NCBI GenBank assembly: GCA_964016885.1
Contig: OZ024740.1
Span: 98,208,001-98,272,000 of the forward strand
Direction: 5' to 3'
Length of the DNA stretch: 64,000 nt
From: Eledone cirrhosa
Lineage: Eukaryota
Shown here: piece by piece, positions 1 through 64,000 of the stretch
Layout of the letters: each line of letters opens with the position of its first letter
Numbering within the stretch: position 1 is the first letter of the stretch
Notes under the pieces: generated by a model
Database searches by the model: none
What the model saw: only the letters and a program-made list of their open reading frames with translations
What the model was told of the DNA's origin: nothing
Made by a program: the position numbers and the translations under genes

Positions 1-1128
1 CCAAATATAGAAGTACCCATGGACATCCGGTCTTAAACTCTTCCGTTATTGCCAGCAAAACTTTAATGAACAGGAGAGGGCTAAGAACAGAGCCCTGGTG
101 GACACCGACCTCTATGTTAAATTCCTCGCTATAGTCATTGCTAACTCTAACTTTGGTGACTGCTCCTCTATAGATGGCTTGTACAGCTTTCACAAGCCAT
201 TCATATACTTCTAGTTTTCTAAGAGCCCACCAGATTATAGCACTGGGAACTCTGTCAAAGGCTTTCTTGAGATCGACGATGCCAGGTAGAGCAGCTTACT
301 TTTAGCTAGGTACCTTTCCTGTAACTGACTCACATGGAAGTGGTGTCATCAGTGGTGCCATTTCCTGGTACAAAGCCAAATTGGATTTCATCTAGTTTCA
401 CCCGGTCCCTAATCAACTGTGCTATAACTCTTTCCGTTACTTTCATGACCTGGTCCATCAACTTTATATCTCTATAGCTTCCTCTATCTAGTGCATCACC
501 TTTACCTTTGTAGCAGTTGACAATGATGCTGCTGCACCAATCCTTTGGTCTGATACCCTGTAGTATTACCTGGTTAACAACTCGTGTGGTTATGGTGTGA
601 CTTTCCGACCCAGATGCCTTCAGCATCTCGGCAGCTATACCCGGTGGAACGTTTGTCTCCCCTGTCTTCATATCTTTAATTGCCTTACTTACTACACTGA
701 TGCTGACTTGTACTGCTGGCTTCTCTATAGGGTCCGCTTGGGTTAGGGTCTCTTTTTGCCATGCATTCTCCTCGTTTCGTAATCTTTTATAATGGTTCTT
801 CCACGCAACTTTCTTATTGGCACTTATGAGGGCAAGCTAATCATTATCTTTCTGGATAGACTTCTCTCCAATGACACACGCCACGCAATCTTGAACAGCT
901 CCTGTTTCTGGTCCTCACGTTGCAAAACATGCTTGAATTTTCTATCCTCTGCTTCCCTTCTACCTAAGTATACTTGTTGCCTATCTTCCCTCCTGGTCTC
1001 TATCTAATGTACCCTGCTACAACTGTTCTTCCATTCTTTCCATGCCTGTCTCTTAGTCTTAACTGCCTCATCTACCTGATTGTTCCACCACCAAGTCACT
1101 CTCGTCCCTGTGGACTTGCTCCAACCAC
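1..1128 (-). mobile_element. RTE-clade LINE fragment (N-terminal RT and upstream ORF2), degenerate, 5'-truncated at (TA)n
   Basis: ORF 330..671 (CYKGKGDALDRGSYRDIKLMDQVMKV...QFGFVPG) matches the RTE ORF at 58008; GVHQGSVLSPLLF motif near 70-110; VTWWWN motif at 1080-1100. Confidence 0.85.
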
Positions 1129-1262
1129 ACATACATATATGTATGTATATATATATGTATATATATATGTATATCTATATATATATGTATGTATATATAT
1201 ATATATGTATGTACATATGTATGTATGTATGTATATATGCAGGTATGTATGTATATATGTAT

Positions 1263-1760
1263 GTCGGGTGACTCTTGAGTGCTATTGGTAACATGTAACC
1301 CAGTACATCATGTCGCATGGTCAGATCGTCGGCAACTAAACTGGCGACCCCACCAAATTTACTTGGTGAGGACACCCTGCTTGACAAAAAAAAGACCTGT
1401 CGAAGGGTGGAAGAACTCATAAGAATCAACGGCCACCCAAAAATGTGTAAATATGTATATACACATGTATATGTATGTATATGCGCGGGGACATAGAAAT
1501 AGTGAGGCTGGATGCATAATTGCGTGATCAAACCACTGGGAGTGAAGGACACCTAGCCTTTGTCAGGGCATTCTTCTTGGAGAAGGCAACTCAGGAAACT
1601 GGGATCACTCCAACATAAAACCTGCGGCTCAGTAGTTACTGATGATGTTGATCTTAGCTTGTTTTCGGGTTATAGCTACTGTTGCTCAGGGAGTGGGATT
1701 GGCTCAGTGTACAGTCTTTCCTCACTTTAAACAAATCTTCACGCACAGGCATTGCACAAT
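1263..1760 (+). repeat. Dispersed repeat, possibly an RTE-type 5' leader; second copy at 42258-42650
   Basis: Shared blocks TGGTAACATGTA.CCCAGTACA, ACTAAACTGGC.ACCCCACCAA...TTGGTGAGGA and TAGCCTTTGTCA.GGCA in both copies; the identity as a LINE leader is inference. Confidence 0.4.
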
Positions 1761-2391
1761 GGAATTAATTAACAATTATTAATAATGGTTTATCGTGCAA
1801 TGGCCATCCTCTATAACGAGGGGGCAGCCATCATGTATATACATAATTTTGATAGGTTTCAGCCAGTATTGGCCTAGGCATGTCTAACTTAATAGCATCA
1901 CCAAGGAAAAGCGGACGTAAAATGATGATGTTGATGATGATGATGATGATATATGTATGGATGTGTGTCTGTGGAGGTGGGTGTGAGTGTATGTGCAAGC
2001 CAACCTACATAAGTCTTTTTATTTGTAAATTTTCTACTCTAACCATAATTTTCAGTAGCACCACTCCACATAAATTCCTCAATTTAAGAATGACCTGTAG
2101 TATCTATTTAATACTATTAACCTTAATTGAATATATATCTGACCAAGAATGCTATTTATGAAAATCAGTCATATGGAACTATTGTCATCTTGCCTGATGG
2201 TTTGAACTTTACAACACCACCTGCCTCTTTGAGGTCAAATACCAACCCTACTAGCATCTACAAACTGACCAATGAGAATTAAGACTATTCCTGCTGACAA
2301 CATTAAAATATTCCTAACAAGCTCATATGTCCCAAGGCTCTGATACCATCAACACTATAAACACAGAGCTGGCATATCTTAGGACTGACTA

Positions 2392-2447
2392 ACTGCCTGA
2401 TGAGGTCATAGCCATTCAATGGCTATCATCGAAATATATATAGCAGT
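2392..2447 (+). ncRNA. Type I hammerhead ribozyme
   Basis: actgc CTGATGA ggtcatagccat-tca-atggctatcatc GAAA tatata TA gcagt; 5-bp stem I; AATAAA just downstream. Confidence 0.8.
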
Positions 2448-2704
2448 AAATAAAGGATTATGAGTTCATGCAATTGACTTATGTTTCGTCACTATATATA
2501 TATATATATTAGGTATAGGATTATCCAAGATGTAGTAATGGTTAATTACTACACTGGATATGGTTGACGTACGGTAAGAGGTTACTCTACGAGTTATGGA
2601 AGAATTGTTCAAGAAGCTTAGTTCCTGATCCTTCAGTATTCCGGAGTGTATATAAAGAATGAATAATAACAGGTAGACATCATAAAAAGGTAATTTATTC
2701 CGTG

Positions 2705-2816
2705 TGCTTACAAGTGTTTCCACGGTGGTACTGCAGCCTAGTTCCGCTACGTGCAAATTCACAAGTATTTGCAGAACTCGAATATCCAATGCTGTGACCA
2801 CTGTTTCCTCAGAGCA
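2705..2816 (-). ncRNA. Type I HHR with extended stem II (family A, inverted arm)
   Basis: Reverse complement of 3948-4059. Confidence 0.7.
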
Positions 2817-3110
2817 GAATGGTAAATTTACAATGTAAAAACCCTTAAGTGGGGTTGTTGGGGAAGATAGAGTGGAACAGGAAGAGAGAAAAGTAGGGAA
2901 GAGGGAGAGAGAAGGAAAGATATGCAGGGGTTGGAGAAGTAGGAGAGGGTGGCTTGTAGATATCTTAATCAAAATGTTATGGTAGGGGTTTTATTGGTTA
3001 TTTTTGGAGAGATGCGTAGATAGTTGAGGTCGGAATTATTTATTGCCCCAGAGGGCAGGTTCATAGATGTTGAGAGGGAGGTAGGTCAAAGGTGAGAGAG
3101 AGAGAGTGTA

Positions 3111-3455
3111 ATGAACGACCAGAAATGGTATTATATCGGATCTACCACCACATCGTTTAAATCTCGCTGGTACCGTCATCGATTCTCAATCAAACATCTG
3201 AATCACCGTTTTGTGACCACGCTCGCCAACAAGACCTGGCAACTCCGTGAACACAACCAACAGTTCACCTTAAAATGGGATATACTTTCCAGCGCAAATG
3301 CATATCGGAGTGGATTGAAGTACTGCAGGTTATGTAACCTTGAGCTATTTTACATACTAAAATCCAAAAACAAACTACTTAACGATAGAATCGAACGATC
3401 ATTATACTGCAACCACAAACTAAAAGCTAAATTCTCTCACTATAAAATGACTTAA
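3111..3455 (+). pseudogene. PLE GIY-YIG endonuclease C-terminal part (Hydra-clade-like)
   Basis: YIGST..FKSRWYRH..LANKTWQL..LKWDIL..CRLC.LE..LLNDRIE..CNH; the apparent ATG lies in the inverted arm, so it is not a real start. Confidence 0.85.
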
Positions 3456-3947
3456 CATTCGAACCCGTAACTACAACACCACTTTCTAGCTGACAACCTT
3501 CTCTTCCCCCCACACTACAAGAGAATACACTGCTTATCACTATACATGGTAACTCAGTACAATTCCTAGATTACTACTACAAAACCAAAAGTTCACTCAC
3601 CAAACATACTTTATCTGTCCCCTCTCTACCTATATATCTCTCTCTACATCCATTACACTCTCTCTCTCTCACCTTTGACCTACCTCCCTCTCAACATCTA
3701 TGAACCTGCCCTCTGGGGCAATAAATAATTCCGACCTCAACTATCTACGCATCTCTCCAAAAATAACCAATAAAACCCCTACCATAACATTTTGATTAAG
3801 ATATCTATAAGCCACCCTCTCCTACTTCTCCAACCCCTGCATATCTTTCCTTCTCTCTCCCTCTTCCCTACTTTTCTCTCTTCCTGTTCCACTCTATCTT
3901 CCCCAACAACCCCGCTTAAGGGTTTTTACATTGTAAATTTACCATTC

Positions 3948-4059
3948 TGCTCTGAGGAAACAGTGGTCACAGCATTGGATATTCGAGTTCTGCAAATACT
4001 TGTGAATTTGCACGTAGCGGAACTAGGCTGCAGTACCACCGTGGAAACACTTGTAAGCA
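3948..4059 (+). ncRNA. Type I HHR with extended stem II (family A)
   Basis: tgct CTGAGGA aacagtggt...accaccgtg GAAAC actt GTA agca; AATAAA follows. Confidence 0.7.
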
Positions 4060-4106
4060 CACGGAATAAATTACCTTTTTATGATGTCTACCTGTTATTA
4101 TTCATT

Positions 4107-4194
<88 letters not shown>

Positions 4195-4319
4195 ATATAT
4201 ACAAATATACATATGAAAGCATAATGAACAGTGAGATGTATTATGTGTCAATGTATGATATATAATGCAATTTATATTATATATATATATATATGTGTGT
4301 GTGTGTCTGTGTAAATAGA

Positions 4320-4670
4320 GGCTGAATCTGACAGCACATTTTGTCTCTGAAGGTTTAATCAACCATTGAACAAAATACAGATTTTGTAGATATCTATACA
4401 TGAAACATTCCTTAAAATGTATTTAGATGAGGAGAGATTTACTTAAGAGAGATGATTTTTCTTAATTTGATTTGATGTCAGTTTGTAGAAGCTTCTAAAA
4501 TCTGACAAACCAAATTAAGAAAGTCATGCCATATTTGTATATCTTCCCCTCAACCATACCTATTATTTTATAGTGTTTCATATATTGATATCTACAAAAT
4601 CTATATTTCATTCACTGTTTGAATAAAGCTTGAGTGGTGGCATTTCAAGTCACCGTCAACTGCTTCAGTT
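4320..4670. repeat. Old imperfect fold-back palindrome (MITE-like)
   Basis: AGATTTTGTAGATATC..ATGAAACA mirrors TGTTTCAT..GATATCTACAAAATCT; centre AAGCTT at 4489-4494. Confidence 0.55.
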
Positions 4671-5849
4671 TTATAAAAGCATTTGCTCTGGCCTCAACTA
4701 TATTCCTAAGTGTTGAAAAAAGCTGCTTTAAAAATAAATCATTTTACTGTAAAATTTTACACCAGTTGTTCACTATCTGTGAATCTTAATGATCTCATCT
4801 AATCTTTCTATCTTTGGTCAAGATTATTCATCAATGTAAAATACAAACTTATTTTGAGCTGTAGCTAAGAAAAACAAAACATTCTATTATGGTAAATAGA
4901 AAAGGAAGAAAAACAAAAAAGAAGAAAAGGAAGAAGGATCCATACATATGACTCTACTATGTGTATTGAATCCTATTGTTAGTAAATGTTTTTATTTTTC
5001 CTATTTTTCACTTAATAATCTAATACACACACATATCTACAGTTAATATATAGTACCCAATGCATACCAGTTCATTTGTCTGATATCACATGCCAATTCT
5101 TCCATTCATAACAGGGTATTTTTACTTGACTCCTTGCTATGATCATCATTACAGAAATTTCCACGTTCGAGAACCCTATATGTTTACAAAACCTTTACAC
5201 ATTCCTCACTCCAAATCATTTCATATTATATTCTTTACATGTAATAAGCCATTTAGCTTTCTAAGATGGAAGAAAAATGGTACCAGTGTCAGATAAATCG
5301 TTAACTCTTCATCTTTTTATCTAACTTTGACTTTCTCTTTTGCCCATCTTCCCCACTATTACCACTAATGTTGCTACATATATGGTCTTCTCACCTTCTG
5401 TTGCTGATGCTTCCGTTAGAGTAGGAGACTGTTGCAACCAAGAATGGACGTGTTTTTACTGCACTCTTGTTTTGTATTCTCTATCTAGAAGCAACACATC
5501 AAGAGGAATTTGGATTTTGTTGTGCGGGCTATTCATATATATGTTTTACGTCCTGCCCCTGCACAAATTCACGGGCCTAGAAGGAAGCTGACGAGGTTCA
5601 GACAATATAAGAGTTCTTTATTTAACATTTGTCAACTTTCACCACAGTTATCACATTCGTATTTCTCAATGTCAACATATACGACATATTACTTACCTTC
5701 CCTCTTTTATTCTCTCACTATATATCTGTCCCATCCCTCACCATTTGCTATATGCTCTATTCCTTTCATTCATTCTCATCTCTTCTCTGACTGTTCTCCA
5801 ATTCATAAGCCATTGACCCTACATTTTCTACAGCCAGCTTCCTTGGCTG

Positions 5850-6212
5850 GCCATTGATGCAAAAGGGATTATGTTGCTGCTGCTCTTATTTGCACTTCGC
5901 ATCAAGATATTTCTTGAAAACATCTACATGCACACCATGTAGATCTCTCAGATAATTTTAACAGCTTATTTAAGAGCTGAGGTCCTTTGACCCCCAAGCT
6001 ATTGCAGTATGTAGTCTTTATTTTTGATGCGACTGATGGAACATTTGGAACTACACAGTGGTGCTCTCTTCATAGGCTTGTCCTGTTTTTAATGCCAAAT
6101 TTTGGTGCTAGCCCTTCCAGGATCTTCTATAGATATATTATTGTGTATCTCTTTTGTTTTTTCTCCAAGGAGTAAAGCTTTGGGTTTTTCAGCCTCTCCC
6201 TGTAGCTCATCC
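5850..6212 (-). mobile_element. CR1/L2-group LINE ORF2 3' end remnant
   Basis: Hand translation across frameshifts: SYRERLK..KLYSLE..YTIIY..KILEGLAP.FGI..YCNSLGVKGPQL..LRDLHG..VDVFKKYLD. Confidence 0.7.
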
Positions 6213-6589
6213 CAAAATAGTATTTGGTATCATGTTGATGAGGTGAATTTAACGATATTTGCATTGATAATTCAACAAGATAATGAGTTAACAATAGGTT
6301 CTAATGCAATAAACCTTGCATTGTTGGATCAGTGCTGGTTTTTTTAGCAAGTAGTAAACATTTTGGTTATCATTAGTTCCATCCGTTGTTATAAAATCAT
6401 AAAATAATTTTCTTGTCTTTTGCTTTTCATAACCTAAATAGGTTCCAGAAATGTAAGACCTTAAAAGCTCGTTAAAATAAAATTAATTGATTGTTTTTGC
6501 TTATCATCTTTCACAGTGAATAAGAAAATGGAAGCCAGAAAGTATTTTTTAGGGGTTTGGGAAAAAGCCCAAGGGGAGTTAACATGAAT

Positions 6590-7110
6590 CCCCTCAAAAG
6601 CACAAGCGTTCTTGTGTTTTCTCTTCCATCATGTCAATCTTGGGGAGACAATTTCTGTTACCATCTGTTACCATAAAAAAAAACATGTGCTAGAAGATCA
6701 AGGAAGTTTGGGGAAAAGCAAATATGCCACCAAAACAGAAACAAGCATCCACACTTCAATCACGAAAATGCATAAGGAGTATCAAGGACTGAAAAAAGTA
6801 AAAAACTCAAAGATAACAAACAAAGTAATTGCAAGAAATTTGGAAAGATGATCTCAAAGAAATATTTGCCATTGCCAGGCCATTCTCGAACGAAAGGATA
6901 TCCCACCTGAAGATAAATCTGTCCTTGAGACATAGTGGGAAGATTGTGTGCCTTCATTCCTGGCTGATATTGATGCAGAAGATGTGAGAGCCATTCAGAA
7001 GAAGCAAAAGGAGATTCATATGAAAGTAAGAAAGTGAAAGCAGGATGAAGAAATTAAGAAAATATCTGAGAAAGTAGCCCTTGAAAATTCGTTATCCGTG
7101 CAGCAGTGAT
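6590..7110 (+). mobile_element. Possible DNA transposase N-terminal remnant (hATm-like)
   Basis: SKAQAFLCFLFHH...ITKMHKEYQGLKK...WKDDLKEIFAIA resembles hATm-type N-termini from memory; frameshifted. Confidence 0.3.
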
Positions 7111-7374
7111 GACGATGATGAAATCTTCAAGTCAGCACCACCCTGAAAATCATTGTGAATAAAAATGACTCTTGATGCTATTCTTGTGCCAAGTGGAAAT
7201 GGGAGAAACTATAGCTATGATAAGTAAGTACTTCTTACATTGCAATTGCATGATGAGTCTGGACATTCAATTTTTCCCTCAACTGTTTATTGAGCAGAAC
7301 CAATCACTGTGAGACGATGGCTCAGGAAATTGACTTATCTGCTTTCCAGCCTGAAGTCAGATCATGCACGGCTG

Positions 7375-7980
7375 GACTGAAAATCAGAGCTGAGAAAACT
7401 AACACTCATTCTCTCAAAAAAGCCTGCACAGTGAACTCTACTTGTGAATGGAGTTTCACTGAAGCAGGGGAAGTACAAGTTTCTCAGGGCTATATTCATG
7501 CATGACAGAAGGCAGTAGGTTGAATTGTGCAGGAATTGTAGTGACTAGTGCAAAAATGTGCCAGCTTCTGCATTCAGTAATCAGAATAAGGGAGGAAGGT
7601 CTAAAAGTCAAACTTGCTATTTTCAATTTGGTATGTATGCCAACCTTTACCCATGGTTATGAATCTAGACCAAAAGAATATGATTGCAAATACAAGTAGA
7701 AAAATTAGGGTTCCTCCAAAGGGTCTTTGGAGTAAGCTTATGCTCGAGATTATGAGTATGTGTTTAGAATGACTCAGGAAAGAATTGCTGGACAGATTTT
7801 ACGGGCAAAACCAACTAACTGGAGACCGAGGGGTAAACCTGAGCAAGATGGTTGGATAGCATCCTTGAGTTCATCTAGTCTCACTTGGGGCACCTATCGC
7901 ATCAACTGGAGTCAGTTGCTTCTGACGGGACCCTCTGGAAGAAGTATTTCAGGACTCTGCTCCACAACTATCTAAGGAAT
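7375..7980 (+). mobile_element. RTE (Expander/Rex3-like) RT C-terminal remnant
   Basis: KVKLAIFN..PTFTHGYES and RMTQERIA..RPRGKP; homologous to 19625-20235. Confidence 0.65.
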
Positions 7981-9199
7981 GGGGGGAGGGTCTCCAAATG
8001 CTTTCATGCAAGGTCTTCACTGGTAAACTGTCTTGCTCCTTGAATGGGGGCCATATCGACCTTTGCTTGTTTCAAGACCTTCTCTAGTTAAGTAACTGTG
8101 GCCTGTTTGGCTCGTCAGATCTGTAGTTACACAATTAAGTAAAATATCGTTATTTTTTTGCTACTATTTTGAGTGCTATCGTTATTGCTGCCTTCCAGTC
8201 TTCAAATTTTATTTTAATTCTTTTTCCCTAGGCTATTTCAGCATTTCTGTTTTCCAGTGTTATACACATTTATTTTTATTTGCCTTGGTTTGTCTGAGGA
8301 TTGGATAGAGGAGTGTTTTGACAAACATTGTTGTTGTTTTGTTGATGGTGTAATTAATTCTTCCATTGGGTTTAGTTTTTGTTGTTTTCATCACTGCTGT
8401 TGTTGTTGCTATTCATGTTGTCACAGATGTTATTTATGGTGTTGATGTTATTTACATCAATATTTTTTTTGTTATTTTTGTGGTGTTAGTGTCGTCGCTG
8501 CTGCTGTTGTTGTCGTAGTTTCTCGCTGTCTGGCCTTGTTACCATTATCTGGTTGAGTGTTACTGTGACAATGGTGTCAGCACGTGTGTTTTTTAACAAT
8601 GTGAAGGAAGTACAAAGAAAAATTGGATGAGGTAAACCTGTACACTCAATTACAAGGGGTGCTAGAATTTCCCTTTTAATAATTTTCAAGTTTTATAAAT
8701 AACATTGCAAATTGTTCACAATTCTTTCAGAATGAAATTATATGAAAGAGGAGAAAATTTTGCCGACCTGTTATTTTATTTATTTATTTATTTATTGATT
8801 TATTAAAACAAATGATTTTGTAATTTCTGCCCTAAATGGCAGACATGAATAAAGTTGACTGGCCTCATAAATGGGGTGGTTTTCTTAAGTCATAAAAAAA
8901 AAGTAAGTCTTTGTGGAACCCTCAAAGGGTTTTAGAACCTATAAATAGTGACCTACCTTTAGACTAAGATTAGAACGTGTTGTCGTTTTGAAATGGAATA
9001 AAAAACAATAATAATGATAATAATGATTTCTTTATTGGCCACAAGGGCTGACATCAAGAAAAACATTAGACAGCACACGATGTGGGTTTTGTGCGTGTAA
9101 AGATTTTTATTATTTATATAAGAAAAGAAAAAGGAAAAAGACATAGAAACTTATATATATGTAAACAATAAAAATGGAAATTATAATAATGTTTTTTCC

Positions 9200-9580
9200 T
9201 CTCTTCTTACTTTTCCCCTTCTTTTTCATCTGCTTCTTTTTGGTTTTCTTTTACCACTTTTGTTGGTGTCCTTCTTCCTCCTCCCTTTGCTTTTGTTATT
9301 GTTGTTTTTGTTGTTTGTGCTCTTCTTCTTTTTCTCCTCCTCCTCCTCCTCCTCATCCTCATCCTCCTTCTCCTCCTTCTCCTCCTCCTCCTCGCCCCCC
9401 CCTCCCCCTCCTCATCATCATCATTATCTCTTTGTTGCTCTTCATTTCTGGCCCTCTCCTTTTACACCCCCCCTCTCTCATATCTTCTTCCACATTCTTC
9501 TTTTTATTGTTGTTATAATCATCATCATCACAACCAGCACCACTAGACCCTGAAACATCATCATCACCATCGTCATCATC
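9200..9580. repeat. Low-complexity CTT/CCT/CAT trinucleotide tract
   Basis: Visible (CCT)n and (CAT)n runs. Confidence 0.9.
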
Positions 9581-9999
9581 ACAGTATTTGTTTATTATAA
9601 CGTTCACTAAAATATTATCAGCAAGGCCTTAAGTCTTTTTACCAAAACTACAGTGATTCACAAGATAGCATTAATTTGGACTTCTTTAATTGTTTTATGT
9701 TTTTGTTAAATAATTTACTTGAAATATGGTTGCTGAAAGCAATTAAGGTAGGGCAAATTTTGTTGTTGTTTTTTTTTAATTTTTTTTTTTTTTGTATTGG
9801 TGGGAAATATGAAAAAAAGTCAACAAAAAATAAAAAGCATTATTACAATTCTAACAAGACGCTGTAATTAGATTATAAATATTAAATATTTCATATTTAT
9901 CAAATATGACAAAAGATTCTGTTTAGCCATTATTGAATGCATAATATTCAGATATGAATGCCTAGAATGTGTACTATATTAACTGCAACTATAAGACTA

Positions 10000-10790
10000 C
10001 AGGTGGTAAATTTGCAGAATTGTTAGAGTGTAGGACAAATTACCTTGCAGTATTTATTCCAGTGAAAATTTGCAGTATTATAATAGAATAGAAACTTCTT
10101 AATATGATGCAATAATATGGAGAAGGTACCTTGTGGTATTTATTCTGGCTCACTGGGCTTTGAATTTAAATCCCTCAAAGGCCAAATTCACGTTTCATTC
10201 TTTTTGGTGGATGGATGAGGACTGATAAAATAATGTACCAGCCCAAGGTAGATGAACAGAATTGTTAGAGCATTAGATGAGATCATCTTCATCATCTTCA
10301 TCATCCCCATCTTCATCATCATCATCATCATTTAACATCTGCTTTCCCTGTTAGCAAAGGTTGGCCAGTTCTACATAGACTAAGGCAGTACTAAAGTGGG
10401 GTTTCTGACTTCCCATATATTCTACATTGTCTGCATATCACTTACATACGGCCATACCTTCCATCGAGTAGATGTGTCAAGATCCTTGACACATCTAAAG
10501 AGTTCTCCCAAACCTTTGTTTGGCAAGATTTATATGGCTGGATGTCCTTCCTATCACCAACCCCTTTACAGCATGTACTGGGTGCGTTTCTCATGAAGAT
10601 CACCAACACTAGAGAAGCTGTTGTGTCTTTGACACAACTAAATGGTCCTCTTGACCTTTTTAGGTATGGTTTCTACAGTGGCATGCCTTTCCTGTTGCCA
10701 ACCCCTCTAATGGAGTGTACTAGGTTAATTGTCATGGTACTGTCACTAGAGAGGTTGTTGGTAATAGACCCAACTGTAGAGTCCTCATTG
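10000..10790. mobile_element. Degenerate tRNA-head SINE pieces (+, ~10000-10290) and RTE-type 3' tail (-, ~10320-10700)
   Basis: GCAGAATTGTTAGAG/TTTCATTC SINE blocks; (CAT)n TTTAACATCTGCTTTCC and GGCTGGATGTCCTTCCTA tail motif. Confidence 0.55.
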
Positions 10791-13534
10791 CTCTGAGGAG
10801 AGGAACATAGGAGAAAAATATAGGTATGAAGTTATAGATGTATGTGTTGATTTGGCAGGGCAATGAGTAAGGGGTAGGGATGGCTAATTAGTCTGTGGGA
10901 GAAAGGGATGTAGTGGTGTGGGGATGTGGTCAAGAGGTGCATGATGGAGAGATTGGTAAACAGTGATAGTGGAGGGGGGATCAGATAGAGAGAGTAGATA
11001 CTATGGTGCAACTGGAAGGGGGGAGTAGTTAGGGAATGATTCTTGAGGGGTCATGCCTTGTAATATTTGTTCTGGCTATTTGTGCTGTGAATTGAAGCTG
11101 TACTTTGACTTATTTGGGTGGTATATTCAATTTGTCATTCAGCTAAATTTCACCACCTAGCCCTTGGATACTTTCAGCAGAGTTAGTTTCTTGGAAGCAT
11201 TTAAGTCAGCTTATTGACTTAAGGATATTTTCATCTCTATCACCAGTGTTATTGACACTGGAAAGAACTCATTGGCACTACACTTTATGAAGAACAGGAG
11301 GCCGAACAGCGATGGCCTGTGACTATCTGTCCTGGAGAAAAACCTGTCCGCCAGTACAAGTGCAATGATAGTGGTCATGGTGTTTATTGCTTATTCTCAA
11401 CCTTCTATTTCATTACCTCACTATGATATCTATTAGATTATACTGGGTTTGTGACAGAGGAGAGAGTTATTTTAATCAGCCCATATCTAATTCCTCTACC
11501 ATCTTCCTTTATCATAATCTATATGATTCCCATTATCCTTAACACTACCATTTTTATTGTTTCCCTCACCATCACCTCAAGCAGTGGATCTAATTATATT
11601 CACACCATTCCTTCCCTCTCTTCTCTTTCCCATGAGATCCCCTGTTGATATTAACTACTCCCACTTATCATCATGCAACTTTGATGATATTCATCACACA
11701 TGTCCATATTCATTATCATCTCTCTCTGTCTCAAACACACAAGATTATTGACTAACACCTTTTACTCTTTCACAACCCCCTCATTAAGAGAAACTTCAAT
11801 AAATTCAACACTTCCTAGTTTTCAAATCATACAAATAACAACCAGTGAAATAAAACAATTGCAATTAGACACTCTTTTTACATCCTAAATAATCTACAAC
11901 ATCACAAACATCTCACAAAGCCAACTAATAATAAAATCATTTCCTCAGATATTACATTCTGCTCCCATCTAACTATCTACCACAACCACTGGGCAATCAA
12001 TTCCCTAACTTACATCAAACCAGCAACCAATTAACATTCTAACACACACACACACACACACACCAATGGAGAAATAAAAATACTTTTACAAATTTCAAAA
12101 AAAAAAAAAAATAGCACAATGCAAGAAATTCCACCAGGAAACAGAATGCTGGTTTTCAGAATTCAATAACACCGCAGTCAATCTTATTGACAGTGCAGCA
12201 TATACAGTCATGGTGATGTGGTACAAATCACACATCCTTTGATTGACAAGCTAATGTATTATTGAATTAACCATCTGGAACTCTCATATGAGAAGTAGAT
12301 TTGATATAATAATAAAAAAGTTATATGTCCCTATGCTCTAGAATTAGTAAACTGCGCATTTTAGAATGCAGGAAGAAAATGATACCACAATGGAAATATT
12401 GTTCTGAGTTTGGAAATAGTTTTCAATTTTTATCTTATAAACATTTTCTACTTTAATAAGTTCAATAATAAGTAATCTGAAAATGTTGTTGTTTAGAACC
12501 TTGTCAACTCTGATTAAAAAGACCTATGATCAAAAGCTTTCCTGGGATGTTCACCCCTTGTTTTATTTAATGTACAATATATTTTAGAAAATAGTTTTGT
12601 TTGAAAAGCACCACAATGTGAATTGGATGGTAAATGTAAAAAACAAAATATTATTTTCTCCACTTTACGCAATGCTTCAAACCACAATAAAATCTTACAA
12701 ATTCTTTGTTTTTAAATACAACTCATCATGATCTGAAGGAGATTTGGTGGCTATTTCTAGCAGTGGAAAGAAGGCTTTCCCAACCAGGACGATTTAAACC
12801 GTTGGGTGGACAATGTGCAACTTAACAGAAAATGGCAGACAATTGGCAATTTTGGTGGGCAATAAATGATTTTGAGTTTTAAGAAGGTATTTCAACATAT
12901 GCGACCCAGAATAAAAATATTCAGTATATCAAAAAAGAAAAAGAAAATGAGGGATAGATGGGAATAACTGGAACACATTCTTAGAAAATATAAACATCCC
13001 TGCAAAGAAGGAAAATTTTGGTATTTCTATAGTCTTAAGAAGGTTCATTAACATTCAAATAGTTCTTCGGATAAAATAACATTGATTTTCAGATACAAAT
13101 TAAATAATTGAAGACCAAGAACAACTTTGCCAATAAAATTAAGAACTGACCTCAGGATAAACTTACCAACACCACCAGCACTGAGATAACATATAAAATT
13201 GACACAGTTGGTTGCTTCTAAGTACTCTGATGATATGCTTTAAACAAAGAGGCACAGACGACAATGCCAGACAAAATATGAGAATTCCAACAGGGAAGAG
13301 GTTCATATCTCAATGTGGAAGCCCATATAACCAGACAACCACTTGAAGCTATTGGATTATAATTGATCACCACACTCTTCTGTTCTCGTATTTGTGGACT
13401 ATTGAAATTGGACTTCGAGTAACAATATACTAGGTAATGAATATTTTGTTATCTATTGTTCCTACTATTTTTTCTGTGTATTGTATGATTTTTTAAAGAC
13501 CCCAATATAATCATTACAGCGTTGTTTATTTATC

Positions 13535-14490
13535 GTATGGGTGTCTTATTTGCAACAAAATATTAAGCAATGAAGTTATGAAGCCTTCATACTTACAATG
13601 TCATTTATAATCTAAGCATGTTGATTAGAAGGAAAAGAATTAGTCTACTTTCCTACAACTTCAGAACTTATTGCAAAAGATCTCAGAATTTCAGAAAGCA
13701 ACTACACAAAAAATTAATGGTATGATATTGCGTTACTTGTCCCAAAATTCAGTAATGATGATGACTATGTGAAGCTTTTGTAACATATTGTCGTATGATG
13801 GTTGTCAAAAGCATCACTTCGACCTATTATTTAAGAAGTTCTCCCAACGGTAGTGCATAAAACAACTAACAGAGTTATGACGACAATTCCACTTAATAAT
13901 AACCTATTTTCAGGATGTATAGATGAATTGGCCACCAACATCAAGCATCAACTCATCCATAAATCTCTGGAGTTCTGAATTTTCCCTACAAGTTGACGAA
14001 ACAAAAGTTGTGAGAAGTCAATGCTTGATGGGTGTGTGTTTTCAATTGTCAATAAAATATTCAACTTTGTGAGATGCTGTTCACTAATCGATTGCTGCTT
14101 AATACATTATTGTATCTATTTTTTAATCGGCATATCACACATTGAACAATATTGTTCCTGTGCATCTGATGAAGTGTCTGCCATGATAAGTAGATACAGA
14201 GGTTTCTTGTCTCCTTTAAAACTTGAACTGTTGCATCTTGTTTTAACAAATCACTGTGCGACTCACCAATAGCATTTAGTGGCAAAAAAATCGATGGTTT
14301 AGTGATGTACTGCATTTAGTTATTAAAACGGTAAACAAGTTAAGATTGAATTCTTCATATGAACGAATTTTCCATCAAATCTGTCTTGATAATGATGATG
14401 ACTATGTGAATCTTTTGTAACATATTGTCGTATGATGGTTGTCAAAAGGCAACTGTGTTGACCATTTTGTCCCAGCAGCTGCATAAATCA
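13535..14490 (+). mobile_element. hAT Buster/Charlie-like transposase remnant
   Basis: CLICNKILSNEVMKPS.LQCH (BED-type finger); IPLNNN..IDELA; FSLQVDE; DDDYV.LL.H...WLSKG. Confidence 0.7.
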
Positions 14491-16278
14491 GCGTTATTTG
14501 ATACCTACCATTGGTATATTTTTACTACATCATAAAATGTCAGTTTATGGACCAGTAACAAACTTTTACCATACATTTTTGGCATGCTTTGGAATATTTA
14601 CTATAAAAGTTAGGGGTGGAAAAGTTTTCAATGTGAACATGGTCAATGATGCAAAAATGTGTAAAGGCTAATTTGTCAGTTCATAACTGACAATATTGTC
14701 ATTAAGCTCTAGGTCAGCTCTCATTAAATAGATCTACTTTCAAAAGGCTTCCATGTGTGACATTTGGCATTTTTCCATTCACAGCTTATCTAGGACTACA
14801 TTATTCAATGTGTTCTTTATTTTTTAAGATAAGAGTTAATTTTAGGGAGATTTTACTGTTTTTTCTAGCATAGCTGTTGACTACTTAGTCTCTGTTATTA
14901 GCTTAATATATTTAGTAAAGTGGTATTTAGAATTTATGTATAAGTAAAATACACTGTTTTAATTAGAAATATTTTGCACATGACTTCCAAATATTTCCCA
15001 ATGATGTCTATACAATTTGGTTCTTAGAGTTCTAGCTTAGGCCCAGAACATTTCTGACCATCTAATCTTTTTGTATATCTAAGAATACATTGCCCAATGC
15101 GTCCCTTTGCTTTAAAGATGATAGCATATGATTTAAAGGAGATTTGATTGCTATCTTTAGCAGGTCTGTTGACAAGATAGTGGATCTCCCCAAAGGCTAA
15201 TCTACCAGTTTTCAGAAATGTTTCTTATATAACACTATAAGACTCTAACTGTTAAACTTGTGACTGATGTACAGCTTACTGTGTTATTGAGGCTCGTATA
15301 AGCATCTATATTCAGTTGTCTCACTTGTTACTTAGCAGGATTACCAAAATCTCTGTACCATCTTAAATGAGAAAGATACATATGATAGTGCATACAAAAT
15401 GTTGGGATAATCTCAGCTGGAACAACTTTATCATAGGTCTACTGGATCAAAACAGACCTGCTGATAAATAAAACTAACAAAGACAACTATATCACTCTCA
15501 TAATGTGCCTGACTACCTTACAAAAATGTATTCCTAGACTCACTAGCTCTAAAAAGAAAAGCAGAAAAATAATCTGGCTGTGGCTTGTCAAGAAAATATA
15601 GATTTGACTAAAAGATGAAATGCTAAATAAATTATGAAATTGTATTATTAGAATGAGAAAATATATTTTCTAGTAGCTAATAAATTGATTTGTCAATAAC
15701 AAGTCTGATCAACTGATCGACAACAAAATATTAACATTACGTATGATGTCAAGAATATTAAAAAACTCTGAAATGTGATTGAATACTTTCTCTCTCTCTC
15801 TATATATATATATATATGCTAGCGTGGAAGATAGACATTAAACGAAGATGATGAGATGATGATATATATATATATGTATATGTGTGTGTATGTTACAGAA
15901 TGTTCACTAATTGGTAGCTGTGGCTGTTTGTTTCACTGCAATCAGCAAATCATTATGTAATTAGCATAAAGCACTCAACGTCCTATGTATCTTTCCAATT
16001 CTGATGTTGTATTGCATGTTCAGTCAATAAATTAAACAGACCTTTGAATTAACATTATAGGCATGTCTGTCTCCATATGAATACATTGCAGTGTCTTAGA
16101 TATAGATTACCTGATTATATATATTACCTAAGAGACTGTCTGAACGCAGCAATTGCATTATAACATGAATCCGTAACAATGGCATCAGAGAAATGGGTAC
16201 TACAGTTAATTACACATTAAAACAAATTATGGAATAATCTAGCTTTCATGTTTTATTACTACTGTATGTGTGTGTGTT

Positions 16279-16388
<110 letters not shown>

Positions 16389-16620
16389 TATATATATATA
16401 TATATATATATAACAAGTTATCCTTATAGGTAATCCAGAGGTTGTGAGTACTCTGCGTCGTGGATAGTTTTAACGTACGGCTTTGTTTGACTCAACAAGA
16501 TGTTTCCATAGTTAGGCAGCGAGTTCACGGGAATTCCTATGCAGGTTATACTTGGAGTAATAATAGTGAAAGATTGAAGAGTGACATGTTTGGCTGTGCA
16601 ACAAGGAGTTTTACTTCAAA

Positions 16621-16725
16621 TATTAACAATTGTTTCATTGATCAGGTGAGACAAGAGGCCGCTAATCGAAGTTGCGTCACTCGATCTCCATTACATTATT
16701 TACCTCTGACCAAATCCTCAGAATA
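16621..16725 (-). ncRNA. Type I HHR with extended stem II (family B)
   Basis: tatt CTGAGGA tttggtcag...ctgatcaat GAAAC aatt GTT aata. Confidence 0.7.
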
Positions 16726-17365
16726 CAAATAATTCATACATGGCATGATATATATAGAGAAATAGCGTAGAATCAAAACAATAACAGCAATGATAAAATA
16801 TATGATAAATAGGTAAAGAAGTTACAGATGTAAAAAGTAAAAAGTAAGAAAAAAAGATACAATAAAAATGTAATGGAAAATAATGGAAAAATAATAAAAA
16901 TATAAAGAAATAAAGATAAGTGAGAGCATATAAGTACAGAATATGATAGTGGTGGTGGTGAGTAAGTGTCTGTATACGAATGCTGTGGTGGATGTCGTGC
17001 TAACATGTAAAGCCATATTCAAAACATACATAGATATGTCTAGAGAATCTGATGTAGTAACACATGCCAGATAAAAGATAAAACAATAAATTAGAAATTA
17101 AGTGGGAGATACTAGTATGAGACCCAAGGGCTAAGGGTGGGTGATGAATGGGGTTTTTGACAAGTGTGTGGGGTAAATGTTTTGCTGATTGTCTTGTCTT
17201 AATGGGGTTGATGTGTTTTCAAGGAGAGAGGGTGAAAGAGATGTTAAGAGATTTATGATCTAGTAACCAGTCGGCTGTCTGACAGCTAATAGCGATGTGA
17301 TGGTGTGTATTCTATACATTAAAATCCAGGTGGTTCAGTTCTAATTTTAGGATTGCTGGGTCAAA

Positions 17366-17684
17366 TCACGGTGGTTTGAAATTTGTGAACTTGGTAGCTA
17401 CTTTGTGCCTACAGAAAATTGATCTTTCTATTTTGCTGTTAAGCATCATCTTATCGTACCTTAAAATATGGAATAGCTCCATATTGCAAAGTCTGCAGTG
17501 AGACATTTCATTGTTGCAGGCCCTTGCTCCCGATAATTTTGACCAGCTAATCCTATATTCCTGGTTTTTGTTTTTAAGCTGCCAGATTTTATTGGCGAAC
17601 GTTGTTGAGATCTCCAGTCTATGGTTCTTCATGGAGTGTCTGTGAACGTACCATCTTTTTTTTAACTCCCCAACCGTGGAACCT
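17366..17684 (-). pseudogene. PLE GIY-YIG endonuclease C-terminal part
   Basis: GST..RWYVHRHS..FANKIWQLK..ISW..CRLCNMELF..LNSKIERS.FCRH. Confidence 0.8.
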
Positions 17685-17820
17685 ATGTAATGCCAAGATC
17701 GAGTGACGCAACTTCCATGGATTAGCGGCCTCTAAACTCACCTGATCAATGAAACAATTGTTAATACCTGAAATAAAGCCCCTTATTGTACAGCCAACCA
17801 TGTTACTCTTCAACCTTTCA

Positions 17821-17861
<41 letters not shown>

Positions 17862-17874
17862 ACTCTTCAATCTT

Positions 17875-17921
<47 letters not shown>

Positions 17922-18009
17922 AAGGAAGGTCTGCGGGATTGCATTCGGTTTTGTTTTTTTATCCCGTTTGTAACATAAGTTGAATTACTTTGAATAAATA
18001 ATTGTTTCT

Positions 18010-18190
18010 ACATTTGACACAAGGCCAGCAACTATCCAGTGCATTACTGGTATTTTATTTTATTGACCCCTTAAGGATGAAAGGCAAAGTTAACCACGGA
18101 GGGATTTAAACTCAGATCATAAAGGGAGGTAACTCTATGCTTCAAAGCATGGCGTGCGACCCTCTACCGATACTGCCAATCCACCGCCTA
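18010..18190 (-). mobile_element. tRNA-derived SINE (octopus-type)
   Basis: Reverse complement begins GGCGGTGGATTGGCAGTATCGGTAGAG, with GAGTTTAAATCC B-box-like and TTGCCTTTCATCC blocks. Confidence 0.65.
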
Positions 18191-18469
18191 TTGATAAATA
18201 ATTAAGGAATATTACATAATTTATGTACTCAAATTCGTAAACAAAATAATTTCGTAAAAATAAATAATTTCAAATTGACTTCTTTTCCAAGTTTCACTTC
18301 CTGTATATCGTCACCACCACTACCACTTCAACTACCTTATATATAGAAAGAGAGAGTGTACACGCTGACATCTATATGTATGAGTTTATAACTATTATGA
18401 GTATATAACTATAATCGCGCAAACACAATCTTATAAAAATACACTCTAACGGACATAATTTACGCAAAT

Positions 18470-18652
18470 ACACATACTTTCACACAAACATACATACATT
18501 CACACATACTTTCACACAAACATACATACATTCACACATACTTTCACACAAATACATATACATTTACACAATATACATTTACACAAACATACATACATTT
18601 ACACAAACATACATACATTTACACATATACATTTACACAAACACACACATAC
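18470..18652. repeat. CA-rich minisatellite (~30-bp unit CACATACTTTCACACAAACATACATACATT)
   Basis: Direct tandem copies, decaying rightwards. Confidence 0.8.
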
Positions 18653-18724
18653 AGTCATGAAACCGTTCGGTGAATTGGAGAAGGGAGGGTAAAAGAAGTA
18701 TAACGTTTCAGTTATTCATTAACT

Positions 18725-19400
18725 CTTTATTTATTTATTAACTCTTTTTTTTAAAAACTCATTTAATATAATGGTTACAGAAGGAAAACACTAACAAATA
18801 TAATATATACAAAGGAAAGGGAAAGGAAAAAAAGAAAGAGAAAAAATACACAAGCACGTAATACCCACATCTTAGATCACAGAACAATATGCAGACGAAA
18901 GAGTGGACAAACTAGCAAAAGATAGCAATATAGCGATGAGCGCTGGGAAACCTCTCTAATAATTTTTGAGGCAAGCCAACAGGCTCGTAGCGTTACCTGG
19001 GGTGATGCCGAGGCTGAGGTGCTGGAGCAACCAAGTGCCCTCACGAGCATCACCAGTTAGCTCTGTCTGGCGAGCCGCCAGTGAAAATAAGAAACTCACT
19101 GTCAGTAGCCAGACTCCCCCAAACGTCTCGAACGCCACAGGCTGGATAATGTATTTAACTGACAGAACACGGTATCTTAGGATTTTGTTCCGTTCAGCTG
19201 CGGATGCTGTAGCCCTCGCCCTTACCGTTGCATCCAGGATGTGGGAAGAAGCAAAAGAGTCACTAACTGTGACGTCCCAGGTAAGGAACCTACCTCTTGA
19301 CCAGGAGCACAGAGTAATACCGTCAAGTTTTTATCAATTCAGGAAAACCCAGACGGTCCCAAAATTGTAGGGATGTTTGCCCGGGCCAAAGCTCTTGAGT
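18725..19400 (-). mobile_element. CRE-clade non-LTR retrotransposon 3' end (restriction-like endonuclease and 3' UTR)
   Basis: DGITL..WSRG..LTWDVTVSD..AAERNK..Y..QPVAFETFG..TGDARE..LLQHLSLGI..GNA; A-rich tail near 18725-18755. Confidence 0.75.
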
Positions 19401-19624
19401 GGTAATAAGACAGTGTGTGTATGTGCATACGCGTGAGTTTGTCAGCGTTCTTAACTTAGAGATACGTGTGTGTGTCACTGTTTTTAAGTTAGAGACATAT
19501 ATGTGTGTATCCCTTTCCTTCCTTTTACACGCACATACATTCACACAAACACACATACACATTGCGTGATGGACGGGTGGACAGAAATCCCTCAAATTTA
19601 TATATATGTGAATGGAGTTCTACG

Positions 19625-20235
19625 GAAACAATTAGAGAGGTTCAAGTATCTTGGAGCCGTGTGATGGAATGCAGGAGACTGAATTAAATGCACAAATTGC
19701 AAAAGCTAATGCAGTAAAGCGCCAGTCTCAGCAATCAGGTGAAGGGGAGTAGGTGTAAAAGCCAAACTCACTGTCTTCCTGGTATTCCTGCCAACTCTTA
19801 CCGAGGATCATGAATCTTGGGTAATGACCAAAAGAGTACAATTTCAAATAAAAATGGCAGAAATGGGATTCCTCCGAAGGGTCTTTGGAGTAACGTTACT
19901 CGATACAGTGCATAACTCAGAGACCAGAGAGTCACTCCTGGTCGAGCCGCTACTTCTCCTAATTGAGAGATCACAACTCCGATACTATGAGAATGTGGTT
20001 AGAATGTCTCAGTAAAGAATCGCTTGACACATTTTACAGGCACAACTAACAGCCAAGAGACCCAGAGGTAGACCCTGAGCAAGATAGTTGGATAACATCC
20101 ATGAGCTAGGCTGGTCACTCTCTGGCATCCAGCTGGATCAGTTAGAGATGTGTGCTACTGACAGACACGCTGGAAGGAGTGTTTGAAAAGGACTCTTCCC
20201 CCATGACCCTCTCAGAAATAAGTGGGTGAAGAAGA
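19625..20235 (+). mobile_element. RTE (Expander/Rex3-like) 3' remnant
   Basis: FKYLG, HESWVMT..AEMGFLRRV..IERSQLR..RPRGRP. Confidence 0.75.
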
Positions 20236-20362
20236 TATTGTCAATTTACTTTTCAATTTACATATATCTATATGCATATATATTTGCGTATAATACCAAT
20301 ATGCACACTATATATGCGAGCAGAAAACTGCCCTAAAGGGCAGTTTTTATGGTAGTATATGT

Positions 20363-20555
20363 AATAAGTTTACCCTAAAATGGGAGAAATTAGCTAAAAC
20401 CCAAAGCTTTTCCAGGAGCAAAAATTTCTGCAAATTGTGTAATCTTGAGATTTATTACATAATCACACACAAGAGGAAATTGCTGAATAACAGAATTGAA
20501 CGAACATTATTCTGCCGTCACCGAACTAAAACCCTTTTTTCCCACTACAAGCTGA
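20363..20555 (+). pseudogene. PLE GIY-YIG endonuclease C-terminal remnant (not in ORF track)
   Basis: NKFTLKWEKL..FCKLCNLEIYYI..LLNNRIERTLFCRH, collinear with 3111..3455. Confidence 0.8.
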
Positions 20556-20842
20556 ATATTACATAAAAGAGGGACATCCCCCCAACTATATAAACGTCAA
20601 TCTAGTTAGAAAAATATAAAAACAATCTCTTCTCAACATATATATGTATATTAATAACCTTAAATTACCACACTAATAATGGAAAGATATGGTGATGAGA
20701 ATAGGTGCAAATATGGGATAATGAATGTGTCTAAAAGCGACCATAAGTATGTATATATATGTGAAAATGTATATAAATAAGTAAATATATATATATGTTT
20801 GATGTGTATAGTTAGATGTAAGTGTATTCATGTATTAAAGTG

Positions 20843-20958
<116 letters not shown>

Positions 20959-21475
20959 GACTGGAGTATGTATGTATATATGTGTGTGTCTATACGTGTG
21001 TATATAAAGATAAGTTGAGTATGAAAATGTATACACATGAACGCGTACGTATGTACATGTATATATGTGTGTATATATATATGTATGCATGTGTATATGT
21101 ATGTACGTATGAGCATGTAAGTATGTGAATGTGAGTATATGTATTTTGTAGAGGTGTGCATATATGTTTGTGTGTGAATGCGTGGGCGAAAGGATACGCA
21201 CACTTGAAAGAAAAATTTAAGTCTGAATGTTAATTAAGTGCAAACACAAAACCAACCACGCATATCTATACTATCTCTAATCCTTCTATAGATTTAGAAA
21301 AATAACCAATAATATATTCTATAAAAATGTCAAAACAACAGATGGGAATCTAATTACTTACTGCCATCAAAAATTCTCACTGCTATCAAAAAACCACTCC
21401 CTCAACTATTCTTCTAACAACTTCACCTCTCCCTCCTAATATTCTCTATAAAAACCAAACAGGTCCACAGTAAAA

Positions 21476-21596
21476 TTATTCTGATGAAATGACAGTTGAT
21501 AATAACATTGAAATATTGAATGTCTGCATAACTAATACTTTCTAGATAGCAGCTGTTTTCAGGTTATGTAACTGTTATAGAAACACGTGTCAATAA
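21476..21596 (+). ncRNA. Type I HHR with ~90-nt stem II domain
   Basis: ttatt CTGATGA aatgacagtt...aactgttata GAAAC acgt GTC aataa; downstream of the EN remnant at 20363. Confidence 0.75.
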
Positions 21597-21623
21597 ATTC
21601 CTTTTAACTAAACTGTATCCATT

Positions 21624-21880
<257 letters not shown>

Positions 21881-22145
21881 GGAAAAAATGAAACAAAATT
21901 TCATTTCTCACTCTTAGTACGGCTGTTACTTAAATATAAGTATGTATACGTACATACATATATGTATACAGAGGTACAGTAGTATGTATATATATATATA
22001 CATACATGCACATATATATATATGTACGTATGGATTTACCGAGCATTTATTATAATGCTCGGTTTGTTTGTAAACAAACATCCCGAATTAAGCCGTTCAG
22101 TGTTTAGCAACCATCGTTGCCCTTTTGTTCAATACTGACAAAGGA

Positions 22146-22188
22146 ACGATGTACTAGTTTCAAGCTTATTAGCTATCGTCAGCACCGT
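22146..22188 (-). ncRNA. Minimal type I HHR (family C)
   Basis: Reverse complement of 22473-22515. Confidence 0.85.
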
Positions 22189-22472
22189 ATAACTTCCTGC
22201 CAGATGATTGAACGTCAGAAAGTATATACTTTCCTTATGCGTATTAACGGCTGAGCAGCCTAATTTGCATATCGAGTGAGTTAATCGGCCGGGCGCAGCG
22301 AAAACGATAGATGGAAAAAATGAAACGAAATTTCATTTCTCACTCTTAGTAGGGCTGTTAATTAAACATAAGTATGTATACTCACTCGATATGCAAATTA
22401 GGGTGCCCAGTCGTTAATATGCATAAGGAAAGTATATACTTTCAGACGTTCAATCATCTGGCAGGAAGGTAT

Positions 22473-22515
22473 ACGGTGCTGACGATAGCTAATAAGCTTG
22501 AAACTAGTACATCGT
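22473..22515 (+). ncRNA. Minimal type I HHR (family C)
   Basis: acggtg CTGACGA t agc-taataa-gct t GAAAC ta GTA catcgt. Confidence 0.85.
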
Positions 22516-22640
22516 TCCTTTGTCAGTGTTGAACAAAAGGGCAACGATGGTTGCTAAACACTGTACAGCTTAATACGTGATGTTTGTTTATAAACAAAAC
22601 GGGCATTATAATAAATGCTCGGTAAATCCATATATATATA

Positions 22641-22710
<70 letters not shown>

Positions 22711-22951
22711 ATTGAAAATTGCAAACTTGACTGTCACCACAGTATATGAACCTGAAGATTGCGAAAGCATGAAAGTACTTGTTCAATTAACACTTAACAT
22801 TTAATATTCTACCATACTATTTCATTCTAATACCATTATAATTTTAAAGGATTGTAAATAAAACGAGTAAATCCGACAAAGTTGGAATTCCTTTTTGTTA
22901 CTATAATCTTCTATAAACAATTATACACACCCCTGTATACTTATTTATATA

Positions 22952-24615
22952 TCATCATCATCGTTAACATCTATCTTCCATGCTATCATAGGTTAGACGG
23001 GAGTTGTTCCAATTTGAGCCAAGGTTGGTCGGGTGAGAGTGTTTGGCTTATATAGGACAATCTGGCAGCTATTCTACGGCTGGATGCCCTTCCTAACACC
23101 AACCACAATTGCAGTGTGCACTGGGAACTTTTTACTGTGGTCAATCTCATTATCTCATTTATTTGGACTGGATGTTGTGGTACCAACTTTACAGAGAAAG
23201 CGTGATGTTGGTATGAGTGGGAGGAAGGACTAGGGTAGTGGATTTGATTAAGACGTCCCTACTGACTGTAGGTTTCGCATTGTTCATAGGCAAGGCGAGT
23301 CTTCGGTATTAATGCGTGACGCCAAAGATTTCGGTCCAGTGACATTGTCTTAGAGAGGTGCAAGTGTGTAAGGTCGGAATTTATCAATTCGACCCTGGTT
23401 TTTCTGGGTCTACCTACTCCGTAACTTCCATCAATTTTGATCGCCCTGCACTTTTTTATACAGCTGTTGTCTTTCATGCGCATCACGTGACCATACCAAT
23501 GTAGTTTTCTCTCGAGTAAACAGCATCTGATACCTATTATTCCTAATTTCTCACTTAGTTCATTTATGTTTTGCCGTTCACGTATATAACTATTACACAC
23601 CCAACGGAGCATGCATGCTTCATTCCTTTCCAGTCTGCGTAGGTCCTCCGCACACAATGCCCATGTCTCACTGCCATGTAGCATTGCTGTTCGTATACAG
23701 GCATCATACAATCTGCCTACACACTGAGCATGGCCATTTCCCAGAGAGCACGTGTGCCCTATTTTCCTTTCTACATACTAGAACTTTAGTCTTAGACAAG
23801 TTAACTTTAAGGCCTTTTGATTCTAGGCCATGCTCCCATGTTCGGAATTTTTTCATGACCTGGTCCACTAACTTAATGCCTCTACAGTTTCCCCTATCAA
23901 GAGCATCACCTTTACCCTTGTAGAAGTTAATGATGATGCTGCTCCGCCAGTCTTTGGTATGACCCCATTCTGTATTACTTGGTTTGCTATACGGGTGACC
24001 ATAGTATGTCCCACCATTCCAGATGCTTTCAACATCTCAGCAACTATCTCCGAAGGCCCAGATGCCTTGCCTGTCTTCATATCTTTGATTGCCTTGCTTA
24101 TTATACTACATTTAACTTGCACCGCTGATCCTTCTATTGGATCGATTTGGAGCAGACTATCTTTTTCCCATTTATTCTCCTCATTTAGTAGTCTCTCATA
24201 GTGACACTTCCAAGCTACCTTCTTATCAGTATCAGTGAAGGCAAGTACACCATTATCATTATGGACATACTTCTCCCCGACAATATCACGGTTTTCCTTG
24301 ACACATTGTCTAGCAATACTGAACACCTCACGTTTTTGGTCCTCACATCGTAGAACATGCTTGGATTTTCTGTCCTCTGCTTCCCTTTTTGCAAAGTACA
24401 CTTGTCTCCTAGCTTCTCTCCTAGCCAATTGGTAGTGTTTTCTTCTCCCATCCTGCCATACTTTCCAAGCCTGTTTTTTTGGCCTTGATTGTCTCCTCCA
24501 ACTTACTGTTCCACCACCAAGTTACACTCCTCCTGCAAATAGGTTTGCTGCAGCCACAGATATCATCCATCGCTTTCAGCAGGTTCACTTTCAGGAATTT
24601 CCACTGTTCTTCTAT
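22952..24615 (-). mobile_element. RTE LINE copy with two internal deletions, 3' (GAT)n tail
   Basis: ORFs 23259..23711 and 23868..24428 match RTE ORF2; tail motif at 22952-23130. Confidence 0.9.
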
Positions 24616-24619
24616 ATTG

Positions 24620-24651
<32 letters not shown>

Positions 24652-24686
24652 CTGTTCTTCTATATATATATATATATATGTGTGTC

Positions 24687-24736
<50 letters not shown>

Positions 24737-24909
24737 TAAATATATATATATATTTTTTAGTATATGTTCGTTGTTTACCGACACCTCAGTATGCAGATTG
24801 GAGGAGCACTCGACGAAGTACACAGATTGGTTTGTTTACTGCGGAGTAATGTAAAATAATTAAGTCAAATATTTAAAATTTGGCTTCGTTTATTATAAAT
24901 TATAGATAT

Positions 24910-24964
24910 ACTGCTATATATATTTCGGTGACATCCATCATTGGCTGTGACCTCTTCAGGCAGT
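24910..24964 (-). ncRNA. Type I HHR (same family as 2392-2447)
   Basis: actgc CTGAAGA ggtcacagcca-atga-tggatgtcacc GAAA tatata TA gcagt. Confidence 0.8.
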
Positions 24965-25085
24965 CCGAATTGGTGTGGGAAAGACAGGTACACATGCTGT
25001 TGAAGTGTGTTTTACACCGTTACTACATCAATATGTCCAGCTCCTGGTTGTATTGTTATTTCTCTGAGGAACCTGAATCATATTT

Positions 25086-25200
25086 TAAGTTTAAGGAAAG
25101 AATCGCTGCTCTGTCTCTTAACGGGATCTCCTGAAGATCCCGTTAATGATGAAAGCAGCGATTGTTTCCTTAAACTTTAATCTGTTAATTTAATGAATAT
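25086..25200. repeat. Mini fold-back of the pLTR end of the 38029 PLE family
   Basis: AAGTTTAAGG..TTAACGGGATCT-CCTGA-AGATCCCGTTAA..CCTTAAACTT; homologous to 38045-38100. Confidence 0.65.
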
Positions 25201-25253
25201 CTATGTATATATAAACCAGACATAAAATGATGATGATGATGATGAAGATGAGG

Positions 25254-25308
<55 letters not shown>

Positions 25309-25312
<4 letters not shown>

Positions 25313-25470
25313 TGCCAGACAGTCCACGCTGTAATGTGGTTGGTGTTAGGAAGGGCATCCAACTGTAGAAAACCCGCCAGACAGTCCTATGCGAGCAAGA
25401 CAACCACTCTTGCCTCAAGTGGGAAAACTCCCGTCCAAACCCATGCAAGCATGGAACACAGACGTTAAAC

Positions 25471-25508
<38 letters not shown>
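25309..25508 (+). mobile_element. Tail-only RTE insertion between (TA)n runs
   Basis: Near-identical to 59790-59975, ends in (GAT)n. Confidence 0.85.
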
Positions 25509-25509
<1 letters not shown>

Positions 25510-25634
25510 ATATATATATATATACATATATCTTTAATGCGAGGAAATACCTATGTGGTGGCTAGTAGATGACTGATGTTGGATAGTCCTGGCTTTTATT
25601 TCTAATTCTTCATTTTATATATATATATATATAT

Positions 25635-26257
25635 CTCGATCTTTCTAATATTTTTAGCTCTGGACATAGCTATCCACCAGTTAATTTTATTGCTCATTTT
25701 TTGTCGATTCTATTGAGTGATGAATAGCTTTTGTTTTATTTTAACATGTCTATTGAGCACTCTTATTCGATATGTGTATTTCCACATTTCCTCGAATAGT
25801 TTTCGCGGATGTAGAGGTTATCTCCCTTGTCTAATGCCATGTGCGTTTTTCACTGGTGGTTAGCCCCTTATCCGCTAGGAAAAAAGCTCGTTGAGAAAGT
25901 AAACTCCGTTCCTCTTGCTCTAGTAGACTTTTATATTTATATGTGAGCTGATAGAATATAGTCTAAGGATTTACAGAAACCCAAGAAGCTAGATTTAACA
26001 CCTTCCTAGTGGGTCCGGGTATGATTTTACATTCATTTAAATTATTGATGTATTGTTTTATTGATATTTTTTATCTGTTTGTCCCGAATCTTCTATTATC
26101 GATTTGTTATCGTATGGTTGATTGTAGACTTGTTCTATATGTGACGGTATTTTAACGATAGTTATAGCTCTGATTCATCTGAATTATTGAGCCCTCTGCC
26201 GCTCATTTCGAATTTTGTTTATCGTGAACTCGTGCGCCGATTTTTCGATACTCGATC

Positions 26258-26266
<9 letters not shown>
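25635..26266 (-). mobile_element. Highly degenerate LINE RT fragment flanked by a 16-bp direct repeat
   Basis: FLGFCKSLDYI (cf. FLDF.KAFD) and GIRQG motifs; CTCGATCTTTCTAATA at 25635 and 26251. Confidence 0.4.
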
Positions 26267-26289
<23 letters not shown>

Positions 26290-26348
26290 GTACGTTATTC
26301 CGGGTTGAATATATATATTCCCGGTTGAATATATATATATATATATAT

Positions 26349-28892
<2,544 letters not shown>

Positions 28893-29152
28893 CATATATG
28901 TATATATACACACATATGGAGGCACATAGTGAAGGCGCATGGCTGAGTGGTTAGAGACTTGGATTCGAAATCGTGAGGTTGTTAGTTAGATTCCCGGACC
29001 AGGCGATGCGTTGTGTCCTTGCCCACTTTATTTCCTGTTGCTCCTTCTAACTGGAGTTGCGACCGATAGAGAGTATTAGCTATTCGAAAGATCAATGGAA
29101 ACATCGTTTCCTCGGTCCGACTTGACCAAAAAAGTCGATCGACTGTCGATAT

Positions 29153-29486
29153 GGAGACACATGGGTTATTGGCTAGACCATTGGCCTTGCAATCGAAGGG
29201 TTGTGAGTTCAATTCTCAGACCGGTTGATGTGTTGTTTCCTTGAGCAAGACACTTTATTTTACATTGCTCTAGTTTACTCAGCTGTTGAAATGAGATGAT
29301 AGGGACTGGGCTCCATATCATTCCACTGCAAATTGGTCGTGTAGGTGCCACAGCAAAAAAGCACCCACCACTCACTGTAAATGAGGTTGGTGTTCGGAAG
29401 GGCATCGAGCTGGAAAAATCAAGCCAGAATTAGTTCCGTCCCACCCTTGAAGCAGGGAATAATCGGATGTAAAATTAAATGAAGAT

Positions 29487-29488
<2 letters not shown>
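29153..29488 (+). mobile_element. tRNA-head CORE-type SINE with RTE-like tail
   Basis: GAGTTCAATTC B-box, CCTTGAGCAAGACACTT core, GGTTGGTGTT.GGAAGGGCATC tail. Confidence 0.8.
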
Positions 29489-29534
<46 letters not shown>

Positions 29535-29547
29535 ATCTTCATTTAAT

Positions 29548-29607
<60 letters not shown>

Positions 29608-29711
29608 TATTGAAATTTCCGTTGAAAACAGAAAAGGTCATAGAAGGGAAGAGTGCTCTATGTAAGTACCAGAGCAAAATTTAATGTATAAAAATCAATA
29701 CAATATAGTTA

Positions 29712-29781
29712 CCTCGTTACCAGAGGTTTCCCCAATGAGGCGAATACGAAAGAAACGTCTTCATTCGTTCGTCAGACGAGG
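29712..29781 (-). ncRNA. Type I HHR
   Basis: cctcgt CTGACGA acgaatga...tcattggg GAAAC ctctg GTA acgagg; 6-bp stem I. Confidence 0.75.
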
Positions 29782-30454
29782 CAATGTAAAACATGGCCAA
29801 ATACTTGGAAAGTCTCATCAAGAAAAGCAAAAAAAATATAGACAAATGAATTACAATAAGAAATATATAAAAATCTTTCAAGAAATATAATTAGGTCTGT
29901 GTATATGTATGTATATACGCTCACAGATGTGCATATATGTGTATGTACAAATGTATACGTATAGTGAAAAAGTGTGCGTAAATATATATTTTAGGGCAAA
30001 TGTATCTGTGTGTCTGTAAACTACAGACAGACATGATGTGGTTTTCTGTTTGGCAGGTACACGGAAAAAATAGGGTAATAGATACATCATAAGGATATGA
30101 AGGCACGCGTATAAACACACCCACACACACGTACACTTATATGCGGAAGTAAAAGAGGTAAGGGAGTGTAATAATTAAAAGAAAGTATCGTTCTCGATAT
30201 ATTTATAAAAATGGAACAATAATTTAGAAAAAAAAAAAAAAAAAATTAAAGAAAAGAAGACAAACAAGGTACACGCATACACACACACGTATATCTACAA
30301 GAAACGTATATCTATAAGAAATATATATATATACACACAAAAAACGTGCAGACAAAAGCGTATGCAAGTACATCTACATACACAGGATACACGTAAATAC
30401 GAATATACGCCTCGCCCCATGTATATCTAATCACGCGCACGCACGCGACTGTAT

Positions 30455-30485
<31 letters not shown>

Positions 30486-30613
30486 AAAACACAAAAATAT
30501 ACATGCTTAAATACACACGCACACTTACACATCCATACATTCGATACGTACACACACACACACACACGAGTCCCTAGTGTCCGCGCATTGCCTGGAGACT
30601 TAGCTGAGAATGG

Positions 30614-30695
30614 ACTCCCTGATGACATAATGAATTCTCGATGGTTACATTGCGTAACTATCTTTATCCCATTACAGAAACTAATTAGTTGGAGT
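30614..30695 (+). ncRNA. Type I HHR
   Basis: actcc CTGATGA cataatg...cattaca GAAAC taatta GTT ggagt. Confidence 0.85.
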
Positions 30696-31154
30696 GAACA
30701 TTTTAGTAAGTAACTTAATTTTTAATTTTTTAAATTTTCTTATTTTACGTCTTTTATATAATTGTTCTGCATCCTCCTGCATTGAACCACCTAGGTACTA
30801 TGACATAACTCATGTATTTGCTAGCATTAGTGTACATCTGTACGCATATGTTGGTAAATATACTAATTCTCTATATTTATCTCCAAATTATTTATTTGTT
30901 GAGCAAACCTGCCAAATCCACTACTAACTCATTGTAGTGGTAGTAGGCTTTTGTCATTTTACCACCCCACTCCTTCCGACTAGCCTCAGTGTCACGTGAT
31001 TGATTCTTTAGAATCTGCCATTTGACCAGAGACAGGGAACTTTTTCAGTGCTTTGGAATTCAGTCCCCGCTAGCTGTTCCATCTACCGAATTATTATTAT
31101 TTTTATATGAGTCCCTAGTGGCCGCGCATTGCCTGGAGACTTAGCTGAGAATAG

Positions 31155-31236
31155 ACTCCCTGATGACGTAATGAATTATCGATGGTTACATTGCGTAACT
31201 ATCTTTATCCCATTACAGAAACTAATTAGTTGGAGT
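31155..31236 (+). ncRNA. Type I HHR
   Basis: actcc CTGATGA cgtaatg...cattaca GAAAC taatta GTT ggagt; inner hairpin gatggttac/gtaactatc. Confidence 0.85.
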
Positions 31237-31288
31237 GAAAATTTTAGTAAGTTAATTTTTAATTTTTAAAATTTTCTTATTTTACGTC

Positions 31289-32594
<1,306 letters not shown>

Positions 32595-32610
32595 AATATA
32601 TATATGGGAT

Positions 32611-33308
32611 AACAAGTTATCTTTATAGGTAATCCAGTTAGAGGTTGTTAGTGCTCTGCGTCGTGGATAGTTTTAACGTACGGCTTTTTATGACCCAACA
32701 AGTTGCTTCCATAGTTATGCAGCGAGTTCGCGGTAATTCATATGCAGGTTATATAATAATAGTTAAAGAATGAAGATTAACATGGTTGGCTTTATTTAAA
32801 GTACTGACAATTCTTTCGTTGATCATATGGGTCTAGAGTTCGCTAATTGCTTGATGTTGCGTTATTGGATCTCCAATACATTATTCACCTGTCGTCAACA
32901 CATCAGAGTACGTAGATATGAAAGTAATTCACAAGAGGCAAGACTAGCGTATAAATAAAACAATAATATAGAAAACTAGCTAACAAATAATATCAATAAT
33001 AAAATAGCGTATAATCTAAACAATAACATCAATAATAATACATGTATGCTAAATAGGTAGAGAAGTTACAGATGTAAAAAGTAATAGTGAAATATTAGAT
33101 AGCGTACATTAAAAAGTAAGAAAAAGAGAGAATGGAAAATATAAAGAGATAAACAAATAAATAGGTGAGAGCATTAAGTACATGTATTGGAGAACGAATA
33201 ATGCATCCTCAAACGATTAGCGAACTCTAGACCCACAAGATCAACGAAACAATTGTCAGTACTTTAAATAAAGCCCTTATTGTATAGACAACCATGTTAA
33301 TCTTCGTC

Positions 33309-33312
<4 letters not shown>
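32611..33312. mobile_element. PLE family B relative: pLTR (-) plus short inverted arm
   Basis: Homologous to 16412-16940, with inverted arm ~33215-33312; same two end points as the 16412 copy. Confidence 0.8.
32801..32911 (-). ncRNA. Type I HHR, mutated core (family B relative)
   Basis: gtact CTGATGT gttga...tcaac GAAAG aatt GTC agtac; the inverted arm retains GAAAC aatt GTC. Confidence 0.55.
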
Positions 33313-33345
<33 letters not shown>

Positions 33346-33349
<4 letters not shown>

Positions 33350-33624
33350 GTATAGGATTATCCAAGATGTCGTAATGGTTAATTACTACATTGGATATGG
33401 TTGACGTACGGTAAGAGGTTACTCTACGAGTTATGGAAGAATTGTTGAAGAAACTTAGTTCCTGATCCTTCAGTATTCCGGAGTGTATATAAAGAATGAA
33501 TAATAACAGGTAGACATCATAAAAAGGTAATTTATTCCGTGTGCTTACAAGTGTTTCCACGGTGGTACTTGTAAGCACACGGAATAAATTACCTTTTTAT
33601 GATGTCTACCTGTTATTATTCATT

Positions 33625-33628
<4 letters not shown>
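33346..33628. mobile_element. Mini fold-back of PLE family A
   Basis: 33346-33568 matches 2509-2731; 33568-33628 matches ~4049-4110. Confidence 0.9.
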
Positions 33629-33662
<34 letters not shown>

Positions 33663-33667
<5 letters not shown>

Positions 33668-34197
33668 TATTGAAGTTTGCTTGAAGCCTTGTGGAACAAT
33701 AAGTAAATATCTTTAAGTCGTTTGGAAGCCTCGACAATGCAAATGGGTAAATCTCCGGGTAACAAGGTCCGGTCGTGGAGAGAGAGATGTAAGTGGGTGT
33801 ACGTTGAGATGCGTGGTGTATATAAGAGTCCGGAACGCGTCCTTCGCTGTTTGTTGTTTGTCAGATATTCAAAACAACAAACAGCGAAGGACGCGTTCCG
33901 GACTTGTCCGACAGAAAACCTTTTTCCCCCACCCCGGAAAAAACCCCCAGTTGATGGATGTGAATCCGAAATATATAGGGACTATTAAATCTCTCCCAAG
34001 GTAACTCTCTCTTGTGTTGTTATTTTAATTTTATCCTTTATACTCTTCCCTTCATTCTACACATCTCACACATCTTATACACACCACGCATCTCAACGTA
34101 CACCCACTTACATCCCTCTCTCCACCACCGGATCTTGGTACCCGGAGATTTACCCATTTGCATTGTCGAGGCTTCCAAACGACTTAAAGATATTTAC
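33663..34197. mobile_element. Fold-back element with nested perfect hairpin (family F)
   Basis: 33703-33826 mirrors 34074-34197; inner 33-bp arms 33827-33859/33872-33904; tail 33663-33702. Confidence 0.8.
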
Positions 34198-34233
34198 ATA
34201 TATATATATACATATATATATACATATATATAC

Positions 34234-34317
<84 letters not shown>

Positions 34318-34332
34318 TACACACACACACAC

Positions 34333-34380
<48 letters not shown>

Positions 34381-34449
34381 TATGAAGAGAGAAGAAACAT
34401 TTAGATATAATTAGTAATAAAATGTATCATACCTAAACTGTTCCTAAAT

Positions 34450-34537
34450 TCCTCGACTACGTAGTTTCGTGGCATAAACAAAAACAATATATCAAAGATA
34501 TAGAGTCCTTGCGAGGTCTGCCGACTTATCAAGAGGA
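34450..34537 (-). ncRNA. Type I HHR, U3-A8 core variant
   Basis: tcctc TTGATAA gtcggca...tgccac GAAAC tacgta GTC gagga. Confidence 0.7.
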
Positions 34538-36436
34538 TACCTCATTTTACTAGTCTCAAGAACGCGTCTACACGACGTGAGAAAGAATCCCAAAAGGCGG
34601 AGGGGGAGATAGTCACGCGATATAACGGTCGAGAAACAGAGCTAAGCCTCTTATAACCACGAAGAAAATACCACGGAGGCGGAGGGGGTATTCATATCGA
34701 GGCCGCAGAAGAGGTAGTGAAGAAAGCGAGAAGTATGAGTAATGGAAGCTTTCCAGTTGTCCCCACACCTCAAAGATTGCTCGACCGGAGGGAGTTATTA
34801 ATATATTTAGAAACACACATATATATATATATATATATATAAGTGGAAGCTTAGTAAAATCGAAGCTTTGGCTGTGGGCAAGCAAAGTCGACCTACAATA
34901 TGAATGAGTTAGCAAAGCACTCAATAAGGGTAGGTCCTTAGAGTAACAACATACGTTTAAATAGCTTGGAAAATTGAACATTGTGGTAGGCAAACCTAAC
35001 CAAAGTAACGAAAAAACTAACAGGGTAAAAGGTATTATTTTTTATTGTCTCCTACTCTCATTCGGATTACCTTTTCTATAACTTCCCTCCTCCATTTCAT
35101 ACAGTATCCTTAGAATCTGCTGTATACATATCACTTTCAACGCTTGATCGGCTTCACTCACTCCCCTATTGTTCTACAGGCAATTTCAGCCACCCCTACC
35201 TTCCATCAAATGACATGATAGACTTACTTGTGTTTACAACAAATTTTAACCAATCCTCTTGACAACTACAATCTTCCCATATAAGGAAGTACCCCTTGAC
35301 AAGTTCGGCTTTTTATTCACCAGGCTAAAAATTCTAATTTAGTCCAGAAATAGCCGTCGAAACGGCTTGAGCTCTGCCGTCGGGCTCACACTTCTATATA
35401 TATATATATATTATTATAAAATATGACTCTCTCTCTACACAATCTGAATAGATAAGAATAACAAATAACATTTATATATAATTAATTAATAATCATTAAT
35501 AATATTTTATAATTTATAAATATTAATTTATAACACTATTTAAGGAAAAAAGACTTTCAATAGATGAGAAAATCCATTTACAATAATAAAACAACCCTTT
35601 ATTTATCAATGACCTTAAATACATCCTTAATTACCTCCCATCGAGAATATTGCTTCCTGTATTTTTTAAATTCATAACGTTAAAACAATTTAACGACTTC
35701 CCAACCGCCTAATAATTATTAATGGAACTCGCACATAAAGCAAACTCTAATATTCATTAATAGAACATTTAAAGATAGGAATGAATAGTGTAATATATTT
35801 ACTATGACAACATGGCCAGTAACTCAGTGGAATTTATCTTTACCAAACCACATATCTTTAAACTATACACATCTCAAAAACATTACATCTAAAACTAAGA
35901 AAGTTCCATGGTTAATACATCTGTGTTACACCCAACATATACATCTATATACGAACTCCAATATAAAAATTCTTGAATGAAAATTACCTATCTAATTTAA
36001 TTACGTGCTTTGCATTACATTTTACATAACATACACCCATTTTATCACCACATTTCTCTCTACCATATAGCACGCCATTTTAAAAAATGTAAACATTTCT
36101 GAACTTGTAACATGCTTTTACATTCTACATGAAATATGATTGTTTCAGTTATAATATAACTCTTACCTTATACATTGCCTTTATTAATTTGATTAACATT
36201 TGCATTATATACCGTTAACATTACCTGATTTCCAATACTATGATATCTTTATTTGCTTGTACCTTTTGCACATATATTAGCTTAAAAAATATTTTTTATA
36301 CATAATATACTTAATTTTTCACTTTTCAACATTGCTCCTTATAATTGTGGTTTCTGAAGCATAACATTTTTTTTAAACTCCCGATATTTTATAGGATGTC
36401 TATGACAGTGACAACAGTTATGTATCTACCTAAATG

Positions 36437-36526
36437 TGCTGAAGACTAGGATTTTAATCACCTGTTAAAACATCCTCTATGCTCCGATGGTGCCAGACAT
36501 CCCGCTGGAAGAAACAATGGTCAGCA
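36437..36526 (+). ncRNA. Degenerate HHR-like motif
   Basis: CTGAAGA...GAAAC aatg GTC agca AATAAA; stems I and II poorly paired. Confidence 0.35.
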
Positions 36527-37146
36527 AATAAAGGTATTAAACTAAGATTTGATTGCTTTAATATTTTGTATCTCGGCTCTGTAATACGCTTGATAATTTA
36601 CATTCAACCTTTTCTCCTACCAGTAACTGGCTAGTACTTAGTACTACCCTCCATATTTTTAATTTTATACTAAACATATATAGGTATAAATATTATTATT
36701 ATTACTATGTATATATATATATGTATATATATATATATGTATATATAAATATGCATATAACCAAATATACACACACATCCACATACATACACATAAAGCC
36801 CGACAATAAAGAGCATTGGTTCATAACCTACGTAAATACGTATACAAATGCGTTCGCGCACATGCACGTAATAAGAAATCAACACACGCATACAAAAAAC
36901 CATACGTAAATCCATACACACAGAAAACCCATATATACAAAAGTATATATACAACTGCATACACATGCATATAACCATATATAAATATAATATGAACATA
37001 AATAAACACACACACACATATATATATATACATATATATATACATATATATATATATACACATACATACATACATACATAATACATACATAAATACATAC
37101 ATACATACATACATACATACATACATACATACATACATACATACAT

Positions 37147-37188
<42 letters not shown>

Positions 37189-37699
37189 GCACACATACAC
37201 ACATACACACACACATACAAATAAATAAACAAAATACTATAAATGTATGTACACATAAGCCTGTCTGCATGTGTGCCCGCACACAACCCTATGTGAGTAC
37301 ATTAAAAAACCTAGTGGGTAGGTAAGGACAAAAGGGGAGTAAAATTGAAATAAAATAATAAACACAATTATTAAGAAGAGGTAAGGGAAAAAAGTGTTGT
37401 AAAAGGTTTGTGATGAGATATAGATATATATATCTGGTTAAAAAGTGAACTGAGTAAAGGATAGATGTGGTGGGTGTGTATGTGTAAAAGGTAAGGTAGA
37501 AAGATTATAAGTCAACTGAAAAATAAAATGTTGATAAAAATAAAAGGAAAAAGATAAAAAAGAGATATATAGAAGGAAATAATGGAGAAAAAGTACATAT
37601 GGGTAGGAAGTATGAGTTCATAAGGTAATAATATTCGTGGTGAGTGGAAGGCGTGATGAGTAAAGAAGAACCTCAAGATGGTTGAGTAATCGTAGGAAT

Positions 37700-37978
37700 A
37701 TCAATCCAGTTAATAAGTAGATGCGATTTCAGATGCGGACAAGATCTGAAGGTCTTGGGCTTAGAGTTGAGGCAAGTGGCTTTCAAGTTTTGGAAAATTC
37801 AAAAACTTTTCCGTGGTGCACAAAGAAAATATTTTTGTGACCATTTTGTATTCTCATGAATGGTCTAAAATAGGCCAATCAATAGTGTACGGAATGTTTT
37901 TGTCTTTGAACTCCCACACTTTATTTGCAAGCGCCGTTGCTGTTGTTTTTTCAGGGTGTTTGAAAGAAGCGACATGTG
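37700..37978 (-). pseudogene. PLE GIY-YIG C-terminal remnant
   Basis: HVASFKHPEK.TATALANKVWEFKDK..IDWPIL..LCTTEK..LNSK..CPH; internal stop. Confidence 0.7.
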
Positions 37979-38057
37979 CATATATATGTGCATATATATC
38001 TATATATCTATATATATATATATATATATTTATTTATTTATTAAAACAACAGATTAA

Positions 38058-38108
38058 AGTTTAAGCAAAGAATTGCTGCTTTCACCCTTAACGGGATCTT
38101 CTGAAACT
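38058..38108 (-). ncRNA. HHR-like motif with U4A core change (second copy 40004-40054)
   Basis: agttt CAGAAGA t ccc-gttaa-ggg t GAAA gca..tgc TT aaact; the homolog at 25130 has canonical CTGAAGA. Confidence 0.55.
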
Positions 38109-38759
38109 AACAAAGTCAATCTGTGAACGCAGAAGTGAATATTTAAAAAAATGTTGCAACCGAAGGAAGACAGGAAGACGATACTTTGGTTTGTGGAAAC
38201 GTTACCTGGCAAAGAACGGTAAAAAACGAATATAATACGTCATTATTTGGAGCGGTGAAAAACAATTACACGCAAAGACAAAACCACGTTTATGGTATAA
38301 AAAAATTCGTAGACTAATATTCTATTAGCTGGTTCATAGAGACGTTCTCTGGCAATGAACGGAAAAAAACGAAGAAAATACGTCATATGTGGAGTGGGGA
38401 GAACAATTGCACGCAAATACAAAACCACGTAAAAGGTATAACAGAAGTCGTAGACTAATATTCTAACTAGGAAACTGAATGATTCTCGGCTTCAGAGTTA
38501 AGAATAAAGTAAATAAAATACAGAGGTAATTGAAATTAAATAAATACATACACGCATCCATAAACGTACATACACTAGCATACGCGAAAACACTCGCCAT
38601 AGGTATACAAATACACGCACATACACAAAAAAACAAAGAAACAAAAAAAAACCGCACGTACATACAGAACCCACGCAACGGCTGTACCCGCACGCACATA
38701 CAAAACCCACGCAAAGGCTTACCCGCACCAATACGAATGTAACACCAAATGCACATAAA

Positions 38760-38790
<31 letters not shown>

Positions 38791-39078
38791 CGTGCATACA
38801 TATAATTAAATAAATGTATATAAATAAATAAATACGTATATAACAAGCGCACACACATACCTACATGTAAATACACATATGTTCGGAGACTACGTCAACC
38901 AAAACACAAAGTACACATATACACGACCCCTCATACTCACACAGACGCAAAACTCACGTATACACATAACCAAAAGCATATGTACCAGAATATATAATAT
39001 ATACGCCATAACATATACAATCAAATATACGTACGAGAAAGTATACGTACCTTCACAAAACATACAGGTAATATATAC

Positions 39079-39732
39079 TTACCATACAAATAAGTAATGG
39101 TATAAACATAACATATACTTAGCTACCACATCAAGACGTAACATTTCCGCGTATAGTTCGTACTGTCCGTTAGGGTATAATGTGGGGCTGTAATACAGGA
39201 AAGTTTTGTGCAATTTATGTTTACAAGCCGAAATTGCCTCAGATGTTTTGTTTAAGATGTGGTCTTTGGCGTAGCGTATTTCCAGAGCCTCAGCGGCGCA
39301 GAGGTCACATGGTCTTTTATTTCCGTTATACGATCTAGCCCTAGCTAGGCTCTCCCAGTGTAACCTACATTGGGTGTGGTTGCCTTTTAGACTCCAGATA
39401 TAAGCTGAAAGTGACGTCATATTCCTTCTTAAAGGGTAATGAAAAGCATGGGTATGCATGTAAAGACGCTGCTTGAATCTATTGGCGGTTAACCCTATGT
39501 AGGCCCTACGGCACGTGGGTGTTTCAACCTTACATTTGTAGACAATGTTACTAGAGAGACATTTCCCGGAAAGGGGGCAGTCAACCCGATTCCTACAATT
39601 ACAGTTAGTACTAACTACAGGATTGCAAGTGATCCTACGGCTAGGTAGTCTAGCTAAATTTGCAGCTGTGATGTTATGTGCAAGTTTCGGAGTCGTAGAG
39701 TAAGAAATTTTAATAGTATTTCTATTAAAAAT
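39079..39732 (-). pseudogene. Open linker plus GIY-YIG endonuclease frame of the RT-deleted PLE
   Basis: Stop-free by hand translation from 39732 into ORF 39079..39459; no upstream in-frame start. Confidence 0.75.
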
Positions 39733-39944
39733 TTGTCGGAATGGACATGCACGGCATTAGAATCCTTAATAGAACGAATTCTATTCTTCAGGTCCTGCTG
39801 GAAGGAATTGCTCCTATTCCGTAATTTGATACTCCGTATGAGTTCCAAGACATCATTTTCGAAGGGTAGCAATGCTGGGTTACTCGGAGGGTTATTATAG
39901 GTTTTAAACCCAAATTTATCCTATTTGTTGTCTGCTTTTCCCTG

Positions 39945-39978
<34 letters not shown>

Positions 39979-39983
<5 letters not shown>

Positions 39984-40707
39984 TTATTAAAATAACAGAT
40001 TAAAGTTTAAGCAAAGAATTGCTGCTTTCACCCTTAACGGGATATTCTGAAACTAATAAAGTCAATCTGTGAACGCAGAAGTGAATATTTAAAAAAATGT
40101 TGCAACCGAAGAAAGACAGGAAGACGATACTTTGGTTCGTGGAAACGTTACCTGGCAAAGAACGGTAAAATACGAATATAATACGTCATTATTTGGAGCG
40201 GTGAAAAACATTTACACGCAAAGACAAAACCACGTTTATGGTATAAAAGAATTCGTTTGACTAATATTCTATTAGGTGGTTCATAGAGACGTTCTCTGGC
40301 AATGAACGAAAAAAAACGAAGAAAATACGTCATATGTGGAGTGGGGAGAACAATTGCACGCAAAGACAAAAGCACGTAAAAGGTATAACAGAAGTCGTAG
40401 ACTAAAATTCTAACTAGGAAACTGAATGATTCTCGGCTTCAGAGTTAAGAATAAAGTAAATAAAATACAGAGGTAATTGAAATTAAATAAATACACACAC
40501 GCATCCATAAACGTACATACACAAGCATACGCGAAAACACTCGCCATAGGTATACAAATACACGCACATACACAAAAAAACAAAGAAACAAAAAAAACCC
40601 GCACGCACATACAGAACCCACGCAACGGCTGTACCCACACGCACATACAGAACCCACGCAACGGCATACCCGCACCAATACGAATGTAACACCAAATGCA
40701 CATAAAA

Positions 40708-40745
<38 letters not shown>

Positions 40746-41870
40746 GTGCATACATATAATTAAATAAATACGTATATAACAAGCGCACACACATACCTAC
40801 ATGTAAATACACATATGTTCGGAGACTACGTCAACCAAAACACAAAGTACACATATATACGAACCCTATAACTCACGCAGACGCAAAACTCATGTATACA
40901 CATAACCAAAAGCATATGTACCAGAATATATAATATATACGCCATAACATATACAATCAAATATACGTACGAGAAAGTATACGTACCTTCACAAAACATA
41001 CAGGTAATACATACTTACCATACAAATAAGTAATGGTATAAACATAACATATACTTAGCTACCACATCAAGACGTAAAATATCCGCGTATAGTTCGTACT
41101 ATCCGTTAGGGTATAATGTGGGGCTGTAATACAGGAAAGTTTTGTGCAATTTATGTTTACAAGCCGAAATTGCCTCAGATGTTTTGTTTAAGATGTGGTC
41201 TTTGGCGTAGCGTATTTCCAGAGCCTCAGCGGCGCAGAGGTCACATGGTCTTTTATTTCCGTTATACGATCTAGCCCTAGCTAGGCTCTCCCAGTGTAAC
41301 TTATATTGGGTGTGGTTGCCTTTTAGACTCCAGATATAAGCTGAAAGTGACGTCATATTCCTTCTTAAAGGGTAACGAAAAGAATGAGTATGTATGTAAA
41401 TACGCTGCTTGAATCTATTTGCGGTTAACCCTATGTAGGCCCTACGGGATGTGGGTGTTTCAACCTTACATTTGTAGACAATGTTACTAGAGAGGCATTT
41501 CCCGGATAGGGGGCAGTCAACCCGATTCCTACAATTACAGTTAGTACTAACTACAGGATTGCAAGTGTTCCTACGGCTAGGTAGTTTAGCTAAATTTGAA
41601 GCTGTGATGTTATGTGCAAGTTTCAGAGTCGTAGAGTAAGAAATTTTAATAGTATTTCTATTAAAAATTTGTCGGAATGGACTTGCACGGCATTAGAATC
41701 CTTAATAGAACGAATTCTATTCTTCAGGTCCTGCTGGAAGGAATTGCTCCTATTCCGAAATTTGATACTCCGTATGAGTTCCAAGACATCCTTTTCAATG
41801 CTGGGTTACTCGGAGGGTTATTATAGGTTTTAAACCCAAATTCATCCTGTTTGTTGTCTGCTTTTCCCTG

Positions 41871-41873
<3 letters not shown>
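39979..41873 (-). mobile_element. RT-deleted PLE, tandem unit 2
   Basis: Collinear with unit 1, same deletion junction and same ends. Confidence 0.85.
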
Positions 41874-41903
<30 letters not shown>

Positions 41904-41923
41904 GTATATATATATATATAATC

Positions 41924-42228
41924 CTGTGTCAGTGTTGAACAAAAAGGTGACGTGGTTGCCTTAACACCGTATGGCATAAATTCAGGCTGTTCAGTTTGTT
42001 TACACATGAACAAAGCGACGTTATAATAAGCGCCGCTAAACTGATACGTGCATATATGTATGTGTACCTGTATGCATATGTATATATATATGTATATATA
42101 TATATATATGTGCATGCTACTGTACGTCTGTATGCATATATGTATGTACGTATACATGCATACTTACATTTAAGTAAGTGCCATACTAAGAGTGAGAAAT
42201 GAAATTTCTTTTTCATTTTGTTTCAATT
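41924..42228 (+). mobile_element. Diverged partial copy of family C unit (starts just 3' of the HHR)
   Basis: TGTCAGTGTTGAACAAAA..TACTAAGAGTGAGAAATGAAATTT matches family C; (TA)n flanks. Confidence 0.7.
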
Positions 42229-42857
42229 TATATATATATATATAATATATATATTATGTCAGGTCACCAGTTGGTGCTACTGGTAACATGTATCCCAGTA
42301 CAACCTGTCCCATGGTCGGGTCGTTGGCGACTAAACTGGCAACCCCACCAAGGTTTCTTGGTGAGGAGGGTGACTTTGGACATCCTGCAGGACTAAAAAC
42401 AAAACCTGGCAAAGGAGCTCTTATGAGCCAATGGCCATCCAAAATCACCGGGAGAGATGACCCCTTAGCCTTTGTCAAGGCAGAATTCTAAGAGAAGGAA
42501 AACTCTGATATAACACCTGCAACCCTAATGGTATCCAATGATGTTGACTTATTCTTCTTTTTGGTAAATATCATCTTGGTTAAGAGAGTGGGACTGGCTT
42601 TGTGCAGTGCCTTTGCTCACTATAAAAGCTTCACGGCACAGGCATTGCTTTGTATCTGGAGATCTCTCTACACTTGTCGTCACATGGTACCAAGGGCCCA
42701 ACACTATGTGTCAATAATTGTCACAGGTGTAGTGTTTGTACCAGAGTTTTCAAGTCGCTGGCTGGACTAAAAGTCACACTTGTTTAGCGCATCGGTAGGG
42801 GTTCTCCTACATGGATATAAAGTAGTGGCCGTACTCGAAAACGAGTTGGCAGCCACC

Positions 42858-42984
<127 letters not shown>

Positions 42985-43055
42985 ATTGTTCTACCACCAA
43001 GTCACTCTATATTTATATATATATATATATGCATATGTATATATATATATATGTA

Positions 43056-43170
<115 letters not shown>

Positions 43171-43487
43171 GTGTATATATGACAGCGATGAATTTGTTTT
43201 GCAACGTTTTTGATATGAAATCGTGTGTCGAAACAAATATTGTCATACTTGGGGAGGTTTATATTGTTGTAATAATATTGCCAGAAATAATAGCAGAACA
43301 CACTCACTGTTTGGTTGGTTTTCGCTTCTGTATCTTTTATATCTCAATAGTTAATTCATTTGATCATCAATGTTTATCACAGATTGGCAAACCGTAAAAA
43401 ATACAGATATAATTACATATATATAGTCTAACAAAGTTCTTTCTTTATTTTATCTAGATAAAATAAAAATGGCGCAGACATTACAAT

Positions 43488-43560
<73 letters not shown>

Positions 43561-43904
43561 AAACATCACCGCTTAACATATAATTTCCATGCTTGCATAG
43601 GTTAAACAGGCAGTCAGATTATGACCCTAGAATGGCTATGTCCTATATTTTGTTGATATGATCAATTTCTGACTTGGATTTCTACATCTGGATGCACTTT
43701 CAATGAAAACCATATTACAGCCAGTACATGACCTTTTTGTGGTACCACAGCGAGCACCATACCTTACAGCATGAACTAGGTGCTTTTGTAGTGGCACCAG
43801 CATTACCACCATATAGAGTAGATTAGGTTATAAATGTGCATTGCATTGTCTGCTAGCTGTGACTGACACAGTTCCACTGTAACTGAACCCACATCTACAT
43901 TCTT

Positions 43905-44690
43905 CTTCTTCACCCAATTCTTCTTGAGAAGGATATGGGTGCAGAGTCCTCAAATACTCCTTCTAACGGGTTCTGTCAGAAAAAAGCCTGTCCAACTGAT
44001 CCAGCTCATGGATGTTATCCAACCATCTTGCTTTGAGTGTACCCTTGGTTCACCTGACGATTGGTCTTACCTGTAAAATCTGTCCTCTGATACTTTCCTG
44101 AGACATTCTAACTATGTGCTCATAGTATCAGAGCTGTGATCTCTCAATTCAGAGAAGTTGTAGCTCTACATGGAGTGACAATCTGATCTCCGAGCTATTC
44201 ACTCTATTGAGTAACGTTAATCCAATAACCGGATGGTCTACCAGAAAACTCTATTTGCTGATCTGAAGTGGGATTCCAGCTTAACCCCAAAGTCCTCCCA
44301 TGTCTTAACTTTGGACATCTTTACTATCTCTGCTGTGATTCTTTGTGCCTGCTTGTACTGCAAGAGCAAAAAGGAGGACACATTTCCAAGCCAAGCTTTG
44401 TAGGCCTCCTTCTTAGAGCAAGTGTCATATTTGACCACGTAATTGAACAAAGGGGTCCTCCTACCAATGGCACCCCGCCAAGACGTTTTCACCCACAGCA
44501 TTTAACAGCTGAAGCAGAAACTCCTGAGCTGAACAACCTCCACTCTCACTCAACATCCTCAGTTTGCTCAGGGAGTTCTCTGAGCAATCTGTAATCGTAT
44601 CTGCAAAACTGGTCCTGAATTCCATTATCCTGCAGGTCACCCAGGATCTGCTAGTTTTATGGGCTTCTTTACATGCTTGGATACAACCTG
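43905..44690 (-). mobile_element. Degenerate RTE fragments (Expander-like 3' end and upstream ORF2 pieces)
   Basis: 43905-44230 homologous to the reverse complement of ~19890-20230; ORF 44238..44501 KKEAYKAW..KTWEDFG..SANRVFW. Confidence 0.6.
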
Positions 44691-45034
44691 AGAGATATGT
44701 GACCATAAAATTGATGTTAAAATGTGGGTTGGCTTATAATTGGGGTCAATATTTTGACGATTTCCACCACCTCCAAATTCTACATAAGTAAGGTGCTAAA
44801 ATATCTGGAGTGATTATTTCACAATGAAACCTAGGTTCTCTACATTTACTGTATTTTTATGAGTTTTATTTATATATTTACTTGAGAATATTCCAAACAA
44901 ATTGTTATTGTTTGAACTCTTTAATTCAGAAATTCCCCTACAGCTATAAGCATACACACACGTACACATTCAAATAGATACATGCACCCGTTTTCTTTGT
45001 TACTTAATTATACCTTTTCTTTCAATCTTGTTTT

Positions 45035-45160
<126 letters not shown>

Positions 45161-45439
45161 TCATTTATAAAACATGAAATCGTAAAAAGAGTCATTTTGT
45201 AGTGGATTTGTGAAACAAAATCTAAATTCTAAATGACAGTTAAAACATTTTAAATATCAAAATATTAAAACTTCGTAAATATTTTCTTCAATCATGATAA
45301 TTTGAAAACTGCATCATAATATGTTGATTAGATGCCTTTCCTTATAAGCAGAATTTGGAATTTTGCCCTTCTTTCAGTCAAACAATAAGAGTTGGCTTAT
45401 ATTTGAATTGCTTTATACTCAAGTATATGCGGTATATAT

Positions 45440-45527
45440 ATATCTGAAGACCCTTCGAATGTAGAGTTGGGTTCGATCTGTAACAGATCTTGCCTCGAGC
45501 TGATCGACGGAGAAACATATGTAATAT
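45440..45527 (+). ncRNA. Type I HHR with extended stem II
   Basis: atat CTGAAGA cccttcga...tcgacgga GAAAC atat GTA atat; AATAAA follows. Confidence 0.65.
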
Positions 45528-45689
45528 GTTAATAAATTGTGATTTGATGCAACACTGATTCCTCGTTCTTTATGATATATATATATATGTGTGTGTCTGA
45601 GTTTATCAGTACCCAAGAGCTTGACCAGATTTACTATGCATGAAAGTCACTTCTATTCAACAATAACATCGCTTAGTTAAAAATATCTG

Positions 45690-46860
45690 ACCCTGTAGAC
45701 GCATACGATGAAGCAATGGGGTCATGTGACAGTGCGGATATATGTAATCTTGTTGGCTTATATATTCTCCATATGCTTAAACAGAAATTCCCTGTCCATA
45801 CCATCTGTATATAATGCGACGACAGTCTTTCTTTGGTCCTTGATCGCAATAGGTACATTCCGTAAAGTTCTGTTAAGCACTTTTGGTACCATAGGACTTA
45901 AAATCACAGTCGACATCAACATCATTAGTACAAACTTTCTTGAGGTCAACTTAGACAAACCAACAGATACATACAAACTCTATCATAATTCAAACAAGAG
46001 GTCGAAATACTTCAACAGAGAGACCTGACACCCACCTACGGTTTTTAAAAATCTAGTGCCCAATATTAACCATAGAATTTAAAGCATATCCAATAGAGAG
46101 ATATTTGCAAAGGCAGTGCTGTACTATAACAAGGCCCTCCAAGATAGTGGATTTAAGGAACAGATCAAATACATTATAATAGACACCAACCTAGAAATAA
46201 AAATAGAAAAATTATAATAATCTGGTTTGTGCCTCCTTTCGCATTAAATATAAAAACTAATGTAGCTAAGTAATTCTTAGACGTTATTGATAAGTACTTT
46301 AGCCCACAACATAGATACAGTAAGATCTTCAATCAACATTCAGTGAGACTTTCCTACTCTTGCAACCCATTCATGAAATCCAAAATGACTACAAAAAAAA
46401 ATACATAGACATCTAGGATGCTCTTGCAGGAAGAAAGATGACTGTCCATTAAAGCAAGACTGTAATGTTAAATCCATAAAATATAAAGCAGAGATCAAAT
46501 ACACAAATGCCAACAAGCTAAAGGCCTGCGAAAAATATGTAGGTATGGTCCAGGATCGTTTTAATCAAATATTCTACTTGCATCTCTCCTCGTTTAGACA
46601 TCCCGCCATGAAAACTACCACACCCCTGGCAAAAAGGGTATGGCAGCTAAAAGAAAAAGAAATACTGCATAACAACACGTGGAAAGTGTTTGAAATTACA
46701 TGCCATACAAAAGCAGAAGCAAGAAATGACCATAGAGTGTAAGTTAGAAATTCAGGATTTTACAGGGTTTATATTCACTGGATATATACCTCAACACAAA
46801 GACAGATTTTCAGAGCATGCTTTTATCGAAAGGTCCAATTTTAATCCAACTGGATGCCCA
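45690..46860 (+). pseudogene. Degenerate PLE ORF (RT C-half, linker, GIY-YIG)
   Basis: AMGSCDSADICNLVGLYIL; GLKITV..NFLEVNLD; HPP; IWFVPPF; KIFN..LSYSC; CSCRKKDDCPL..C; YVG; LAKRVWQLK; several stops and frameshifts. Confidence 0.85.
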
Positions 46861-46945
46861 CACCATAAGACACCCTCTCACCAGACATGGTGAATCCTCC
46901 ATAAAAATACCTCACCTCTACTACTCTTCAATATCCCCCACCCCC

Positions 46946-47010
46946 TCACACACACACAAAATCACGGCTTGTTGAAAGAGATCACAAGCCGTGATTTTGT
47001 GTGTGTGTGA
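46946..47010. repeat. Perfect hairpin (27-bp arms, 11-nt loop)
   Basis: TCACACACACACAAAATCACGGCTTGT / ACAAGCCGTGATTTTGTGTGTGTGTGA. Confidence 0.85.
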
Positions 47011-47110
47011 CCAACGATCACGCATACATTCAACAGAGTTTAAGTTTGGGGCAACATCAGTCATAGCACAAGTATTTTGAGTAAATATTTACATTTATGC
47101 ATATATATAT

Positions 47111-49115
47111 CATCATCATCAATATCATCATCGTTTAACATCCATCTTCCACGCTTGCATGGGTTTGGACGGGAATTTTCCCACTGAGGCAAGATTGGTT
47201 GTCTTGCTCGTATAGGACTGTCTGGCGGGTTTTCTATGGCTGGATACTCTTCCTAACACCAACCACGTTTACAGTGTGGACTGGGAGGTTTTTACCGTGT
47301 TATCTACACGGCCACATTACAGTGTGGACTGTGTGTTTTTTTTTGTCGTGACACCTACACGATCTCATTTATTTCGGGCTGGATGTTGTGGTACCAACAT
47401 AACTTTACATTGAAAGGGGTGGTGTGGATGGGGTGGGGGTAGTGGGACGGGGGTGTATTTTTGTTAGAGGTGCCTACTGACTGTAGGTTTCGATTTGTAC
47501 TTAGGCAAGGCGGGTCTTCTGTATTACTGTGTAGCGCCAAAGATCTCGGTCCAGTGACATTGTCTTGGAGAGGTGTAAGTGTGTGAGGTCGGAATTTATC
47601 AAGTCGTCCCAAGTTTTTCAGGGTCTGCCTACTCCGTGGCTACCGTCTATTTTTATCGCCCTGCACTTTTTTATACAGCTGTCGTCTTTCATGCGCATCA
47701 CGAGACCGTACCAACGTATACTTCTCTTGAGTAAACAAAATCTGATCCCTCTTATACCTAATTTCTCCCTTAGTTCGTTTATGCTTTGCCGTTCACGTAT
47801 ATTACTATTACACATCCAGCGGAGCATGCAAGCTTCGTTTCTCTCTTGTCTGCGTATATCCTCTGCACACAATGCCCAGGTCTCACTGCCATGCAACATT
47901 CCTGTTCGTATGCAGGCATCGTACAACCTGCCTTTCATTTTTAGGGAGAACCCTTTAGCGGCAAATAGTGGTATAAGCTCTCTGAACTTTTTCCATCCAG
48001 TTCTGACTCTAGCTACTGTACTTTCAGAGCACCCTCCCCCACTGCTGATTTTGTCACCCAGGTAACGGAAGCTGTCCACTATTTCTATAGAACCCTCTGC
48101 GCAGTTGAAAGAGCTAGTATTTAGTGGGCACTTGCTGCTACTTATTGCACCAGAGCACCGGCCACATGTAAAATCTATGTTCTTAGTTAGCTTACCTGTG
48201 ATCCCACTACATCTTTTATGCACCCATACTTTGCATTTGGGACACAAAATGGAGTTTCTACCTACGCCTTTCCTACACACTGAGCATGGCCACTTCCCGG
48301 AAGGGACCGCCGCCTTATTTTCTTTCTTACAAACTAGAACTTTAGTCTTAGCCAGGTTAATTTTAAGGCCTTTTGATTCTAGGCCGTGCTTCCATGTTTG
48401 GAATTTCTTCTCTAGCTCGGCCATTGATTCAGCTATGAGTGTTAGGTCATCTGCGTATAGGAGTTCCCATGGGCAACCGGTCTTGAACTCCTCTGTTATA
48501 GCCTGAAGGGCAATAATAAATAGTAGGGGGCTGAGAACAGAGCCCTGATGGACGCCAACTTTTACGCTAAACTCTTCACTATATTCGTTGTTAATTCTAA
48601 TCTTGCTGACTGTTTCTTTATACATGGCTTGTATAGCTCTCACAGGCCATTCGTCATCACCTAGTTTTCTAAGAGCCCACCAGATAATGGAACGGGGGAC
48701 TCTGTCGAAGGCTTTCTCCAAGTCGACAAAAGCTAAGTATAGGGGTTTACTTTTAGTTAGGTACTTCTCCTGTAGTTGTCGTACAATGAAAAGAGCGTCT
48801 GTGGTACTTTTTCCTGACACAAACCCGAACTGCATTTCATCTAGATCAATTTGCTCTCTGATTAATTGCGCTATTACTTTTTCTGTGACCTTCATGACCT
48901 GGTCAATTAATTTAATGCCTCTATAGTTACTCCTATCTAGGGCATCTCTTTTACCCATGTAGCAGTTAATGATGATGCTGCTACCCAGTCCTTCGTAACG
49001 ACCGCATTCTGTATGACTTGATTTACTATCCGGGTGACCATGGTGTGTCCCACCGTTCCCGATGCTTTCAGCATTTCAGCAACTATTTCCGAAGGCCCAG
49101 CCGCCTTACCCGTCT
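47111..49115 (-). mobile_element. RTE LINE, 5'-truncated, ~2 kb
   Basis: RT ORF, 3' UTR and (GAT)n tail; (TA)n at both ends. Confidence 0.95.
47618..48958 (-). pseudogene. RTE reverse transcriptase frame (truncated ORF2, premature stop)
   Basis: QFGF, AFVDLEKAFD, GVHQGSVLSPLLF, YADD, FRYLG. Confidence 0.9.
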
Positions 49116-50407
49116 ATATATATATATATATATATATATACAAATATTGAACTCTCAAATAAGACACAGAATTGACTAGAGAAAAGGTCACATTAAAATA
49201 AAGGAATCTTATATGCGTATCATTTCAGAGGCAAAATTCATTGTCGAGCGATCTAAATACATAGGGCTTAACAAATATTTTTCCTCTAACTGCAGTTTCA
49301 CAAGCGATATTATTGAATGAGCTGTCATGTATATTGCTGACTAACTTTCAAATATATATTGTAAATTGCTACTCCTAAAATGTTGAGTTGATAGACGTTT
49401 TTAAATTGACTGCTACTTCTAGTAAAAATTTGTTCTCGTCACCTAATCAGTATAATACAAACGTTAATTTAGCGTATGAAACTGCATGTAGAGGAAAAAA
49501 ATTCGACATGAATTTTTACTCTCGAATGTGTCATTACTTATTGACTAAAAGGATAGAGTATTTATCCAGAAGTGTTTATGTCTGTGGTGGTAGGTGGGTG
49601 TTTGGTTTTTAGTGACCAAAACTGGAGTATATATTTTGTGCTATATATATTTGAAGTATATATGTGGGCATGGTTTACATATCTTATCCCTCAAGTTGAG
49701 GCATGAGAGAAGTCCAGTGTATTTTTCATTATAATCCAACTCTCGGTGTCAAAAAACCCACACCTATTAGAAACAATGATGCCAGGTCTATATCTTTTCA
49801 CTATCTTCCAACTGATGTTGTAATCAGTAGAACTCTGTTTCAGCTTTCATATATGGCTGGAGAGTTTAGTCATGTTCTTTTACTCATGTTTCCAGAATGT
49901 CTCTATATGTTTGTAAGACCAATTACCACTTCACTTGAGATTGGTGGTGCAGTCTGGGTTTAATGATTTGTCTGTTGCATCATAAACTCTGGCCTCTGTC
50001 TAACATCCCCCTCTAGAGAGCTTGCATTTCTTTTATGAGCATCTGACTAGTTTGGGTAATGATGGGGCATTGCGGTAAAACTGACTTTAAGATTGTGTCT
50101 ATTGAATTCTTTCCTCTAAGGGTGATTAGTTGAGAAGTGTTTCTATGTAGAACTAGGAAATCTCTGCCAATGTTGCTCTTGATGTTCAATGAAAAGGGTG
50201 GTGTGAACCAGATTTGTCTTCAGGCTATGGCACTCTTTGGACTTGCTAGTTTAGAGCTAATCCACTTCCTAAATCTGCTGACTTCTAATGCTCTGGATGG
50301 TGCTTTGTCAAAAATGTCTTTATATCATCATTATCATCATCATCTACGTTTAACGTCCCTTTTCCACGCTAGCAGTATATATATACATATATATACATAT
50401 ATATATG

Positions 50408-50442
<35 letters not shown>

Positions 50443-50505
50443 GTATATATATATGTCCATTACAAACTGATGACCCGCTCGTAACCACTTATATATATAT
50501 ATGTA

Positions 50506-51236
<731 letters not shown>

Positions 51237-51278
51237 ATATATATGTGTGTGTGTGTGTGTATGTATATGTGTGTGTGT

Positions 51279-51668
51279 GAAGGCGCATGGCCTAGTGGTT
51301 AGAGCACTGGGCTTGCAAATGAAAGGTTGTGAGTTCAATTCTCGGACCGGGTGATGTGTTGTTTCCTTGAGTAAGGCTGTTTATTTCACATTGCTCCAGT
51401 TTACTCAGCTGAAGAAATGAGATGATAGGACTGGGGTCCCTATCATCCCACTGCAAAGTAGTCCTGGATGTGCTACGGCAAAAAAGCACCCAGCAATCAC
51501 TGTAAATGAGGTTGGTGTTAGGAAGGGTATCCAGCTGTAGAAATCAAGCCAGATTCAGTTCGAGTATGAGCAAGACAAGGTTAGCCGACCGTCCACTGCC
51601 CACAACAGGACAACCCGTCTAACCCATGGTAGCGTGGAAGAACGAACGTAAAACGGTGATGATGATGA
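51279..51668 (+). mobile_element. CORE-type SINE with RTE-like tail
   Basis: GGCGCATGGCCTAGTGGTTAGAGC..GAGTTCAATTC..tail..(GAT)n. Confidence 0.8.
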
Positions 51669-51791
51669 TATATATATATATAGCGAATAACTATGTTTAT
51701 ACTCTGGGAACGTATTTAACATTAGCTATTGAGTATGCTGAGATGCACCCGGTCCTAGCAGTGATCCCCATGCTTCTTCCATCAACTTATT

Positions 51792-51841
<50 letters not shown>

Positions 51842-52119
51842 TTACTTTGTAGAGTGCGCGTATTTATATTCTTCAGTGTGCATAAATGAATGATGTGTGT
51901 GATTCTATAAGTGAGTCTGTGTAATGTGTGACTCTATACAAGTGACACTATGGCCTATGTACTTATATTAACCATACTGGTAATAATTTATGTTCCCACT
52001 ATCACAGTAATTTTATTAAAGCTATGCTGGAAAGATAATATAGTTCATTGAAGGAATTTGCAATTAAAAGTCAAGTTTGTAGCATACGATCAATGAATGG
52101 AATATAATATATAATGTTC

Positions 52120-53120
52120 AGAGCTACTACCGCTGCTAACTTTAAAAAGATTTCCCCCAAAATGAAGGGAAGATTGTATGATGCATGTATATGAACAGCA
52201 ATGTTGCATCGTAGTGAGGCCTGGGCACAGTGTGCAGAGGAGCTATGAAGATTGGAAAGATGTGAAGCTGGCATGCTTCGATGGATGTGCAAAAGTAATA
52301 TACATGAATGGCAAAGTATAAATGAACTGAGTGAAAAACTGGGCATAAGAGGGATCAGATGCAGTGTGTAAAAGTGGAGAATATGTTGATATGAACATGT
52401 GATGTGCATAAAGGATGAGAGCTTTATAAAAAAGTGCAGGGCACTCAAAGTTGATGGAAGCTATGGTGTAGGAAGAATTACAAAGAATTGGGGTGAGGTG
52501 ATAAAAGCTGACCTTGCACAATTGCACCTCTTTAGTCGATGACACAGTATCGAGATCTCTGGCATTATGCAGTTATACAGAAGAACTATCTTCTCATGTG
52601 CACATGTTGAAGCATACATCTTGTTTGTAGTTCCTTCTCATCCCCTTTTCCATTTACCCCATCATCCTAACACGCCACCCTTTATCCATGTCCTTACACC
52701 CCACCCTTCTCCAGATAAGTACTCCACCCTAATTCTGCTTAACCAATCCCCATGTACCTCCCACACTGCAGTCCCCAGTCCACACTCTAAAGAGGTCGTT
52801 TTGGTGCCACGGTAACAAATACCCAGTCCACAAGGTAAAGTGATTATGTTGGTGCCATGACAAAAAGCACCCAGCCCACACTCTAAAGTGGTCATGTAGG
52901 TGTGACAATTAGCAGCTAGTTCACTCTGTAAAGTGGTCGTGTAGGTGACAAAACGCACCTTATCCACACTATAAATGTGGTTGGCATTAGGAAGGGCATC
53001 CAGCCACAGAAACCAAGCCAGAAGATTTGTACAAGCAACACAAGGTCATCTTATCTGGATTGTCTCATAGCGAGAAAACTCATCTAATCCATGCTAACGT
53101 GGAAGAATGGACTTTAACCA
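52120..53120 (+). mobile_element. Degenerate RTE 3' end with ~5 tandem ~43-bp UTR units
   Basis: KGRLYDAC..SEAWA..LRWMC; CCCAGTCCACAC..AAAGTGGTCGT units at 52770-52980. Confidence 0.75.
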
Positions 53121-54664
53121 GTGATTTTATGACAATAGCTACGAAGATTGTAACCCAAATAGATTGGCTGTAAATTAACATCATATATGGGTGTATGTTG
53201 TTGTCATTTAGTCCCAGGTCAGCTTTGATTAAGAAAATTATTCACTATAATCAAAACGATTCTAGTAATCACCAACCCATTTTTGTATTCTTTTTTTAGA
53301 AGTAGTGTTTCTTATACATTCTTACTTTTTACGAAGACATCTGGTAAAATGAGTGATATTTGTCTTTTATTTCTAGCAGTTTGTCGGACTCTACGCACGT
53401 CTATGCATGACCTCTTGTTGCCTCATACAGAAATATTTATGATTCATTGACTTGAACAAAATAGTTTATTCTTGATAGACTTGCTGGTCTGAGTATACTT
53501 CTGCTTGTGAGAACATTACTTTTGGTAGACTGATATTTCCCTTGGAGAGTTTTAACTCTTATCCGTTTAATAGTACAATAAACAGAATTAAGGATTGGTC
53601 CAATGCTTTGTGAAATGATTAGCTGTATTTCTAAGACCAAATTAAAATTCTCCTATATAAATTGAATTCTATGAGGTATTTACATTCCGATAAAAGAAAC
53701 CTTTACTACATCTCTATCAAAATAGAGGAAGATTTTAATAACAACAATAAAGAGAAATCAACACAACCAATACAACATTTGTAAGTTGATTGCATGCTTA
53801 CTTTTTTATAAACCAAACTTGCATCTCAGCATGACAAGTCATACCTCCATATTATTAGTTTAGATTCTATGCGTCACTCCCGAAAATTTAGTCAATATGA
53901 GTGTATATACATACACGCACACACATACATACATACATACATATATACATACATACATACATACATACATACATACATACATACATACATACATACATAC
54001 ATACATACATACATAGGTGCATACATACATGATGAACAAACCAAAATAATAAAGCGTAGAAAGACTTGTCAACCTCATTATATTGGTGCTGCAATAAAAT
54101 GCCCCCAGGGCACTCAGTAAAGGAGGAGTGTTGATGCTATGATAAAAAGCACCTGATACATTCTGTCCTGTTAATACTGCTGCTACAATAAAATGCCTCT
54201 AAAACCCATGTAAAGTAGTAGTGCCGGTGCTGTGATAAAATGCGGCCAGTATACATACAAGGGTCATAATATTAGGAATAGCATCGATCTATCAAAGCTA
54301 AACCAAAATATGGAATATGCGAACAATATGCAATTCTCTGACATGCCTAGTTTGAGGCCATGAGGCTATTCTGAACAATGCCAGCATGAAAATCAGAGCT
54401 AAAATCATGATGATGATGGCTAAACACCTTTCCTTCACATACAATGTCAGTTATATTCTGTTGTACAATATAGTACCCTCACATACATACAGAAATATGT
54501 ATATATAATACATTTATATTATAGATGTATACGGTATGTGTGTGTACATCCACGCTGAGAAGAGTGCAATAGATGTAAGTAGTAAGTGCATGCCCAAGAG
54601 ATAACAAAATTAAAAGAGACATATCAGGAGTCTGTCCAGAGCTGTTTTGTGATATCTCAAATGA

Positions 54665-54945
54665 TAGTGGTTACATGTTGCATCGTGGTAAGTGTGCTGG
54701 ACTTACGATCATACTGTTGTGGTCTCAATTCCTGCACTTGATTGTGTGTTGTGTTCTTGAGCAAAACACTTCATTTCACATTGCTTCAGTATACTCAACT
54801 GAAAACAAGTACCAGCAATAGCTGGAGTGTAACGCTGCAATCGACTGGCATCCTGTTCAGTGAGGATTTGTGTACTCTCAGTCACTTAACGCCATGGAAA
54901 CGTTGGATAAGCCTTGGCCTGATGAGCCTCCAGGGTTGAGACAGA
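54665..54945 (+). mobile_element. Degenerate CORE-type SINE (different tail)
   Basis: TGTGTTGTGTTCTTGAGCAAAACACTTCATTTCACATTGCT core. Confidence 0.6.
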
Positions 54946-55244
54946 GTTTAGACTATTAGAAATGTTAGAACTAGTTTTGACATAAACATTTCTAAATAAT
55001 AACAATATTTCAAAAATATGCTTCACCGACAGTTTTAGACTTTATCATTTTACTGGTTTCAGTCATTAGATTATAGAGTTGTTGGGGCATTACTTTCAAA
55101 GAATTGGATCAATCATATTTCTTTCAAGGTAGGTACTTATTTTATCAGTCATTATTTGTTCAGCCACTAAGTTGTAAGATATAACACAAACATGGATAGA
55201 TACATAACACAAACATAAAACTAACCCATGCTAGCATGGAAAAC

Positions 55245-56168
55245 ATCATCATCATATATCCACTTTTCCCTGCTTCCCTGGGATGGTTCTTATTAAGCAC
55301 GGCATCTCTCCATTCATCATGGTCCTTTGTCATTTCCTCCATGAGCTTCAGCGATCTGAGTTCTGCTCTCATCACCTTTGCCCATCTTTTTCGTGGTCTT
55401 CCTCGACTGCGTCTTCCTTCTACTGGGATTTCTTGGCACTTCTTTACCCAGCGGTTATCCTCCATGCACATCACATGTCCATACCAATGCAGCCTTCTCT
55501 CCTGCACACTACAGCCTTTCCCTCTTATATACAGTTTTGTTCTCAACTCGTCTATGCTTAACATTGCACATCCATCAGAGCATGCCTGCTTCATTTCACT
55601 CCATCCGTCACATATCTTCCACAGTTGCTGCCCATGTCCCACTACGATGCAGCATCGCGCTTCTAACACAGTCATCATATAACTGGCCATTTGTTTGTTG
55701 GGAGAAACCCTTCTTTGTCAACAGAGGAAGCAACACCCTAAACTTCTTCCAACCCATCCTTATACTGGATACTATGGCCTCGGAGCCCCCTCCTCCCTTA
55801 CTAATCTGATGACCTAGGTATCGGAAGCTATCAACCACCTCTATAAGTCGTACCCGCATTTAAAAAATGTGTCTATCACTGCAACTTTTACTGTCAAATT
55901 TCCCTGTACATCTACTGGATATATAGTTTTCGTTACCTGTTAGCTTGCCTATTATCCCACTACATCTCTTGTGTACCCAAGATCTGCATTGTGTACATTT
56001 TGTAGAATTTATGCCAATTCCTTTCCTACATATTGAACATGGCCATTTCCCTTATGGAATCAGAGTTTTGTCCTCTTTCGTACTTATCAACACCTTTGTC
56101 TTAGCTAGGTTTAATCTCACTCATCTTGATTCTAGCTGCTGTTTCCATCGCCAGAATTTATTCTCTAA
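55245..56168 (-). mobile_element. RTE LINE 3' fragment (second subfamily)
   Basis: GKWPCSICRKG, FRYLG, WYGHV, RGRPRKRW. Confidence 0.85.
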
Positions 56169-56611
56169 ATGTATGTTAAATGGTGATGATGATGATGATA
56201 ATATATATGTGTGTGTGTGTATCTGTTTATATCTGGGAACGGGTTGTTTGAATTACAGATATAGTCCCTCCAAATGAGCACACCTACTTAATTAACTCAC
56301 AAGACATGAGTTGACCTGAGACTATGATAAATGAAACATGCCCAAGATGTCATGCAGTGAAATCAAACAAAGAAACTAATGATTGCAAAGTAAACTCTTT
56401 AACTTTTTGGCCATGCTGCATCTACATTATAGCTGAATTCTTTTATTGATACAATAAAAGATGCCTTTTGCCAGATTTGTACAATAATAACACTACTGAA
56501 TATTAGATGAAGATTTCTTTGCATCTTTCATGTTTTCTTTTTAAATATTCATAAAAATTACTTTCTTGTGAAGTATAATTTTTTCTTAATGATAAAATAT
56601 CAAATAATCAA

Positions 56612-57220
56612 ATGGAAAAAATGAAATTTCATTTCTCACTCTTAGTACGGCTGATACTTAAATACAAGTATGTATACGTACATACATATATGTATACAGA
56701 GGTACAGTAGTATGTATATATATATACATACATGCACACATATATATACATACGTATGGGTTTACCGAACATTTATTGTAATGTTCGGTTTGTTTGTAAA
56801 CAAACAAACAGCCCGAATGAAGCCGTCTAGTGTTCGGCAACTATCGTTGCGCTTTTGTTTAACACTGACAAACGAACGATGAACTAGTTTCTAGCTTATT
56901 AGCTGTCATCAGCACCGTAAACGTTCATGTCAGTCAATTAAATGTTTGAAAGTATATACTTTCCTTATGCATATTAATGGCTGAGCAGCCTAATTTGCAT
57001 ATCGAGTGAATTAGTCGGCCGGGTGTACCTAAAACGATAAATGGAAAAAATGAAATTTAATTTCTCACTCTTAGTATGGCTGATACTTAAATACAAGTAT
57101 GTATACGTACATACATATATGTATACAGGCGTACAGTAGTATGTATATACATACATGCACACATATATATACGTACGTATGGGTTTACCGAACATTTATT
57201 ATAATGTTCGGTTTGTTTGT
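56612..57220 (-). mobile_element. Family C HHR repeat, ~1.4 units (429-bp period), probable 12-bp TSD
   Basis: ATGGAAAAAATGAAATTT at 56612 and 57041; ATCAAATAATCA (56599-56610) versus ATCAAATATTCA (57221-57232). Confidence 0.8.
56876..56918 (-). ncRNA. Minimal type I HHR (family C)
   Basis: acggtg CTGATGA c agc-taataa-gct a GAAAC ta GTT catcgt. Confidence 0.85.
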
Positions 57221-57929
57221 ATCAAATATTCATTTTATATCAAATTATCATTTTATTAAAAATCCTTTAATTGCTGTATGCTAAGCAAATCATATAATGC
57301 ATATGATTTTACCTCTCTAATTGTTTTAAATTTTCTTTTTCTGCATTGTATATTTTATTTTACAGCACATCATGCATAATACTTTGAGGCAAGATACATT
57401 CTACACGGATGGCTATCTTTTCCAATCAAACAGAGTTCGTGTGCACCGAACACCATATAATACACTACTATAGTTTCAGAAGAAAATCAAGATTAATTCT
57501 AATAAGCCATGTAAAACACACAACATATTCTATTTGTCATATAAATTCTTAAAAGAAATACGGACATTATTAAAGTATGATAAATGTCTTATAAGTTTTA
57601 ATAGCTAACACTTTTTCTATTAAAATGAAAAATACAAATAAACCTATACATATAATTTATTTAGTATTAACCATTTTGTCACAAAACTGTCCTTGCTTCT
57701 ATGATAAAACATTTTGTTTAACGTATGTATATTTATCTAAAAACCTTCATCATTGTGTCACATATGAATCTTTGATAAGCTAGATTGATTATGAAGAATA
57801 CATTCCAAAATCTTGATGATTTAAAAAATTATGTTAATGTAAGTGTTAAATATCCACTTAAACATTCAGAACCTATTTACAAATTAAATTTCCAAAATGC
57901 TTTTGTCCCAATAGCTGAAAAAAAGATCT

Positions 57930-57985
<56 letters not shown>

Positions 57986-57986
<1 letters not shown>

Positions 57987-59975
57987 CCTTCGGAAATAGT
58001 TGCTGAGATGCTGAAGGCATCTGGCACGGTGGGACACACCATGGTCACCCGGATAGTTAACCAAGTCGTACAGAATGGGGTTGTTCCGAAGGACTGGCAT
58101 AGCAGCATCACCGTTAACTGTTATAAGGGTAAAGGAGATGCCCTAGATAGGAGTAACTATAGAGGCATTAAATTAATCGACCAGGTCATGAAGGTCACGG
58201 AAAAAGTAATAGCGCAACTAATCAGAGAGAGAATTGACCTAGATGAAATGCAGTTCGGGTTTGTGTCAGGCAAAAGTACCACAGACGCTCTTTTCATTGT
58301 ACGACAACTACAGGAGAAGTACCTAGCTAAAGGTAAACCCCTCTACTTAGCTTTTGTCGACTTGGAGAAAGCCTTGGATAGAGTCCCCCGTTCCATTATC
58401 TGGTGGGCTCTTAGAAAACTAGGTGTCGACGAATGGCTTGTGAGAGCTATACAAGCCATGTATAAAGAAACAGTCAGCAAGGTTAGAATTAACAACGAAT
58501 ATAGTGAAGAGTTTTGCGTAAAAGTTGGCGTCCATCAGGGCTCTGTTCTCAGCCCCCTACTATTTATTATTGCCCTTCAGGCTATAACAGAGGAGTTCAA
58601 GACCGGTTGCCCATGGGAACTCCTATACGCAGACGACCTGACACTCATAGCTGAATCAATTGCCGAGCTAGAGAAGAAATTCCAAACATGGAAGCACGGC
58701 CTAGAATCAAAAGGCCTTAAAATTAACCTGGCTAAGACTAAAGTTCTAGTTTGTAGGAAAGAAAATAAGGCGGCGGTCCCTTCCGGGAAATGGTCATGCT
58801 CAGTGTGTAGGAAAGGCGTAGGTAGAAACTCCATTTTATGTCCCAAATGCAAAGTATGGGTGCATAAAAGATGTAGTGGGATCACAGGTAAGCTAACTAA
58901 GAACATAGATTTTACATGTGGCCGGTGCTCTGGTGCAATAAGTAGCAGCAAGTGCCCACTAAATACTAGCTCTTACAACTGCGCAGAGGGCTCTATAGAA
59001 ATAGTGGACAGCTTCCGTTACCTGGGTGACAAAATCAGCAGTGGGGGAGGGTGCTCTGAAAGTACAGTAGCTAGAGTCAGAACTGGATGGAAAAAGTTCA
59101 GAGAGCTTATACCACTATTAGCCGCTAAAGGGTTCTCCCTAAAAATGAAAGGCAGTTTGTATGATGCCTGCATACGAACAGCAATGTTGCATGGCAGTGA
59201 GACCTGGGCATTGTGTGCAGAGGATATACGCAGACTAGAGAGGAACGAAGTTTGCATGCTCCGCTGGATGTGTAATAGTAATATACGTGAACGGCAAAGC
59301 ATAAACGAACTAAGAAAACAATTAGAAATAAGAGGGATCAGATGTTGTTTACTCGAGAGAAGGCTACGTTGGTATGGACACGTGATGCGCATGAAAGTAG
59401 ATAGCTGTATAACAAAGTGCAGGGCAATAAAGATAGACGGTAGCCACGGAATAGGCAGACCTAGAAAAACCTGGGACGAGCTGATAAACTCCGACATCAC
59501 ACACTTACACCTCTCCAAGACAATGTCACTGGACCGAGACCTTTGGCGGTACTCAGTAATAGAGAAGACCCGCCTTACCTAAATACATAGTAAAACCTAC
59601 TACAGCCAGTAGGCATCTCTAACAAAATACACCCCGTCCCACCACCACCACCCCATCCACACCACCCCCTTCTATGTAAAGTTATGTTAGTGCCACACCA
59701 TCCAGGCCGAAACAAATGAGATCTTGTAGGTGTCACGACAAAAAAACACACAGTCCACGCTGTAATGTGGCCGTGTAGGCAACACGGTAAAAACCTCCCA
59801 GACCCACACTGTAAATGTGGTTGGTGTTAGGAAGGGCATCCAACTGTAGAAAACATGCCAGACAGTCCTATGCGAGCAAGATAATCACTCTTGCCTCAAG
59901 TGGGAATACCCCCGTCCAAACCCATGCAAGCGTGGAACACGGACGTTAAACGTTGATGATGATGATGATGATGAT
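57986..59975 (+). mobile_element. RTE LINE, 5'-truncated, ~2 kb, young
   Basis: 524-aa open frame, 3' UTR, (GAT)n tail. Confidence 0.95.
58008..59582 (+). CDS. RTE ORF2 C-terminal half: reverse transcriptase with PHD-like insertion (AP endonuclease missing)
   Basis: QFGF, DLEKA.D, GVHQGSVLSPLLF, YADD, YLG, WYGHV, GRPRKTW; expression not shown. Confidence 0.85.
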   Translation: MLKASGTVGHTMVTRIVNQVVQNGVVPKDWHSSITVNCYKGKGDALDRSNYRGIKLIDQVMKVTEKVIAQLIRERIDLDEMQFGFVSGKSTTDALFIVRQLQEKYLAKGKPLYLAFVDLEKALDRVPRSIIWWALRKLGVDEWLVRAIQAMYKETVSKVRINNEYSEEFCVKVGVHQGSVLSPLLFIIALQAITEEFKTGCPWELLYADDLTLIAESIAELEKKFQTWKHGLESKGLKINLAKTKVLVCRKENKAAVPSGKWSCSVCRKGVGRNSILCPKCKVWVHKRCSGITGKLTKNIDFTCGRCSGAISSSKCPLNTSSYNCAEGSIEIVDSFRYLGDKISSGGGCSESTVARVRTGWKKFRELIPLLAAKGFSLKMKGSLYDACIRTAMLHGSETWALCAEDIRRLERNEVCMLRWMCNSNIRERQSINELRKQLEIRGIRCCLLERRLRWYGHVMRMKVDSCITKCRAIKIDGSHGIGRPRKTWDELINSDITHLHLSKTMSLDRDLWRYSVIEKTRLT

Positions 59976-59997
59976 ATATAAATTAGATTTTTTTAAA

Positions 59998-61470
59998 ATC
60001 TGGTGGGCTCTTAGAAAACTAGGAGTAGGTGAATGTACAAGCTATGTATAGGGGAGCAGTAGGCAAAGTTAGAGTTAGCAGCGACTATAGCAAGGAATTT
60101 AGCATACAGGTCGGTGTCCACCAGAGCTCTGTTCTTAGTCCTCTCATGTTAATTATAGTTTTGCAGGCAATAATAGAGGAGTTTAAGACTGGATGCTCAT
60201 GGGGACTCCTAAATGCGGATGATCTCACACGTATAGCTGAATCTATTGTGGAACTAGAGAAGAATTCGAAATATAGAAGCAGGAACTAGAAAGAAACGGT
60301 CTCAAAGTCAACTTGACAAAGACTAAGGTCCTCGTAAGTAGACAAGAAAACAGAACCCAGATCCCCTCAGGGAAATGGCCTTGCTCAGTATGTAGGAAAG
60401 GTATAGGTAGGAATTCCATCCTCTGCCCCAAATGCAAACAATGGGTACACAAGAGATGTAGTGGGATCTCCGGAAGCTTAGCTAAGAGTGTAGGCTTCAG
60501 ATATAGCATCTGTGCTGGGACAGCAAGCAGCAAACGGAAACAAGCACCACCAAACTTTGGGAGGGCTCTGTAGAAACAGTAGACAGCTTCTGCTAACTAG
60601 GTGACTGACTTAGCAGCAGAGGTTGGTGTTCGGAAATTACAGTAACTATGGTAAGAACGGGATGGAAGAAGTTCAGGGAGCTACTGTTACTGCTAGCTGC
60701 AAAAGGCTTTTCCCTCGAAATGAAAGGCGGACTGTATGATGCGTGCATATGAACAGCAATGTCACATAGTAGTGAGACCTGGGCGCTGTCTGTAGAAGAC
60801 CTGCGTAGGTTAGAAAGAAACAAAGCTTGCATGCTCCGATGGATGTGTAATAGTAATATACGCGAACAGCAAAGCATAAACGAATTGAGAGAGAGACTGA
60901 GCATAAGAGGAATCAAATGATGTGTGCAGGAGAGGAGGATGCGTTGGTATGGGCATGTGATGCGTATAAAGGATGATAGCTGCATAAAAAGGTGCAGAGC
61001 ACTAGAAGTCGATGGAAGCCGCAGAGTGCAGAGACCCAAGAAGATGTGGGATGAGGTGATAAAAGCCGACCTTACTCAATTGCACCTCTCAAAGGTAATG
61101 GCACACGACCATGACCTCTGGCGTCACACAGTAATACAGAAGACCCGACTCCCAACGGGTACAAGCTGAAGCTGAAGCATATAGACAATGTGCCCCCACC
61201 CCCTCCCACTGCAAATTGCCACGGAATAATAGCACCCAGCCCACACTGTAAAGTGTATGTGTAGGCGCCATGGACATAAAGCACCCAGCACTCACTGTAA
61301 ATGAGGTTGGTGTTAGGAAGGGCATGCAGCTGTAGAAATCAATCCCAAATCAGTTCCAGTATGAGCAAGACAAGGTCAGCCGACCGGACACTGCCCACAA
61401 CAGGAAAACCTGTCTAACCCATGCTAGCGTGGAAGAACGCACGTAAAACGGTGATGATGATGATGATGAA
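59998..61470 (+). mobile_element. Degenerate RTE LINE 3' half with tail
   Basis: ORFs 60029, 60313 and 60924 are RT pieces; tail and (GAT)n at 61290-61470. Confidence 0.9.
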
Positions 61471-61700
61471 GATATACATACATATATATAATCAAAGTAA
61501 AGAATTGTTGGTACACCAATTAATCAACTGACTGTGTGTAAACAGACATAAAGTGCTCCACTATATAGGTCCTTTAATGTATTATCAATAAGGTATCAGA
61601 CGCTGTGTCAATATTATATAGAAGGGAGACTGGTTCAAGTATAAATCCTCTGTTTATTGTATGTTGGCATATCTAAAACAAAAGCATTACAACATAACAC

Positions 61701-61769
61701 CTGCCTGATGAAAACACTTCAAATGGTTATTATGCAATCAATTTGATGTTTTTGAAATACATATAACAG
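61701..61769 (+). ncRNA. Degenerate HHR related to 2392/24910
   Basis: ctgc CTGATGA aaaca...tgttttt GAAA tacata TA acag. Confidence 0.45.
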
Positions 61770-61914
61770 AATTATATAACAAACAGTGGATATATACTTA
61801 AATATGTCTCTCTTCTTTATAATATATATTTATATATAATAATAATAATAATAATAATGAAATTATTGTGTAAAGTGCTCAGGTGCAGTACTACTCGTCA
61901 AAGGTGATTGTATA

Positions 61915-64000
61915 TCATCATCTTCATCATCATCATCATTTTACTTCCGCATTTCCCTGCTTGCAAGGCATGAGTGTTATTCAGCACAACATCACTCCGC
62001 TTGTCACCTCCACCGTGAGCTTCAGCGATTTGAGGTCTGTTCTCACCACCTCTGCCCATGTTTTTCCTGGTCTACCTCTAACATGTCTTCCTACAACTGG
62101 CACTTCCTCAGCCATTGATCATCCTCCATGTGCACCACATGTCCATACCATCTCTGTCTCCTCTCTCGCACACTACATTCTATCCCTCTCAGACACAGTT
62201 TCTCTCTCAACACAGTCATGCTGGGTCGTTCACGGACATTGACATTGCATATCCAACGGAGCAAGTTTGCCTCATTTCTCTCCAGCCGTCGCATATCCTC
62301 TGCAGTTGCTGCCCATGTCTCACAACCATGGAGCATCGCGCTCCTCACACAGGCATCATATAACCGGCCTTTCGTACGCAGGGAGAAACCCTTCTTCGTC
62401 AGCAGAGGAAGCAGCTCCCTAAACTTCTTCCAACCTGTCCTTATTCTAGATACTATGGTCTCGGAACACCTCCCTCCGATGCTAATCTGATCTCTTAGGT
62501 ACCGGAAATTATCCACCACTTCCATAGCAGCTGCCTGCATTTGAAAAATGTGTCTATCAATGGGACTTCTACTGTCTAATTTCCCTGTACATCTACTGCA
62601 TACGTATTTCTCCCTACCTGTTAGTTTGCCTGCTATCCCACTACATGTCTTGTGTACCCAGGATCTGCATTGTGTGCACTTTATAGAATTTATGCCAGTT
62701 CCTTTTCTGCATATCGAACATAGCCATTTCCCTGACGGAATCAGAGTTTTGTCCTCTTTTCTACTCATCAACACTTTTGTCTTAGCTAGGTTCACTTTCA
62801 GTCCTCTTGCATCCAACTGCTGTTTACATAGCCAGAATTTATTCTCTAGCTCCTCTACTGATTCTGCTATAAGAACCAGATGGTCAGCATAGAGAAGTTC
62901 CCATGGACAGCCAGTCTTAAACTCCTCTGTTATGGCTTGGAGGACTATAATGAACAAGAGCGAGCTGAGGAACGAACCTTAATGTACTCCTACTTGAATA
63001 TGGAATTCCTCACTAAACTCCATTCCTACCCTCACTTTACTGACAGCACTTCTGTAAAAAGTTTGCACTGTCCTCACAAGCCATTCCTCAACACCTAGTT
63101 TCCTTAGGGACCACCAGATGACAGATCGAGGTACCCTATCAAAGGCTAAGTATAGTGGCTTATTCTTCTCTAAGAACCTCTTTTATAATTGTCTCACCAA
63201 GAAGAGGGCATCTGTTGTACTCTCCCAGGCACAAAAACAAACTGCATCTCATCTAGTTTGAACCTTTCTCTAATTAGTTGTGCTAATATCCTTTCTGCCA
63301 CTTTCATAACCTGATCCATCAGTTTTATACGCCTACAATTGCTCCAGAGCATCACTTTTACCTTTGTAGCAATTTATGAGAATACTGCTGCACCAGTCTT
63401 TGGGTATGACACCACCATATATAGCCTGATTGATGATGCGTGCAACCAGTTTAGTGCCTACGTCCCCTGATGCCTTTAGCATCTCAGCAACTATCCCCAC
63501 GGTCCAGCAGTCTTGCCATCTTTCATTTCCTTAATCGCCCCTTGGACGCTATATTCGTCACTCTCAATAGCTGGTCCCTCTGTCGGATCTACTGAGGGTA
63601 ATTTCTCTCTCTCTCCCATTCGTTCTCCACATTCATCAGTCTCTCATAATAACATTTCCAGGCTTCCTTTTTCTGATCATTCGTGACACTAAGTACACCG
63701 GCATCATTCTGGACACATTTATCTCCAACAACATCCTGATTTGCATTGACACACTGCCTTGCAATGTGGAACACCGCACGCCTCTGATCTTCCCGTCGCA
63801 GATCATTGGCAAACCTCCTACTCTCAGCCTCCCTGCGTGCTAAGTACACCTGACGTCTAGCTTCTCTCTTAGTGGCTGTATATTCTTCCCTACTCCCACC
63901 CTTTTTCCAAGCCTTCCATGCTAGTCTTTTGTCTCTAATGGCCTTATGTACTGTGCTGTTCCACCACCAGGTCACTCTCTGTCTGGTTGGAGCTCTGGTC
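61915..64000 (-). mobile_element. RTE LINE (second subfamily), degenerate, runs off the window
   Basis: ORFs 62091..62957 and 63589..63975; (GAT)n tail at 61915-61937. Confidence 0.9.

Follow-up and report, generated by a model that had tools for sequence, protein, structure and literature searches.

Two hammerhead-like sequences lie close together in a 64,000-nt stretch of the Eledone cirrhosa genome (hereafter the window), which raises the question of whether this locus is a dedicated source of a defined RNA or one copy of a more widespread element. The preliminary description had reported ~185-bp direct repeats with a 541-nt spacing, and these are real, spanning 30568-30760 and 31109-31297 (193 and 189 nt, 94% identical, offset 541). 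Each repeat carries ACTCC-CTGATGA, a 51-nt stem II domain, GAAAC-TAATTA-GTT and GGAGT, and our analysis recovered the cores at 30619 and 31160, the predicted cuts after 30690 and 31231 and the stem III palindrome ACTAATTAGT as described. Hammerhead 1, a predicted type I hammerhead with an extended stem I (30603..30708, plus strand), has its CTGATGA core at 30619-30625, the palindrome at 30680-30689 and a GUU triplet, while predicted hammerhead 2 (31144..31249, plus strand), with a family-type stem II, has its core at 31160-31166 and its palindrome at 31221-31230. The two had been called intact, which holds for both cores but not for the whole of hammerhead 1, where an A at 30627 replaces the family G and turns the first stem II pair, G10.1-C11.1, into A.C. 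At the gathering score, Rfam returned no hammerhead match in the window, and at E<=10 only weak microsatellite-driven matches, none of them a hammerhead, were found in 30500-31350.

The arrangement seen as two repeats and a spacer is a permuted view of a tandem monomer. Numbered from the predicted cut, the window copy comprises 1.35 head-to-tail units: a 5'-truncated partial unit (30568..30690, plus strand; monomer +419 to +541), one complete, non-coding 541-nt cut-to-cut monomer (30691..31231, plus strand) and a last partial unit (31232..31292, plus strand) that runs from +1 to one of the two 3' ends of the family, termed S (about +65). The family's tail, about 115 nt with predicted hairpins, lies between S and the second end, L (+178), and corresponds to 30756..30868 (plus strand). 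Further into the monomer, the conserved TGTCACGTGA (30990..30999, plus strand), which we take to be E-box-like, is a putative internal promoter element, and an AT-rich segment (31090..31108, plus strand) is a frequent place of 5' truncation. The absence of a recognisable ORF was borne out, the longest ATG frame in the circular monomer being 41 aa, and Pfam gave no match in four short ORFs of the window. The copy is a single-arm insertion, with (AC)9 on its left flank (30550..30567), and lacks both an inverted partner arm and a recognisable target-site duplication. On its right, a (TA)n target microsatellite (31293..31330) is common to it and to a separate neighbour, the inverted two-arm 3' end of a very young Neptune/Nematis-type Penelope-like element (PLE; 31324..31760, tail about 40 nt), many of whose 3' ends are 100% identical. 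The window copy is itself young (93-98% identical to many other copies). Whereas GTCACGTG is present in 56 of 66 distinct monomers, the window copy lacks it upstream of hammerhead 1, its first unit starting at +419, downstream of the putative promoter motif. Because of this and the loss of G10.1, transcription of the window copy would need read-through and poor cutting is likely at one of its sites, so that double cleavage at this locus is doubtful. The locus is an ordinary, partly decayed copy and a predicted poor source of monomer RNA.

The unit recurs genome-wide, and the arrangement is not unique to the window locus. In the 3.0-Gb host genome (G000), a hammerhead pattern that placed no constraint on the stem III loop matched 10,173 places, as against none for the reversed control, and among the first 100 matches listed this loop read TAATTA in 99 and the triplet GTT in 99. 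The 724-nt window stretch used as a query gave 3,129 first-look candidates, 40 of which were scored. From the sampled loci we retrieved 66 distinct cut-to-cut monomers of 521-571 nt, falling into six clusters at 72-90% identity, and head-to-tail arrays of up to 3,427 nt (about 6.3 units). Five cluster representatives have longest ATG frames of 27-77 aa and a GC content of 0.34-0.38, and the circular 541-nt monomer has a predicted fold of -130.5 kcal/mol (z -5.7 vs 60 shuffles). Copies at 72% identity, at first regarded as old, belong to a young sister subfamily. Patterns for short-stem-II relatives gave 24 and 37 matches, nearly all of which, by eye, were deletion derivatives of the same family. 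A single (TA)n run can also hold a stack of different retrozyme subfamilies, or of retrozyme and PLE ends (L208, L285, L086, L046, L017). The reading of the preliminary description as retrozyme-type, with a cut-to-cut monomer and a dimeric hammerhead, fits the family, since the units are tandem, stem II co-varies and the palindrome favours a duplex over a hairpin. Back-junction reads (31231 to 30691), proposed as a check, cannot decide on circles, since genomic tandem copies carry the identical junction sequence.

The copies are dispersed to unrelated (TA)n sites with variable 5' ends, and their 3' ends follow a simple rule. In 75 merged best-hit regions the 3' end was either S, with CGTCTTTC followed by ATATA, or L, followed by (CT)n and (TA)n; nearly all S and L ends inspected run into (TA)n, directly or past (CT)n. 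Among 51 two-arm head-to-head insertions in this set, 44 paired L with S, one was S+S, none was L+L and six had another or a cut-off end, while the 28 one-arm insertions ended at S (16), L (10) or elsewhere (2); the set was restricted to at least 85% identity, leaves out five older or diverged rows and includes two or three rows that are duplicates of one insertion. A second set of 61 regions, taken in roughly position order on contig C1, gave 26 L+S, no S+S, no L+L and eight other pairs among 34 two-arm insertions, and 16 L, 12 S and three other ends among 31 one-arm insertions. The preliminary description had overlooked this Penelope-type signature of two ends. Non-majority variants were shared at 26% within an arm, 19% between opposite arms and 1% between loci; because opposite arms have such variants in common, both arms come from one source. 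Out of eight arrays inspected, one, a five-unit array (L052, G000:C8:31736500-31743500), alternates with a period of two, a pattern expected from a dimeric circle or from subsequent duplication. No A-to-G editing scars were found, the changes having no strand bias (82 A-to-G vs 101 T-to-C, with equal per-site rates). We infer one start site per target strand. In the accessible parts of the published work, reverse transcription by a purified PLE begins at two internal positions, one on either side of the tail, and both target strands are extended, the one-sided tail being the stretch between the two start sites (PMC11167929), and PLE insertions show truncation, partial tandems, an inverted arm and a one-sided tail (PMC8557442, PMC3846280).

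We therefore consider it likely that the window holds a 5'-truncated, 1.35-unit copy of an abundant non-coding tandem element with predicted hammerheads, that is, an animal non-LTR retrozyme, for which the reverse transcriptase (RT) and endonuclease of a PLE likely do the copying into TA microsatellites. Multimeric transcripts would self-cleave, probably as dimeric hammerheads, and the cleaved monomers would be ligated into circles. The PLE protein would then cut both strands of (TA)n, and cDNA would be primed at two internal sites of the RNA, at +65 on one strand and at +178 on the other. Repeated rounds of the template would yield tandem units, two truncated cDNAs would join head to head, and the enzyme may stutter on UCUCU at the L site.

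The strongest competitor, although we regard it as unlikely, is PLE-driven mobilisation from uncleaved, linear read-through multimers, in which the hammerhead would be a pseudo-LTR vestige and monomers and circles would play no part. Against this competitor stands stem II, which co-varies between subfamilies, with all four Watson-Crick pair types at one position. Ten stem II variants occur three or more times each, and in these 55 of 60 cells form Watson-Crick pairs (5,000 shuffles: mean 45, maximum 53). Across 15 variants 98% of cells pair, and the covariation score of 0.194 was reached by none of 500 shuffles, although double-sided changes occur in only one of the ten counted pairs and such scores are inflated by relatedness among the sequences. 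The core and the palindrome are kept even across subfamilies that are only 72-76% identical, the palindrome being nearly invariant, with predicted energies of -9.0 kcal/mol as a duplex vs +1.5 as a hairpin. This preference fits the dimeric cleavage described for animal hammerheads in what is accessible of PMC4209133 and PMC7229834. The predictions also offer the linear-multimer reading some ground, in that the minimum-energy local fold is a non-ribozyme form lying 2.2-2.5 kcal/mol below the hammerhead fold, and in a two-ribozyme transcript this gap widens to 17.8 kcal/mol. In the family core, moreover, GAAA is preceded by an extra A and the triplet is GUU, and both features count against activity. 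A GUU triplet cleaves more slowly than GUC. From the available text of two studies, eight of nine Xenopus retrozyme dimers did not cleave in vitro and one did (10.64898/2026.07.22.740005), while for an anole PLE unprocessed RNA was the dominant substrate and hammerhead cleavage was dispensable for insertion in vitro (PMC11167929).

The genomic ends of the family are likewise not at the cut, as linear multimers would have it, yet there is a modest excess of 5' ends just 3' of it. With a permuted profile, which has a blind zone near +200 to +260, 21 of 133 arm 5' ends in the best-hit set lay at +1 to +20 vs six in the 20 nt before the cut, above 300 uniform simulations, and in the position-ordered set, by the same profile, eight of 100 vs five, which is not above simulation. 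An apparent pile-up of 5' ends exactly at +1 was set aside as partly an artefact of the reference breakpoint, the permuted profile giving the weaker signal just described. The excess is no more than suggestive of cleavage in vivo, and stalling at stem I would leave the same pattern. Also speaking against uncleaved multimers, the units of dispersed arrays share private variants, in one array with a period of two.

The remaining explanations are far less probable. The preliminary description had offered, as its alternative, two stacked, truncated 3' ends of a coding PLE split by an AT-rich junction at ~31090-31108; the ends do resemble PLE ends, which here also stack within a single (TA)n, but the alternative fails because the AT-rich stretch is internal to the monomer in 59 of 66 distinct monomers, dozens of loci carry the 541-nt unit in head-to-tail order, with as many as about 6.3 repeats, and no arm in the 75 and 61 regions enters a coding body. 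We give equally little credence to a satellite that spreads purely as DNA, by unequal crossing-over or duplication, which would account for the tandem arrays and for the few insertions duplicated together with their flanks (L081) but not for dispersal to unrelated (TA)n sites, fixed 3' ends of two kinds, 5' truncation of varying extent and arms inverted head to head. A locus-specific, host-selected two-ribozyme cassette releasing a functional 541-nt RNA is the least credible of all, for although both cores and both cut triplets are present, the locus is a young, truncated copy, 93-98% identical to many others, with G10.1 lost in hammerhead 1.

On the preferred reading, in which a PLE enzyme likely copied the retrozyme, the L end deserves separate attention. 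The monomer template at the L site reads CTCT, and at least four (CT) units, and up to 38, follow terminal L ends in 35 of 56 cases, as against none of 79 internal copies. No (CT)n expansion was seen in 22 ends of subfamilies with ATCT or CTTT at the L site, nor in 66 S ends, and targets that already read TA-CT-TA are rare, at 2 of 4,408 TA runs over the two strands. For (CT)n confined to terminal L ends, the simplest reading is reiterative copying, or stuttering, at initiation; later slippage beside (TA)n, or target choice by pairing, would be the other explanations.

To which PLE the enzyme would belong was approached through endonuclease loci. Among 50 GIY-YIG endonuclease loci, drawn from 150 scored matches, there are at least six Neptune/Nematis-type families, the window neighbour at 31324-31760 included, the clade being assigned by the linker motif given in the accessible part of PMC8557442; their tails here are about 30-70 nt. 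No convincing monomer sequence was found in these families (50 loci; eight 3' UTRs aligned), one of 16 alignments of the monomer with the eight 3' UTRs being barely above the shuffle maximum (44 vs 41.5), and retrozyme sequence occurs in the GIY-YIG loci only as nested insertions (L238, L259). The window neighbour was rejected as a partner, as it has no sequence in common with the retrozyme. Sixty Hydra-type loci likewise gave no alignment with the monomer above its shuffles, so that convincing 3' homology to an autonomous PLE was absent from 110 loci, picked for endonuclease ORFs from tens of thousands of candidates. One Hydra-type family shares 13 nt with the S-site block; this match, about 1 kb away from the end of the family, we attribute to chance.

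The partner is nevertheless most likely of the Hydra type, which is favoured by geometry alone. The accessible text of PMC8557442 defines the Hydra clade by a CxCX5C linker and gives it (TA)n targets and hammerheads, and we found this linker in four of the five Hydra-type cases inspected. In the window, one such family, that at 17369-17731, is represented by a 3' end at 16380-17731 (minus strand) with an oversized GUU hammerhead at 16721. Like the retrozyme, this family has (TA)n targets, a hammerhead with an oversized stem II, a palindromic stem III, GUU, an S end at about +59 and a long tail, with ends at +56 to +63 in 15 of 23 cases and at +212 to +223 in four of 23. It differs in its tail of about 155 nt, in encoding RT and endonuclease and in giving alignments no better than shuffled controls. 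A similar build is seen in the family at window 3096-3452. We put forward, tentatively and with less confidence than the retrozyme assignment itself, that a dimeric Hydra-type Penelope enzyme primes both strands of a cut TA microsatellite, using two dedicated sites of a single circular ribozyme RNA, and that it stutters, telomerase-like, on UCUCU at one of them, writing new (CT)n and perhaps (TA)n. If true, thousands of copies would record rolling-circle reverse transcription and the birth of microsatellites in a telomerase relative.

In comparison with known systems, our verdict from the sequence is that the 541-nt-unit family is a new family of a known kind, the animal non-LTR retrozymes (Cervera and de la Pena 2020, PMC7229834; Li, Clavereau and Pollet 2026, 10.64898/2026.07.22.740005). 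As far as the accessible parts of these two sources describe them, metazoan non-LTR retrozymes share with our family non-coding tandem repeats, one type I hammerhead per unit (the first of the window copy lacking G10.1), a GC content below 50%, a weak, palindromic stem III of the kind that suits cleavage as a dimer, copy numbers in the thousands and PLEs alongside. True LTRs are absent from both, the monomers being permuted and head to tail with variable 5' ends and no repeat-internal-repeat unit. The monomers here (521-571 nt) are longer than the 170-400 nt given in PMC7229834 but within the 51-972 bp of 10.64898/2026.07.22.740005. Unlike the retrozymes in the available text of both papers, ours have a two-part stem II of about 50 nt and a GUU triplet, and the fixed two-end, inverted two-arm pattern is not described for retrozymes there. 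Cleavage and circles are reported in these sources for metazoan retrozymes, whereas for the present family both are predictions; an enzyme and template mobilising animal retrozymes are proposed but not shown in what is accessible of either. Our literature search, which most subscription papers lay outside, found no report of cephalopod retrozymes or of a two-end rule for retrozymes.

The insertions equally resemble those of EN+ PLEs, for which 5' truncation, partial tandems, an inverted 5' arm, a one-sided tail, (TA)n targeting and ends internal to the RNA, downstream of the predicted hammerhead cut, are described in the accessible portions of Craig et al. 2021 (PMC8557442), PMC3846280 and Frangieh et al. 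2024 (PMC11167929). They differ, judged against the same portions, in having no ORF, a tail of about 115 nt vs the published 30-40 bp, strict pairing of one S with one L arm, and (CT)n growth at one end. With PLE hammerheads, as partly accessible in Cervera and de la Pena 2014 (PMC4209133), the family has in common the extra C after the core and G10.1-C11.1, unlike them in its long, structured stem II, in place of a minimal motif, and in the additional A before GAAA. The plant-type LTR retrozyme, with a type III hammerhead in two LTRs and a 4-bp target duplication, is distinguished by the type I topology, tandem arrays and microsatellite flanks seen here. The family thereby offers countable genomic footprints, namely one arm per start site, variants common to both arms and template-dependent (CT)n growth. 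They yield precise predicted start sites, +65 and +178, for the in vitro PLE assay outlined in the accessible text of PMC11167929, and may explain part of the microsatellite load of the host genome.

Several other elements with hammerhead-like motifs lie in or beyond the window. In the 3' UTRs of Neptune-type PLEs there is a minimal hammerhead-like motif in which U3-A8 replaces C3-G8 (window 28703 and 31566, plus strand, and 31485 and 27203, minus strand; L239, L251, L267), a variant reported in the accessible part of PMC4209133. The youngest Neptune-type family mostly has GCAAC for GAAAC and may transpose with a dead ribozyme, and the very young Neptune-type PLE whose 3' end lies at 31324-31760 has a 784-aa open RT and GIY-YIG frame at L140:3724-6075. 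At window 2330-4200 there is an inverted two-arm insertion of a Hydra-like PLE with oversized hammerhead cores at 3952 (plus strand) and 2812 (minus strand) and a tail of about 140 nt. Another Hydra-type family, with 67,007 first-look candidates in the genome, has two copies at 38000-41692 (minus strand), which retain a hammerhead-like remnant, CAGAAGA...GAAA, close to the 3' end. Several other families contribute further hammerhead-like motifs, on the plus strand at 2397, 22479, 26485, 22752 and 45444 and on the minus strand at 24959, 22182, 56912 and 29775, those at 22182 and 22479 forming an inverted pair. Finally, fragments of a LINE-like reverse transcriptase family, presumably of the RTE type, were found at 47618-49075, 57969-59582 and 62091-62978 (minus strand).
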